A stretch of 53,784 nucleotides of DNA from Elusimicrobiales bacterium (GTDB taxonomy: Bacteria > Elusimicrobiota > Elusimicrobia > Elusimicrobiales > UBA9959), in assembly GCA_049972095.1 (NCBI GenBank), contig JBMFKQ010000006.1, positions 1-53,784 on the forward strand, given 5' to 3'. The translations under genes were made by a program, and so were the position numbers. The notes beneath the pieces were generated by a model, which made no database searches, was not told where the DNA came from, and saw only the letters and a list, made by a program, of their open reading frames with translations. This document shows positions 1 through 53,784 of the stretch, piece by piece. How positions within the stretch are numbered: the stretch's first letter is position 1; the number at the start of each line of letters is the position of its first letter.

Positions 1-297
1 GTAGCAGACCTTATAGATAATTATTTCGTACCATCATTTAAGATTAAATCTAAACTTGTAGATGAAAAAGGAAGAGTTATTAAAAGAGAATTTGAGAAAC
101 CGAAAACAGCTTATCAAAGAATAATTGAATCAGAAGATATAAGTGATGATATAAAAGAATGTATGAAAAAAACATTTGAAAGCCTCAATTATATTAAACT
201 TAAGAAAAGGCTTAATGAATTATTAGATGAACTTTTTGATTATAAATTAAATGGAAAGGTCAAACTTAACAAGAAGATATATGAACTTTGCGTATAA
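1..297 (+). CDS. IS transposase (DDE/integrase-core type), 3' fragment, cut by window edge
   Basis: Frame 1 is open from base 1 to TAA at 295-297: VADLIDNYFVPSFKIKSKLVDEKGRVIKREFEKPKTAYQRIIES...LCV. The N-[YF]-F-x-P-S...K-T-[AP]-Y-Q-R pattern resembles C-termini of integrase-domain IS transposases. An IS end follows directly. Confidence 0.75.
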   Translation, partial: VADLIDNYFVPSFKIKSKLVDEKGRVIKREFEKPKTAYQRIIESEDISDDIKECMKKTFESLNYIKLKKRLNELLDELFDYKLNGKVKLNKKIYELCV

Positions 298-365
298 AAA
301 CTTGGAGACAAAATTATTATCCTGTATAATATTATTTCGGAGACATCTATTTTTTATCCAACTCA
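1..365 (+). mobile_element. Right part of an IS with terminal inverted repeat (about 301-365)
   Basis: Reverse complement of 301-365 (TGAGTTGGATAAAAAATAGATGTCTCCGAAA...TGTCTCCAA) matches 53400-53462 (CGCGTTGGACAATAAGTTTTGTCTCCGAAA...TGTCTCCAA). Confidence 0.8.
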
Positions 366-370
366 TTATG

Positions 371-376
371 TATAAT
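371..376 (+). promoter_or_regulatory. -10 box, probable leaderless promoter of the zinc-ribbon/rnhA/rnpB unit
   Basis: TATAAT lies 7 nt before ATG 384, with no Shine-Dalgarno (SD) sequence. Confidence 0.55.
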
Positions 377-383
377 AATAGTT

Positions 384-1136
384 ATGGAATTAACAACACA
401 GGATTTTAAGAAACTAATCCGCCTTCAGGAACTTGAAACACTTATTGTAAATGAGAAAGGGAATATAAAAAAAATAGAAGACAAAATTGTCGAAATAAGC
501 AAGGAGGTGGATCTTTTAGAAGAAAAGATAAAAAAGATGAAGGATGAAATTCAGGCAATGATGGTTCAAAGAAAAAATCTTGAAAATGAGCTTGCTACAT
601 TAGAAGAAAACATCAGAAAATTTAATTCAGAATTAAACCAGACAAAAAAGATGGAGCACTATAATACAATAAACAATCAGTTATCAAGCTTGAAAAAAAG
701 AAAGAATGAAGTTGAAAATGAGATAATAGCACTCATAGACAAAATTGAAATATCTCAGTCAGATTTAAAGAAGACTATTCTTGAGATAGAAAAAATTAAA
801 AAAGAATATCAAATCAAAACATTGGAACTAAACAACCAAAAGAAAAAGATAGAAGAATATATAAAAGAGCTTGAGAAACATAAAGGTGAGGTTAGAAACT
901 CCATATCAGATTCAAAAGCCCTTGCCAAATTCGATGAACTTATTAAATCAAAAAAAAATATAGCAGTTGTACCGGCAAAGACTACTGAAAGAGAAGATAG
1001 AAAAGAGATAATCTACATATGTTATGGATGCAAGATGAAGCTGAATCTTAGTGATGTATCATCACTCAAGAAGTTTAACACTTTCGTAATCTGTCAAAAC
1101 TGCTCAAGGCTTGTGTACTTGGAGGAGAATGTATGA
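384..1136 (+). CDS. Coiled-coil protein with C-terminal C4 zinc ribbon (DUF164/CdsZ-like)
   Basis: Long coiled coil, then CYGC...CQNCSR. Sits in the common zinc-ribbon/rnhA/rnpB arrangement. Confidence 0.85.
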   Translation: MELTTQDFKKLIRLQELETLIVNEKGNIKKIEDKIVEISKEVDLLEEKIKKMKDEIQAMMVQRKNLENELATLEENIRKFNSELNQTKKMEHYNTINNQLSSLKKRKNEVENEIIALIDKIEISQSDLKKTILEIEKIKKEYQIKTLELNNQKKKIEEYIKELEKHKGEVRNSISDSKALAKFDELIKSKKNIAVVPAKTTEREDRKEIIYICYGCKMKLNLSDVSSLKKFNTFVICQNCSRLVYLEENV

Positions 1137-1624
1137 AACACAGATTAGAAAAAAGTAATCTTAATATATATATAGATGGAGCATCAAAAGGAAATCCAGG
1201 TGAAGGTGCATGCGCAGCAATATTTTTAAATGATAAAGGTGAGATAATCTCAGAAGAGGGAAGAGCTCTTGGAATATGCACAAACAATTTCGCAGAATAT
1301 TCGTCGCTTCACCTTGCACTGAGCGTTGCTGCAAGATTTAAAGCAAAAAAACTTACGATTTATTCTGACTCCGAGCTTCTTGTAAAACAGTTTAATGGAG
1401 ACTACTGCATAAAGGATGAAAAACTAAAAGAGCTTATGGAGATAATAAAAAAGGAAGCCTCAAAGTTTGATGAAATAAGCCTTAAATATATACCAAGAGA
1501 GCAGAATAAGATTGCAGACGAATTTGTTAATAAACTCTTAAGATCAAAAAAACTGAGTAGATCAGATAGAAAGAAGCTTCAGAAGGAAAGGGAAAAAAGA
1601 TTTAAACAGGATAAGCTTTTTTGA
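1133..1624 (+). CDS. rnhA: Ribonuclease HI family protein
   Basis: YIDGASKGNPG, TNNFAEY, SDSELLVKQ and IPREQNKIAD motifs. Confidence 0.9.
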   Translation: MKHRLEKSNLNIYIDGASKGNPGEGACAAIFLNDKGEIISEEGRALGICTNNFAEYSSLHLALSVAARFKAKKLTIYSDSELLVKQFNGDYCIKDEKLKELMEIIKKEASKFDEISLKYIPREQNKIADEFVNKLLRSKKLSRSDRKKLQKEREKRFKQDKLF

Positions 1625-1953
1625 AAAAGCTGGACGGGCGATCGCTCTGAGATTATATCAGAGAGGAACCTCCGGACTCCGAAGGGAAACCAGCCATCCG
1701 CAAGGATGGGGATATGTGGCAAAAGCCATATATCACGGAAAGTGTAACAGAAAACATACCGCCTCAACATAAGGTTGAGGTAAGGGTGAAAAGGCGAGGT
1801 AAGAGCTCACCGCCAATGTGGCAACACATTGGCTGACAAACCCCTGGTGGAGCAAGGGCAAGCATGCTCGTTTGACTTGTCCCGAGAAGAGCAAGGTAGC
1901 CCGCATCAGATAAATGATCGCCTAAAACAGAATCCGGGGTATGGTCCAGCCTT
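1625..1953 (+). ncRNA. rnpB: RNase P RNA (type A-like)
   Basis: P1 AAGCTGGAC/GTCCAGC; GAGGAACCTCCGGAC; GGAAAGTGTAACAGAAAA; AGGGTGAAAAGGCGAGGTAAGAGC; AAACCCC...GAGCAAG; AGATAAATGATCGCC; ACAGAATCCGGGGTA. Confidence 0.93.
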
Positions 1954-1969
1954 GAAAGGAGATCTATTT

Positions 1970-2230
1970 ATGGAAAATATGATAAATGAGTTTCCAGAGA
2001 TAAAGAAAACAAAAAATCCATCCGAAATCAACTGGAAAGATTGTGTTGTATGGAATGAAGGTGATGAGTTTTTTTTCATAGACGCAAAAGAGATTCTCTA
2101 TGTTAGCTGGTCATTCGGCACATTATCTATAATACCATCATCTAACTCATTTCTTTCAGATAAACTATCAGCCATACTTATAAACTCAAAGCATATATTT
2201 GTTGGCAAAAACATAAAAATACACAACTAA
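1970..2230 (+). CDS. Small hypothetical protein (86 aa)
   Basis: AAGGAG SD before ATG 1970. The tracked start at 1829 lies inside rnpB. Confidence 0.55.
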   Translation: MENMINEFPEIKKTKNPSEINWKDCVVWNEGDEFFFIDAKEILYVSWSFGTLSIIPSSNSFLSDKLSAILINSKHIFVGKNIKIHN

Positions 2231-2237
2231 AAAGAAA

Positions 2238-3044
2238 TTAACTGATCTGTTTTTTAAAAACCCTTTTTATTACTGATATCATACCACTATGAATTGATGA
2301 ATTTGAAGCAAGTGTTTGTTTACCCCAGTTAAGAATATCGCTGATATCCTTGCCCCATACTCTGCCATCAAAATCTGTAACCATCCCACCAGCCTCTTCA
2401 ACTATTAGTTTTCCACTTGCTACATCCCAGGGTTTAAGATTAAATTCCCAGTATCCATCAAGCCTTCCCACAGCAACATAAGCCATATCAAGGCTTGCTG
2501 CTCCACATCTTCTTATATCATGCGAGTATTTTAAAAATTCAGAATAAAACGAGCAGTAAAACTCAGCTCTTTTAGCTCTATCATAAGCAAAGCCGGTTGC
2601 AAGAAGGGAGTCACAAAGATTTCTAACCTTTGAAACATTTATTCTCTTACCATTAAGCCACGAGCCTTTCCCTTTAACAGCACTAAAAACCTCATCTCTA
2701 CAAGGGTCATAAATAATCCCGCATACAACATCCCCCTCAAAAACAAAAGCAATAGAAACAGAAAAATGTTTGAATGAGTGTAAAAAATTAACTGTTCCAT
2801 CAAGTGGGTCAATAAGCCAAAGACGATCTTTGTTCTTTATTCTACTTACTTTTTCCTCAGAAATAAGAGAATCTGAGGGAAAATTTTCTGCTATTATTGA
2901 TGTTATAATCTGCTGGGATTCAACATCTGCAACAGTAAGAGGATTTGCCCTTCCTTTAAGCTTATAACCAACCTTACCAAAATACTTCATTATTTTATCA
3001 CCAGCTTTTTTAGCCGCTTCAATAGCAATATCCAACTCTTTCAT
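2238..3044 (-). CDS. suhB: Inositol monophosphatase family protein
   Basis: WLIDPLDGTVNF and WEFNLKPWDVASG motifs. Confidence 0.9.
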   Translation of the reverse strand: MKELDIAIEAAKKAGDKIMKYFGKVGYKLKGRANPLTVADVESQQIITSIIAENFPSDSLISEEKVSRIKNKDRLWLIDPLDGTVNFLHSFKHFSVSIAFVFEGDVVCGIIYDPCRDEVFSAVKGKGSWLNGKRINVSKVRNLCDSLLATGFAYDRAKRAEFYCSFYSEFLKYSHDIRRCGAASLDMAYVAVGRLDGYWEFNLKPWDVASGKLIVEEAGGMVTDFDGRVWGKDISDILNWGKQTLASNSSIHSGMISVIKRVFKKQIS

Positions 3045-4786
3045 CTCTTCCCTCCTGAATTGATGTATGAAAGCTCATAAACAAAAAATGGAACAAAAGC
3101 ATTTGGGTTTCTTATCTCCCTTCTAATATAATCTGTCATCTCTCTTCTATAACACTCAATGTTTTTTGAAAGTATGTGTATATCAAAATGAATTCTTTCA
3201 AAATCATAAGGAAGAACACATTTATATTCATATTCATCAACAAAAGCCTTAGGAAATCTATCCCTTCTTACAAGAATCATACTTATTGAATCAAAAAAAA
3301 CAATAGCCCAGTTCTCAAAATCTATACTTTTAAGATAAAAAGGTCTTTCAATAGCATACATCTTCCCTCTATCCATAACTCCTATTATCTCAGTTCTTTT
3401 ATCAACATAGATTGAGTATATAGCATAATCAAAATTGTATTTTCTATAAAAAGTCCTCCAGCTTTCCTTTGAACTCATAGCATTGAGATGCTCTTCAAGA
3501 ATATCAAGGAATATATATCTCCCATCTATAAATATCTTTCTCTTACCATAAAATCTAAAACCAAGATTACCACCTGAACTCCAATCATTATAGATCCTTT
3601 TCCCTTCAAAAAAAGAGGCATTTTTTTCAATAAAAGAAACCGCATAAGGGCTTAAGAAGCTATTTCTGTAAAAAACCCCATCTTTGAAATATAAGCACGA
3701 TCTAACAAGATCTACATAGGCTTCAAAGAAAAAATAAAATGAATAAAAAACAGCAAGAATGAAATATCTGATGTATTTTTTTGATATAAGATCTGAAAAA
3801 CTTTTAACAAAAATCATATGAACAACTATACTACCAAAACCAATAAGTCTCAAGTGCATTAAACTGCTAATCACAAAGAATGTAAGTAAAAAAACATCTG
3901 AAAGTTCATATATACGAGCCTTTATAAACCTTATAAAGTAAGCAAGAATGACCAAAAAAGAGAAAACAAAATAATAAAAAGTTGATATGCTCATAAACAT
4001 ATCAGAATACTGCCATTCAAATATATAATCAGCAATCTTTTTCATATCAACATAATGATAAAAGAAGACTCTAAGGATCTTGTATCCATACGGGTTTATA
4101 AAAATACCCATAGAGAAAAAAACAGCATATTTCAAAAATTTAAAGGTATTTTTAAAATCCTTTCTCTGACCTCTCAAAAACCCGACTATATCATTTAAAA
4201 AAAATGAAAGAAGATAGATAGATACAAGAACCCATCCAAAGATGTAGCCTGCGTGTATATTAACCCATAAAGCAGAAAGAGATAGAAGTAGATAAGCCCT
4301 TTTATAAGAAAAATCTGAATTCTTATATCCTTCAAGCAGAAAAAGAAGGAAGGTAAAAAAAAAGAATGTATAGTTATCAGGTCTTAGATCAAGAGATATT
4401 GCAAATGATAAAAATAATGAGGGCATAAACCAGATAAAGGCAAATGCCTCTAACCTAAGTCTTTTAGCATAAAGCAGATAAAAGCCAAAACATATCAGAA
4501 TCATATTTAAAAATTTAAGGAGACAAAGCGCCCTATATCCATCAAATCTGTATATCAGATAATATACAGCATCAACAATCCATTCAAAGTTTATCCATTC
4601 TCTTTCCGGAGAAAGCCAGCTGAGGAAATCTCTGGATGGGATTCTAAAATTCTCAATAATATATCTTCCATTTGAAAGATGCCAACCAATATCTGGATTA
4701 GCAATTGGAAGTATAAAAAAAGGAGCTGATAGAAGAAAACCTATTGATATAAATATGAAATAATCTTTAAGGTTATATCTTTCCAT
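3041..4786 (-). CDS. Polytopic membrane protein, possible GT-C fold glycosyltransferase
   Basis: About 10 or more hydrophobic segments. First loop has DIGWH...EW; also RP, LWVNIHAGY, INPYG and FIDGR motifs, with a soluble C-terminal domain. Confidence 0.55.
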   Translation of the reverse strand: MERYNLKDYFIFISIGFLLSAPFFILPIANPDIGWHLSNGRYIIENFRIPSRDFLSWLSPEREWINFEWIVDAVYYLIYRFDGYRALCLLKFLNMILICFGFYLLYAKRLRLEAFAFIWFMPSLFLSFAISLDLRPDNYTFFFFTFLLFLLEGYKNSDFSYKRAYLLLSLSALWVNIHAGYIFGWVLVSIYLLSFFLNDIVGFLRGQRKDFKNTFKFLKYAVFFSMGIFINPYGYKILRVFFYHYVDMKKIADYIFEWQYSDMFMSISTFYYFVFSFLVILAYFIRFIKARIYELSDVFLLTFFVISSLMHLRLIGFGSIVVHMIFVKSFSDLISKKYIRYFILAVFYSFYFFFEAYVDLVRSCLYFKDGVFYRNSFLSPYAVSFIEKNASFFEGKRIYNDWSSGGNLGFRFYGKRKIFIDGRYIFLDILEEHLNAMSSKESWRTFYRKYNFDYAIYSIYVDKRTEIIGVMDRGKMYAIERPFYLKSIDFENWAIVFFDSISMILVRRDRFPKAFVDEYEYKCVLPYDFERIHFDIHILSKNIECYRREMTDYIRREIRNPNAFVPFFVYELSYINSGGKR

Positions 4787-4852
4787 GCTTCATGCTATAG
4801 AAACTCTTTGTGTTTTTTTGAGAAAACTTAACCTGCTTAAACAATGTAATAA

Positions 4853-5929
4853 TCAAGGTCTATCCTCAATATGAATCTTAGAATCAACACCAAATATATA
4901 GGATATCAAAGCAGTCCTTACCCACATACCATTTCTCTCCTGTCTCCAGTACATCGCCCTTGGGTCATCATCAACCTCAACACTTATCTCATCCCTTCGG
5001 GGAAGGGGGTGCATTATAATAGCATCCTTTTTTATAATTTCAAGGTGTTTTTTTGTAAATCTGTATTTTGAATAATCAACTCTTTTTGACTCTCCTTCTT
5101 TGTCATGCTCATCTTGAATCCTTGTCATATATATCGCATCTGCCTCTTTTATACCCTCTTCAAAATCCTCGGTTTCATAATATGATATTGAGTTCTCTTT
5201 AAGAAAATCTATCACATCACTTTCCATTCTAAACTCTTTTGGTGATATATATATAAGCTTTACATTAGGATAGTTTTTCATAAGGAAGCTGAGTGATCTC
5301 ACAGTCCTTCCTCTTTTAAGATCACCAACCATTGCAATCGTCTTTCCATCAATCTTTCCTCCAAAGCTTCTGTAAAGTGTATATACATCAAGGAGAGCCT
5401 GCGTTGGATGTTGATCCTTACTTGAGCCAGCATTTATTACAGGGACCGGCCTTTTTGTCTTATTCATTAACCAGGCGGTTTTTTCAACGAAGTTAGGAGT
5501 TGGATGTCTCATTATTATAATATCTACATAGCTTGAAAATGTTCTAACACTGTCTTCAGGACTTTCCCCTTTATACTCAGATGATATTGAAGTATCCCTT
5601 ATCTCAGAAACCTTTATGCCAAGTATATGACATGCGTTAAGAAATGATAGAAATGTCCTTGTTGACGGCTGAACAAAATAGAGCATCGCTCTTTTGTGAA
5701 CAAGAAGCGATTGAGCAAACTCCATTCCTTCTTTTGTCTTTGTTATTCTTCTCAATGTATTTGCAATTCTAAAAAGATATTCCAGACTATCCTTTGTGAA
5801 TTGCTCTGCAAAAAGACAGTCATATATTCTGCCATTTCTTGTAAAATAAGGGATTTTCTCTTCAACACTCATCTTAACAAACTTATTCCAGTCCTTTTCT
5901 ATACTAACCATATCAATAGTTCTTTCCAT
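4853..5929 (-). CDS. pyrB: Aspartate carbamoyltransferase catalytic subunit
   Basis: PSTRT, KGES, HPTQALLD, GDLKRGRTVRSL and MHPLPR motifs; AAGGAGG SD. Confidence 0.93.
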   Translation of the reverse strand: MERTIDMVSIEKDWNKFVKMSVEEKIPYFTRNGRIYDCLFAEQFTKDSLEYLFRIANTLRRITKTKEGMEFAQSLLVHKRAMLYFVQPSTRTFLSFLNACHILGIKVSEIRDTSISSEYKGESPEDSVRTFSSYVDIIIMRHPTPNFVEKTAWLMNKTKRPVPVINAGSSKDQHPTQALLDVYTLYRSFGGKIDGKTIAMVGDLKRGRTVRSLSFLMKNYPNVKLIYISPKEFRMESDVIDFLKENSISYYETEDFEEGIKEADAIYMTRIQDEHDKEGESKRVDYSKYRFTKKHLEIIKKDAIIMHPLPRRDEISVEVDDDPRAMYWRQERNGMWVRTALISYIFGVDSKIHIEDRP

Positions 5930-6017
5930 CACACCTCCTTGGAAAGATATATTTAATATATTCTACAATTTTAAGGGGCTTGTCCCTCTTGGAAAGAAAA
6001 GAATAGATGATATATAT

Positions 6018-7388
6018 TTATCTGTTCCAAACCTCAGTTGTCCAGTTAACAAACTCGTCCCAGTAGGAGTCCTTTGAGAGAGATATATCTGAGTATTTTG
6101 TTTCAAGTATTGAGTCAAATTGTGAAGGCACTGGTTTTATCTTCATCGTCATATTTATAGAGATGCCACCAACAAGAGAGTAATCATAGCCATTTGTTGT
6201 ATCCTTATTTAAGCCAACAGAATTAATGATAAGTTTGTTTTTTATGAAATCCATTAAAAGCATTGAAGCTTTTTTTGTCTCTTCCTTTTTAGCCTTTTCA
6301 CCAACAAGCCGCACGAAATCATACAGATCCACATAGGGTGCTATTTTTTTCTCTTTATCCTTTACAGGATCTGCTATGCTTGTAAACCTTATAACCTTCT
6401 CAACAGCATATTTAACTGCATCCTCCTCATTATTATTTATAACATTTGAAGCAAAATAGTTAAGATACTGAGGAAGATTTTTAAGTTCAGAAGGCTCAAC
6501 AGCAGAAAGGGTTGCAGCTATTGAGTCAAGAGGAATTGTTATTATACCTACATCTATTCCATTTCTGTAAAACTCTTTATACCAGTCTATGAAAAAATCA
6601 GCCATCTGTTTTTTTGAAAAAGACGGATTTGAATCAAGAAATCTAATGAACTTTTCATAATCAAAGCCAAAGGCAAGCATTGTTTCTTCTGAACCTATTA
6701 TAAGAGATGTATAATCCTTTATCTCATAATCAACCTCAGCCATCTGCATAAGACATGCATTGAAAACAACAACATCAACATAACCCATCCTCTTAAACAT
6801 CTCTGACATCTGTCTTGTTCTCACATAATTTTTCGTCTCATCATCAAAAAGTATTCCTTTAGATGATGTCCCAGTGCCTTGTGTATGCTGAGAGAGAGCA
6901 GGATCTATCCATCCAAGCCCGTGATTCCAAAGAACAAGCACATATCTTTTAGCAGGAAACTTTGTCTTTGCCCATCTTACAAAATCAACAACCCTTTCAT
7001 AGCTTCCCATATCAGCATTTCTATCCTCCATCATCACCTCTTCACCTGAAGAAAAAGCAGTTTTCTTAACTATTCTCATCCTCCTGGAAGCTTTATTCTT
7101 CTCTCCAACCTCAACAATAACATTGACTCTATCAGTGCTTCCAACCTTCTTCATCTCATCTATATCCTTCTTCGCCCATTCCCCCACAAGCCCAAAAAGA
7201 TGTGATTCAGAAAGATTATTCTTTGCATTCATAAAAACCATAAGGGTGATATCTTTCAAATCAGTCTTAAGACCTCTACTCTCAACAGAAGGAATCTCTG
7301 TATCTTTAAACTCAAAAGTAGAAGGATTGTCAAAATCAAAAGCCGCATTCAACAGAACACTTATAATCATCGTTACAGCAAAACTCAT
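6018..7388 (-). CDS. Secreted clostripain-family (C11) cysteine peptidase, paralogue 1
   Basis: Signal peptide; LVLWNHGLGW (catalytic His) and FNACLM (catalytic Cys); GSEE. Confidence 0.85.
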   Translation of the reverse strand: MSFAVTMIISVLLNAAFDFDNPSTFEFKDTEIPSVESRGLKTDLKDITLMVFMNAKNNLSESHLFGLVGEWAKKDIDEMKKVGSTDRVNVIVEVGEKNKASRRMRIVKKTAFSSGEEVMMEDRNADMGSYERVVDFVRWAKTKFPAKRYVLVLWNHGLGWIDPALSQHTQGTGTSSKGILFDDETKNYVRTRQMSEMFKRMGYVDVVVFNACLMQMAEVDYEIKDYTSLIIGSEETMLAFGFDYEKFIRFLDSNPSFSKKQMADFFIDWYKEFYRNGIDVGIITIPLDSIAATLSAVEPSELKNLPQYLNYFASNVINNNEEDAVKYAVEKVIRFTSIADPVKDKEKKIAPYVDLYDFVRLVGEKAKKEETKKASMLLMDFIKNKLIINSVGLNKDTTNGYDYSLVGGISINMTMKIKPVPSQFDSILETKYSDISLSKDSYWDEFVNWTTEVWNR

Positions 7389-7450
7389 ATGCCCTCCTTT
7401 TATTAAATTTTACACAAAATATAAATTAAAACATCAGACTTTCTTACCGA

Positions 7451-7496
7451 ACATAGCAAGAAAAAAGTCCTAACTGAAAATAGAACTTATGACCTA
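7451..7496 (-). promoter_or_regulatory. Imperfect palindromic box upstream of clostripain paralogue 1
   Basis: Minus strand reads TAGGTCATAAGTTCTA-N20-CTTGCTATGT, with the same spacing as 36883-36928. Confidence 0.45.
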
Positions 7497-8933
7497 CTAC
7501 TCTTCAATACCATGCTCTCGTAGAAATTTTCTTATCTTAGAGCGAGCCGTTTGGGATCTTGCAAATCTAAGCCAGTCCTTGTTTGGCTGAGCATTTTTCC
7601 TTGTTATTATCTCACATATATCCCCACTTTTAAGCTGATAATCCAACGAGACTATCTTGGAGTTGACCTTTGCTCCTGCACAGTGGTTACCTATGTCAGT
7701 ATGTATATGATAGGCGAAATCGATAGGAGTTGAACCTTTTGGAAGAGCCTTAACATCCCCCCTCGGAGTGAAAACAAATATCTCCTCGACATCAAGCTCT
7801 GTTTTAAAAACCTCCATAAACTCCCTTGGACTTTCTACATCACTCATCCACTCAAGCCAGTGTCTTGCCCAGTTAAGCTGCTCGTTCAAACTTTTATCAA
7901 ATGCATTACCATGCTTATACCTCCAGTGGGCAGCTATGCCATACTCTGCAACACTGTGCATATCCTCAGTTCTTATTTGTATCTCTATAATTTCCCCTCT
8001 TTTTGAAACAACTGTTGTGTGTATGCTTTGATAGAGGTTTGGCTTTGGCATTGCTATGTAGTCAGTAAAGCTGCCGGCAACCGGCTTGAAGCTTGAGTGT
8101 ATAAGCCCCATTATAGCATAGCAGTTAAAGACTGTATCTGTTATTATCCTTATACCCAAAGTGTCTTCTATCTCATCGAAACTTTTGTTTTGTCTTTGCA
8201 TCTTTCTGAATATGGAATAGAGATTTTTTGCCCTTCCAAGTATTCTATATTCTATACCAGATTTTTTGAGAATCTCATCAATCTCTCTCTTAAAATCTTC
8301 GATTATCTGACTTCTCTCTCTAAATCTCTCTTCAACCTTTCTTCTAATCTCTTCATATTCATTAGGATAAAGATATTTGAACGAAAGATCCTCAAGCTCA
8401 TTTTTAAACTGAAATATACCAAGCCTATGAGCTATTGGAGCATAAAGGGTAAGTGTCTCAGATGCTACATCCTTTTGTTTATCACAAGGCAAGTACTCAA
8501 GGGTTCTCATATTATGAAGTCGGTCAGCAAGCTTTATTATTATAACACGTATATCCTTTGCCATTGCTATTATCATCTTTCTCCAATTTTCAGCCTGTTC
8601 CTCATCCGGTGATGAGAATCTAAAACCCTCCATTTTTGTAACACCCTCAACAAGGTTAAAAATCTCCTCTCCAAACTCTTTCTTAAGCTCATCTCTCCTA
8701 ACAGCTGTATCCTCAAGAACATCATGAAGAAGCCCGGCTGCAACAGTGTTTGAATCCATCTTCAAATCACACAGGAGTAGTGCAACCTCATAAACATGTG
8801 TAAAATAAAGATCCCCGCTTGCCCTTTTTTGTTCACCATGAGCTTTCTTCGCAAAATCATATGCAAGCTCTATAATGGTTGTGTCGGCTTGTGAGTATGA
8901 TGAAAACTTTGAAATAAGTTTTTCAACTTCCAT
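7497..8933 (-). CDS. rel: RelA/SpoT (p)ppGpp synthetase/hydrolase, HD-SYNTH-TGS only
   Basis: LLHDVLED, KLADRLHNMRTL, YQSIHT, EIQIRT, GIAAHWRYK and TGS FVFTP...DFAYHIHT. Start moved to ATG 8933 to avoid overlapping msbA. Confidence 0.9.
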   Translation of the reverse strand: MEVEKLISKFSSYSQADTTIIELAYDFAKKAHGEQKRASGDLYFTHVYEVALLLCDLKMDSNTVAAGLLHDVLEDTAVRRDELKKEFGEEIFNLVEGVTKMEGFRFSSPDEEQAENWRKMIIAMAKDIRVIIIKLADRLHNMRTLEYLPCDKQKDVASETLTLYAPIAHRLGIFQFKNELEDLSFKYLYPNEYEEIRRKVEERFRERSQIIEDFKREIDEILKKSGIEYRILGRAKNLYSIFRKMQRQNKSFDEIEDTLGIRIITDTVFNCYAIMGLIHSSFKPVAGSFTDYIAMPKPNLYQSIHTTVVSKRGEIIEIQIRTEDMHSVAEYGIAAHWRYKHGNAFDKSLNEQLNWARHWLEWMSDVESPREFMEVFKTELDVEEIFVFTPRGDVKALPKGSTPIDFAYHIHTDIGNHCAGAKVNSKIVSLDYQLKSGDICEIITRKNAQPNKDWLRFARSQTARSKIRKFLREHGIEE

Positions 8934-8937
8934 AGTT

Positions 8938-10680
8938 TTATATATTCTGTTTCTTATAAAGCTGGTAATACTCACCACTTTTTTCAATAAGCTGTCTATG
9001 AGTGCCACTTTCAACTATAACTCCATTTTTAAGAACAAATATCCTTGCAGCATTCACAATAGTGCTAAGTCTGTGTGCAGTTATTATAACGGTTTTCCCC
9101 TTAAGAGAATTTTCTATCGCCCTTTGGACATAAAGCTCAGTTTTTGAATCAAGGTTTGATGTTGCCTCATCGAGAAGCATTATCCTTGGTTTTCTCACAA
9201 CCGCCCTTGCTATTGCAAGCCTTTGCCTTTGACCTCCTGATATCTTTACTCCCCGCTCACCCACAATAGTTTCAAATCCAAAAGGCATAGCTTCTATAAA
9301 GGAGATTGAATCTGATATCTCTGCAGCTGTTCTTATTTCACTTTCAGATGCCTTTGTATTTCCAACAAGTATATTATTTCTAATCGTGTCATTAAAAACC
9401 ATTGTATCCTGACTAACAACACTTATAAAATTCCTGAGGGATTTTATTTCAACATCACGTATATCATAGCCATCTATTTTTATAACCCCCTTTTGAGGGT
9501 CAAAGAATCTTAAGATAAGCTGGATTATTGTTGATTTGCCGCTTCCTGATCTTCCAACAAAAGCAACAACCTCGTTTGGCTCAACTACAAAGCTAATTCC
9601 TTTCAAAACCCAGTCCTTTGATGTGGGATATCTGTAGTAGACATCCTCAAATTCAATCTTACCCTTAATATCTTTAAGAACAATTGCATTCCTTTTAACC
9701 TCAATAACAGGCTTTTCATTGAGTATAGAATATATTCTCTCCCAGCTTGCAAGACCTATTTGAAGTTTTGAGTTCATATTGGATATGTTTTTAAAAGGTG
9801 TATATGCTGTAATAAATGCAGCTGTAAATGAAAAAAAATCGGCAGGCTTCATACTCCCATTCTTTATCATATAATAACCAATTATCATCAGAATATATAT
9901 AACAAAACTACCTATAAGCTCCATAACTGGGCCTGATATAGATGTTGCTCTAAGATATCCCATTATCTTTGCAAAATATTCATTGTTAACATTTATGAAT
10001 TTTTTAGATACTTCATCCTCATAGTTATATGCCTTTATAACAGGTATTGCACCAAGAGTCTCCTGAAAATTGTGAGAGATATGACCTATCACCTCCTGAG
10101 ATTGCTTTGAGTATCTTTTCATCTTTTTGCCAAAATATCTAAGGAAATAAAGACTTGAAGGAATGAAAATAAAGGAAAAGACTGCGAGTTTGAAATTTAT
10201 ATAAAAAAGAGCAATTGTTACAAAAATAACAGTTCCTACATCCCTAACCCCATAGAGAGGAATAAACTGAACAGCTCCCTGTATATTTCCAAGATCATTC
10301 ATAACCCTGCTGAGTATATCTCCGCTTCTATTTCTCCAGTAAAACTCAAGTGGAAGATTGCATATTTTCAAAAAGAGAGACTCCCTTATCCTTTGAATAA
10401 CCCTCTGACCTATATAATTCATCGTATAGTTGTTTGCATACTCTGCAAGCATCCTCACAACAAAAAGAAAAGGAAGAACAATCAATATTACTTTAAATGT
10501 ATGCTCATTTCTTTCTATAAAAACACTCTGTATAAAAGGTCCAACAAGATAAACTATTGTAGCCCTTATAATACTTAAAATCACCATGGTTAGCAATGCA
10601 AAAAAAAGCCTTTTTTTATGCTCTTTTAGATATGAAAGGAGTGATATATAAAGCTCCTTTTTCTGTGGTAAGAAACTCAT
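8938..10680 (-). CDS. msbA: Lipid A flippase ABC transporter
   Basis: Fused TMD and NBD (GRSGSGKST, ISGGQRQR, LLDEATS), directly after lpxB. Confidence 0.82.
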   Translation of the reverse strand: MSFLPQKKELYISLLSYLKEHKKRLFFALLTMVILSIIRATIVYLVGPFIQSVFIERNEHTFKVILIVLPFLFVVRMLAEYANNYTMNYIGQRVIQRIRESLFLKICNLPLEFYWRNRSGDILSRVMNDLGNIQGAVQFIPLYGVRDVGTVIFVTIALFYINFKLAVFSFIFIPSSLYFLRYFGKKMKRYSKQSQEVIGHISHNFQETLGAIPVIKAYNYEDEVSKKFINVNNEYFAKIMGYLRATSISGPVMELIGSFVIYILMIIGYYMIKNGSMKPADFFSFTAAFITAYTPFKNISNMNSKLQIGLASWERIYSILNEKPVIEVKRNAIVLKDIKGKIEFEDVYYRYPTSKDWVLKGISFVVEPNEVVAFVGRSGSGKSTIIQLILRFFDPQKGVIKIDGYDIRDVEIKSLRNFISVVSQDTMVFNDTIRNNILVGNTKASESEIRTAAEISDSISFIEAMPFGFETIVGERGVKISGGQRQRLAIARAVVRKPRIMLLDEATSNLDSKTELYVQRAIENSLKGKTVIITAHRLSTIVNAARIFVLKNGVIVESGTHRQLIEKSGEYYQLYKKQNI

Positions 10681-11816
10681 AATATATCAAAATCTGATAT
10701 TATATCCTTAGCAATTGCTGTAACGACCTTTTGAGATGAAGAAAGCATCCTCTTAATCTCAAGCATATCTTGTGAGATTTTCTCATATTTGCTTCTGTTC
10801 TTAAGAATATCGAGAACATGCCTATACACTACAGATGCCTTAAACGAATGCTGAATGAACTCTTTAACAGATTCTCTTGAAAGAATTATATTTGGAAGGG
10901 ATATATATGGTATTCTAATAAGAGCTTTTGCAAGCTCGTAGTTGATAAACGAGGTTTTATAACCAACCACCATAGGTATACCAAGAAGTGCATTTTCTAA
11001 AGTTGCTGTGCCCGAACAAGTAAGGCAGAAGTCCATATTTTTTCTTATAGAGTAATCCCTATCATAAACAAATCTGATCTTTGAATCAATATCAATGATG
11101 CTGCGATAAAAAATCTCACTGAACTCATCAACCATAAAAACATATCCTTCTATTGAAGGAAAATCTTTTTTGAGAAGGGAAAACACCTCATAAAAAACAG
11201 GCAGATGCATCTCTATCTCACACTTCCTTGAGCCTGGAAGTATTGCTATTTTTATATTTCTATCATCAGGAAAAATCCTGGGAAGATTAACATCAGGTAT
11301 AAAATCAGAAAGTGGATGGCCAAAATATCTAACATTTCCTAAAAGTCTAGTGTATATATCAAGCTCAAAGGGAAATACGGCATATATTTTCTTTGAGTTT
11401 GCTGCAACCGTCTTTGCCCTTTTAGGCCTTGAAGCCCAAACCTGGGGTGGTATGTAGTAATAGACAGGCACCTGTCTTTTTTTACAAAGCCCAAGCACCT
11501 GTCTATTGAAACCAAAAAAATCAACTGTTATAACAAAGGCAGGTCTTTTTTCCTCTATAAACCTTCTAACAATAGATATAAGCTTAATCCATAGCTGAAT
11601 ACTCTTTATACTTGAAACAAAACCAAAAACCCCTTTTGATACAACATCATATATAAATCTATCCGATACCTCCCTTGAACGCAAGCCCCCTATCGAGTAA
11701 ACTATAAGTGAAGGTTCCTGCTTTTTCAACTCCCTTATAAGATTTGCGGCATGGAAGTCTCCAGAAACATCACCACTTATAACAAGTATATCCCTGTTTC
11801 TCAAGACAACAGGCAT
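10677..11816 (-). CDS. lpxB: Lipid A disaccharide synthase
   Basis: GDVSGD, YIPPQVWA, GHPL, LPGSR and SGTATLE motifs. Confidence 0.92.
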   Translation of the reverse strand: MPVVLRNRDILVISGDVSGDFHAANLIRELKKQEPSLIVYSIGGLRSREVSDRFIYDVVSKGVFGFVSSIKSIQLWIKLISIVRRFIEEKRPAFVITVDFFGFNRQVLGLCKKRQVPVYYYIPPQVWASRPKRAKTVAANSKKIYAVFPFELDIYTRLLGNVRYFGHPLSDFIPDVNLPRIFPDDRNIKIAILPGSRKCEIEMHLPVFYEVFSLLKKDFPSIEGYVFMVDEFSEIFYRSIIDIDSKIRFVYDRDYSIRKNMDFCLTCSGTATLENALLGIPMVVGYKTSFINYELAKALIRIPYISLPNIILSRESVKEFIQHSFKASVVYRHVLDILKNRSKYEKISQDMLEIKRMLSSSQKVVTAIAKDIISDFDIL

Positions 11817-11817
11817 A

Positions 11818-12864
11818 TTACCTACCTATCCCCTCGTCTATCCTCGTCTCTATTATACCCTTGGCAGCCTCTATTATATCCTTAACCCTTCCATCTTTGG
11901 AGGTATTGTGTAGAGAACCCTTTGGCATCCTATATAGTTTCATATTTTCGCATACACCTATTGCAAGCTTAAGAGCCGTTGTTCCTTTATAGACATCAGT
12001 AAGAGGTTTTCTGGCATTTTCTATACACTCTATAAAATGTTTGAGCTCCTCAGTTATCGGAAGCCTTTTCTCAATCTTTGGTGTTATTATCTCTATATCA
12101 GAAAGACTTTTTGGCTCAGGCACTGCTTTTTTATATATCTTTATTCTTGAGCTTATATAGTCAACTGAGATATATTCCTCATCCTGATATATCCTCATTC
12201 TTCTTATTTTCTCAAATGTTATTCTACTTGCTGTTACATCAGCCACTGTTCCATTTTTAAATCTTATTCTTGCATTTGATATATCTTCAAACCTTGAGAA
12301 AATGCTTGCTCCTATTGAATCTATAGATTCAACCTCTGAATTTACAAGCCAAAGAAGTATATCAAGATCATGTATCATCAGATCAAGTGTAACCCCTATT
12401 CCACTTACACGAGGATCATAAGGACCAAGCCTTTCCATATTTATATAAAGTGGTTTTTTTACATACTTTGCCGCTTCTATGACAGCAGGATTGAACCTCT
12501 CAACATGACCAACCTGAAGAATAACTCCCTTCTTTTCAGAAAGTTGAGCAAGATACTTTGCATCCTCAAGACTATCTGTAATCGGTTTTTCAACAAGACA
12601 GTGTATCCCTTTTTCTATAGCAACCTCACTGATCTCCTTGTGAAGATGAGTTGGAACAGCTACAACAACTGCATCAACAAGCCCGAGCAGATCCTTATAA
12701 TCACGGTATGCTACAGCATTATTACCCCATGCAACAGACTGTGCTCTTAAAAGATCTACATCAGCAACACCAACAAGCTCTGCCTTCTCGATCCCTGCAA
12801 GTGTTCTTGCATGATAGCTACCTATTTTCCCTGCTCCTATAACACCAAATCTTATCTTTTTCAT
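11818..12864 (-). CDS. Gfo/Idh/MocA oxidoreductase, GnnA-like by context
   Basis: GAGKIG, VEKP, VGHVERFNPA and DLMIHDLD motifs. GAGG SD before ATG 12864; immediately upstream of lpxB. Confidence 0.8.
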   Translation of the reverse strand: MKKIRFGVIGAGKIGSYHARTLAGIEKAELVGVADVDLLRAQSVAWGNNAVAYRDYKDLLGLVDAVVVAVPTHLHKEISEVAIEKGIHCLVEKPITDSLEDAKYLAQLSEKKGVILQVGHVERFNPAVIEAAKYVKKPLYINMERLGPYDPRVSGIGVTLDLMIHDLDILLWLVNSEVESIDSIGASIFSRFEDISNARIRFKNGTVADVTASRITFEKIRRMRIYQDEEYISVDYISSRIKIYKKAVPEPKSLSDIEIITPKIEKRLPITEELKHFIECIENARKPLTDVYKGTTALKLAIGVCENMKLYRMPKGSLHNTSKDGRVKDIIEAAKGIIETRIDEGIGR

Positions 12865-12937
12865 ATTAAAACCTCTTGTGTTGAAAATTCTATAAAGCAC
12901 TTAAAAAAGCTCTTTAGAATTATTCTATCATATATTT

Positions 12938-14011
12938 ATGAAGGTTCTATCGGTTATAAATTCATTTAAAACTACAGCATCTTCAGCTGATATAAACAGA
13001 TGTGTAGAAAAGATGCTTAAAAAAAGTCATACTGTAATATCAATCCCTATATCTGATGGTGGTGATGGTTTTGTTGAATGTCTGAAAGGAAAAGGGAGGA
13101 TCATAAATCTAAAAACCGAAGGCCCATTTATGAATATAAAGGTTAAAGCAAGATATCTTATAAACAAAGAGGAAGCATACATAGAGATAGCAGAAATATG
13201 TGGTATAAAACATCTTTCTCCATCCAGACTAAATCCATTAAAAGCAACAACATATGGGGTTGGGAGGGTGATTGAAGATGCTATAAAAAATGGGGCAAAG
13301 AAGATTTATATAGGGCTTGGAGGAACAGCCTCAAATGATGCAGGCTGTGGGGCAGCATATTATTTAGGAGTAAAGTTTACAGATGAAAACTCAAATGAGA
13401 TATTCCCTGATATAAAAGGTATTTTAAGAACCAAAAACATAGATTTTTCCGCGATTAGAGTTCCCAAAAATATCAAATTCTATGCTGTATGTGATGTTAA
13501 AAATAAACTTCTTGGCAAATACGGCTCTGCCAGGGTTTTTGGACCACAGAAAGGAGCAGATAGAAGTGACATCATTATAATAGAAAATGCACTTAAAAAT
13601 CTTACCTCGCTCATAAGGAAAGAAAAAAGGATAGATATATCAAAGGTTGAGGGTGGGGCTAGTGCTGGTGGATTTGGGGCAGGGATATACGGTTTCTTTA
13701 ACGGTAAAATAATAAGCGGCTCTAATTTCATAATGGAAAAACTTGATATTGAAAAGCTGATATACAAATCAGATATAATCCTGACAGGAGAAGGAAGGTT
13801 TGATAGAACAAGCTTCTACGGTAAAATAACAGGTGAGATAATAAAAAAGGCAAAAAAATACAGAAAAAAGATCTTTGTTATAACAGCTATAAGTGAGATA
13901 AAAAAGATGAAAGGGGTTGAGATTATTGAACTTTCATCAAAATATCCTCTTGAGTTAGTTTTCAAAAAACCAATTCCTTTTATATTAATAGAGATAAAAT
14001 CAATCCTTTGA
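12938..14011 (+). CDS. glxK: Glycerate kinase
   Basis: ISDGGDG, GLGGTASND, FGPQKGA, GASAGG and TGEGRFD motifs. Confidence 0.88.
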   Translation: MKVLSVINSFKTTASSADINRCVEKMLKKSHTVISIPISDGGDGFVECLKGKGRIINLKTEGPFMNIKVKARYLINKEEAYIEIAEICGIKHLSPSRLNPLKATTYGVGRVIEDAIKNGAKKIYIGLGGTASNDAGCGAAYYLGVKFTDENSNEIFPDIKGILRTKNIDFSAIRVPKNIKFYAVCDVKNKLLGKYGSARVFGPQKGADRSDIIIIENALKNLTSLIRKEKRIDISKVEGGASAGGFGAGIYGFFNGKIISGSNFIMEKLDIEKLIYKSDIILTGEGRFDRTSFYGKITGEIIKKAKKYRKKIFVITAISEIKKMKGVEIIELSSKYPLELVFKKPIPFILIEIKSIL

Positions 14012-14054
14012 TTTTTGTAAAATATAGTTAATTTATTTATAGAAGGAGTTGTTT

Positions 14055-14459
14055 ATGGTTGTTGTTAATGTAAAATGCCCCCGCTGCGGGAAATCACTTA
14101 TGGACAGAGAAACTCTAATAGATGACCATCCAGCAATAGCAGTAAAACTAACATATGCAGGTAAAAAAGGAATGCTTTATCTAAGCCCGGTTTATGGAAG
14201 CTACAACATCAAGACTGAAATAGAGGTTCCAAAAGGCAAGATAGCAGGTTTCAGATGCCCCCACTGTGGGTGTGACCTTAAAAGCACAAGAAAATGTGAT
14301 GTCTGCAGTGCGCAGATGGTTGCATTTGATCTCAAAGAGGGTGGGGTTGTTCAGATATGCTCAAGAAGAGGATGCAGAAAACACCTAATAGAGTTTGAGG
14401 ATCCATCAAAAGAGCTTGAGATATTCTACAAAACATATTTGAAATCATTCAAAAAATAA
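14055..14459 (+). CDS. Small Cys-rich putative metal-binding protein
   Basis: CPRC, CPHC, CDVC and CSRRGC; AAGGAG SD before ATG 14055. Confidence 0.7.
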   Translation: MVVVNVKCPRCGKSLMDRETLIDDHPAIAVKLTYAGKKGMLYLSPVYGSYNIKTEIEVPKGKIAGFRCPHCGCDLKSTRKCDVCSAQMVAFDLKEGGVVQICSRRGCRKHLIEFEDPSKELEIFYKTYLKSFKK

Positions 14460-14463
14460 CTGA

Positions 14464-15201
14464 ATGAAGAAAATTCTCATAATCCTTCTGCCTCTTGCAG
14501 CATTTATATCTGTGGTGTTTATCTGCACAGACAATTTTAGACAAACAACTTTTATTTCTAACCTTATCAGCAAGAATATAGATGATAAAGCTAAAAAAAA
14601 TCAGATTGAAGGATTTAACTCACAAATAAAGTTTGAATCATCAAAACCAACATTCTCTTACCAGAAAGCCGTGTCTTTTGAGCTTGAAATAAAAGGAAGT
14701 CAAGATTTTAAAGCAAAGGTAAAAAACGCCATAAGGCTTTTATGGCTTTATGATAGAGAGGGTTCATTTACACTTCTAAAAAGATATGTCTTTGAAATAG
14801 CTGAATCAAATAGAACATGCTTTTCAGTGCGTGATGATAAAACACCAGTTATTGAGATTTCATCACAAAAAGCTAACCAATCATCAATTACCTTTCTTGC
14901 ATCTATCATAGCCCATAACCTATGGCATGCATATTACCAAATAGAGACAAAAAAGAAAAAAAAGAAGGAAAGAAGTGTCCCATTACCAGGGGAAGAAACA
15001 ACAGTTAGAGACTTTGAAATACCACTCCCTTCTCCAAAGAAATTTGATGATGTTTTTAGTATTGAAAGATCTGCTTTTGAATACCAATACACTATACTTG
15101 AAAAGATAGGAGCAAGTAATTTAGAGAAAAAGCTTTTGAAGAAAAGAAAATATAATGATTTTTCGCTTTCCCATGATGGGAATTATATAATATATTTCTA
15201 A
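14464..15201 (+). CDS. Membrane-anchored or exported hypothetical protein with zincin-like HNLWH motif
   Basis: N-terminal hydrophobic segment; IIAHNLWHAY; later IERSA. Confidence 0.55.
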   Translation: MKKILIILLPLAAFISVVFICTDNFRQTTFISNLISKNIDDKAKKNQIEGFNSQIKFESSKPTFSYQKAVSFELEIKGSQDFKAKVKNAIRLLWLYDREGSFTLLKRYVFEIAESNRTCFSVRDDKTPVIEISSQKANQSSITFLASIIAHNLWHAYYQIETKKKKKKERSVPLPGEETTVRDFEIPLPSPKKFDDVFSIERSAFEYQYTILEKIGASNLEKKLLKKRKYNDFSLSHDGNYIIYF

Positions 15202-15231
15202 AAAAATTTGTCATAAAACATTTTGAATGAG

Positions 15232-16242
15232 CTAATCAGCAAGTTCAAACATCATATCTATTGAACTTCTTGCTCTTTTTATAATCTCATCATCCAGAAT
15301 TATTTCTCTTTCTGTTGGAAGTTTTTCAAGGGTTTCAAGGATATTCTCAAGGGTTATCATTTTCATATAAGGGCATAATCTGCACATTGCTATAAAAATC
15401 TTATGAGGAAACTTCATAATTGCAAGCTCTCCAAGACCACATTCAGTTACAAGCATGTAATGTGAAGAATCTGTAGATTCAACATATTTAAGCATATCTG
15501 ATGTTGAGCCCATAAAATCAACCTCTTTGATAATCTCTGATGGGCACTCTGAGTGAGCAAGCACAAGCATTGAAGGATACCTCTTTCTATATTCTTTTAT
15601 AACACCAACATCAAACTTTTCATGAACTATACAAGAGCCCTCCCAGATTATAATATCCTTTCCTACCTGCTTATTGAGTCTTTTAGCAAGGTTTGAAGCC
15701 ATATACTTATCAGGAATAAATATTAAAGATTTATTCTTTTCAAAAAGCCTTTTTAAAATCCTCTCTGCTGATGAGCTTGTTACAACAACATCACTTTCAG
15801 CCTTAACCTCTGCAGATGTGTTTATATAGCTGACGACAGGGTATGTGGGATAGAGCTTTTTAAGATTTCTTATATCCTCAGCTTTTATCGAATCGCTTAA
15901 ACTGCAACTCGCCTCAGCTGCTGGAATGAATACGCGCTTTAAAGGATTGATTATCTTTGCTGTCTCAGCCATAAATCTAACACCGCAGAAAAGAATAACA
16001 TCAGCATCAAACTCTGAAGATTTTTTTGCAAGCATATATGAATCACCAACAACATCACCAACACCTATTATAATCTCAGGCCTTTGGTAAACATGAACCG
16101 GTATAACAGCCCTTCTTTCTTTTTTAAGCCTATTTATCTCAAGGGTAAGTCTTGCAACCTCTTTTATGTCTCTTTCTGGACATAGCCTTCCAAGCCCTTT
16201 TTCACAAAGTCTTATTATTTCTTTCTCTATCTCATAGTTCAT
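15232..16242 (-). CDS. nadA: Quinolinate synthase
   Basis: HVYQ, FCGVRFMAE, CSL, YINT, CIVH, AHSEC and CPYMK motifs. Confidence 0.93.
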   Translation of the reverse strand: MNYEIEKEIIRLCEKGLGRLCPERDIKEVARLTLEINRLKKERRAVIPVHVYQRPEIIIGVGDVVGDSYMLAKKSSEFDADVILFCGVRFMAETAKIINPLKRVFIPAAEASCSLSDSIKAEDIRNLKKLYPTYPVVSYINTSAEVKAESDVVVTSSSAERILKRLFEKNKSLIFIPDKYMASNLAKRLNKQVGKDIIIWEGSCIVHEKFDVGVIKEYRKRYPSMLVLAHSECPSEIIKEVDFMGSTSDMLKYVESTDSSHYMLVTECGLGELAIMKFPHKIFIAMCRLCPYMKMITLENILETLEKLPTEREIILDDEIIKRARSSIDMMFELAD

Positions 16243-17038
16243 TGAAAAGCCTCTCCATCATCTTAATTTCTTCCAAATCACAGCTGTATATATCCATATC
16301 CTGACGATCTGTCTGAGGACCATGATAATCAGTTCCAGCAGTTACTATGAGATTATACTTATGTGCAATCTCAATATATCTTTTTATTCCCCATGATGTA
16401 TGAGCAGGATAAAATGCCTCTATACCGTCAAAACCTTTTTTAATAAGCATCTCTATATCAAAAAACTTTTCAACCATGCGGGGATGTGCAAGAACAGCAA
16501 GACCACCCGCGTTTTTAATAACCTCAATTGCCTCATCAACATCCGGGCCCCTCGGCTCAACATACGCAGGTTTCCCTTCAACAAGATACTTCAAAAATGC
16601 CTCATTTCTTGAACAGCCATACCCTTTCTCAACAAGGGCATCTGCTATATGAGGTCTTCCAACTGTTGTCATAGATGATATTTTAAGATCATCAAAGCTT
16701 ATATCAATTCCCAAACACCTTAGCTTTGATATTATATCATTAATACGCGAAATTCTTCTGTTTCTAAAATCCTCAAGCTTTTTCTCAAGCTCATCAGTTT
16801 TTTTAATCCCATAACCGAGTATATGAAGATAATCATGGTTTTTAGTGCTTATCTCAACACCTCTAATAAGGTGAAGCCCTTGCGCGTATTTAATTCCAGC
16901 ATCAGAATAGGCATTTATTGTATCATGATCTGTTATTGAAAAATAAAGAACCCTCTTTTTTTTTGCAAACTCAACAAGAGATCTAACATCAAGTCTACCA
17001 TCAGAATAAACTGAGTGGCTATGGAGATTTATATACAT
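16232..17038 (-). CDS. PHP-domain phosphoesterase (TrpH/YciV-like)
   Basis: LHSHSVYSDG, ITDHD, GRPHIA, LAHP and GTDYHG motifs. Confidence 0.88.
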   Translation of the reverse strand: MYINLHSHSVYSDGRLDVRSLVEFAKKKRVLYFSITDHDTINAYSDAGIKYAQGLHLIRGVEISTKNHDYLHILGYGIKKTDELEKKLEDFRNRRISRINDIISKLRCLGIDISFDDLKISSMTTVGRPHIADALVEKGYGCSRNEAFLKYLVEGKPAYVEPRGPDVDEAIEVIKNAGGLAVLAHPRMVEKFFDIEMLIKKGFDGIEAFYPAHTSWGIKRYIEIAHKYNLIVTAGTDYHGPQTDRQDMDIYSCDLEEIKMMERLFNEL

Positions 17039-17263
17039 TTAGGAGTTTAAAACCTTCTTCACCTCAGGCACTTCCTCTTTTATTGTCCTTTCAACAAGAG
17101 TTTTAAGAGTCATAACAGAAAAAGGGCATGCTCCACATGCACCAACAAGTCTAACCTTAACAACGCCATCCTTTTCATCTACATCAATCAGTTCTATTGA
17201 TCCACCATCCCTTTCAAGCATCGGTCTTATTTTATCTATAACCTTCTGAACCTTTTCTTTCAT
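17039..17263 (-). CDS. Stand-alone NifU/Nfu-domain Fe-S carrier
   Basis: [10 protein letters not shown] and GACGACP motifs. Confidence 0.88.
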
Positions 17264-17352
17264 AACATCTCCCTCTATGCTATCATAGAATGCCTCTATA
17301 AGTTAAATTTTACCATTTAAAGCTTACACTCTAAAATACTTTTTTATCAGGT

Positions 17353-18249
17353 TTAGCCCTTTGGATGGAATCTGGTGTGAATATTTTTTATGACGGATTT
17401 ATCAAGATGAGTATAGACCTGAGTTGTAGTAAGGCTTGAATGCCCAAGCATCTCAGCTATAGATCTAAGATCAGCACCGTTATGAAGAAGATGTGTCGCA
17501 AAGGTGTGTCTGAACATATGAGGATATATGTTTTTATCAATACCTGTATTTTTTACAAAATTTTTTATATCCTTCCATAGTTGAACTCTGCTTATCCGCC
17601 TTCCACTTCTGTTTACAAAAAAATAAGATGAGGCTTTTTCTAACCTCTTTTCAAGCATTCTGTTTCTTTCATTAAGATATAGCTTAAGTATTGAAATCGT
17701 ATTTTCCGCCACAGGGACAATCCTTTCCTTTGAGCCTTTCCCCTTAACCCTTACCCATCCTTGATCAAGATTCATATCTTCAAGAGTCAAATTTGAAAGC
17801 TCTGAGATTCTAAGACCAGCGGAATAGAGAAGATCTATCGCAGCACAGGTTCTAAGGGTCTTAAAATCAGATGCTGAAAAAAAATCATATATCTTTTTAA
17901 TCTCATCCAAGGTGAGATAATGCGGCAGTTTTCTTTCAAGCTTTGGTGGAGAAAACTCTGATAGAGGATTTGATTCAATCCTTTTGTCAGTTAGAAGAAA
18001 CTTATAGAATGCTTTAATGGACTCTGTTTTTCTAAAAAGGGATGAGTTTTTTAGTCCAAGTTTTTTGAGGTGAATAAGATATCTTTCAAAATCCTCTCTT
18101 TTAAGCGAGGCAAAATTGATATTTCTTTCATCACAGTAAGAAAGAAACTGGGCAACATCCCCTACATAGGATAGTGAAGTATTTATAGAAAGATTTTTTT
18201 CAAGCGATATATATCTTTTAAAATCCCCAATCAGAGCATCATAACTCAT
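17353..18249 (-). CDS. xerD: XerC/XerD-family tyrosine recombinase
   Basis: [25 protein letters not shown] and LGH...TTQVY. XerD versus XerC is not certain. Confidence 0.82.
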
Positions 18250-19289
18250 TTTGACTTTTTCTTACTTTCCTTCTCATCAATATTTTTATCATCACTTTTA
18301 TCTGGATTTAAAAATTTATTCCTAAGTTCATTTTCTATTTCATTAGAGATTTGGGGATTTGAAATAAGAAACTCCTTTGCCTTATCCCTTCCTTGACCGA
18401 GCCTTGTAGCCTTATATTCAAACCAGTTACCAGTTTTTTCAATAACTCCGCACTCAACACCCATATCAATAAGACATCCTTCTCTTGATATACCCTGACC
18501 ATTTATCATATCAAACTCAGCTATTCTATAAGGCGGTGCAACCTTATTTTTAACAACCTTAACCCTGACCCTTGAGCCGATGACCATCTCCCCCTGTTTT
18601 ATATTTTCTGTTTTTCTTATCTCAAGCCTCACAGATGAATAAAATTTAAGTGCAAGACCACCTGTTGTTGTCTCAGGATTGCCAAACATAATTCCAATCT
18701 TTTGCCTTATCTGATTTATGAATATAACAGCAGTCTTAGTCTCAGAGGTTATGGCAGTAAGTTTTCTCAGCGCCTGAGACATTAGTCTTGCCTGAAGACC
18801 AAGATGCTGATCGCCCATATCACCTTCTATCTCAGCCTTAGGAACAAGCGCAGCAACAGAATCTATAACAACAACATCAACAGCACCAGATCTCACAAGT
18901 TTTTCTGCAATCTCAAGTGCCTCCTCACCACAGCTTGGCTGAGATATAAGAAGATTATCCACATCAACACCAAGCTTTTTCGCATAAATAGGATCAAGTG
19001 CATGTTCAGCGTCTATAAAGGCAGCAACACCGCCACTTTTCTGTGCCTGAGAAATTACAGTGAGAGCAAGGGTTGTTTTACCACTTGCCTCAGGCCCATA
19101 TATCTCTATTATTCTTCCCCTTGGAATACCACCAACACCAAGGGCTAAATCAAGAGAGAGAGCACCTGTCGGTATAACAGATATTGTTGTCTTTGCTGAT
19201 TTCTCGCCAAGTCTCATTATCGCTTCCTTCCCAAAGGCTTTTTCTATCTGAGAAAGAGCTGCCTCAAGAGCATGTTTTTTATCTGACAT
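18246..19289 (-). CDS. recA: Recombinase RecA
   Basis: [26 protein letters not shown] and FINQIR motifs. Confidence 0.98.
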
Positions 19290-19309
19290 ATATCCTCCCT
19301 TTAAATATT

Positions 19310-19963
19310 TTATATCAATTTAACCTCCTCATCACACAAAAAAGTAATTTCATCAAGCTCATTTTTAAGCCTTTTCGCAAGAATAGAAAAATCGTCATCC
19401 CTTCCTATCTCAATTGGCTTGCCATAGGCTATAACAGCTTTTGAAAAGGGATATGGCAAAAGATATTTATCCCATGCAGTTTGGAATATCTTTGATGGTT
19501 TTGCAGATGACGAAACAGGAAGAACAATAGCACCACTCATTGCAGCTGCAAAGAAAATCCCTTCCTTCACCTCATAAACAGGTCCTCTTGGTCCATCCAC
19601 AGCCATAGCGGCGTTTTTTCCACTTCTCATCGCCCTTACAATACCTCTTAAAGCAGCAACAGCATTTTTAGTAGATGAGCCTCTGATACAGATATAGCCT
19701 AATGATGTGAGTATTGATGTCTGGATATCCCCATCTTTTGAGAGGCTTGTCATAATAACTATATTCATATTTCTGTGAGCATTTACAAGAAGAAACTGCC
19801 TTCCATGCCAGAAGGCAAATATTATTCTTCTACTGTTAACAAGTTTATCAACTATTTCTTTGTTTATATATTTTATCTTAAGTGTTGATGAGATGGATTT
19901 TATCAAAAACACACAAAACCTTGCTGCCTGGGATTTTAAAAAATCATTCTTCAAAAGATCCAT
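19310..19963 (-). CDS. DUF374 acyltransferase family protein (LpxJ-like)
   Basis: FWHG, SKDGD, RGSS, DGPRGP and WDK...PYPFS motifs. Confidence 0.8.
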
Positions 19964-19969
19964 ATTAAA

Positions 19970-19979
19970 ATTATATAAT
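19970..19979. promoter_or_regulatory. Palindromic bidirectional -10 element (ATTATATAAT)
   Basis: Gives TATAAT on both strands, 6 and 7 nt before the divergent ATGs at 19963 and 19987. Confidence 0.6.
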
Positions 19980-19986
19980 ACTAAAA

Positions 19987-20976
19987 ATGAATATTCTTAT
20001 ACTTAATTTCAACGAATGCCCTGAAAATTATCATCTTGAGGCTGTATTTTCAGAAATACTTTTGAAAGTTGATATTCCTTTCTATATCATACACTCATTT
20101 AATCATGACTATTCACATTTATCTGAAGGAAGAATTAAAAAAAGACAGCATATATCCAGAGTTTCACTTAAAAATCTTTTTAAACAGGGCTTCAACCTTC
20201 TTATATCCATAGACTTTCCATGGAAAAGAAACAGAAACTATCTTGCCTATATCAAAATAATAAAAGAGATTAAATGCAAAAAAATAATTATAGCAAACCA
20301 TCTTTGTCCTGATCCTGGTCAGTCAGCATTCATTGATGACTCAAAGGAAAGAGGACTTTTAAATCTATTTCAAACACTCTACATACTTGAATATGATGAT
20401 GATAAATTATGGCCAGCTAAATCAGTTATTATAAAAAAGAGAAAATTTGCTGTTGACACTGACTATTACAGACCTATTAATGTGGGAAAAAAATACGATA
20501 TACTTTGTTTTGGTTCAAAATCAAGAGCATTTGATATGCTGCAAGAACTCTCCTATAAATATTCAGTTGCAGTGCTTACATCACTAAACATAAAAATACC
20601 AAACCTCATTATAATGAAATTCAACGAAAACTTATTTAAAGTAAGAGATATAATAAACTCAAGCCGCCTTGTTGTAGCACCTGTAAATGAGAGTGAGATA
20701 AATCCAGCCTGTGGAAATACTGCGCTTTTTCTTGCCATGGCATGTGGTATTCCAGCCGTTGTAAGAGCTACGAACTATATGAAAAGATATGTAAAAGACG
20801 GTGTTAACTCATTTCTCTACAAAACACCAAATGATTTCTTAAAAAAGGTTATCTCAGCATTTGAAAAAACAAAAAAACTTGAAGTAATCTCAAAAAATGC
20901 AAGGGAAACAGCAATAGAAGATGCATCTATGAAAAAGATCATAAAATATATATTAGAAGAGGAGATCAAATGTTAG
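19987..20976 (+). CDS. GT-B (GT4-like) glycosyltransferase
   Basis: C-terminal AVDTDYY and LAMACGIPAV...YVKDGVN pattern. Confidence 0.65.
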   Translation: MNILILNFNECPENYHLEAVFSEILLKVDIPFYIIHSFNHDYSHLSEGRIKKRQHISRVSLKNLFKQGFNLLISIDFPWKRNRNYLAYIKIIKEIKCKKIIIANHLCPDPGQSAFIDDSKERGLLNLFQTLYILEYDDDKLWPAKSVIIKKRKFAVDTDYYRPINVGKKYDILCFGSKSRAFDMLQELSYKYSVAVLTSLNIKIPNLIIMKFNENLFKVRDIINSSRLVVAPVNESEINPACGNTALFLAMACGIPAVVRATNYMKRYVKDGVNSFLYKTPNDFLKKVISAFEKTKKLEVISKNARETAIEDASMKKIIKYILEEEIKC

Positions 20977-21821
20977 GTATGATTTTTATACCGTTAATAC
21001 TGAATGCCTTAGACTATACAATAATAAATGGAAAAAAGGAAATAACAATGGATACCTTTAGAAAAATGCTTCATAGATCTGATATCGTCTATATAGGCGA
21101 AACCCACACGAGCACTTTTTCTCATTCAGTGCAGCTTGAGGTAATAAGAATGATGTATGAAAAAAATAAAAAAATCTGTGTTGGGTTTGAGATGCTTAAT
21201 AAAACCCTTCAGCCATGGCTTGACAAATACCTGACAGGTGAGATAAGCGAGGATGAATTTTTAAACGGCATAAACTGGGAGAAGGAATGGGGATTTGATT
21301 TCTCACTATACAGACCAATATTTAGCTTTGTAAAGGATAGCAAACTCAAGGCTCTTGCATTAAATCTTCCAAGAAGAGTAGTTTCAAAGGTTGCAAGAGG
21401 CGGGATTGATGCTTTAAGCGAGGATGAGAAAAAACTCATGGCTAAAAATATTAAAGTTAATAAAAACAGAAGATATAAAAAATACCTTGAAAACACATTC
21501 TATACAGGTGATGAAAATCCAATGAATAAAATTATGACATTTGAAAACTATACTCTTTCAATGGCTGTATGGAATGAAACTATGGGTGAGAGAGTTGCAG
21601 AGTTTATAAACTTAAACCCAGGATACTCCTTTGTTGTAATTGCAGGAAATGGACATATAATCTACAATGCTGCAATCCCCTGGTCGGTTAGAAAAAGGAC
21701 AAAGAAACTCAAACACCTATCAATATACACAGCTGAGGAAAATGAGATACAAAACTCAAAAGATTATTATAAATGGGCTGATATAATAGTTGTAAAAAAA
21801 TCAACCACTCATATCAGATAA
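20970..21821 (+). CDS. ChaN/PhuW-like exported protein
   Basis: Signal peptide; YIGETH, GFEM, YRPIF, WNETM and IAGNGH motifs. Confidence 0.8.
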   Translation: MLGMIFIPLILNALDYTIINGKKEITMDTFRKMLHRSDIVYIGETHTSTFSHSVQLEVIRMMYEKNKKICVGFEMLNKTLQPWLDKYLTGEISEDEFLNGINWEKEWGFDFSLYRPIFSFVKDSKLKALALNLPRRVVSKVARGGIDALSEDEKKLMAKNIKVNKNRRYKKYLENTFYTGDENPMNKIMTFENYTLSMAVWNETMGERVAEFINLNPGYSFVVIAGNGHIIYNAAIPWSVRKRTKKLKHLSIYTAEENEIQNSKDYYKWADIIVVKKSTTHIR

Positions 21822-21871
21822 CAATCTTGTTAGTGAAAAGCAGTGTCGTTGAATAAGCAAGTGGCTTAATG

Positions 21872-21880
21872 TGATATAAT
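21872..21880 (+). promoter_or_regulatory. Extended -10 promoter (TGATATAAT) of the RiPP-like operon, probably leaderless
   Basis: TGnTATAAT lies 6 nt before ATG 21887, with no SD. Confidence 0.6.
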
Positions 21881-21886
21881 TTTTAT

Positions 21887-22141
21887 ATGAGAATATCTCC
21901 AAGAATAATATGGCGCCAGATAGATGGTGAGGTGTTTGTAATTGATCCCCTAAATGAAAAAATTTATGAGATGAACGAGACAGCATCTTTTGTGTTTAAA
22001 ATGATAAAAAAAGGTTTAGATATTGAGAGAATCGTAAAGAAAATGATTGATTGCTATGATGTTAAAGAGGATAAATGTAGAGATGATGTTTTGGAGATAA
22101 TAGAATATCTTTTAAGAAATGAGGTAATAGATGAAGAATAA
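21887..22141 (+). CDS. PqqD-family RiPP recognition element (RRE) protein
   Basis: 84 aa: WRQIDGEVFVID...YEMNETASFVF...YDV...CRDDVLEIIEYL, a PqqD-like pattern. Next to a radical SAM/SPASM gene. Confidence 0.85.
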   Translation: MRISPRIIWRQIDGEVFVIDPLNEKIYEMNETASFVFKMIKKGLDIERIVKKMIDCYDVKEDKCRDDVLEIIEYLLRNEVIDEE

Positions 22142-22268
22142 AAAAAAGTATATAAAACCTAAGATTAAGGCACAAAAAATTTTTGAAACTGCTGCCTTGG
22201 CATGTGGAAAGTGTCTATCAGGTCCTATAAATCAGCTCGCATGCCGAACCTTAAGAAGAGCCTCATAA
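22131..22268 (+). CDS. Putative RiPP precursor peptide (45 aa; not in ORF track)
   Basis: GAGGT SD at 22121-22125. Translation MKNKKKYIKPKIKAQKIFETAALACGKCLSGPINQLACRTLRRAS. Fills the gap between the RRE and peptidase genes exactly. Confidence 0.8.
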   Translation: MKNKKKYIKPKIKAQKIFETAALACGKCLSGPINQLACRTLRRAS

Positions 22269-22269
22269 A

Positions 22270-22623
22270 ATGCTAAAAGCAGCTAAACTCAAAGGTAACA
22301 GTATGAAGCCTTTTTTAAAAGATGGCGCTTTTGTTTTCTATAAAAACACAGATTATATAAGCCGCGGAGATATGGTTTTATATAGATATAAGGATAATTT
22401 ATACCTGCATAGAGTTATTGGTTTTGAAGAGGATTTTGTTATTGTTTCAAACGATGATGATATAACACCACATAAAGTAGAAAAATCAGAGATTGTTGGA
22501 AAAGCGTATTCTTTTTTAAATGGGTGTGTTGGTTATATAGCCCATATTATTATTAAAAGAGCAAGAAGGATAAGAAAGATTCTAAATGAATATTTCAGAA
22601 AAACTCTACCATATCTATTTTGA
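22270..22623 (+). CDS. S24/S26-family peptidase (signal peptidase I-like, no TM anchor)
   Basis: GNSMKPFL (catalytic Ser box), RGDMV, YLHRV and EIVGK motifs. Confidence 0.78.
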   Translation: MLKAAKLKGNSMKPFLKDGAFVFYKNTDYISRGDMVLYRYKDNLYLHRVIGFEEDFVIVSNDDDITPHKVEKSEIVGKAYSFLNGCVGYIAHIIIKRARRIRKILNEYFRKTLPYLF

Positions 22624-23650
22624 GAAAAACATTCCCATTTTAGCAAGTATAGAGCTTACAAGGCGGTGTGTTAATAGTTGCATTCACTGCTATCTTAATG
22701 AAACTCAAGAAAAGCTATCAAAATCAGATGAAGAATTATCTTTTTCTAAGATAAAAGATATATTTTTCCAGCTTAAAACTCTTGGAACAGTTTTTCTAAA
22801 TATAACTGGTGGAGAGCCTCTTTTAAGAAAAGATATAGTAAAGATAGTAAAGATTGCTGTTGAGTTTAATTTTTTAGTTAAGCTTTTCTCTTCATTAAAC
22901 TATGAGTCAAATATAATAGAAAGCCTTTATGATGTTGGGCTTAGATATATAGATGTAAGTCTTTATGGGAGAAAGGATATACATAATTTGGTAACTCGCT
23001 CTAACTCTTTCGATAAAACATTTGAAAATATAAAAAAAGCAAAAGAATTGGGTTTCAAGATCACTATAAAAACACCTGTTATGAGTCTAAATATAAATGA
23101 GATTAGATGGTTAAAAGAGTTTAGCTCTAATTATAATCTCAATTTCAAAATAGATCCAATTATCACCCCAAGAAACAATGGAGATACCTCACCTTTAAAA
23201 TACTCGATATCTAAAAATGACATTGAAAAACTTTTAGAATATGGATTAATTAACCTTGAGAATATTGATCTTGATTGCAATGCAGAGTATGTAGCCTGTG
23301 GAGCTATGAAAAGTGTTATTGCCATAGATGCCTATGGAAATGTTACTCCCTGTATTTCTTTGCCTCTTTGTATTGGAAATGTTAATGAAAACAAGATATC
23401 TGATATTTTAAAATCTAATATTGCTTGTGATGTTAGAAAAAAACTTGAAATTGAACCCAAAAAATGCATCAAGTGTAATTATAAGACTATCTGTTCAAGA
23501 TGCCCTGGAGTTTCATGGGTCTATGCTGGAAGGGTTGATTATGTATATAAACAGGCTTGTGAAATCTCTAAAAAAATTTACGAAATAAGATATTCTTCTT
23601 ACAAGAAAGAGCAAGATGAAGTAGCAGGCATAGAAACTACTCTACAATAG
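22586..23650 (+). CDS. Radical SAM/SPASM-domain peptide maturase
   Basis: CVNSCIHC, TGGEPLL and SPASM cysteines CGA...VTPC...CIKCNYKTICSRC...C. Confidence 0.88.
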   Translation: MNISEKLYHIYFEKNIPILASIELTRRCVNSCIHCYLNETQEKLSKSDEELSFSKIKDIFFQLKTLGTVFLNITGGEPLLRKDIVKIVKIAVEFNFLVKLFSSLNYESNIIESLYDVGLRYIDVSLYGRKDIHNLVTRSNSFDKTFENIKKAKELGFKITIKTPVMSLNINEIRWLKEFSSNYNLNFKIDPIITPRNNGDTSPLKYSISKNDIEKLLEYGLINLENIDLDCNAEYVACGAMKSVIAIDAYGNVTPCISLPLCIGNVNENKISDILKSNIACDVRKKLEIEPKKCIKCNYKTICSRCPGVSWVYAGRVDYVYKQACEISKKIYEIRYSSYKKEQDEVAGIETTLQ

Positions 23651-24374
23651 AAAGCTGGAAGTTTCCCCGTGTTGTTCCTATATAGAAAGCTGACTTAATT
23701 CCATACAGGCGCTTGTATGATGCAAAATCCATTATTTCTGATTCATCTTTTTTTGAGGTTATTCCAATAAGCCTCCATGGGTTTGAAACTGCTTTGAATA
23801 TATAGCTATTTTTTTTAAGCTCACTTGTCTCTATAACAGGAAGGACATATCCGCCAGGCACCATCTTTAAAAAATTTGCATATACCTCACCCTCAAGAGG
23901 CACAGCAGATATAAAAGAAACATAGTTATTCGTTTGTGGAAGCTCAAGTGAAGCTTTATATATTTCATTGAAAGCATAAACAAAAGTTTTTGAAAAATAA
24001 TTAAGAGGTGCAACAACCCTTCTTATCTCACCTGATATACTTGCTGATATCCTTATTATATCCCCCTGATAAAAAAGCATCTTTGATAGATCAATCTTTC
24101 GTGAGTAATTCATAAGCTGTGAGTCTTTCGTTTCTCTAAAAAAATCTTTAACATAAACCTTTTTTACATAACCCTCCTTCACAACAGTTTTATTATTTTG
24201 CTTTGTTTTTAAAATCACCTTTCCATCAAATGAAACCTCAAGATACAATGATATTTTTTTTAGATTATTTTCAAGATAAAGCCATATAACATCCCTCTCT
24301 TCCTCTGGAACATAGCCCTTGAGTGTAAAAGAGATTACAAAAAAACTAACGATAGCTGTTATTAGTTTTTTCAT
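23637..24374 (-). CDS. Exported hypothetical protein
   Basis: 245-aa ORF with signal peptide, translationally coupled to the DoxX gene. Confidence 0.65.
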   Translation of the reverse strand: MKKLITAIVSFFVISFTLKGYVPEEERDVIWLYLENNLKKISLYLEVSFDGKVILKTKQNNKTVVKEGYVKKVYVKDFFRETKDSQLMNYSRKIDLSKMLFYQGDIIRISASISGEIRRVVAPLNYFSKTFVYAFNEIYKASLELPQTNNYVSFISAVPLEGEVYANFLKMVPGGYVLPVIETSELKKNSYIFKAVSNPWRLIGITSKKDESEIMDFASYKRLYGIKSAFYIGTTRGNFQLSIVE

Positions 24375-24835
24375 AAACCAAATTTTTTTTCTATAAGATG
24401 ATCAAGGGAAAATTTTGAACTAAATTTATATGAAATCCACAAGAAAAAAAGCCATATAATATTAAGAAGAAACTCAACTCCTATTGGATTTGAATGCCGT
24501 GGTCCAAAACAACCACAGCTTGTTATCTCAAGCCTTCTTATTATTGCCTGAAGCAGAAGCAGTTCAAAGATAATAAAAAGCAAAATAGATGCTTTTATAA
24601 CATACCTTTCAAAAAGACCAAATATAACAAAAATTCCAAGGTAAAACTCAAACCATGGAAGAAATAAAGCAGTGTAATAAGCAATCGTCTGCCCTATAAT
24701 CTTATAGCTAAGTATTGCTGAGTAAAATGACTCAACCGGTTCTATTATTTTTACACACCCAGAATAGACAAGAACCAGACCAACCATAATCCTCATAAAA
24801 GGTGAAACATAAAAGGCTCTTTGTTTAAAGCTCAT
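24371..24835 (-). CDS. DoxX/MauE family membrane protein
   Basis: LPWFE and CGCFG motifs; about 4 TM segments. Confidence 0.85.
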   Translation of the reverse strand: MSFKQRAFYVSPFMRIMVGLVLVYSGCVKIIEPVESFYSAILSYKIIGQTIAYYTALFLPWFEFYLGIFVIFGLFERYVIKASILLFIIFELLLLQAIIRRLEITSCGCFGPRHSNPIGVEFLLNIIWLFFLWISYKFSSKFSLDHLIEKKFGL

Positions 24836-25458
24836 TTTATCACCTCTTTAAGCCTTTCAACAAGCTGATGCCCCCCAATAGCTTTTTTTCCATTTAAAAA
24901 GAATGTTGGCGTTGAATCAACACCAATCCTATCCCCTTCATTCATATCTTTTTTCACAAGATCAATTGCATTCGAAGATGAAACACAGTTTTTCATGACA
25001 TACAAATCAAGAGAAATCTTTTTAGAAAACTCCTCAAAATATTTAGTGCTATCAGTTGAATTTGACCATTTATCCCTTGTGCTAAAAAGCAGATCAGCAA
25101 ACTCCCAGAATTTCCCATACTCCTTTCCTGCACATTCAGCCCAAATTGCTGCTTTCATTGCATTTGGATGAAGATTTGTTAATGGATAATGCTTGAAGTC
25201 AACTCTTATATATGGAAAATAATCAATAAGGTCCTTTAAATAAAAATGCATTTTCTCACATGCAGGGCATGAAAAGTCAGAAAACTCATATATAACAATC
25301 TTTGCTTCCGTTCCCTTTATTTTTTGCCTGTATGACGGAGATGGCTCAAGTTTAATGCTAATATTAGAATTGTCTTCTTTTAAAAAAAGAACTATGACTG
25401 TTGATATGAATATAAGGATTGTGCCTGCAAATACTTTTATCTTTAAAACCCTACTCAT
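24832..25458 (-). CDS. DsbA-family thioredoxin-fold protein
   Basis: FSDFSCPAC, KHYPL and GVDSTPTFFLNG motifs; N-terminal anchor. Confidence 0.88.
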   Translation of the reverse strand: MSRVLKIKVFAGTILIFISTVIVLFLKEDNSNISIKLEPSPSYRQKIKGTEAKIVIYEFSDFSCPACEKMHFYLKDLIDYFPYIRVDFKHYPLTNLHPNAMKAAIWAECAGKEYGKFWEFADLLFSTRDKWSNSTDSTKYFEEFSKKISLDLYVMKNCVSSSNAIDLVKKDMNEGDRIGVDSTPTFFLNGKKAIGGHQLVERLKEVIK

Positions 25459-25477
25459 CAGACCATCTTATAATTTT

Positions 25478-27028
25478 TTAATCCTTTTCTATAAGCGAAC
25501 TTCCAGTCATATCAGCTGGCTTTTCAATCCCCATAAAATCAAGAACTGTTGGAGCAATGTCTCGAAGCATTCCTCTATTTGCAAGCTTCATATTTTCAAC
25601 CCCTTGACCCACTACGATAAACTCAACAGGGTTTGTTGTGTGTGATGTTTTTGGCATATTAATCCTATAATCCCACATCTCCTCACTGTTTCCATGATCT
25701 GCGGTTATCAAAATAACATATCCCTTCTCAAGTCCCTTTCTTACAAGCCTTCCAACACACTCATCAACAATCTCTATTGCTCTCTTTGCAGAGTCAAAAT
25801 TACCGGTATGCCCAACCATATCACCATTTGCAAAATTTACAAGAATAAAATCATATTTTCCGCTTTCTATCTCACTTTCACACCGTTCAGCTACACCATA
25901 TGCCTCCATCTCAGGGTGTTCAGCAAAGCTTGAAGGATCAAACCTGCTTTTTATCTCAATCCTGTCCTCACCAGGATATGGTTTTATCCTCTTGCCGTTA
26001 AAAAATGAGGTTACATGTCTAAATTTCTGTGTCTCAGCTATCCTGAGCTGTTTTAAACCTTTTTGAGATAAAATCTGCCCTAAAAGATTATTCATATTAC
26101 CACTCTCATCCATAGGTGAAATTGCAAAATATTTAAACTCATCATAATATCTTGTAAGCCCACAATAGACAATATCTAACCTTCTTTCTCTTTTACCTGG
26201 ATAATTATTCTCAACAAAAGCCTTTGTAAGCTGTATTGCTCTATCCTGTCTAAAGTTAAAATGTATTACACTATCCCCATCTTTTACTCCCCTATAATCA
26301 CCTATAACCATTGGTTGTATGTATTCATCGATGACAGGCTGGCCGTTTGGCTGTTTCATATTTTTATATGCATAATCTATAGCATTTAGTGGATCGCTCA
26401 TCTTAAGCCCTTGAGCTTCGGTTATTGCTCTGTATGCAATATCAGTAAGATTCCAATTCTCACTTCTATCCATAGAGTAGTATCTACCCATAATAGTTGC
26501 AATTTTAACCTCAGGCTTATCTTTTATATAATCAACAAGCTTCTTCATATATGAAATGGCACTTCTTGGTGGAGTATCTCTTCCATCTGCAAAAAAGTGT
26601 ATGTATATTTTCCCAACACCCATTGAAAGAGCCTTTTCAATTATTGAATACATATGATCCTCATGAGCATGAACACCCTCATCCTGAACAAGCCCCATAA
26701 GATGAAGTGCAGATTTTTTTGCATTTTCAATCGCATTTTTTATTGCCGGCAGTTCAAAAAAACTTCCGTCCTCAATCATATCCTTTATCCTCTTAAGCTC
26801 CTGAATTACTATCCTTCCAGCCCCCATATTCAGATGTCCAACCTCGCTTGAACCCTGGTAACCTTTTGGAAGCCCAACAGCCTCTCCAGAAGCCTCAAGA
26901 ATCGTATTTGGATATCTCTTTAAATATTCATCAATATTTGGTTTTCTTGCAGCCTTAACTGCATTATACCTGTCATCATCCCTTCCTATTCCCCAACCAT
27001 CTCTTACAATAAGAATAACCCTTTTCAC
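25478..27028 (-). CDS. gpmI: 2,3-bisphosphoglycerate-independent phosphoglycerate mutase
   Basis: DGWG, GSSEVGH, DGRD, DMVGHTG and TADHGN motifs. GTG start at 27028 after GGAG. Confidence 0.93.
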   Translation of the reverse strand: MKRVILIVRDGWGIGRDDDRYNAVKAARKPNIDEYLKRYPNTILEASGEAVGLPKGYQGSSEVGHLNMGAGRIVIQELKRIKDMIEDGSFFELPAIKNAIENAKKSALHLMGLVQDEGVHAHEDHMYSIIEKALSMGVGKIYIHFFADGRDTPPRSAISYMKKLVDYIKDKPEVKIATIMGRYYSMDRSENWNLTDIAYRAITEAQGLKMSDPLNAIDYAYKNMKQPNGQPVIDEYIQPMVIGDYRGVKDGDSVIHFNFRQDRAIQLTKAFVENNYPGKRERRLDIVYCGLTRYYDEFKYFAISPMDESGNMNNLLGQILSQKGLKQLRIAETQKFRHVTSFFNGKRIKPYPGEDRIEIKSRFDPSSFAEHPEMEAYGVAERCESEIESGKYDFILVNFANGDMVGHTGNFDSAKRAIEIVDECVGRLVRKGLEKGYVILITADHGNSEEMWDYRINMPKTSHTTNPVEFIVVGQGVENMKLANRGMLRDIAPTVLDFMGIEKPADMTGSSLIEKD

Positions 27029-27086
27029 ATCATCTCCATTTAAAAACATTTTATAAAAATATTTTATAAACTACCAAACAAAATAT

Positions 27087-28760
27087 CTATCTTCCAAAAT
27101 AGGGATGAGGTATATAGGTTTTTTTCTGAGGTTTGTCCTGAGACTTAACAAGTCCTATTTCTCTTACAAAAATCTTTTCAGGAACAACTAAAGAAGCCGC
27201 AACAGATGAGCTATTATAAAAAGGTCCCTTCTCAAAAAAGTTTACAACATATTCCTTTTCTGATGTAAACAAAATATCCCTAAGGATTCTTGTGCCTGGA
27301 TCTTCAAAATCAATATTTGTTACATATCTCTTTTCTCCACTTTTAAGATTCATTATATAAGCAACAACCGGTGATTGAATCGGCTTTGATGTGTCTTTTA
27401 TTGATGATGCAATCTTTTCAACAAAAATCACCTCGTCATAACCCTGTTCATAGGCATACTTTTTGACATTTTTCATAAACCTTTCATCAGAATAAGTTTT
27501 AGATGATTTAATAAAAACATTTGAAGGAAAAGGATAGACATACATATCATAATTGCCTCTTCCTCTTCCGTTTGAATATGAGATGTATTTAGAAGGCCTT
27601 CTTGATGAATAAAATGTCTTAAGAACACCACTTTCAACAAGCCTTAGTTTAACAGGCATAACCCCTTCATCATCAATATCATAAGCTCCTACAAGCTGAA
27701 TGCCGTTATAAATTTTTATTCCAGCATCATCATAAACATCTATGAAATTAGGAAAAACCCTTTTACCAATCCTCTCAACAAGTCTTGGAAGTGAATAGTA
27801 ATACTTCAAGTAGTTTTCATCCTCAGTCTCAGGAGGAGGAAAGAATGAGATATTTCTTACAAAAAGAGAATTTATCAGCTCAAAAGCTGCATCCTTTTCA
27901 AATATACATGGAGCTGCAAAATAATCAATCTCCTGCGCTGGATACGAATCCGAAAACATCTTTATATATCCTTCAGCATCAGCAATAGCTTTTTTCTCAA
28001 AATCCTCTACGCTAAAATAAAAAAAATCCTTAAAATCTTTTTTGATATACCCTTTCTCATCCTGAAAATCTATATCAGCTCTCATAACAATCTGGTATGA
28101 ATTTTTTCTAAAATATCTATTCTCAGAGTCAGCAAATCGCATAATGTTTTTTGATATATTCAGCGTAAAATCAACAGACTTGACCTTTGGATATTTCTTA
28201 GAAACATTAGAAACCCTTTCAAGGATATCTCTGTAAACATCACATCTTAACTCAGCTGTGCTTTCAGGTGAGACATAGCTTACAACTGGAGCTTGTGAAA
28301 TCTCAGGGTAAAAATCAGCTATTGCCTTTTTCTCTCTGTATGCCTTTTTCATTGAAAAGATCTCGCAGGCATTTTTATATGCCTCATCACTAAGATACCA
28401 CAAACCCCATCTGACTGCATCATAGTTATCATCAGCAGGGATATCCATATAAAAAGGCAGATATCTATTAAGATCCGTTGCAAAATTTGAGCTATCAAAT
28501 ACACTTGTTCCAATTCTCAGATCAATCTTTGCTGTTCTTTTTTTGACTAAATAGTTTGAAGATATTTTTCCAAAATTACCATCCATACTACAGTTTTCCA
28601 TGTCGTATACAGAATAGGATATAAAATATGGAAGAGGAAAGCTTGAGTCCTTAAGCCTTGATATATTCCTTGATATCTCATCCCTCATAGCATCCATAAC
28701 AGGGTCTTGCGAAAAAGAAGCTGTAGATAAAAAAGAGAGAATAAAAAAAAGAAGACTCAT
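27087..28760 (-). CDS. TldE/PmbA-like subunit with signal peptide
   Basis: Similar layout to the neighbour (DDEGV, SNGRGR) but no HExxH; translationally coupled to the tldD-like gene. Confidence 0.7.
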   Translation of the reverse strand: MSLLFFILSFLSTASFSQDPVMDAMRDEISRNISRLKDSSFPLPYFISYSVYDMENCSMDGNFGKISSNYLVKKRTAKIDLRIGTSVFDSSNFATDLNRYLPFYMDIPADDNYDAVRWGLWYLSDEAYKNACEIFSMKKAYREKKAIADFYPEISQAPVVSYVSPESTAELRCDVYRDILERVSNVSKKYPKVKSVDFTLNISKNIMRFADSENRYFRKNSYQIVMRADIDFQDEKGYIKKDFKDFFYFSVEDFEKKAIADAEGYIKMFSDSYPAQEIDYFAAPCIFEKDAAFELINSLFVRNISFFPPPETEDENYLKYYYSLPRLVERIGKRVFPNFIDVYDDAGIKIYNGIQLVGAYDIDDEGVMPVKLRLVESGVLKTFYSSRRPSKYISYSNGRGRGNYDMYVYPFPSNVFIKSSKTYSDERFMKNVKKYAYEQGYDEVIFVEKIASSIKDTSKPIQSPVVAYIMNLKSGEKRYVTNIDFEDPGTRILRDILFTSEKEYVVNFFEKGPFYNSSSVAASLVVPEKIFVREIGLVKSQDKPQKKTYIPHPYFGR

Positions 28761-30445
28761 TTTCCCTCCGATGATAAATTGCTATCAAAATGTGGTGGGG
28801 GTAAAAGTGGTGGCTTTTTGTTGGACTTTGGTGTCCTTTGAGTCTCTATCTCCGAGAAAAGTAAAGAGCCAGAAACAGCACTTACATCAACCCATCCAGA
28901 TTCAGCCCCACACACGCCATTAAAAACATCATAATCATCAGCCGCAGCAACTATCTTTGAAAATGTCTGAAGAGGAGTGCCTATCATATTAAGTCCCTTA
29001 ACAGGAATCTTCTTGCCATCAGGATATACAAGCACTGCATCCTTTATAAGTATGGTATAACTCTGAGGCATAGTTCTCTTTGTATAAGTATATCCTCCCT
29101 CAATATCATTTATTATAAGCCCATATGGTTTTCCAGATTTTCTTATAAGCTCAATAAGCCTTTTTTCAAGCTCATCATAGCTTAGAGGATTCTTAAATTC
29201 AGCAATTAGATTACCCTGTCTTGAAACAGTCATATAACCACTGCTTCTTCTTCCATGTCCGTTTGATCTCATAACCCCTCTAACAGGAACCCTCTGCATC
29301 AAAAAGTTCTTTAAAAGACCGTCTTTCACAAGAATTGTCCTTTCAGCCCTTACTCCTTCATCGTCATACAAATAATGTCCATTTAAAAATTTCCCAGCAT
29401 AATACTCAAGGGTTGGATCATCGTATATGCTTATAAAATCGGGCATTATTTGCTTTCCAAGTTTATCAGCAAATGTTAATCCTTCCTTTTCACCTTTTTG
29501 TCTATGCCCTTCTATTCTATGGCCAAATATCTCATGCCAAAAAACTGCAGCAGCCTTGTTTTTCAGTATAGCAGGGCCTGAGTATGGTGCAAGATTATCA
29601 GCATAAAGCTGTCTTTCTAAAACAGATACACCTTCATCAAAATCCCTTTTAATATCATTGAAATCAGGCATCTTTGATATGCTTTTAAAATAATACGATC
29701 TGTAGGATGATATATCAGTTCCATCAGATGTTCTTGAATAAAGGCTCCAGCTAAAAAGGTATTTTACACCTCCCTCAACTATGGATGTCCCTTGGGAATT
29801 AACTATATATCTTGATTGATTGGTATAAGTAAAATAGATATCTCCATCTATAAGAAATCTGTATTTTTTCATCTCAGCACCAAGCCTTTTCATCATCTCC
29901 TTTATCTTTTCATTATCAAAAAACTCATCCTCCTGTGTTTTGTAAAATGTTGAGAGTTCAACATCATATATGAAATCCCCTGATTTATCCTCTTCCTCAG
30001 CAGTTATATTTTTGTTTGCAATAACTCTTGTATATCTTTCAATTGCTCTTTTAAGTGTTTCATCTGTCAAGAGCCAAAGCTGTGTTTTTATAGCATCAGC
30101 ATCATAAGCAAGCTGTGCCTGTAAAAGATATCTTGAGTTATCATCATGATCATCAGATTTTATCTCATGTGTTGAGTCAAGCGTTGTGCTTCCAACTCTA
30201 ACATCACAAACAGCAACTACATATGAATAGCTGCTTTGAGAAAGTTGTGAGTCCATCTTAACCGACATACTAAGACCGCTCTTTTTCCATGCCTCATAGC
30301 CTATGAAATAAATCGGATATTCAGTTTTACCTTTTATCTCCTGCTCAAATCTTAAAAGCTCATCTTTCATCGCAGAAAGCAAGATGTCCTGCGCATTAAG
30401 AGAAAAACTGAAAAGCAAAAATAAAATTGCACCCATAAGATTCAT
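28757..30445 (-). CDS. tldD: TldD-family metalloprotease with signal peptide
   Basis: HEIFGHRIEG, YDDEGV, SNGHGR and GVCGAESG motifs. Confidence 0.82.
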   Translation of the reverse strand: MNLMGAILFLLFSFSLNAQDILLSAMKDELLRFEQEIKGKTEYPIYFIGYEAWKKSGLSMSVKMDSQLSQSSYSYVVAVCDVRVGSTTLDSTHEIKSDDHDDNSRYLLQAQLAYDADAIKTQLWLLTDETLKRAIERYTRVIANKNITAEEEDKSGDFIYDVELSTFYKTQEDEFFDNEKIKEMMKRLGAEMKKYRFLIDGDIYFTYTNQSRYIVNSQGTSIVEGGVKYLFSWSLYSRTSDGTDISSYRSYYFKSISKMPDFNDIKRDFDEGVSVLERQLYADNLAPYSGPAILKNKAAAVFWHEIFGHRIEGHRQKGEKEGLTFADKLGKQIMPDFISIYDDPTLEYYAGKFLNGHYLYDDEGVRAERTILVKDGLLKNFLMQRVPVRGVMRSNGHGRRSSGYMTVSRQGNLIAEFKNPLSYDELEKRLIELIRKSGKPYGLIINDIEGGYTYTKRTMPQSYTILIKDAVLVYPDGKKIPVKGLNMIGTPLQTFSKIVAAADDYDVFNGVCGAESGWVDVSAVSGSLLFSEIETQRTPKSNKKPPLLPPPHFDSNLSSEGK

Positions 30446-30561
30446 TACTCCTCCCTCTCATCACAAACAACCTCATCAACTACATAAACCTCACATATAT
30501 TATCTTCATAAAGAGATTTTACAATATTATCAAGCTCAAAATTTTATATAATATATTAGCC

Positions 30562-30635
30562 GGGCCCGTAGCTCAGTTGGTCAGAGCAATCCGCTCATAA
30601 CGGATGGGTCGTAGGTTCAAGTCCTACCGGGCCCA
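30562..30635 (+). tRNA. tRNA with CAT anticodon, probably tRNA-Ile2 (lysidine type); CCA not encoded
   Basis: GGGCCCG/CGGGCCC acceptor stem, ATCCG-CTCATAA-CGGAT anticodon arm and GTTCAAG T-loop. TATAAT at 30547-30552. Lacks initiator features. Confidence 0.9.
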
Positions 30636-30647
30636 CGAAAGATAAAA

Positions 30648-31670
30648 TCACCTTATCTCGGATGCCTTACCATTATCATCGTACATAAATCTTTTTACTT
30701 CAACTCCACCATCCAAAACTATCAGTGAGACAGGCCAGTTTGACAAAAACTCAAAAGTAAGCTTTAATTTTGAGTCCTCCACTATTATGCTACCATCTGG
30801 AATCTTTCCTGTTATATCAACAATATTGAAAGATGAATCGTAAATAAAGCTCCCTGTATATTTTGAGTTAAAATTTACAAAAACCTTCTTCCCTCTTGCG
30901 ATATTCAAAACTTTTGTTGTTATGTTACTTTTTATATCTGCTTTTTTATTATCTTCTTTTTTTTCATAATGCTCTTGAGAGATAGCTGATGGTGTTGATG
31001 GTGATATAGGCATCATCTCAGCATCTGCCTTTTTCACAATACTATCAACCATTTTCCCTGAGGAATACAAAACCTTTGTTTTTATATTTCCATCAGCATC
31101 ATACTCAATGGAAAAACCATCAAGAAGACCATTAGTGTATGTCTGCTCAAGGATAGGCCTTGACTCATCAGAGTAATAAATAGCCTTACCATTTATCTTG
31201 CCATCTTTAAAATCTATCCTTGCCTTAACTCCACCATTAGGATAAAACTCTATAAGCGGACCGTTTTCAAAACCATTTCTTATTGTTCTTTCAGAAAGTA
31301 AATTACCATCTGAATCATATTCATAATATATCCCATCACTAATCAAACCAGATGATGATATCATAACACCATCATTTGAAAAAAACTGACTTGCTGAAAG
31401 AACACTTCCTTCATAAAAGTTTTTCACATATCCTTCGCTAGACTTTTTTATTTCAATCCTCAGATTAACATTATCAGGAATTCTCAACTCCTCTGATTTC
31501 TTTAAAATATCATCCTTAGGGATACTTAAAACCCCATATTTTGTCCTTACAACATAATAGTTATCCATCTCACCCTCAAAGTCTCCAAATATAACAGTTC
31601 CATCTCTAAGGTGAATCTCTTCTGAATGAAAATAGTTAGTAAAAATCAACATTAAGAAGATAAGAAACAT
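30648..31670 (-). CDS. Exported MORN/YwqK-repeat protein
   Basis: Signal peptide; repeats such as EYDSDGNL, EFYPNGGVK and EYDADGNIK. Confidence 0.7.
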   Translation of the reverse strand: MFLIFLMLIFTNYFHSEEIHLRDGTVIFGDFEGEMDNYYVVRTKYGVLSIPKDDILKKSEELRIPDNVNLRIEIKKSSEGYVKNFYEGSVLSASQFFSNDGVMISSSGLISDGIYYEYDSDGNLLSERTIRNGFENGPLIEFYPNGGVKARIDFKDGKINGKAIYYSDESRPILEQTYTNGLLDGFSIEYDADGNIKTKVLYSSGKMVDSIVKKADAEMMPISPSTPSAISQEHYEKKEDNKKADIKSNITTKVLNIARGKKVFVNFNSKYTGSFIYDSSFNIVDITGKIPDGSIIVEDSKLKLTFEFLSNWPVSLIVLDGGVEVKRFMYDDNGKASEIR

Positions 31671-31699
31671 AAATTACCTCCCGATTATATAATACAAAA

Positions 31700-32905
31700 T
31701 CAATGATAGTGGTGTGTCTTATGAGTCTTTATCTCAAATAACTCTTTACCTTCCGCAAAAGGTGATATATCTCTAAGTTTTTTTATAACATCTACAAGAA
31801 TATCAACAAGATATCTTACATCATCTTCAGTGTTGTATATACTCAATGAAAATCTAACAGTTCCATGTGCATATATCATAGGTATTCTCATTGCCATCAA
31901 CACATGTGATGGTTCAAGAGAGCCACTGGAACACGCTGATCCTGTTGAAGCACATATTCCTTTCTCACTTAACATCAGTATTATTGACTCACCCTCAACA
32001 TATCCAAAACTTATGCTTGATGTGTTTGGAAGCCTTGGGGCATTTTTTCCATTTATTCTAATATTGTCAATCCTTGAAAAAACACTTTCTTCAATCATAT
32101 CCCTTAGTTTTCTAACATAGTTATTTTCTCTCTCCATATTAATCTTTGCAAGCTCACACGCCTTACCAAGCCCAACTATGTAAGGGACATTCTCAGTTCC
32201 AGCGCGCCTTCCTCTTTCCTGATGACCACCTAACATAAAAGGCACAAAGGGAGTTGATTTTCTAACATAAAGAAAACCTATCCCCTTTGGGGCATGGAGT
32301 TTATGAGCTGATGCAGAAAGCATATCTATCTTATTTGATGCCATATTTATTGGGATCTTCCCTACTGCCTGAACTGCGTCGGTATGAAAAATAACACCCT
32401 TTTTCTTACATATCTCAGCTATCTCCTCAACAGGATATATAACCCCTGTTTCATTATTTGCCCACATAACACTTACAACTGCTGTGTCAAAAGTTATTGC
32501 CCTTTCAAGTTCATTCATATCAAGCATACCATCCTCATTAACACTAAGATAACTAACACGATATCCTTGTGTTTCAAGATATCTACAAAGATTTAAAACA
32601 GATGGATGCTCAACAGATGTTGTGACAATATGCTTTTTATCAGGGTTTGATCTAATAGCAGAGTATATTGCAGTTGAATTACTTTCTGTACCACAGCTTG
32701 TAAAAATTATTTCTTGAGGATTTGCTCCTATTAAAGATGCAACCTTCTCCCTTGCATCATCAATGTATTTCTGAACCTGTCCTCCAAAAAAATGCATGCT
32801 TGATGGATTTCCATATAACTGACTGAAAAACCTATCCATCTCCAACTTAACATCATCTGCAACCCTTGTTGTTGCATTATTGTCAAGATAAACAACCCTT
32901 TCCAT
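31700..32905 (-). CDS. nifS: Cysteine desulfurase NifS
   Basis: YLDNNATT, HTDAVQ, SAHKLH and GSACSSG motifs; GGAGG SD before ATG 32905. Confidence 0.92.
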   Translation of the reverse strand: MERVVYLDNNATTRVADDVKLEMDRFFSQLYGNPSSMHFFGGQVQKYIDDAREKVASLIGANPQEIIFTSCGTESNSTAIYSAIRSNPDKKHIVTTSVEHPSVLNLCRYLETQGYRVSYLSVNEDGMLDMNELERAITFDTAVVSVMWANNETGVIYPVEEIAEICKKKGVIFHTDAVQAVGKIPINMASNKIDMLSASAHKLHAPKGIGFLYVRKSTPFVPFMLGGHQERGRRAGTENVPYIVGLGKACELAKINMERENNYVRKLRDMIEESVFSRIDNIRINGKNAPRLPNTSSISFGYVEGESIILMLSEKGICASTGSACSSGSLEPSHVLMAMRIPMIYAHGTVRFSLSIYNTEDDVRYLVDILVDVIKKLRDISPFAEGKELFEIKTHKTHHYH

Positions 32906-32916
32906 AAAATCCTCCG

Positions 32917-33750
32917 TCAAACAAGCTCAATTCTTATATCACCACCAATCTTTTCCTTAAGCGTTTTTTCAACAATTGATGAAAAGGTATTAGAAGATAG
33001 AGCACAGCTTCTACATGCCCCAAGAAACCTAAGCTTTATAATATTTCCCTCAATATCAATAAGCTCAATAAAGCCACCATCCTCTTTTAGCTTTGGATTT
33101 ATATCCTGGCTTAAAATCCTTTCAACAATCTTTATCTTTTCGACATTCGTCATCCTTAAAAAATCAAGCCTCTCCTTTCCAGCCCAAAAGTCTTTTATTA
33201 TCTTTTCTATTTCACCCTTACATCTTCCACAACCACCGCCTGCCTTTGTAAAGTGAGTGACCTCATCAACGCTTTTTAAATTATTCACCTCAATCGCTTT
33301 AAGTATTGTTTTTTCACTAACATTAAAACATTTACAAACTATTCTGTACTGCTCTCCAATAATTCTCTTAATCCCTTTTTTAGTATAGTAGTTTTCTATT
33401 GCTGCCTCCAAAGCCTCCATTCCCATAACAGAGCAGTGCATCTTCTGCTGTGGTAAACCGCCAAGAAAGTTTGCTATATCCTGATTTGTTATCCTTGCTG
33501 CCTCCTCTATTGTCTTTCCAATAATCATCTCGGTTAATGCACTTGAGGATGCAATAGCACTTGCGCAACCAAATGTCTTAAACTTTGCATCAAGTATAAT
33601 ATGCGTTTTGGGGTCAATTTTAAGGGTAAGCTTCAAAGCATCTCCACAAACAATACTTCCAACCTCCCCAATAGCATCAGCATCCTCAATCTCACCAACA
33701 TTTTTAGGGTTTCTAAAATACTCCATCATCCTCTCACTATAGTTCCACAT
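32917..33750 (-). CDS. nifU: Three-domain Fe-S scaffold NifU
   Basis: IscU domain (CGD, FGC, KMHC), central CKC...CGRC domain and C-terminal Nfu CRSC. Confidence 0.92.
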   Translation of the reverse strand: MWNYSERMMEYFRNPKNVGEIEDADAIGEVGSIVCGDALKLTLKIDPKTHIILDAKFKTFGCASAIASSSALTEMIIGKTIEEAARITNQDIANFLGGLPQQKMHCSVMGMEALEAAIENYYTKKGIKRIIGEQYRIVCKCFNVSEKTILKAIEVNNLKSVDEVTHFTKAGGGCGRCKGEIEKIIKDFWAGKERLDFLRMTNVEKIKIVERILSQDINPKLKEDGGFIELIDIEGNIIKLRFLGACRSCALSSNTFSSIVEKTLKEKIGGDIRIELV

Positions 33751-33957
33751 AAAAATCCCTCTTAAGTATATCTTACTAAACTAACTCAATATATAGTCAA
33801 ATAACCCCTATATTCTTCCTCTCAATGACTGAACCCTTTACTCCTATAACAGTGTGAAACCTCCATACACAAAGAATCTTAAAGATATAATGACAAAAGT
33901 GATGAAAAAAACCATAAAACAATAGAAAACTTTAAATCTAATGACATCCTTTAATCA

Positions 33958-34678
33958 TTAAGCTTTAATATCATCCAAGGATTTGTTATCAATATAAGAT
34001 GCAAGTTTAAGTAACTTTGCATAATAATCTGCTATTAAATTATAGCTACTATAAACCTCAAACTTCTTATCTAAACTAATATATCTTTCATCACTTAAAA
34101 CAAAAGATGAATCTGATTTTTTAGTTAAACTACTATCACCTTTTGATTCTTCAGTGCAAATATTATCTGAATCTGACGCTTCAATTAATTCATTAGGTTG
34201 CTTTGTATAAATTCTATTTCCCTTAATCTCAGATTTATTTAGCTTGCCATCTATACCAATCTCTTTAATCTTTCTTAAAACCTCATCTATATCAGCATTA
34301 ATCAATTCATAATAGAAAACCTCTGCATAAATTCTATTTCCCTTAATCTCAAATTTATTTAGTTTCTTGATATTTATACCAATCTCATCAATCTTTTCCA
34401 AAACCTCATCCATATTAGCAACTATTCTATTACCATCTTTTTTAACCTCAATCCCTTTTGGATTATCTATCTTGAAATAAAAATTAATAGTTGGGCGGTA
34501 AAAAGCAAATAATTTTATATTGATATATCCCTCAAACCCTCCACTAAATCTAATATCATTCCATATTCCACCACTATAAAAAGTTAGTCTCAACAAATTG
34601 AAAAATAATTACAAGAATCAAAAAAAACATAACTATTCCCATAACGGATAAAATAAAATCTTCTACACCCTTTTTCAT
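33958..34678 (-). pseudogene. Frameshifted membrane-anchored hypothetical gene with internal 120-bp duplication
   Basis: ATG 34678 gives MKKGVEDFILSVMGIVMFFLILVIIFQFVETNFL-stop, one base out of frame with the 212-aa ORF. T-runs lie at the junction. Confidence 0.5.
34185..34420. repeat. Imperfect tandem duplication, period about 120 bp
   Basis: ATAAATTCTATTTCCCTTAATCTCA occurs at 34207 and 34327. The protein repeat is DEVLxKIxEIGI...KLNKxEIKGNRIY. Confidence 0.85.
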
Positions 34679-34687
34679 AAAGATTAT

Positions 34688-35566
34688 TTAATCCTTTATA
34701 TTATAAATAAGAAGTTTTCTTGATAATAGAAGAGTTATCCAACTTAAGATAAGCATTAAAAAAACACCTATCACTATAACCCTTTTTGCCCATCTTGATA
34801 GCTGTGGGTCATCTACAGTATCTGTGTCAATGATGTTGTAAGCCCACCATTTGGTGTTTTCTATATTGTAAATGGATATAAGATGATCCTTCAAGCCAAT
34901 CTTTATAATTCCTCTGTAGTTAAACCTTGACTGAGATATAAGGCTTTTTATAAGCTCTTTAATCTCTGATGGAGTTGAATTTCTATCAAGTAGATAATCA
35001 TATGATGAGTCATATATAACATTAAAATCAGCATCACAGATATAAAAAACACCTTCAACCTTTGAAACATATGGCATTATCTTTGATATCAGATATCCAA
35101 GGTCAGTTCGGTAAAGTATGTAATAATCAGAAATCTTTGCCCCCATAACAAGATCCGCGGGTTTGTCTGAAGGATACTCAACAACACCTTGAGGCATATC
35201 CGAGTTTTTTAGGCTATCAAGTATCCTTTTATAGCCGTTTTTAAGAAACCCATCGGATGATATCTTTTTAAAACTTTTATCATAGATAGCCCACTCTCTT
35301 AAAACCCGCCCCTTTTTTGACTTTAAAAGCAATGCTATATCACTAACAGATGCAGGTTTTTTATAAACAACTATGTTATATTCATTTTCAAGAATAAATG
35401 AAGCATACCAGCTTATTGAGGATACGATATTGTCTGATCTAAAAAGTGATGCACTTAAAGCCATACTTTTTACACTATTTTTAAAATGTCCTGCAAGTAT
35501 TAAAAAAGGTATAAGAAAGATTACCCATACAACCACAACAAAAACAACCTTTCTTTTAACACTCAT
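34688..35566 (-). CDS. Two-TM protein with extracytoplasmic Cache-like domain, no cytoplasmic output
   Basis: N- and C-terminal TM helices around about 220 aa with FYICDADFNVIY and IENTKW patterns. Confidence 0.5.
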   Translation of the reverse strand: MSVKRKVVFVVVVWVIFLIPFLILAGHFKNSVKSMALSASLFRSDNIVSSISWYASFILENEYNIVVYKKPASVSDIALLLKSKKGRVLREWAIYDKSFKKISSDGFLKNGYKRILDSLKNSDMPQGVVEYPSDKPADLVMGAKISDYYILYRTDLGYLISKIMPYVSKVEGVFYICDADFNVIYDSSYDYLLDRNSTPSEIKELIKSLISQSRFNYRGIIKIGLKDHLISIYNIENTKWWAYNIIDTDTVDDPQLSRWAKRVIVIGVFLMLILSWITLLLSRKLLIYNIKD

Positions 35567-35575
35567 CTATCCTCC

Positions 35576-36862
35576 TTATCTCCTATCAAGTATTGCAAGG
35601 CTTTCAGCATGTGGTGTATTTGGATAAAAATCAAAGCCGTAGAAATTTACCAATCTATATCTCTCAAGAAGATAAACCAGATCCCTTCCTTGAGTTATAG
35701 GATTACAGGAAAGGTATATTATCTTATATGGGAGTGCTGTCATTATCTTCTTTATAAGATGCTTATGCAAACCAGCACGCGGTGGGTCAAGAATAACACA
35801 GGCATTCTCAATCATATCAACATCTATATTCTCGCTTGGCATACAAAAAGCAGTTATATTCTTGTCAACACAATTACTGTCTGCATTCATCTGCAAAAAC
35901 TTAAAAGATGCTTGCGATGCTTCAACAAGAAAAACATTATTCACATCCTCAGCAACAGAAATACCTATAACACCAACACCTGAGTATAAATCAACAACCT
36001 TATTAAATTTGCTTGCCTCATCTTTTATTATCTCAATAACCTTTGAGAAAAGAGCAAGATTATTCTGAAAGAAACAGTCAAATCTATACAAGAAAAGCTT
36101 ATTTAGTATCTTTTCTTTTAGCACATCACAACCATCTGAATATATTATACCATCAACTGAAGATACTGGACTTTGAGGTCTTGAATAAACATTTATATGC
36201 CCTTTATGAAATGGCAATGAAAGTCTAATATTATTAGAAAAACTGCTATCCTTTACAAATAATGCACTTATAACAGAATCATCATAAAAAGAGTATCTTA
36301 TAATAAGGGCCTTAAGAGGAGATAAATCCTTTCCTGAATCATTCAGCTGTTTAACAACATCAAGGGCTACAGAGTTTGCTTTTTCATTTATAAGAATGCA
36401 GCCATTATTAAGAGGAAGCTTTATAGAATAATCACCCCTTTTATGAAAAGCAAGAGATATCGTGCCATTAATATGACTAAAGCTATATTCCATTTTTGTC
36501 CTGTAAGCCCATATTTTTTCTGCTTTATAAAAATCAGTAAAGTTCACTACCTCTTTCATTGATTGATAAAGTCCATCAATAATTATTCTCTTTTTATACT
36601 CAACCTGCTTTTCATAATCAATTATCTGCCACGGGGAGCATGAAAGAAAATGCCCCTCACAAGGTTCTATCCTATATGGACTTTTTGAAATAACCTCAAT
36701 AACCTCGCCTTCAATATAATCTTTTTTCTCGATAGTTTTTTTTATCCTTGCCTTTTCACCAGGCAAAACCCCGTAAGCAAAAACAACCTTTCCATCCTTT
36801 CTTCCAAGAGCCTTACCCTCATATACCATCTTATCAAACTCAACCTCTAATATATCATCCAT
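35576..36862 (-). CDS. rlmD: TRAM-domain RNA (uracil-C5)-methyltransferase
   Basis: N-terminal TRAM; FFQNN, DLYSGVG, DPPRAG, YLSCNP and DFYPNTPHAE motifs. Confidence 0.85.
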   Translation of the reverse strand: MDDILEVEFDKMVYEGKALGRKDGKVVFAYGVLPGEKARIKKTIEKKDYIEGEVIEVISKSPYRIEPCEGHFLSCSPWQIIDYEKQVEYKKRIIIDGLYQSMKEVVNFTDFYKAEKIWAYRTKMEYSFSHINGTISLAFHKRGDYSIKLPLNNGCILINEKANSVALDVVKQLNDSGKDLSPLKALIIRYSFYDDSVISALFVKDSSFSNNIRLSLPFHKGHINVYSRPQSPVSSVDGIIYSDGCDVLKEKILNKLFLYRFDCFFQNNLALFSKVIEIIKDEASKFNKVVDLYSGVGVIGISVAEDVNNVFLVEASQASFKFLQMNADSNCVDKNITAFCMPSENIDVDMIENACVILDPPRAGLHKHLIKKIMTALPYKIIYLSCNPITQGRDLVYLLERYRLVNFYGFDFYPNTPHAESLAILDRR

Positions 36863-36880
36863 AAAGAATAATATACAAAA

Positions 36881-36948
36881 TTTAGGACCAAAGACCTAAA
36901 TCCAAATGGCAAATAGACCTTGATATGTCAATAAATCTATATTAAGAT
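36881..36948 (+). promoter_or_regulatory. Palindromic box plus sigma70 promoter for clostripain paralogue 2
   Basis: TTTAGGACCAAAGACCTAAA (36881-36900), then TTGATA (36920-36925), N17, TAAGAT (36943-36948). Confidence 0.55.
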
Positions 36949-36966
36949 GTTTTAAAAGGAGGGATT

Positions 36967-38397
36967 ATGAAAATCATTTTAATGATCCTTATCGCAGCAA
37001 ATCTACTTTCATCCGAAGATCTTTATCAGATATCAAGAAAAACAATAAATGAAAAAGAGATATCCATCCCAAAACCAGTGTTAGAAAACGCTCAAGATCT
37101 GGCAAATCAGGCTTATAATTTTGCGTTTCAGATAATAGAGGAAGGACAAAATATAATAAAAGATTTAACAATATCAAACCCAAGAAGGGAGCTAACCATA
37201 ATGGTTTATATAAATGCTAAAAGTGATCTGGAAGATGAGGGACTTATGAATGTCAATGATATGGAAAGAATAGGCTCAACAAAAGATGTGAATATAATAG
37301 TAGAATTTGGAAGAATGAACGGGCAGGAAGGTGATACTCATGCCGATGGAGATTGGGTTGGGATAAAAAGGTATTACATAAAGAAGGATTCAGATATACA
37401 TAAAATAAACTCAGTTGTGGTTTACTCAAAAATAGGACCAAAGAGATATGATATGGGAGATTTCAAAAAAGTTATAGATTTTGTAAAATGGACAAAAAAT
37501 AAATTCCCTGCAAACAGATATATCCTTATACTTTGGAATCACGGCACCGGTTGGCTTGATCCCCAAAAAAGAAAGGTATCAAGAGGAATATCATTTGATT
37601 GGGAAACAGGCAACTACATAACAACAGAGGAGATAGGCAATATAGTGAGATCAGTTGGAGGGGTTGATATACTTGCCTTTGATGCATGCTTGATGCAGAC
37701 AGCCGAGGTGCTTGCTGAGGTCAAGGATTATACAAAGGTTGTTATAGGTTCGGAAGAAGTAGTTCCTGGATATGGATATCCTTATGCACTTTTTCTTGAT
37801 GCGATAGTTAAAAATCCAAATATGTCAGATGAAGAGATAGCAGCAACAGTTGTAAAAGCATTTAAAACATTCTACAGCTATGTAGAAATACCAGCGACAC
37901 TTTCAGCTATTAGATCAGATAAAATCAAAGGACTTTTTGATAGAATGAGAGAGTTTTCAAAGGCTGCAATGGAAGCAGATGAGATTGAAGCAGTTAAGAA
38001 GGCAAGAAAGAATGTTATAAGATATGATATATTTGACAAGGTTGATCCAGACAAAACTATCTCATTCTTTGGGGATCTTTCTGACTTTGCAAGAATTGTG
38101 AGCGAAAACATATCAAGGCATGATGAAAGATCCAAGATTCTTAAGTCAAAAGCTAACCAGCTTATAAGCTATATAGATAGAGAGCTTGTTATTGCAAGAG
38201 AAAGCTTCGGCGCAGAGAAAACAGGAAAACCACTTTCACTTAGCAAAGGGGTTAGTGTCTACATCCCTCCCGTTATGACATCAATAACATATGAAAGAAT
38301 TGATTCAACATTTAACCATCCCTACTCAGACTTTAGGTTTGCAAAGGAAAGTGGATGGGATGTTTTTGTTAGGTTTGTATACGAAAAAGCAAAGTAG
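36967..38397 (+). CDS. Secreted clostripain-family (C11) cysteine peptidase, paralogue 2
   Basis: Signal peptide; LILWNHGTGW, FDACLM and GSEE motifs. Confidence 0.87.
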   Translation: MKIILMILIAANLLSSEDLYQISRKTINEKEISIPKPVLENAQDLANQAYNFAFQIIEEGQNIIKDLTISNPRRELTIMVYINAKSDLEDEGLMNVNDMERIGSTKDVNIIVEFGRMNGQEGDTHADGDWVGIKRYYIKKDSDIHKINSVVVYSKIGPKRYDMGDFKKVIDFVKWTKNKFPANRYILILWNHGTGWLDPQKRKVSRGISFDWETGNYITTEEIGNIVRSVGGVDILAFDACLMQTAEVLAEVKDYTKVVIGSEEVVPGYGYPYALFLDAIVKNPNMSDEEIAATVVKAFKTFYSYVEIPATLSAIRSDKIKGLFDRMREFSKAAMEADEIEAVKKARKNVIRYDIFDKVDPDKTISFFGDLSDFARIVSENISRHDERSKILKSKANQLISYIDRELVIARESFGAEKTGKPLSLSKGVSVYIPPVMTSITYERIDSTFNHPYSDFRFAKESGWDVFVRFVYEKAK

Positions 38398-38447
38398 CAA
38401 TCTCTCTAAAAAAATTTAGTGAAGAGAGTTTAATAAATTACCTCTGT

Positions 38448-39299
38448 CTATTTTTTTATATCATCAACACTAAATCTAAAAAGATAACCATCTTCATTTG
38501 ACACAAGAATGTCTTTATCATCAAGGAAGGTTATCCCCTCACACTGTCCAAGAGAAATATCCTTCTTGTAAAATCTTGAAAACACTGAATTTAAATTTTT
38601 AGCCTTGATATCAAAAAGCCATATTGAGGAATATGTTAAAACAGCAAGATATTTTTTGTTTGGTGAAACTGATGCATCGCTAACCATATTCATAAAATCA
38701 AACTCCACAATCTTTTTAGGTAGATTCAGTTTTCCTGGCACAAGAGTTTCAAAGCAATAAACTCCCGCACGGGTTGTGCTTCTTGTCTTTGTTATGAGGC
38801 AGAGCTTTGAGTTGAAAACAAATGCCGCCTCACAGTCAAAATTCATATTCTTTTCATCAGGAAAGCCCTTTTGATCCGGATATTCAAATGGATATTTTGC
38901 AATTATGCCATGTTCATTAGCAAGATAAGGATTTGGCTCCTTTATTCTATATATTGCAAGATCACGCCTATAGTTGTAGTTGTTTCCAGCATCTATTATA
39001 AGAATATCTCCATTATCATCATATGTCATTGCCTCCCAATCTGTATTGTGGGCATCATAAATCTTTATACCAGAATATTTTTTTACCCAATTAGGTTTTA
39101 CAATGCTGCCATCAGTTTTTATAGCAAATATCCTTGCAATATCCCCAGAATCATTTAGTGTCCATATAACATCATCATATATCTTGCTTTTCAAAAGTGC
39201 TGAGTTTTCATTTATCATATGAGTATCAGATATAACTGAATATGGTGTCATAGAAAACTCATATGCTTGAAGAAGAACTGAAAAAATAACAAGAAACAT
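38448..39299 (-). CDS. Exported beta-propeller-like hypothetical protein
   Basis: ENSAL, WTLNDSG, DWEAM, DAGNN, DCEA and QCEGI pattern. Confidence 0.6.
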   Translation of the reverse strand: MFLVIFSVLLQAYEFSMTPYSVISDTHMINENSALLKSKIYDDVIWTLNDSGDIARIFAIKTDGSIVKPNWVKKYSGIKIYDAHNTDWEAMTYDDNGDILIIDAGNNYNYRRDLAIYRIKEPNPYLANEHGIIAKYPFEYPDQKGFPDEKNMNFDCEAAFVFNSKLCLITKTRSTTRAGVYCFETLVPGKLNLPKKIVEFDFMNMVSDASVSPNKKYLAVLTYSSIWLFDIKAKNLNSVFSRFYKKDISLGQCEGITFLDDKDILVSNEDGYLFRFSVDDIKK

Positions 39300-39769
39300 T
39301 AAAGACCCTTTATCTTGGAAAGTATATTCCTGCCAAATCTTTCTCCATTAGAGTATATTATAAGAAAGACTTTTGATATTAGAAAAAGAACAACACCTGC
39401 AAAAAACATCTGGTAAATCCATATATAGTTTGATGAGATGAGTTTTGAAAATGCATTAACCCCACCCCAGTAAAGAAAAACAAATGAGATTATAAGCATT
39501 AGATATCTATGGATTTTACCTGCCTGAGGTATAAAATCAAAAATAGTCTCAACCATGGTTTCAACCCTCAACGCAAATTCACTAAGCAAAAATGATATAA
39601 TGCAAAAAGCCACAAATTCAATAAACTCATAAAGTGTGAAATTATCCTTTAAAAAACAAAGATCTGAAAAGAAAGGCAAAAGCTTTAAAAAATATAGCAA
39701 AATAACTATAAAAACAATAAGAACAGATGTTCTTATAACCTCAATTATATAACCCTCATATCTTGACAT
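39299..39769 (-). CDS. Hypothetical membrane protein
   Basis: About 4 hydrophobic helices; in an operon with pckA. Confidence 0.6.
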   Translation of the reverse strand: MSRYEGYIIEVIRTSVLIVFIVILLYFLKLLPFFSDLCFLKDNFTLYEFIEFVAFCIISFLLSEFALRVETMVETIFDFIPQAGKIHRYLMLIISFVFLYWGGVNAFSKLISSNYIWIYQMFFAGVVLFLISKVFLIIYSNGERFGRNILSKIKGL

Positions 39770-39779
39770 CTCAAACACC

Positions 39780-41321
39780 TTATTGTGTAATAGGTCCGCC
39801 CTTTATTATATCAGGATCATTTATACTAAATTTCTTAAAATTCTCAGCAAAGAGATGAGCAAGCTCTTTATATTTAGAATCATAATCAGCCTTATTTGCC
39901 CATGCTTCTCTTGGGTTTAAAAGCTTATGGTCAATACCATTAATCTGAGGTATATCAAAACCAAAAATCTCATCCTTTACAAATCCAACAGAACCATCAG
40001 TATAATTGAGAGCAAAATCCAACAACTGCCTTGTAAGTTTTATACCTATCCTCTTTCCAACACCATAACCCCCACCACAAAGACCTGTATTTATCAACCA
40101 GCAGTTAGTTTTATGTTTTATCATTCTTTCCTTTAACATATTTGCATAGACTAATGGATGATGAACCATAAATGGAGCACCAAAGCAACTGCTGAATGTT
40201 ACCTTTGGCTCTTTTATTCCCATTTCAGTATTTGCCACCTTTGCTGTATAACCCGAGATAAAGTGATACATCGCCTGATTAAATGAAAGCCTTGCAATAG
40301 GTGGAAGCACACCAAAAGCATCATATGCAAGAAAAATAATTGTTCGCGGATGAGCAAACCTCTCACCATAGACAGCATTCTCTATAAAATGAAGAGGATA
40401 ACCACACCTTGTATTTTCTGTAATTGAATCATCATCAAAAACAGGATTTCGTCTATCATCATAAACTACATTTTCAATAATAGCTCCAAATCTATTTACA
40501 GCAGAATATATCTGAGGCTCATTTTCCTTTGAAAGCCTTATAACCTTTGCATAACATCCAGCCTCAAAATTGAATATACCATCATCACCCCAGCCATGCT
40601 CATCGTCCCCTATAAGATTCCTTTTAGGATCAGATGCAAGGGTTGTTTTCCCTGTTCCTGAAAGTCCAAAAAACACAGCAGTTTCCCCATCCTCTGCTAC
40701 ATTTGCAGAGCAGTGCATTGGAAAAACATTTTTGAGTGGTAGAAGATAATTCATAACTGTAAATGCAGTTTTTTTTATCTCACCAGCATAAGCTGTACCA
40801 CCTATTATAGCAGTTTTGTGTTCAAAGCTTATTATTATAAATGTATCGGAGCGTGTGCCATCAATAGATGCATTAGCCTTAAAACCGGGCACAGATATTA
40901 TTGTAAAATCCTGTGAAAAATCTTTATCATATGAATCAAAAAATAGATATTTAACAAAAAGAGAATGCCATGCAAGCTCTGTTATAACCTTTGTTTTGAG
41001 CCGATACAATGGATGAGAACCTATATATGAGGTCCTTATATAATAATCCCTTTCTGAAAGATATTCCTTAACCTTGTCATAAAGCGACAAAAAAACACCT
41101 TCATCCAAACAAGCAGTATTCTGCCACCAGATATGGGAGGCTGATGGCTCTTTCTTAACTATAAATTTATCGTTTGCACTTCTTGCAGTGTGCTTTCCTG
41201 TTCTAACACAAAGAGCACCACTGCTTAGAAGAACCCCCTCACCTCTTTTCAAAGCATGCTCATAAAGTTCAGCCTCATTAAGATTAACAAAAATCCTTCC
41301 TTTTGTTGAAACAAAGCTCAT
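39780..41321 (-). CDS. pckA: Phosphoenolpyruvate carboxykinase (ATP)
   Basis: YAGEIKK, MHCSAN, FFGLSGTGKTTL and IGDDEHGW motifs. Confidence 0.96.
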   Translation of the reverse strand: MSFVSTKGRIFVNLNEAELYEHALKRGEGVLLSSGALCVRTGKHTARSANDKFIVKKEPSASHIWWQNTACLDEGVFLSLYDKVKEYLSERDYYIRTSYIGSHPLYRLKTKVITELAWHSLFVKYLFFDSYDKDFSQDFTIISVPGFKANASIDGTRSDTFIIISFEHKTAIIGGTAYAGEIKKTAFTVMNYLLPLKNVFPMHCSANVAEDGETAVFFGLSGTGKTTLASDPKRNLIGDDEHGWGDDGIFNFEAGCYAKVIRLSKENEPQIYSAVNRFGAIIENVVYDDRRNPVFDDDSITENTRCGYPLHFIENAVYGERFAHPRTIIFLAYDAFGVLPPIARLSFNQAMYHFISGYTAKVANTEMGIKEPKVTFSSCFGAPFMVHHPLVYANMLKERMIKHKTNCWLINTGLCGGGYGVGKRIGIKLTRQLLDFALNYTDGSVGFVKDEIFGFDIPQINGIDHKLLNPREAWANKADYDSKYKELAHLFAENFKKFSINDPDIIKGGPITQ

Positions 41322-41433
41322 CTTCTACACCACTTAAAGTTTTTTAGTAAACATTCCTTCGCTTAGTACATCAAACTCAGGTTTAGTACTAAGACCATCC
41401 TTGACAACAGGCATAATAACCTTCAAGGGCTCA

Positions 41434-41505
41434 AGGCGCGGGTCGGATTCGAACCGACGTATAGCGGTTTTGCAGACCGCGGCCTTACCACTTGGCTACC
41501 GCGCC
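41434..41505 (-). tRNA. tRNA-Cys (GCA); CCA not encoded
   Basis: GGCGCGGTAGCCAAGTGGTAAGGCCGCGGTCTGCAAAACCGCTATACGTCGGTTCGAATCCGACCCGCGCCT, with U discriminator. Confidence 0.95.
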
Positions 41506-41588
41506 ATCAAGATTATTTTACATAAAATTATTTAATCCCTTCAAGAAAATCTAAAAAAATTATAAAATCTAATTCAAAAGGAAAAATT

Positions 41589-42662
41589 ATGGAAATAGGA
41601 ATTGTTGGACTTCCAAATGTTGGTAAATCAACTCTTTTCAATGCAATAACTGATGCTGGTGCTCAAAGCTCAAACTATCCATTTACAACAATAGAGCCAA
41701 ATGTTGGTGTTGTCCCTGTGCCTGATAACCGCCTTGATGCGCTATTTGATATATTCAAACCAGATAAGAAAACACCAGCATTTATAAAATTCGTTGATAT
41801 AGCAGGTCTTGTTAAAGGCTCATCAAAGGGAGAAGGGCTTGGAAATAAGTTTCTTGCAAATATAAGAGAGGTTGATGCGATAGTTCATGTTATTAGATGT
41901 TTTAAGGCAGAAGATGTTGCTCATGTTATGGGTGATGTGGATCCTATTAGGGATATTGAGGTTATAGAGCTTGAGCTTGTGCTTGCAGATCTTGAAAGTG
42001 TTACAAAAATGATTGAAAAAAACATAACTGCTGCAAGAAGTGGGAACAAAGAAGCAAGATCAAGGGTTGAAAGGCTTGAGATAATCAAAAAAAAACTTTC
42101 TGATGGAATGCCTGCCTCCCAGTCAGGAATTAAAAGCGAAGATATGAAAGAATTTAACCTTTTAACCTCAAAGCCAATGATATATCTTGCCAATACTGAT
42201 GAAAATCCTGATAAGAACTTAGTTAAAAAGCTCATAGATTATGCCTCTAAAAAAGGGATTGATGTCGTTGAGGTATCTGCAAAGATTGAATCAGAGATAA
42301 TAAAACTTTCAGAAAGCGAGAGAAAGGAGTTTTTAAAATCAATGGGAGTGGAGTATTCAGGACTTGAGAAACTTACAATTTCAGCTATGAAGCTTCTTGA
42401 TCTAATAACTTTTTTTACTGTTTGTTCAAGCAAAGAGGTAAGGGCATGGAATATAAAAAGAGGCACAAAAGCACCTCAGGCAGCAGGTAAAATACATTCA
42501 GATTTTGAAAAGGGTTTTATAAAAGCAGAGGTTTATTCCTTTGATGACATTATAAAATACAAAGATGAAAAAATCCTTAGAGAAAGGGGACTTATAAGGG
42601 TTGAAGGGAAGGACTACGAGGTTAGAGATGGGGATATTTGTTTCTTTAGGTTCAACATCTAA
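41589..42662 (+). CDS. ychF: Redox-regulated ATPase YchF
   Basis: GLPNVGKST, DIAGLVKG, AGKIHSDF and EGKDY motifs. Confidence 0.96.
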   Translation: MEIGIVGLPNVGKSTLFNAITDAGAQSSNYPFTTIEPNVGVVPVPDNRLDALFDIFKPDKKTPAFIKFVDIAGLVKGSSKGEGLGNKFLANIREVDAIVHVIRCFKAEDVAHVMGDVDPIRDIEVIELELVLADLESVTKMIEKNITAARSGNKEARSRVERLEIIKKKLSDGMPASQSGIKSEDMKEFNLLTSKPMIYLANTDENPDKNLVKKLIDYASKKGIDVVEVSAKIESEIIKLSESERKEFLKSMGVEYSGLEKLTISAMKLLDLITFFTVCSSKEVRAWNIKRGTKAPQAAGKIHSDFEKGFIKAEVYSFDDIIKYKDEKILRERGLIRVEGKDYEVRDGDICFFRFNI

Positions 42663-43404
42663 AAAAATTAAAAAGGACCTTTTTTAACTCCTCATCAGTT
42701 TTCACGCAGATTGAGCTTGGATAGGTAATCTTTCTATCAGTTATAAACACAACAGGAAATTTTATCTTTTCAGACTCAAAAGAAAACCTTGATATGTCAG
42801 TGCCAAAAAAACTATCTATAGCTGAACCACAAATCATAACCTTTGCCTTTGATTTTATCATTCTTTCAATATCTTGAAGAGGCTTTTGAGATGGTTTTTT
42901 AACAACAGCTCCTTTTAAGTCCACATCATCACCTATAAAAAAAAGTGAAACAAAACCAAAACCAACAGTGTATATATAGATCTTCCCCATATCCTTAACA
43001 TTCTTTAAAAAGCTATAAGCAGCTTCAATATCTCTATGCTCATCAAAACCAAATCTATATCTTCCTTTAGATGTTCCAACACCTCTTGGGTCAAGATATA
43101 GAAGATTGAATTCTTCTAGTAAAAATATAGTTTGTTCAAGAAGATCAGATTTTGTGTTGAATGCATCTCCTATTATTATAAAGGCTAAGTTGCTTGGCTT
43201 TCGGCTTTCAATAAACCACCCAGATATCTCCACACCATCAGATGTATCAAGAAAGACAGTTTCATAAGGAAGTCTTAAATCCTCAGGTGTTTTGGTAAAA
43301 CCTCTTTTTGGATTTGAAAGAAAGTTTATAATAGAATTTTTACAGCTTTGATATAAAAGATACCAGATAACCAAAGCTGTAGCAAGAATATATATAATAG
43401 TCAT
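42652..43404 (-). CDS. Alpha/beta-hydrolase-like membrane-anchored protein with degenerate active site
   Basis: TPED...T-SDG-EISGWFI, DPRGVGTSKG and DIEAA patterns; no GxSxG. Confidence 0.6.
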   Translation of the reverse strand: MTIIYILATALVIWYLLYQSCKNSIINFLSNPKRGFTKTPEDLRLPYETVFLDTSDGVEISGWFIESRKPSNLAFIIIGDAFNTKSDLLEQTIFLLEEFNLLYLDPRGVGTSKGRYRFGFDEHRDIEAAYSFLKNVKDMGKIYIYTVGFGFVSLFFIGDDVDLKGAVVKKPSQKPLQDIERMIKSKAKVMICGSAIDSFFGTDISRFSFESEKIKFPVVFITDRKITYPSSICVKTDEELKKVLFNFFRC

Positions 43405-44564
43405 TTCCACTTGATCGCTGCAAGCCTTTCACAGGCAATAGAAATTTTTGTATCGTTTTCTGTTGTGGATATTCTTAACCATCCCTTTCCAAGCTTTCCG
43501 AAACCATCACCTGGAGCAAGGAGAACACCTGTTTTTTTAAGTATAAAATCACATGCCTCAAGTGAGTTTACATCAATAGGTGGTTTTGTCCATATAAAAC
43601 AAGTTCCATGTGGTTTAAAAACCCTCCAACCACTAGATAAAAGTTTTTCTTCAAACATCAAAGCCCTTTTTCTAAATCTTTCCCTTATAGCAGGCACTAT
43701 AATTTCATGATTTTCAATAGCATACGCACAAGCATTTTGAATAGCATTAAATTGACCTGAATCAATATTTTCTTTAACAGTGTTTAAAGCTGCAACAACC
43801 TTTGAATTCCCACATATCCAGCCAATCCTCCACCCAGCCATAGAGTATGTTTTTGAAACTGAATAAAACTCAACAGCAATATCCTTTGCCCCATCTATTT
43901 CAAATATGGAATGAGTCGGTTTATTGAAGTATATCTCTGAATATGCACAGTCAAGTGCAAGAAAAATTTCATTCCTCTTTGCCCATCTAACAAGCTCTTT
44001 CATATAACTGAAATCCATTGAAGCAGTTGTTGGATTGTTTGGATAGTTGAGGAAAAAAAGCCTTGCCTTAGAAACAACAGATTTTGGAATTGAACCAAGA
44101 TCAGGAAGAAACGAGTTTTTTTCCAAAAGAGCAACATAATATATCCTGCCTTTAACCATCCACACCCCTGTTTTGTATGTCGGATATGTCGGATCACATA
44201 TAAGGCATATATCTCCTTCATTCATAAGAACAAGAGGAAGGTGAGCTATTCCCTCCTTTGAACCTATCAAAATTGAAACCTCATCATAAGGATGAAATCT
44301 TACTCCATGCCTTTTAATATGCCAGTTTGTAATTGTATGTCTTAGATAATCATTGCCTTTAGTATTTGGATACCTATGATTTTCAGGTTTCTTAATCTCA
44401 TCAATGGCTCTTTCCAAGACAACATAATGAGTAGGTATATCAGGATCACCCACAGCAAGATTTATGACATCCTTGCCCTTTTCTCTTTCAGCTTTTGCTT
44501 TTCTGTAAAGCTCCTCAAAGAAATAGGGTTTAAATTTTCTCATAAAGTTTGAAAGTTTAACCAT
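43401..44564 (-). CDS. Class I/II PLP aminotransferase, probable LL-diaminopimelate aminotransferase
   Basis: GSKEG, NYPNNPT, DCAYSE and SKTYSMAGWRIG motifs; directly after dapB. Confidence 0.8.
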   Translation of the reverse strand: MVKLSNFMRKFKPYFFEELYRKAKAEREKGKDVINLAVGDPDIPTHYVVLERAIDEIKKPENHRYPNTKGNDYLRHTITNWHIKRHGVRFHPYDEVSILIGSKEGIAHLPLVLMNEGDICLICDPTYPTYKTGVWMVKGRIYYVALLEKNSFLPDLGSIPKSVVSKARLFFLNYPNNPTTASMDFSYMKELVRWAKRNEIFLALDCAYSEIYFNKPTHSIFEIDGAKDIAVEFYSVSKTYSMAGWRIGWICGNSKVVAALNTVKENIDSGQFNAIQNACAYAIENHEIIVPAIRERFRKRALMFEEKLLSSGWRVFKPHGTCFIWTKPPIDVNSLEACDFILKKTGVLLAPGDGFGKLGKGWLRISTTENDTKISIACERLAAIKWK

Positions 44565-44572
44565 ATCCCCTC

Positions 44573-45241
44573 TTAAAAACCTAAAAAATCAGCAAAAGTG
44601 TAAAAGCCTTTTTCCTTGCTGTATATCCATTTAGCACACTCAATAGCACCCCTTGCAAATATCTCCCTTGTAAGTGCCATATGAGATAAGGTGATCCTTT
44701 CTCCCTCCATAACAAACGAAATCTCATGCTCACCAATAACATCTCCAGCCCTAATAGCAGCAATATCAACACAAAGAGCGTTTTTCTCTATTATCTGCTT
44801 GAATTTAAGTGCTGTGCCACTTGGTTTATCCTTTTTCATTTTGTGATGAACCTCTTTTATAAAAACATCACACTTAATTCTTTTTGATATCTGATCAACA
44901 ATATAAAAACATATATTAACACCGATGCTCATATTTGGTGAATATAAAACAGCAATTTTTTTAGATGCCTCTTCAATAAGTTTAAGCTCTTCCTCACTAA
45001 TCCCTGTTGTCCCACTAACAAATGGTTTTGAAAAATCAACAGCATGTCTTAGTGAGTCTTTAAAACCACTAAGAGTTGAAAAATCAACCACACAATCAAA
45101 ATCCTTTACATCACATATCTTATAAACACCCTCTCCTTTAATATCTACAGGGATTATTTCAATATCATAGTATGACTTTCTAACAACATCAATTATAGTT
45201 TTTCCCATTCTTCCAGAGGCACCATTTAAAAGGATCTTCAT
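44573..45241 (-). CDS. dapB: 4-hydroxy-tetrahydrodipicolinate reductase
   Basis: GASGRMG, GTTG, PNMSIG and EVHHKMKKDKPSGTA motifs. Confidence 0.94.
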   Translation of the reverse strand: MKILLNGASGRMGKTIIDVVRKSYYDIEIIPVDIKGEGVYKICDVKDFDCVVDFSTLSGFKDSLRHAVDFSKPFVSGTTGISEEELKLIEEASKKIAVLYSPNMSIGVNICFYIVDQISKRIKCDVFIKEVHHKMKKDKPSGTALKFKQIIEKNALCVDIAAIRAGDVIGEHEISFVMEGERITLSHMALTREIFARGAIECAKWIYSKEKGFYTFADFLGF

Positions 45242-45252
45242 AAAGAAACTCC

Positions 45253-46194
45253 TTATATTCTATAATATTCACTCGTTATTTTAGCAATCTTTGAAATAAA
45301 ATTTTTACCACTTGAGTATGTTGTTACATCATCAAGTAGAACAACAAGTATATAGTCACCCGAAGGGGAAAAAACTATTGCTGCATCACTACAGCTTTTT
45401 CTCAAAAGTCCCGTCTTATGTCCAACCTCCCATGTTGATGGGACACCTCTTCTTATCCTTGATCTCTCCTTACTTCTTTTAAGTATATCCATCATAAGAT
45501 AACTTTTCTCTTTTGATATCATCTCACCACGGTATATCCTTTCCAGAAGATATGCCATCTCCCTTGGTGTTGTAAAATTTTCTTTAGCAACCCTTCCGGA
45601 TGTAAGGTCCATACCCTCAATAGTTATGTTAGTATAACATAAACCCATTCTTCTAAATGCTGTTGCTAAATATTCTATTCCAAAATAATCTACTAAAAGG
45701 CGTGCTGCTGTGTTATCACTCTCAGCTATCATCCTGTATACCACATCAAAAAGTGTTATTCTTGTGCCATCCCTTGCCCATTTTAAAGAGCCAGAACCAG
45801 CAATCTTCTCTTTGTCAGTTATAACAAGCTGTGTATCAAAAGATACATCACCCTTTTCTACCTTGTCAAACACAGCAATCATTATAGGAAGTTTTATAAG
45901 GCTTGCTGAAAGAAAAAGCCTATCAGCATTATACTCCCAGAACATAGAAGTGGAAAGATCCTTGAGATAAACACCGACATGCCCCCTATATGAATCACAT
46001 ATATATCTGAGCCTTGATGTGAGCTGTTGCCATCTATCATACGTAATCTTTTCTTTAAGTTGATTCTGGGATGTGTGGGAGTAAGTTGATAATGAAACAG
46101 AATCAGATATCTCGCCGGCACTTCGGTAAAAGAAAAACATTGCTGCTGCAATACTTAGGAGAAGTAAGATAAGTGAAAATCTCCTTAGCCACAT
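45253..46194 (-). CDS. Serine hydrolase of class A beta-lactamase/PBP fold
   Basis: SLIK (SxxK), SDN and HKTG motifs; N-terminal anchor. Confidence 0.82.
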   Translation of the reverse strand: MWLRRFSLILLLLSIAAAMFFFYRSAGEISDSVSLSTYSHTSQNQLKEKITYDRWQQLTSRLRYICDSYRGHVGVYLKDLSTSMFWEYNADRLFLSASLIKLPIMIAVFDKVEKGDVSFDTQLVITDKEKIAGSGSLKWARDGTRITLFDVVYRMIAESDNTAARLLVDYFGIEYLATAFRRMGLCYTNITIEGMDLTSGRVAKENFTTPREMAYLLERIYRGEMISKEKSYLMMDILKRSKERSRIRRGVPSTWEVGHKTGLLRKSCSDAAIVFSPSGDYILVVLLDDVTTYSSGKNFISKIAKITSEYYRI

Positions 46195-46200
46195 GCAGTT

Positions 46201-48720
46201 TTAAGAGGTAACCTTCATCTCAAGTGTTTCTTTGCCAGTGTAATCTATTACTATCTCAGAACCATCCTTAACCTTGTTTACAAGCATAAATTCTGAAAGC
46301 GGGTCCTCCATATACCTTTGTATCGTTCTTAAAAGCGGTCTTGCACCATAGTTAGGGTCAAACCCTTTTTCAACAATAAAATCCTTTGCAGCATCGCTCA
46401 TCGTCAGCTTTATCCTTCTATCCTCAACCTTTTTTTGAACCTTTTTAAAATTTATCTCAAATATCTTATACATATCCTCTTTTGTAAGGGATCTGAAGAC
46501 GATTATCTCATCTATTCTGTTGATAAACTCTGGATTAAAAACCCTTTTCACCTCCTCCATAACCGTATCCTTCATCTCTTTGTAATCTCTTTCTTTATCC
46601 TCCTGAGGAACAAAACCAAGAGTTTTTCCTTTGGTTATAAGTCTTGCCCCTATGTTTGATGTCATTATGATTATTGTGTTTTTAAAGCTAACCCTATGAC
46701 CAAGGCTATCTGTAAGAACCCCCTCATCCATAACCTGAAGAAGTATGTTGTAGACATCAGGATGAGCCTTTTCAATCTCATCAAGCACAACAACCGAATA
46801 AGGTTTTCTCCTAACAGCCTCAGTAAGCTTACCACCCTCCTCATAACCAACATAACCTGGAGGTGCTCCAATAAGCCTTGATACAGCAAATTTTTCCATA
46901 TACTCAGACATATCTATTCTTATCATCGCATCCTCGTTGCCAAAGAGATATTCAGCAACAGCTCTTGCAAGCTCAGTTTTTCCAACACCAGTTGGTCCAA
47001 GAAATAAGAAGTTTCCTATTGGCTTTTTTGGATCCTTCATACCTGTTCTTGATCTCTTTATTGCTTTTGATATCATTTTCACAGCCTCATCCTGACCGAC
47101 TATTCTTTTATGGAGCTCTTCTTCCATATGAAGAAGCTTTTCTGCCTCTGATTGAGTGAGCCTTGTAACTGGAATGCCTGTCCACTTAGATGCAATTATA
47201 GCTACATCCTCCTCTGTCACTACCGGCCTTTTTTTCTCAACCTCTAATTTCCAGTTTCTCTTCATCTCTTCAATCTCTCTCTTAAGCTGTTTTCTCCTCT
47301 CAACAAACTCTGCTTTTTTATCTAAATCACCTCTCTCCTCTGCTTCCTTTTCCAAATAAATAATTCTTTCTAACTCCTTTTCTTTTTCTTTAAACTCAGG
47401 CGGATAAACAGAGAGCCTTAACCTCGCACTTGAACCTGCTTCATCCATAAGATCTATTGCTTTATCAGGAAGAGCTCTGTCAGTTATATATCTATCTGAA
47501 AGAATAACAGCAGACCTTATTGCCTCATCTGTATATCTACAGCCATGATGCGATTCGTATTTCTCTTTCAGACCCATAAGAATTTTTATTGCTTGTTCAA
47601 CAGATGGTGGATCTATACTTATAGGCTGGAATCTCCTCTCCAGTGCCGGATCATGCTCTATATGTTTTCTGTATTCATCAAAGGTTGTTGCACCTATACA
47701 CTGAAGCTCTCCTCTTGCAAGTGCAGGTTTAAGTATGTTTGCAGCATCTATAGCACCCTCGGCTGCACCTGCCCCAACAACGGTATGAAGCTCGTCAATG
47801 AAGATTATTATTGAATTTTTTGCTCTTCTTATTTCCTCTATTATGGTCTTTAACCTCTGTTCAAACTCTCCCCTATATTTTGTCCCGGCAACAATTGAAG
47901 CAAGATCGAGGCTAACTAATCTTTTCCCCAAAAGTGTTTGAGGCACCTCACCGGCAACTATCCTCTGAGCAAGCCCTTCAACAATAGCAGTTTTACCAAC
48001 ACCAGGCTCTCCAACAAGCACAGGATTGTTTTTTGTCCTTCTACCGAGAACCTGTATAACCCTCTCCATCTCATTCTCTCTTCCTATAACCGGATCAAGC
48101 TGTCCATTCTTTGCAAGTTCTGTAAGGTCCCTTCCAAACTCATCAAGGGTTTGTGTTTTAATTCTTGATGGTCTGTAGTGATGCTTTGTGTACTCTCTAT
48201 CTCTATAGCTTGGTCTTTGAGATCTCTCCTCCTCAAATTCTTCTTCCTCATCAGATTCTTCCTCACCAGTTGATAAAAGCCCTCCTTCCGCAAGTATTTT
48301 TGATATCTCCTGTTTTAAATTTGAATACTTAACACCCATGTGGCTGAGTATTCTTGCTCCTATACCCTCCTCTTCTCTAACAAGCGCAAGGAGTATGTGT
48401 TCACTTCCGATATAGTTATGCCCAAATTTTCTTGCTTCATCAACAGCATACTCTATTATCTTTTTTACCTGACTGCTTAATGGTATCTCACCAAGAAGCA
48501 TCATTGACTGTCCAACACCTATAGCATCCTCAATTGTTATTCTAAGCCTTCTCAAATCAACATTCAAACTTTTAAGGGCTAGGGCTGCAACAGAATCCTC
48601 AACATCAGTTATAGCAAGCAGTATATGCTCACTGCCAAGATAATCATGATTCAATCTCTTTGCATGCTCTTGTGCTATCATAAAAATCTTTTGAAAATTA
48701 GGGCTAAATCTCTCATTCAT
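46201..48720 (-). CDS. clpC: Clp protease ATP-binding subunit ClpC
   Basis: Clp N repeats, two AAA modules ([16 protein letters not shown]), short middle domain and LGF ClpP-binding loop. Confidence 0.92.
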
Positions 48721-48733
48721 TTAGCACCTCCAT

Positions 48734-50074
48734 TTATTTTCTTTTGACCCTAAGTTTAAATCCATCAACCAAAACAACTACAACCTCTTCATCCTTTTTT
48801 ATAACACCACTTTCAGAAACACACTCCCATATCTCACCCTCAATAAGAGCCTTCCCTCCACTTTCATTTATCTCTGTAAAAGCCTTTCCTCTTGCACCTA
48901 TAAGCGATTCAACCCCTGTTGCAACTCTTCTCATCTGTGCTCTTATGACAAAATAACCAACAACAAGAACTACAGCAATAAGTCCAAGAATGTTTACTGT
49001 AAGAAAACTCATATCCACTCCTACACCACTTATGTTTGCGGAGGATTTAAAAAGTATTGTTCCTCCAAGAAATATAGAAACAGCAGCAGCAAAAGTAAGA
49101 AGGCCATAGCTCATAACCTTTATCTCAGCTATAAGAAACACCAAACCAAGAATTATCAGTAAAACACCTGCAAAATTTGCACTGAGCGTCTGAAATGCGT
49201 AAAGCCCTATAACAAGCGACATGGCCCCGACCACACCCGGAAGCACAAGCCCCGGGTTATAAAGCTCTATGAATATACCTATTGCTCCTATACTCATAAG
49301 AAGCATTGCTATATTTGGATCGGTTATGGTTGAAAGAAATTTCTGTCTTTTTGTCTGTTCAAAATAAACAAATGATTCAACAGAGTCTGTTAGAAGAACT
49401 CCAAAGTTTTCAATCCGATGATTATGAAGCTGCTTTAAAAGATCCTTTTCATCCTCAGCAATGAACTCAATGACACGGTATTTAAGAGCCTCCAAAGCAG
49501 TTATTGAGTCACTTTTGGTAACGGCATTTACAGCCCAATCAGTATTTCTGTTTTTATACTGGCATATTGACTTAATATAAGCTTTTGCATCATTTAGCAC
49601 CTTATCTTCCATTGCAGATTTATTCTTATCCTTATCTCTGGCCCTCTTCCCTGCCAAATCTATATCCCCACCAAGCATAATAGGATGAGCCGCTCCAATA
49701 TTTGTTGAGGGGCTCATTGCAGCAATATGTGATGCAACTGTTATAAAAACGCCAGCAGAGGCTGCTCGCCCACCTTTTGGATAAACAAGCACAGCAACAG
49801 GTTTTTTTGATGAAAGCATCTTTTTAACTATATTTCTCATAGCACTTTCAAGACCACCTGGTGTATCAAGTCTTATGACAAGAAGATCAAAATTTTCAGA
49901 ATTAAGTTTATCAATAGCCATTGAAATATACTCATCAGCAACAGGTATTATAATACCGGAGTATGTTGCAACAAGAACATTTTTAATACGATATTCAGCA
50001 CCAACATTATTCGGATCTTTAAGATTTGCTGCCAAGCTTACTAAAAAAGACAAAATAGTCAATGTTTTAAACAT
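48734..50074 (-). CDS. nfeD: NfeD family membrane-bound serine protease (long form)
   Basis: LDTPGG, AASAG and IGAAHP motifs; TM block; C-terminal OB-fold GEIW. Confidence 0.88.
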   Translation of the reverse strand: MFKTLTILSFLVSLAANLKDPNNVGAEYRIKNVLVATYSGIIIPVADEYISMAIDKLNSENFDLLVIRLDTPGGLESAMRNIVKKMLSSKKPVAVLVYPKGGRAASAGVFITVASHIAAMSPSTNIGAAHPIMLGGDIDLAGKRARDKDKNKSAMEDKVLNDAKAYIKSICQYKNRNTDWAVNAVTKSDSITALEALKYRVIEFIAEDEKDLLKQLHNHRIENFGVLLTDSVESFVYFEQTKRQKFLSTITDPNIAMLLMSIGAIGIFIELYNPGLVLPGVVGAMSLVIGLYAFQTLSANFAGVLLIILGLVFLIAEIKVMSYGLLTFAAAVSIFLGGTILFKSSANISGVGVDMSFLTVNILGLIAVVLVVGYFVIRAQMRRVATGVESLIGARGKAFTEINESGGKALIEGEIWECVSESGVIKKDEEVVVVLVDGFKLRVKRK

Positions 50075-50112
50075 AAACACCTCTATTTAAATTATACATC
50101 TTTAAAAAAACC

Positions 50113-52437
50113 CTAAAACAGATTGCCTATTGTGAAGTATATATCAGATTTGTTTTCTTGCGGTTTGTGATTGAATCCATAACCCCAGTCAAGCCTAATT
50201 GGAAATGCAGGTGTTGTGAATCTTATACCAAATCCTGCACCAGTTTTGAGATATTTTTGAGGTGATCCTATTTTGAAAGAAATATCATCAAAGCTACGCC
50301 AAGAGTTTCCTATATCAATAAAAAAAGCCCACTGAACCACAGTCCTTTTTTTCTCTCTTGCAAGTGGAAACTTAAACTCAAAATTTGAAACATAATAAAC
50401 CTTACCTCCCTCAAGAGGTCCAACCTGACCATTTGGGTTATATCCCCTCAAACTATCAGCACCTCCAAGAAAAAATCTTTCATATACAGGAACATCATCA
50501 GAGTCAGAAAATTCCTTAACCCATCCAAATCTATTTGCAACAGAAAAAACAAATGGCCAACCACCTATTGAAAAAAGTTTTTTGTTATAAGAGTGTGAGA
50601 TAGTTGGTTTATAGATATTCACATCACCACCAAAAAGTCCTCCAAAAACCTCTATACCGACACTGAATCTTGTGCCGGATGTTGGATCCCATATGTAATC
50701 GCGTGTATCCCTTGAAAACTCAATAGATACAAATGATTGGATGCTTGTTCCTTCAGCTATCTCTTGTGTATATATACTGTTAACATCATAAACCCTTATC
50801 CTCTCATAAGAATAGCCAAATCTTAAGGCATACTTATCATCCTCAAATCTTGGTGATACAAAAAAACTTCCACCGCTTCTTCTTTCTGTGTAGGCTGAGT
50901 AGGTTGTGGAGTAGCTTCTGTATCTTCTATTATTAAAAAGAGAGAAACCTAAAGATGCGGGTTTATCGTATATCCATGGAATAGTCCAGTTAAAAGAATA
51001 ATCCTGAACTCTTTTTCCAAAATTCCAATTAACTGATATCTTGTTTGCAAGACCAAACATATTCATATGAGATAAACTCATCATACCCATAATTCCGTCT
51101 TTTGACGACATACCTGCTCCAGCTGTAAGCATACCAGGCTTTCCCTCAGTTATATCAAAGGCAAGGTCAACCTCATCGGATATCTCAGTTGGGTTTATCA
51201 TCATATCTATATTTTCTATAAAGCCAAGGTTGTATATCTTCTCTTGACTTCTTCTGACCTTTGAGAGACTGAATAAACGACAGCTTCTATCAAGATGTTT
51301 TAAACTGCAATACTCTTCATCTTTTTGAACCATCTCTCGTTTAAAAACCTTTGTTTTTGTTAATTTACTCCCTTCAATATATATATTCCTCACATAAAAC
51401 GGATAATTTTCAATAATTGTAAAACGAAGATCAACATAATCATCCCTGAATACAGCTGATGTTGAAACAAGAACATTTAAATAACCTCTATCAGCATAAA
51501 GCTCTTGAATCCCCTTGATGGTGTTTAGAAGCTTTTCCTCACTAAATTTCTCACCTTTAGTAAAATCAACAGCATTCTCAATTTTTTTAAAATCATCTTT
51601 AGATGAAAAAAGATAAGCTCCTACAAACTCATATCTTCCAAATCTGTATTTTTTCCCTTTGAAAACCTCAATCTTAATAAAAGCATTCCCCACATCTGAT
51701 ATAACATAAGTTGATGATATGACTTTAAACTCCACAAAACCCTCATTCCTATAATAATTTTCTATCTCCTTAATATCCTTTTCAAATTCAGCTTCCGTAA
51801 ATACCTTTTTAGGTCTATTCTTCATCATCTTAACAATCTTTTTCTTCTCCTTCTCATTCTCTATACCTTCTATATCAACCTTCTTAACCTTAACCTGATT
51901 ACCCTCTTTTATTCTAAGATCAATAGTAGCCATGTTTGTTGAACTATCCACACTCACATTCCAATCAACAAACGCAAAGATATATCCCTTTTCTTTGTAT
52001 TTTTCGTAAAGTTTTTCAATACCCTGTCTTATTTTTAGCTCATCATAAAAATCCCCTTCATCAATAGAAATCTCACTTTTTACTAAGGACCTTGAAAGCT
52101 TTTTATTCCCATCTATTTTAATCTTTTTTATATAGGGTTTTTCAGTTATAGTATATATCACTCTAACAGCCAGCGTAGATGATGAAACCTCAGAAATAGG
52201 CTCTATCTCAATTGAAACTTTATCCACACTCCCAAGGTTCATCAAATTCTCTATATCAGATCTTTTATCCTCATCATAATAAAGTTTATTTTTCTTTGCC
52301 CTTATAGTCTTAAGTATCAGTCTTTCTTTTACATTTTTCAAACCATAAACCTTTATATCAGAGACAAACCATTGTTGACAAAACAGAGGAAGAGTAAAAA
52401 CTACGCAAATAAAAAATATTAATATCTTCCTATGCAT
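50113..52437 (-). CDS. bamA: Outer membrane protein assembly factor BamA
   Basis: POTRA repeats, FFLGG..SLRGY, GFGIRF and terminal Phe. Confidence 0.92.
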   Translation of the reverse strand: MHRKILIFFICVVFTLPLFCQQWFVSDIKVYGLKNVKERLILKTIRAKKNKLYYDEDKRSDIENLMNLGSVDKVSIEIEPISEVSSSTLAVRVIYTITEKPYIKKIKIDGNKKLSRSLVKSEISIDEGDFYDELKIRQGIEKLYEKYKEKGYIFAFVDWNVSVDSSTNMATIDLRIKEGNQVKVKKVDIEGIENEKEKKKIVKMMKNRPKKVFTEAEFEKDIKEIENYYRNEGFVEFKVISSTYVISDVGNAFIKIEVFKGKKYRFGRYEFVGAYLFSSKDDFKKIENAVDFTKGEKFSEEKLLNTIKGIQELYADRGYLNVLVSTSAVFRDDYVDLRFTIIENYPFYVRNIYIEGSKLTKTKVFKREMVQKDEEYCSLKHLDRSCRLFSLSKVRRSQEKIYNLGFIENIDMMINPTEISDEVDLAFDITEGKPGMLTAGAGMSSKDGIMGMMSLSHMNMFGLANKISVNWNFGKRVQDYSFNWTIPWIYDKPASLGFSLFNNRRYRSYSTTYSAYTERRSGGSFFVSPRFEDDKYALRFGYSYERIRVYDVNSIYTQEIAEGTSIQSFVSIEFSRDTRDYIWDPTSGTRFSVGIEVFGGLFGGDVNIYKPTISHSYNKKLFSIGGWPFVFSVANRFGWVKEFSDSDDVPVYERFFLGGADSLRGYNPNGQVGPLEGGKVYYVSNFEFKFPLAREKKRTVVQWAFFIDIGNSWRSFDDISFKIGSPQKYLKTGAGFGIRFTTPAFPIRLDWGYGFNHKPQENKSDIYFTIGNLF

Positions 52438-52564
52438 ATATTTTCAGCTTTTCTGAGTATTTTGGTCTAATCCTTAAATATATTATCCTCAATAGATAAA
52501 AAACTAACTGTGCTGTTAAATCACAGCAGTACATTGCTGTTCTGTAGAAAAAAATATTATACAT

Positions 52565-52588
52565 AAAATAAAAAGGGCTCGCCCTTTT
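52565..52588 (-). terminator. Candidate intrinsic terminator after the SWIB gene
   Basis: AAAAGGGC-TC-GCCCTTTT hairpin, followed on the minus strand by a T-rich tail. Confidence 0.4.
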
Positions 52589-52656
52589 CCCCCAAAGGAA
52601 ATAAAAATCCTTTTTGGAGTTCGAGGGCATAGCCCTCGAAGATGCTTGACTATCTC

Positions 52657-52926
52657 TCAGTTTGTTGAGATGTGTTTATTAACTGCCTTTGCTATATCAA
52701 ACATGCTTACCTGTTTCTTCCCGTTGAAAAGCTTTGCAAGCTTTTCATCGGTGTTGATCATCCTTTTGTTATTTTTATCCTGAAGACCGTTCTTCTTGAT
52801 GTAATCCCATATTTTTTTTGTTATTTGTGTTCTTGGAAGTGGTTTCGACCCAACTACCTCTGCAAGAACAGTATCAGGTGTTACCGGTGCCATGAATTTA
52901 GTATTCGTTTTTTTCTTTGTCGGCAT
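52657..52926 (-). CDS. Stand-alone SWIB/MDM2-domain protein
   Basis: LAEVVG...PRTQITKKIWDYIKKNGLQD..NKRMIN.DEKL pattern. Confidence 0.9.
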   Translation of the reverse strand: MPTKKKTNTKFMAPVTPDTVLAEVVGSKPLPRTQITKKIWDYIKKNGLQDKNNKRMINTDEKLAKLFNGKKQVSMFDIAKAVNKHISTN

Positions 52927-52958
52927 AATTTCCTCCTATAAAAATAATCTCCTATACA

Positions 52959-52987
52959 ATGATATTAATTATTTCTTAGTTTGTCAA
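52959..52987 (-). promoter_or_regulatory. sigma70-type promoter of the SWIB gene
   Basis: TTGACA-N17-TATCAT on the minus strand. Confidence 0.7.
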
Positions 52988-53166
52988 TACTTTGTAAGAT
53001 CTAGATACATCTCTTGCATGCTGAACGCGCAGCACAAGTAGACATCAGGAAAATTATCAGACAGGAGTATGAACTTTAGCTTAAAACTTTTACAAAATAA
53101 TTATCTGGGATATATAGTATTAGACATTTACTTTTTATCTAACTCAATCATTAAAAAAACAAACCT

Positions 53167-53358
53167 TCATGCAGGCTTAATAACCCTACCAGATTTGATG
53201 CAGTTTGTGCAGACATAAGCTGTAAGTGTTTTGCCATTAAGCACAATCCTTTGCTTGTGAAGATTGGGCTTAAATCTTCTTAATGTTGATTTGTTTGAAT
53301 GTGAATAACTCCTTCCACTTTTTGATGACTTTCCACATATTTCACATCTGTATGCCAT
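53167..53358 (-). CDS. rpmB: 50S ribosomal protein L28 (Zn-binding form)
   Basis: CEICGK...SHSN..TLRRFKPNL...VCTNC. Confidence 0.93.
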   Translation of the reverse strand: MAYRCEICGKSSKSGRSYSHSNKSTLRRFKPNLHKQRIVLNGKTLTAYVCTNCIKSGRVIKPA

Positions 53359-53365
53359 AATATTT

Positions 53366-53394
53366 ATTATACATTTTTTTTAAACCACTTACAA
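53366..53394 (-). promoter_or_regulatory. rpmB promoter, probably leaderless
   Basis: TTGTAA-N17-TATAAT, 7 nt before the ATG, with no SD. Confidence 0.65.
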
Positions 53395-53399
53395 AAACT

Positions 53400-53784
53400 C
53401 GCGTTGGACAATAAGTTTTGTCTCCGAAAGAATAATTGTTGGATAAAAAGTAATGTCTCCAAAAAAATACCTTCTGATATACTATATATCGGGAGGTGTT
53501 TATGCTGGAGGTATTTGAGATGGAATTAATAAGAAGACAAATAGATAAATACATAAACTCAACTAAGCTTGAGAAGAAAAAGATAATTGATGAGTACATC
53601 ATGTTGACAAAAGTTAAGCGTAAGACAGCTATAAAGCGTTTTAACAGGTTTATAAAACTTGACAGATTAAGCAAATCTAAGACGGTAGTAATAAATCAGG
53701 GCAGGCCTGTTAAATACACAAGTTTAGAGAAAGAATTGTTTTTAAAGATATACAATCTTAGCGGCAATATATGTGCTGAGAGGT
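53400..53784 (+). mobile_element. Left part of an IS with terminal inverted repeat
   Basis: Inverted match to 301-365, followed by an SD and a transposase-like ORF. Confidence 0.8.
53502..53784 (+). CDS. IS transposase 5' fragment, cut by window edge
   Basis: GGAGGT SD. MLEVFEMELIRRQIDKYINSTKLEKKKIIDEYIMLTKVKRKTAIKRFN...GRPVKY...ICAER stays open to the window end. The KxxIxDE...RKxAI...GRPxKY...IC pattern fits integrase-domain IS transposases. Confidence 0.75.
   Translation, partial: MLEVFEMELIRRQIDKYINSTKLEKKKIIDEYIMLTKVKRKTAIKRFNRFIKLDRLSKSKTVVINQGRPVKYTSLEKELFLKIYNLSGNICAER

Follow-up and report, generated by a model that had tools for sequence, protein, structure and literature searches.

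A compact RRE, precursor peptide, peptidase and radical SAM/SPASM cassette of Elusimicrobiota as the probable main part of a five-component RiPP pathway

The locus at 21887–23650 on the plus strand of the window, i.e., the whole stretch of 53,784 nucleotides analysed here from an Elusimicrobiota bacterium, is probably the main part of a five-component RiPP pathway, in which RRE-guided Cys crosslinking, phosphorylation of Ser45 and leader removal after FET would mature a 45-aa precursor. Four packed ORFs make up the locus (Table 1); a ScmC/HprK-like protein, whose gene lies on a different contig of the same genome, is the fifth component. Taken together, the cassette joins a recognition and processing module like that of the linear polyphosphorylated peptides (LPP) with a radical SAM/SPASM enzyme and with a Cys-bearing core that hardly varies. 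The preliminary description, made from this DNA alone, had interpreted the locus as a candidate RiPP system; our results support that interpretation and go beyond it with the fifth component, the LPP cousin and the reach of the family past one genome.

The four plus-strand genes are as tightly packed as had been described: there are overlaps of 11 nt (end of the RRE gene with the peptide gene) and 38 nt (peptidase gene with the radical SAM gene), and the peptidase gene starts 2 nt past the peptide stop. Pfam matches and the Cys set of the enzyme agree with the identities given to them at that time (a PqqD/RRE protein, a peptide with three Cys, an S24/S26-type peptidase and a SPASM radical SAM enzyme) and, as already noted then, no transporter gene is found inside or adjoining the cassette. 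The flanks hold genes for a GT4 glycosyltransferase, a ChaN-like protein, a 245-aa unknown protein, a MauE-like protein and a DsbA-like protein. We rejected these five as cluster members, together with DUF374, RecA and GpmI, since 0/8 were conserved across 61 peptide-anchored loci.

Table 1. Positions of the cassette genes, the proposed peptide parts and the fifth component (positions refer to the window, except for the kinase-like gene, given by genome, contig and position; G000 is the window's genome).
Feature	Position	Strand	Remarks
Extended −10-like motif TGATATAAT	21872..21880	+	pattern match
RRE (stand-alone PqqD family, lasso-B1/LppB type)	21887..22141	+	84 aa; Pfam PqqD E 3.3e-14, 53.4 bits
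Precursor peptide gene	22131..22268	+	45 aa; Cys 25, 28, 38; GAGG Shine-Dalgarno-like motif 5′ of gene
Proposed leader, residues 1–20	22131..22190	+	basic N-terminus, Y7-x-x-P10, F18-E19-T20
Proposed core, residues 21–45	22191..22265	+	AAL-A-C25-G-K-C28 ... C38-x6-S45
Soluble S24/S26-like putative leader peptidase	22270..22623	+	117 aa; Peptidase_S24 E 9.9e-11, Peptidase_S26 E 3.4e-5
Radical SAM/SPASM enzyme, putative crosslinking maturase	22586..23650	+	354 aa; Radical_SAM E 1.2e-18, SPASM E 1.6e-8
ScmC/HprK-like P-loop kinase-like protein gene	G000:C10:36201-36968	−	other contig, same genome

The cassette had also been credited with an extended −10 promoter of its own. The motif itself is present, 6 nt upstream of the RRE ATG, with a further copy of the extended −10-like motif at 21779–21787, and the window has 12 occurrences of the pattern TGNTATAAT where 5.0 are expected. 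Its reading as a promoter is a consensus match only, and a generic promoter scan of the window returned no excess over shuffles (13 sites versus 15.9). If used, the motif would leave the mRNA with little or no leader.

The small ORF is far beyond chance. The preliminary description had staked its reading on a peptide conserved in homologous clusters, and phmmer recovers a peptide homologue beside the enzyme homologue in 27 of the 30 enzyme-anchored loci, with a 28th recognised by eye. Purifying selection on the peptide is strong, on leader and core alike: over 44 distinct DNA sequences, mean pN is 0.16 versus a pS of 0.71 (pN/pS 0.23; leader 0.19, core 0.25). The peptides share the signature YxxP-x7-FET, AL-x-CGK and a C-terminal C-x6-S. 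Leader residues Y7, P10 and E19 are invariant in 27/27 enzyme-anchored peptides, as are A22, L23, C25, G26, K27, C28, P32, C38 and S45 in the core of this set. Among the 150 best representatives from a library of 1.84 billion proteins, a terminal Ser is kept in 148, CGK in 135 and the C-terminal C-x6-S, the most conserved core feature, in 133. Only two Cys are found in 86 of the 135 CGK peptides, and the middle Cys (C28) is not kept in the wider family, so three thioethers do not characterise the family.

The gene set recurs across the phylum Elusimicrobiota and beyond. In our phylum sample of 401 Elusimicrobiota genomes, the enzyme was found in 67 and the peptide in 65; 63 genomes hold both, four the enzyme alone and two the peptide alone, i.e., peptide and enzyme occur together in 63/69 genomes having either. 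The RRE is present in all 30 enzyme-anchored loci, always adjacent to the enzyme, and the 61 peptide-anchored loci yielded the peptide in 59, the RRE in 56, the radical SAM enzyme in 53, the peptidase in 51 and the ScmC-like protein in 47 cases. Gene order is RRE-peptide-peptidase-rSAM in 15/15 loci of the same family and RRE-rSAM(-peptide-peptidase) in 14/14 loci from other families. The cassette is inherited along the lineages of a whole, poorly studied phylum. One of the records that carry it bears the label Elusimicrobium minutum, a cultured member of this phylum.

The enzyme belongs to the radical SAM/SPASM class: its CX3CX2C motif (C28/C32/C35) and seven more Cys (238, 256, 294, 297, 303, 306 and 325) are conserved in 49–59 of 59 distinct homologues. 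It reaches the cut-off of none of the curated NCBIfam families, all maturase models lying far below (SkfB 67 bits against a cut-off of 300, StsB 44 against 625), and the Atlas search with the enzyme led to generic radical SAM/SPASM clusters only. Its closest relative by sequence in the PDB is the sactisynthase SkfB (9.6e-12). We propose that the enzyme would modify the core around C25-G-K and C38, the most likely products being Cys-derived thioether crosslinks of the sacti- or ranthipeptide type. It could be argued from partial matches to AhbD, NirJ and MoaA models that there is no RiPP system here, and that a spurious small ORF happens to accompany an enzyme for the synthesis of a cofactor (heme, molybdopterin or similar). 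We regard this as highly improbable. A grouping with Ahb/NirJ enzymes, which had been named beforehand as speaking against the RiPP reading, is not what the scores indicate: AhbD (84.4 bits against a cut-off of 500), NirJ2 (85.2 against 500) and NirJ (80.2 against 515) stay far below cut-off, and these matches are confined to the radical SAM core (residues 21–182); the MoaA match, too, is far below cut-off and confined to this core. The low pN/pS of the peptide, its co-occurrence with the enzyme and the constant adjacency of the RRE argue against this reading as well.

The first step of the proposed pathway would be the binding of the precursor by the stand-alone RRE through Y7-x-x-P10, as homology to lasso B1 proteins and LppB suggests. 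The best NCBIfam match of the RRE is lasso_PqqD_Bac, at 40.6 bits against a cut-off of 80. Searched against the PDB, the RRE family profile matched TbiB1 (3.9e-16), LppB (9x8z, 2.6e-11), TfuB1 (7.4e-10), PbaB1 (1.3e-8) and PqqD (1.3e-4); the single RRE sequence found PbaB1 and missed LppB, both of which were recovered by the family profile.

Among characterised systems, the LPP pathway comes closest; it was described for Paenibacillus alginolyticus, with clusters of the type lppA-K-B-S-D-N, and is reported to be confined to Bacillota (Popov et al., Nat Commun, May 2026, PMC13381572). Its parts include an RRE, a SipW-like peptidase LppS (S29/H68/D93) and an HprK-like kinase LppK, together with an MsbA-like exporter, an NTP transferase and variable cores that carry phospho-Ser at core position 3 (PMC13381572). 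The leader, YxxPxVLxHQxIxFETxxS, is cut by LppS after T-1; F-3, E-2 and T-1 are needed, cleavage requires the RRE, and the N-terminal helix of LppS docks on the RRE-leader sheet (PMC13381572). Signal-peptidase-like leader peptidases were first characterised in RiPP pathways in 2026, in Bacillota and in a pathway described without a radical SAM step. In the LPP paper, "radical SAM" is absent from the main text and occurs solely as one of 834 column names in a supplementary domain matrix (PMC13381572).

Likenesses between this pathway and the cassette lie in the recognition and processing module. Both have a discrete RRE of the lasso/LppB type, as reflected in the LppB match above, an archaeal/SipW-type Ser/His/Asp signal-peptidase-like leader peptidase and a leader with YxxP followed by FET; the ScmC-like protein, with its PEPCK/HprK fold, may be the counterpart of LppK, the two being likened here by description. 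The cassette constantly carries a radical SAM/SPASM enzyme, unlike LPP clusters as set out in the main text, and neither an MsbA-like exporter nor an NTP transferase is among its conserved neighbours within 4 kb. Its spacing is P-x7-F-x-T and not P-x9-F-x-[T/A], its core is invariant and Cys-bearing whereas LPP cores are variable, and at core position 3 an invariant Leu stands where LPP has the phospho-acceptor Ser. Compared by description, the peptidase of the cassette is without the N-terminal helix and has its Ser at position 11 rather than at 29 as in LppS.

The candidate triad of this peptidase is Ser11, His47 and Asp62, with a C-terminal helix at residues 85–112. Positions G9, M12, P14, G33, D34 and H47 are invariant in the family and R48 and D62 are kept in at least 90% of members; position 11 is Ser, but Cys in 9 of 53. 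Matches of the family to NCBIfam, all below cut-off, were to TIGR02228 (sigpep_I_arch, 49/52), sigpep_I_bact (24) and SipW (11), and the best folds for the AlphaFold model (pLDDT 94.4) are the SpsB signal peptidase, LexA and human SEC11C. Bacillota LppS was not reached among the 120 matches listed out of 230 for the peptidase family profile; most of the 120 come without a source name, and the named ones are all from Elusimicrobia. By analogy with LppS, it is reasonable to hypothesize that this SipW-like peptidase would act on the RRE-presented substrate and cut after F18-E19-T20, leaving as product a 25-residue core, AALACGKC...RRAS. A predicted complex of RRE, peptidase and peptide scored 0.67 versus 0.49 in a peptidase-swapped control, although this score is not specific.

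Cleavage elsewhere would be expected if the locus were an ordinary sactipeptide or ranthipeptide cluster, with an AxA cut at A22-L23-A24 / C25, a 21-residue core and a ScmC-like protein that does not act on the peptide. The systems of the maturases SkfB, AlbA and StsB and of the SCIFF maturases do share with the cassette a full-SPASM radical SAM enzyme, an RRE and a Cys-bearing core, and the place of SkfB as best PDB sequence relative of the enzyme fits such a reading. The RRE of the cassette, however, is a separate protein and not an N-terminal domain of the enzyme, and we know of no sacti- or ranthipeptide cluster with a kinase-like or a signal-peptidase-like protein. A22-L-A24 is a textbook AxA site (small-x-small) and nearly invariant in Elusimicrobiota, where residue 24 is Ala in 61 of 63 distinct peptides and Ser in the other two. 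In the wider family, the residue preceding CGK varies (A 76, S 29, T 10, V 8; also R, K, Q, N and W), which is unfit for a −1 specificity pocket; F, E and T of the leader, in contrast, are invariant or kept in at least 90% of a 34-member two-Cys alignment. The homologous LppS also cleaves after FET and not at AxA (PMC13381572). We therefore downgraded the cut before C25. The bystander role of the ScmC-like protein is at odds with its constant co-occurrence with the peptide and enzyme and with the usual overlap of its gene with that of the RRE (see below). Six peptides of the cassette family were filed as "Other Uncharacterized" (SSN group 16) in the supplement of a 2023 sacti/ranthipeptide precursor data set, which predicts a sactisynthase origin for its six new uncharacterised precursor groups, group 16 possibly among them (PMC10288494). 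Overall, we consider the ordinary sacti- or ranthipeptide cluster quite unlikely, and keep leader cleavage after T20, suggested by LppS, as the probable event in the five-component pathway.

The ScmC-like protein was found in 63/63 sampled genomes that carry the peptide and the enzyme. Its gene is directly upstream of the RRE gene in most genomes, usually overlapping it, and is kept though unlinked from the cassette in three (G000, G060 and G154). Invariant residues are R96, H112, G127, G132, K133, D149 and E150, and the nearest folds are ATP-PEPCK (5e-8) followed by HprK/P (7e-5 to 3e-4). Below cut-off, HprK_rel_A is matched by 23 of 26 members and ScmC by 19 of 26; the HprK_rel_A/B matches are weak, and the Hpr-kinase Pfam models gave no match at E ≤ 0.01. 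NCBIfam scores stay far below the cut-offs: against the ScmC model (cut-off 125), the protein of the window's genome scores 25.3, the best of five Elusimicrobiota-type copies with printed bit scores 40 (L032) and a wider-family member, with the top score observed, 44.1 (L165). The Atlas places the protein of the window's genome in ScmC (PF27840) clusters, including ScmC-rSAM and S24-ScmC fusions.

In the proposed pathway, this protein would phosphorylate the C-terminal Ser45, as the HprK-like kinases of LPP and of paeninodin-type lasso peptides suggest. Since core position 3 is an invariant Leu, the kinase analogy with LPP must shift to the C-terminal Ser. Such a target is known from the paeninodin-type phosphorylated lasso peptides, where the kinases PadeK, ThcoK and PsmK, acting in pathways with a B1 RRE, have a His-Lys-Asp-Asp motif and modify a conserved C-terminal Ser (PMC9266682). 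The cassette is like these systems in its B1-type RRE (TbiB1, TfuB1 and PbaB1 matches), its YxxP leader motif, its putative HprK-like kinase and the strictly conserved C-terminal Ser of the precursor. It differs from them in having a radical SAM enzyme and a serine peptidase where they have the cyclase and the B2 cysteine protease: the lasso-type Asn-synthetase-like cyclase (C) and transglutaminase-like protease (B2) are absent beside the cassette and among its conserved neighbours.

A further resemblance is to SynChlorMet (SCM), a cassette known only from the NCBIfam models TIGR04248-04251 (ScmC, ScmD, ScmE and ScmF), with which our locus shares a ScmC-family P-loop protein, a PqqD-like protein and a radical SAM/SPASM enzyme. 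However, SCM has two radical SAM enzymes and the cassette only one, and the cut-offs are missed by the window cassette (ScmD 17.7 against 100, ScmE 52 against 400) and by the wider family (ScmF 66 against 400). Our literature search (CC-licensed PMC papers and bioRxiv) returned no characterised product for the cassette, in line with what the preliminary description had stated for this precursor type. Its remark that such cassettes had been noted bioinformatically fits the six peptides of the 2023 data set supplement, the sole trace in that search (PMC10288494).

The product seems to be a factor with a conserved physiological role and not a fast-evolving bacteriocin, given that no exporter or immunity genes were found within 4 kb of the peptide loci, that the core is conserved like the leader and that gene order follows lineage. 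A conserved core and no linked exporter are the pattern of cofactor-like or housekeeping RiPPs (PQQ, mycofactocin, SCIFF), a group that has been a repeated source of new chemistry and physiology. Like mycofactocin (MftA/B/C) and PQQ (PqqA/D/E), the cassette has a small conserved precursor, a PqqD-type chaperone, a radical SAM/SPASM enzyme, a conserved core and no exporter; unlike them, its precursor is without a GVY or E-x3-Y motif, and the place of their downstream enzymes is taken by a peptidase and a kinase-like protein.

The same pattern would be expected for a mycofactocin/PQQ-like cofactor or other intracellular product. The enzyme would then act on the C-x6-S end, e.g., by C-terminal oxidative decarboxylation or by forming a C-C/C-S ring at Ser45, and the mature molecule would be retained intracellularly for redox or metal-handling functions. 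MftC carries out C-terminal decarboxylation and C-C chemistry, not thioether formation, and the MftC match of the wider-family enzyme (given below) thereby also counts against the thioether crosslinks of our main reading. In addition to the conservation and neighbourhood just described, the single copy of the peptide in 64 of 65 peptide-positive genomes, the widely kept C-x6-S end and the full-length alignment of the wider-family enzyme with MftC, its best partial match (152.6 bits against a cut-off of 265), are consistent with this reading. The window enzyme, on the other hand, reaches only 55.3 bits with MftC and 78.1 with PqqE (cut-off 381). Genes for dehydrogenases or other users of a cofactor are not linked to the cassette, whose dedicated leader peptidase and kinase-like protein are typical of pathways that end in a peptide. 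Related cassettes of other phyla, moreover, adjoin large secreted proteins, which suggests an extracellular role. A giant surface protein is no regular neighbour of the Elusimicrobiota loci, since an ORF of at least 500 aa lies within 4 kb in just 14 of 61. All in all, we find a cofactor or intracellular product unlikely, and maintain the five-component pathway with crosslinking, phosphorylation and leader removal.

More speculatively, the cassette and its two-Cys relatives could constitute an unrecognised, very widespread RiPP class, in which the ScmC-type kinase activates the C-terminal Ser and the enzyme then crosslinks via CGK and C-x6-S, possibly forming a Cys38-Ser45 C-terminal macrocycle or linking Cys to Lys inside CGK. 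In Elusimicrobiota, its product would have a conserved physiological role, e.g., as a cofactor, as a peptide that handles metals or as a factor associated with the envelope, and would not act as an antibiotic. We hold this idea to be possible but doubtful; if true, it would join two steps never seen together, kinase activation and radical SAM crosslinking. Being small (five genes and a 45-aa substrate), the system is directly testable in E. coli.

The two-Cys version is abundant in environmental metagenomes, with more than 600 pattern matches and with 493 clusters at 50% identity. Of 28 metagenome loci 6 kb or longer, 18–19 have the five-gene set around a two-Cys relative. A genome of Armatimonadota and another of Fibrobacteria likewise hold five of five genes, in part dispersed. 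A secreted unknown protein of about 600 aa, which a single query did not find in the window's genome, adjoins many loci of the wider family.

We recognize the cassette at 21887-23650 as a real, uncharacterised RiPP pathway. Its four plus-strand ORFs lie exactly where the preliminary description had placed them, and the identities proposed there for three of the products, a stand-alone PqqD-type chaperone (RRE), an S24/S26-type peptidase and a radical SAM/SPASM enzyme, agree with the Pfam matches (table). The 45-aa peptide has no Pfam match, and none of the cassette proteins reaches a curated NCBIfam cut-off. The enzyme classes are clear and their catalytic-type residues conserved: the CX3CX2C of the radical SAM enzyme (C28/32/35) and another seven Cys (238, 256, 294, 297, 303, 306, 325) are kept in 49-59 of 59 distinct homologues.

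Coordinates of the cassette and associated features (positions in the window unless a genome or homologous locus is named)
Feature	Position	Strand	Details
RRE gene	21887-22141	+	84 aa; PqqD 3.3e-14
Peptide gene	22131-22268	+	45 aa; 11-nt overlap with RRE stop
S24/S26-like peptidase gene	22270-22623	+	117 aa; starts 2 nt past peptide stop; Peptidase_S24 9.9e-11, S26 3.4e-5
Radical SAM gene	22586-23650	+	354 aa; 38-nt overlap with peptidase gene; Radical_SAM 1.2e-18, SPASM 1.6e-8
Extended -10-like motif, TGATATAAT	21872-21880	+	6 nt before RRE ATG
Second motif copy	21779-21787
GT4-type glycosyltransferase and ChaN-like genes	19987-21821	+	ChaN-like: Cofac_haem_bdg, E 1.4e-56
Convergent gene trio	23637-25458	-	first gene overlaps radical SAM 3′ end by 14 nt
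ScmC-like gene	G000:C10:36201-36968	-	window's genome, separate contig; full-length, E 5.9e-51
Peptide homologue	L008 / L073 587-718		no in-frame ATG, GTG or TTG start
Foreign P-loop ORF	L051 4609-5787; L055 4581-5759		392 aa; between peptidase and enzyme
Foreign ORF	L076 4152-4865		237 aa; between peptide and peptidase
Rrf2-family gene (example)	L032 5763-6179		after radical SAM gene
~600-aa protein (examples)	L103 5300-7132; L135 8127-10025; L102 995-2758; L123 5277-7169; L121 5521-7368		wider two-Cys family; no Pfam match

The genes co-occur tightly. Across a 401-genome sample of the phylum, the enzyme was found in 67 genomes (E <= 1e-30), the peptide in 65 (E <= 1e-5) and both together in 63, leaving four with the enzyme alone (G107, G127, G213, G233) and two with the peptide alone (G380, G387, each 84% complete). 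Occurrence follows lineage (families f1 29/46, f25 9/10, f2 0/118, f16 1/89), and the nearest enzyme homologues with a source name are from Elusimicrobia/Elusimicrobiota, at 41-57% identity. Within 1.5 kb flanks the RRE is present in 30/30 enzyme-anchored loci, and single-sequence phmmer finds the peptide in 27/30 and the peptidase in 22/30; a 28th peptide, at L008, may have an unusual start codon or contain a sequence error. All 15 loci from the window's family are arranged RRE-peptide-peptidase-rSAM, and all 14 from other families RRE-rSAM(-peptide-peptidase). A scan of 185,579 species, each represented by a single genome, for ALACGKC[ILQ][STA] yielded 61 loci, nearly all labelled Elusimicrobia/Endomicrobia, with one Armatimonadota, one Fibrobacteria and one weak Atribacter match; the Armatimonadota and Fibrobacteria genomes, whose peptides appear as 'orphans', encode the remaining genes elsewhere. 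One genome (G322) holds peptide and enzyme in two copies each (C40, C58), the other peptide-positive genomes being single-copy. Foreign ORFs interrupt three loci (table), and in L035 and L048 the series ScmC-RRE-peptide-peptidase is followed by a membrane protein gene at the radical SAM position. Behind the radical SAM gene, 27/61 loci carry a gene for an Rrf2-family regulator, which could be lineage synteny or a cassette regulator; the window has no such gene at that position.

Although the RiPP reading of the preliminary description is supported, its four-gene system has, in fact, five parts. Neighbour clustering placed a ~270-aa protein immediately 5′ of the RRE, often overlapping it, in 47/61 loci. 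Its members show weak, below-cut-off matches to ScmC (19/26), HprK_rel_A (23/26) and HprK_rel_B (17/26), and the Atlas places it in PF27840 ScmC clusters, which include radical SAM and S24 fusions. Matches at E <= 1e-15 occur in 79/401 genomes, including 63/63 with peptide and enzyme. The window's genome encodes it on another contig among unrelated neighbours, and its nearest relatives (G060, G154) likewise keep the gene unlinked. R96, H112, G127, G132, K133, D149 and E150 are invariant, and the AlphaFold model (pLDDT 88.6) is nearest to ATP-dependent PEPCK (5e-8) and HprK/P (7e-5 to 3e-4), with TM-scores of ~0.3-0.5. Lasso-peptide kinases are reported to carry a His-Lys-Asp-Asp motif and to act on the linear precursor, phosphorylating a C-terminal Ser that is strictly conserved (PMC9266682).

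The peptide is under purifying selection. For 44 distinct DNA sequences, p-distances by the Nei-Gojobori method gave pS 0.71, pN 0.16 and pN/pS 0.23; the proposed core (residues 21-45) is constrained as much as the proposed leader (residues 1-20), given pN/pS of 0.25 and 0.19, respectively. The enzyme- and motif-anchored sets together hold 63 distinct peptide sequences, the ALACGKC residues of the motif-anchored set being fixed by the search pattern itself. Invariant in the 27 enzyme-anchored peptides are K5, Y7, P10, K16, E19, A22, L23, C25, G26, K27, C28, P32, C38 and S45. A peptide profile searched against 1.84 billion cluster representatives matched 493 proteins at E <= 1e-3. Among the best 150 of these, 148 end in Ser, 133 end in C-x6-S, 135 contain CGK and 49 CGKC, and 86 have two Cys and 49 three. 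The family signature is accordingly YxxP-x7-FET followed by x-AL-x-CGK, another Cys further on and a C-terminal Ser; C28 is peculiar to the Elusimicrobiota-type peptide.

The closest characterised system is the linear polyphosphorylated peptide (LPP) clusters of Bacillota (Popov et al., May 2026; PMC13381572), comprising a precursor, the HprK-like kinase LppK, the RRE LppB, the SipW-like peptidase LppS (S29/H68/D93), an exporter and an NTP transferase. There, the leader motif is YxxPxVLxHQxIxFETxxS, LppS cleaves after T-1 and requires LppB plus F-3, E-2 and T-1, and LppK polyphosphorylates core Ser3 (PMC13381572). Common to both systems are the type of RRE, the type of peptidase, a kinase-like fold and a YxxP...FET leader. 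The cassette differs in its additional radical SAM/SPASM enzyme, the absence of a linked exporter or NTP transferase, its P-x7-F leader spacing, Leu at core position 3 and its invariant core. By term search, the main text of PMC13381572 mentions neither radical SAM enzymes nor Elusimicrobia, and its supplements contain 'Radical_SAM' solely among 834 column names. What is new here is an LPP/lasso-type recognition and processing module joined to a radical SAM/SPASM enzyme. Six peptides of the family, with their enzymes, were catalogued in 2023 under 'Other Uncharacterized', in group 16 of the precursor SSN (PMC10288494 supplement); the text of that paper treats six uncharacterised groups, named in its figures, as predicted sactisynthase substrates.

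The RRE is of the lasso-B1/LppB type, since its family profile ranks TbiB1 (3.9e-16), LppB (9x8z, 2.6e-11), TfuB1 (7.4e-10) and PbaB1 (1.3e-8) far above PqqD (1.3e-4). Among 52-53 distinct peptidases, G9, M12, P14, G33, D34, Y38 and H47 are invariant and R48 and D62 occur in at least 90%. At position 11, the predicted nucleophile, 9/53 carry Cys in place of Ser (GGCM versus GSSM; L009, L012, L022, L026, L030, L082, L085, L087, L090), all in lineages with the RRE-rSAM-peptide-peptidase order; the replacement preserves a nucleophile. His at the Lys position of bacterial signal peptidases is the archaeal/ER/SipW signature, consistent with below-cut-off matches to sigpep_I_arch (49/52 members) and SipW (11/52). 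The peptidase model (pLDDT 94.4) is nearest to SpsB signal peptidase, LexA and human SEC11C; the position of Ser11 leaves no space for an N-terminal membrane anchor, and the C-terminal helix (85-112) is, by eye, basic and amphipathic.

We hypothesize that the RRE would bind the leader YxxP, the radical SAM enzyme would crosslink Cys, the ScmC-like protein would phosphorylate Ser45 and the leader would be removed after FET. We prefer this cleavage to one at the AxA site because, in the two-Cys family, FET is invariant or nearly so while the residue before CGK is highly variable, and because the LPP counterpart LppS cleaves after FET. The lack of a linked exporter, one copy per genome, the conserved core and the lineage-following gene order argue for a conserved physiological role of the product.

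A metagenome scan for FETxALxCGK returned at least 603 stretches; the 28 loci that were retained, each 6 kb or longer, contain the peptidase (19), RRE (19), ScmC-like gene (18) and enzyme (18), usually ordered peptide-peptidase-ScmC-RRE-rSAM. These wider-family proteins all fall below every NCBIfam cut-off, the best partial matches of the enzyme being MftC (152.6 versus 265), AhbD and NirJ2. The ~600-aa protein is a frequent neighbour in this family, flanking the peptide gene or following the enzyme gene, and one query did not find it in the window's genome. Next to the orphan peptides of L084 and L070 are an Fn3 protein of 1287 aa and a beta-propeller protein of 915 aa.

In the window, the convergent co-directional trio encodes a protein of 245 aa that lacks a Pfam match and whose N-terminus resembles a signal peptide, a membrane protein resembling MauE/DoxX and a protein resembling DsbA/thioredoxin, and looks like a disulfide-formation module. 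Neither it nor the GT4 and ChaN-like genes directly upstream are kept beside the cassette elsewhere in the 61 peptide-anchored loci. Both extended -10-like motifs are candidate promoters by consensus match; TGNTATAAT occurs 12 times in the whole window against 5.0 expected, a count reached by 0/100 shuffles, and this excess suggests that such promoters are common in the organism. By eye, GAGG before the peptide gene is the clearest Shine-Dalgarno-like motif of the cassette.

Follow-up and report, generated by a model that had tools for sequence, protein, structure and literature searches.

A conserved 45-residue peptide of Elusimicrobiota as the probable precursor of a radical SAM-linked, RRE-dependent product

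The window analyzed here, a stretch of 53,784 nucleotides from an Elusimicrobiales bacterium, carries a very short open reading frame between the genes for a PqqD-family protein and a predicted peptidase. The questions that it raises are whether such a small frame is a gene at all and, if so, what might become of its product. A preliminary description of this DNA had read it as an RRE-dependent precursor peptide with a YxxP leader and a Cys-containing core. The features of the locus are as follows.

19987-20976, + strand: GT4 glycosyltransferase (Pfam)
20970-21821, + strand: ChaN/Tiki-superfamily protein (Pfam)
21887..22141, + strand: discrete PqqD-family RRE, 84 aa (Pfam PqqD, 53.4 bits)
22121..22125, + strand: GAGGT Shine-Dalgarno-like site, 5 nt before the precursor ATG, read from the sequence
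22131..22268, + strand: precursor peptide gene, 45 aa plus stop (ATG 22131, TAA 22266-22268)
22131..22190, + strand: putative leader, residues 1-20, with a Lys-rich N-terminus and invariant Y7, K9, P10, K16 and F18-T20
22149-22166, + strand: candidate RRE-binding motif, Y7-x-K9-P10-x-I12
22182-22190, + strand: candidate cleavage motif, F18-E19-T20, by likeness to LppA
22191..22265, + strand: putative core, residues 21-45, AALA-C25-G-K-C28-…-Q35-L-A-C38-x6-S45
22270..22623, + strand: predicted soluble S24/S26 leader peptidase (SipW- or archaeal signal peptidase I-like), 117 aa
22586..23650, + strand: radical SAM/SPASM maturase, 354 aa, without an N-terminal RRE of its own

Readout of the sequence confirmed the frame at 22131-22268 and its 45 residues as first quoted, together with its own GAGGT site at 22121-22125, its overlap with the RRE stop codon (the first 11 nt are shared with the 3′-end of the PqqD gene) and the single base that separates its stop codon from the peptidase ATG at 22270. 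The C-x2-C-x9-C pattern was also described correctly and corresponds to C25-x2-C28-x9-C38. The gene is present as a single copy in the genome. Its length alone is no evidence, since 120 frames of at least 30 aa occur within 18 kb of the AT-rich window DNA; it is conservation that places it beyond chance. A search covering 5.8 billion proteins revealed 29 further clusters of homologues, 44-61 aa in length (27 of the 29 being 44-47 aa), with E-values from 6e-18 to 3e-10; homologues go under the name "hypothetical protein" in JGI and NCBI. Across the 30 aligned members 19 residues are invariant, namely Y7, K9, P10, K16, F18, E19 and T20 in the leader half and A22, L23, A24, C25, G26, K27, C28, G31, P32, Q35, C38 and S45 in the C-terminal half.

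The copies of the gene reside in host DNA with a GC content of 0.30-0.67. Codon-pair differences among 54 of the 57 copies (three of other length being set aside) comprise 20,891 synonymous versus 12,934 non-synonymous changes, and the invariant residues change synonymously only, as at P10 (0.69/0.00) and S45 (0.54/0.00). These codon counts and the synonymous-only change at invariant positions indicate purifying selection on the encoded protein; the ORF at 22131-22268 is a real precursor gene. AT-rich DNA of this kind abounds in short frames, but the prospect that the 128 nt separating the PqqD and peptidase genes merely happen to contain an open frame is practically negligible, given its conservation across this range of GC content, the codon comparison with its 19 invariant residues, homologous clusters that number in the thousands and the 56 loci described below, and this reading was rejected.

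Neither the precursor nor the 30 cluster members nor 20 distant relatives match any Pfam or NCBIfam family, and a profile of the precursor gave chance-level matches only against solved structures. No RNA runs were listed with the precursor locus; the DNA runs containing it are hot-spring metagenomes. A promoter scan around the cassette returned 27 sites, where 26.1 are expected, and the GC content of the cassette (0.29-0.33, against approximately 0.36 in the flanks) does not delineate a clear island.

A scan of one genome per species found the precursor at 56 loci, of which 51 are titled Elusimicrobiota, including Elusimicrobium minutum, and five "MAG: bacterium." The search for homologues near PqqD and radical SAM genes, proposed earlier as a check, was borne out: within 4 kb of the precursor the S24/S26 peptidase is found at 56/56 loci, PqqD at 54/56, the radical SAM enzyme at 51/56 and a kinase-like protein at 45/56, counts obtained with HMMs that were built from subsets of the same 56 loci and match their own members by construction, and from contigs that extend at least 1700 bp downstream at only 51 loci and at least 1300 bp upstream at only 45. 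The peptide occurs in 65 of 401 sampled genomes of the phylum, representing 37 of 123 genera, and was not found in two of its large families (0/118 and 0/89 genomes). The GT4 and ChaN genes overlap by 7 nt, a gap of 65 nt separates ChaN from PqqD, and the pair is possibly co-transcribed and lineage-specific. Both are absent within 6 kb of the peptide across the 56 related loci, where a 245-aa ORF, MauE and Trx were likewise not found near it; because of this, none of the five is a core part of the system.

The PqqD gene beside the precursor is the only one in the genome. A profile built from 20 homologues of this RRE matches the lasso B1 RREs TbiB1 (9e-15) and TfuB1 (6e-11), as well as the LppB structure 9x8z_B (5e-10), and HMM alignment to the latter places the invariant N30 and D67 opposite N33 and D70 of LppB. 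Modeling of the RRE with the leader, as had been suggested in the preliminary description, gave the RRE-precursor complex a score of 0.56, the best of three controls scoring 0.04; the runs share at least 76% of their contacts, and the partner pLDDT is at least 55. The score passes a mark that 116 of 157 solved complexes attain, as do 2 of 215 mismatched pairs, and it belongs to a low range (0.60 or less at the mark) occupied by only 18 of the 157 solved complexes plus both of the passing mismatches; because RRE-leader complexes have already been solved, the pass may reflect likeness to these only. The predicted complex weakly supports binding of the precursor leader by the RRE.

The predicted peptidase matches Pfam Peptidase_S24 (41.8 bits) and Peptidase_S26 (24.3 bits), and NCBIfam sigpep_I_arch at 36 bits, which is under the cut-off. 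In alignment with SpsB its S11 and H47 fall on the Ser and Lys boxes, where SpsB has its catalytic Ser and Lys, and S11, H47 and D62 are kept across 27 homologues. Foldseek analysis of the structural model (pLDDT 92.9) returned SpsB (4wvj) as the best match, followed by the C-terminal domains of LexA and lambda cI. The radical SAM/SPASM enzyme (Pfam Radical_SAM 68.3 bits, SPASM 35.2 bits) possesses the motif C28-x3-C32-x2-C35 and conserved Cys residues at positions 238, 256, 294, 297, 303, 306 and 325. It reaches no NCBIfam cut-off, the best scores being spread over NirJ, AhbD, MftC, PqqE and SkfB; its best solved relatives by sequence are SkfB (1e-11), Tes and PqqE. With the family scores so spread and none at cut-off, its sequence gives no particular pointer to thioether chemistry. 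None of the cassette enzymes attains a curated NCBIfam cut-off, and the cassette lacks a conserved exporter.

The kinase gene is not in the window; the single copy in this genome is found on contig C10 as the last gene of an operon that also encodes a GT4 glycosyltransferase, a 319-aa ORF without Pfam match, a second GT4, WbqC and a metallophosphoesterase, and it occupies the syntenic place in genomes G060 and G154, from another genus. The kinase family is characterized by the Walker A motif GKSGAGKST and by sub-threshold NCBIfam matches to HprK_rel_A, ScmC and HprK_rel_B. Alignment with the genome's own HprK (hhalign; E 9e-5, probability 59%) extends over the His, P-loop and SDE/SDD motifs, and the nearest ESM Atlas clusters carry PF27840 (ScmC) with a score of 0.97. 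When the lists of peptide-bearing and kinase-bearing genomes among the 401 sampled were compared by hand, the kinase (E≤1e-15) was present in 65 of the 65 peptide-positive genomes and occurred without the peptide in 14. Since it ends a glycosyltransferase operon in this clade, the C10 kinase may have another substrate. Neither the invariant C-terminal Ser nor the HprK/ScmC-like kinase, the fifth component of the system, had figured in the earlier reading of the locus.

The peptide belongs to a far wider family. When 1.84 billion cluster representatives were searched with a profile, 330 matched at E≤0.001, with the consensus KKPYxKPxFxxERVFETxALACGK…C…S and the common pattern YxKP…FET-xALxCGK…C-x6-S; a second search recognized at least 6551 protein clusters, defined at 90% identity, among the 8000 candidates that it scored. 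A C-terminal Ser is found in 145 of the 150 representatives examined and a Y-to-F spacing of 11 in 133 of the 139 that could be scored; Leu occupies core position +3 in 134/139, the first Cys lies within CGK in 124/141, and the last Cys stands exactly 7 residues ahead of the C-terminus in 120/141. Position -3 of the last Cys is Q in 66/141 representatives; among the best 120 matches of the second search it is Q in 78, E in 40 and D in 2. Such source names as are given, from Acidobacteriaceae and from a MAG labeled Gemmatimonadetes/Gemmatimonadota, all read "hypothetical protein." At 80 soil and peat metagenome loci, only 25 of which span 10 kb or more, the gene order is peptide-S24-kinase-PqqD-radical SAM, with S24 found at 67, the kinase at 53, PqqD at 43 and the radical SAM gene at 36. 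Finding these five components again in a second gene order argues strongly for a joint function. In one metagenome protein PqqD is fused to the peptide.

No paper was found on this precursor or on a radical SAM-linked system of this type, although supplements could list the family; the string "ALACGK" does not occur in the literature searched, and a term search of the radical SAM compendium PMC10288494 gave no match. Among described systems the nearest is the LPP pathway of Bacillota (LppA/B/S/K/N/D), which yields linear polyphosphorylated peptides (Popov et al., Nat Commun 2026; PMC13381572). According to the available text of that paper, LPP precursors carry YxxPxVLxHQxIxFETxxS; LppB is a discrete RRE in which N33 fixes the kink at the leader Pro and D70 the Tyr hydroxyl; LppS (S29/H68/D93) cuts LppA after T-1 of FET, and only with LppB; and LppK, an HprK-like kinase, polyphosphorylates core Ser3. 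The clusters also encode an NTP transferase and an exporter and sit in polysaccharide loci (PMC13381572).

The precursor described here shares with LPP the leader pattern YxxPx[V/I]…FET. Like LppB, its discrete lasso-type RRE keeps the Asn and Asp for Pro and Tyr; like LppS, the soluble SipW-like leader peptidase combines conserved Ser, His and Asp with an S24/S26 fold. An HprK-like kinase is likewise common to both, unlinked here (C10) and adjacent at 45/56 related loci, as is the association with glycosyltransferase or polysaccharide loci. The two differ in the presence here of a radical SAM/SPASM enzyme and in the core, which is short, highly conserved and Cys-bearing, whereas LPP C-termini are "highly variable" and possess no conserved Cys core. 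The Y-to-F spacing is 11 residues as opposed to 13 in the published LPP logo, i.e., two residues shorter; core position +3 is Leu, where LPP has the phospho-acceptor Ser (FETxxS); and the C-terminal Ser is invariant, unlike in LPP. Neither the NTP transferase LppN nor the MsbA-like exporter LppD is found in the cassette; one short PF14907 gene lies elsewhere in the genome, beside ATP synthase genes. The hosts, too, differ, being Elusimicrobiota, Acidobacteriaceae and a Gemmatimonadota-labeled MAG, whereas LPP is termed Bacillota-restricted in the available text of PMC13381572, a term search of which gave no "radical SAM," "SPASM," "Elusimicrobi" or "Acidobacteri."

Three further systems invite comparison. 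With lasso peptides of the paeninodin/pseudomycoidin type, as far as they are covered by the available text of PMC8498205, the locus shares an HprK homologue, a C-terminal Ser, a B1-type RRE and a YxxP/WxxP leader. By comparison with lasso clusters, the B2 protease (PF13471) has 0 matches in this genome, which is 96.5% complete, and the cassette is without cyclase, contains a radical SAM enzyme and has a leader peptidase of another class. SynChlorMet (Scm: ScmC TIGR04249, ScmD TIGR04248, ScmE/ScmF TIGR04250/04251), a cassette that is uncharacterised and whose name was not found in the literature searched, resembles the locus in its ScmC/HprK-like P-loop protein, PqqD-like protein and radical SAM/SPASM enzymes. 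The Scm models score far under their cut-offs here (ScmD 17.7 bits vs 100, ScmE 52 vs 400, ScmC 25-45 vs 125); unlike SynChlorMet, the locus has one radical SAM enzyme rather than two and an S24/S26 peptidase, and its precursor fits no NCBIfam model. Identity with SynChlorMet was rejected on the grounds that all four NCBIfam models are under cut-off and the radical SAM gene is single. Finally, ranthipeptide and sactipeptide systems likewise pair a radical SAM/SPASM enzyme (CxxxCxxC, auxiliary-cluster Cys) with a Cys-bearing core, SkfB is the best solved relative of the enzyme, and [Q/E/D]-x-x-C resembles the NxxC family (PMC9389541, in the text available). Curated models give no sign of membership in these classes, however, and the kinase and SipW-like peptidase are foreign to them.

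A small conserved ORF, a discrete RRE, modifying enzymes and a conserved leader motif, the general marks of RRE-dependent RiPP systems, are all present at the locus. We consider it quite likely that the ORF specifies a RiPP precursor that is bound, cross-linked, phosphorylated and trimmed in the following manner. The 84-aa PqqD protein would bind leader residues Y7-x-x-P10-x-I12 as an added β-strand, to judge from the conserved contact residues, and would present the precursor to the radical SAM/SPASM enzyme. The latter most likely links the invariant Cys to side chains close by, presumably as thioether rings, for which C25-G-K27 and Q35-x-x-C38 are the candidate mini-motifs. The HprK/ScmC-like kinase of contig C10 would then, by analogy, probably phosphorylate the invariant C-terminal Ser45. 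Lastly, the SipW-like Ser/His/Asp peptidase would trim the leader with the aid of the RRE, most likely after F18-E19-T20, and free a core of 25 residues, predicted to be AALACGKCLSGPINQLACRTLRRAS. The original view of an RRE-dependent precursor with a YxxP leader, a Cys core and a PqqD/peptidase/radical SAM cassette is upheld by conservation, gene order and homology; its cut site is less likely.

The assignment of Ser45 as the probable phosphate acceptor of an HprK-like kinase follows the lasso analogy: HprK homologues place phosphate on the C-terminal Ser of lasso precursors, which in the available text of PMC8498205 share only that Ser. Against it, the LPP kinase acts at core position +3, where the present family has Leu. 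For the Cys residues, thioether crosslinks are plausible by analogy with characterized enzymes. NxxcB forms a Cys-Asn β-thioether in NxxC and tolerates Gln, and WgkB joins the W and K of WGK (PMC9389541, available text); the family-wide C-G-K and [Q/E/D]-x-x-C recall the WGK and NxxC motifs, respectively.

One alternative is a different chemistry. The radical SAM/SPASM enzyme might make no thioethers at all and instead form, for example, a C-C or C-N crosslink at Lys27, in which case the pathway may yield a cofactor derived from the peptide and not a natural product for secretion. Its core is far more conserved than the enzymes (the peptide is 57-77% identical, the enzymes 17-57%), core length is fixed and C-x6-S constant. 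Fixed and conserved cores of this kind are seen in PqqA and MftA. The mycofactocin maturase model, which has a cut-off of 265, gives acidobacterial orthologues 122-134 bits, and the lack of a conserved exporter fits the same picture. Against it, two or three Cys are invariant, LPP has neither a radical SAM enzyme nor these Cys, and SPASM enzymes with Cys-rich substrates commonly form sactionine or ranthionine links, according to the available text of PMC9389541 and PMC13692751. On this evidence we regard a core without thioethers as fairly unlikely, and thioether rings as plausible.

In the preliminary description the boundary between leader and core had been placed at ALA|C, and this site, which follows the signal-peptidase -3/-1 rule, was also favored at first in the present analysis. 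The same precursor would then lose its leader at A22-L23-A24|C25, exposing an N-terminal Cys-Gly-Lys-Cys. The invariance of A22, L23 and A24 suits a classical signal-peptidase site, the peptidase aligns with the signal peptidase I boxes, and relatives weakly match the NCBIfam model of the NiSOD maturation protease, an S26-type enzyme. The NiSOD maturation protease leaves an N-terminal metal hook exposed. The sole characterized homologous system nevertheless cuts after FET, where F-3, E-2 and T-1 are required (PMC13381572, available text), and the invariant F18, E19 and T20 of the present family keep the same register relative to the core. Because the homologous LppS cuts LppA after FET, cleavage at ALA|C was downgraded, and we now hold it to be unlikely; by homology with LppS and LppA, the leader probably ends at FET20|A21 and the core reads AALACGKC…S.

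It is conceivable, since leader, RRE, peptidase and kinase each have a counterpart in LPP, that the peptide is simply an LPP-like linear phosphopeptide and that the radical SAM enzyme acts on another substrate. This is very improbable: the radical SAM gene lies within 4 kb at 51/56 loci and, in the soil family, is found wherever the contig extends far enough, while the enzyme is without an RRE of its own and the sole PqqD of the genome adjoins the peptide.

On the reading favored here, ribosomal peptide biosynthesis would gain a large branch, as yet unnamed, that spans phyla and in which the leader/RRE/SipW-like peptidase/kinase logic of LPP meets a radical SAM/SPASM enzyme and a near-invariant, Cys-bearing core. 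Testable predictions for new crosslink chemistry follow from the fixed motifs CGK, [Q/E]xxC and C-x6-Ser-COOH, which would also permit one to ask whether HprK-like kinases act on a C-terminal Ser in peptides other than lasso peptides.

That the core is so unusually conserved suggests a function in physiology and not in warfare, and the surroundings, which are often envelope-related, provide a lead toward a role at the cell surface. In a more specific form, a near-invariant cross-linked 25-mer bearing phosphate on its C-terminal Ser would serve cell-surface biogenesis and not act as a variable antibiotic; the phospho-Ser could, for instance, be an attachment point for sugar, or the peptide a ligand or cofactor of large surface proteins. 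We offer this version tentatively and consider it improbable as it stands. It would explain why the core varies less across phyla than the enzymes do, why the kinase gene closes a conserved glycosyltransferase operon in this clade and why a GT4 gene lies directly upstream in the window. It would also explain two groups of neighbors: a secreted protein of approximately 620 aa lies beside the cassette at 38 of the 80 soil loci, and pilin-like giant proteins with CarboxypepD_reg domains are encoded upstream of it at 25 of the 56 loci. A second pilin-like gene is present at 18 of these 56.

The cassette's peptidase (22270-22623) possesses just 10 residues N-terminal to the catalytic Ser and therefore, unlike LppS, the leader peptidase of the linear polyphosphorylated peptide (LPP) pathway of Bacillota, lacks the N-terminal helix through which LppS contacts its own RRE (PMC13381572). 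In its place, the structure model has a long C-terminal helix at residues 85-112. Acidobacterial relatives carry an N-terminal extension of 40-50 residues. In the divergent loci L048 (peptidase at 6199-6528) and L057 (6186-6560) the catalytic Ser is replaced by Cys (GGCM rather than GxSM); the peptides of these loci, too, diverge over the latter half of their core.

Outside the window, the genome under study (G000) encodes a single HprK/ScmC-like kinase, the fifth component of the cassette:

G000:C10:36204-36968 (locus L065 8112-8966), minus strand, HprK/ScmC-like kinase, sole copy in the genome

This gene is the last of an operon comprising GT4, a 319-aa ORF, a second GT4, WbqC, and a metallophosphoesterase, which adjoins the L31 and RF genes. 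The glycosyltransferase operon is arranged in the same way, with the kinase at its end, in two genomes of another genus (G060 and G154).

The same genome also contains a short gene of the PF14907 family, to which LppN, the NTP transferase of the LPP pathway, belongs:

G000:C12:18801-19250 (locus L149 1489-2082), PF14907 NTP_transf_5, 197 aa

It immediately follows the genes for the beta and epsilon subunits of ATP synthase, and no link between it and the peptide cassette was seen.

Upstream of PqqD, 25 of the 56 Elusimicrobiota loci encode a protein of approximately 830 aa that combines a prepilin N-methylation motif with CarboxypepD_reg domains, and 18 a 170-aa pilin-like protein; a kinase paralogue of approximately 430 aa is also among the upstream genes. 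An Rrf2 regulator is found downstream in 21/56. The soil loci, which represent the wider family, have a secreted or anchored protein of approximately 620 aa, without a Pfam match, adjoining the cassette (38/80), and some additionally possess a PF14907 nucleotidyltransferase, an ABC-2 transporter pair, an M28 peptidase, or a second PqqD gene. Examples are:

L007 203-5619, genes ahead of PqqD, the approximately 830-aa protein also in 24 further Elusimicrobiota loci
L066 1513-3396, secreted or anchored protein of soil loci, 37 further soil loci alike

Within the window, the genes downstream of the rSAM gene include:

23637-25458, minus strand, 245-aa ORF, MauE/DoxX membrane protein, and thioredoxin/DsbA-like protein
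25478-27049, iPGM
27087-30445, minus strand, two adjoining TldD/PmbA-like metallopeptidases (557 and 562 aa)
31700-32920, class-V aminotransferase (NifS-like)

The first block meets the rSAM gene tail-to-tail, with a 14-nt overlap. Its three genes together look like a thiol-redox set, the 245-aa ORF being without a Pfam match; in the 56 related loci, none of the three neighbours the peptide. Some ribosomal peptides are processed by TldD/E pairs.

Among the metagenome proteins, P0119 (151 aa) is a PqqD-precursor fusion, and P0084 (106 aa) carries two leader-like KRPYVKP segments in a single chain.
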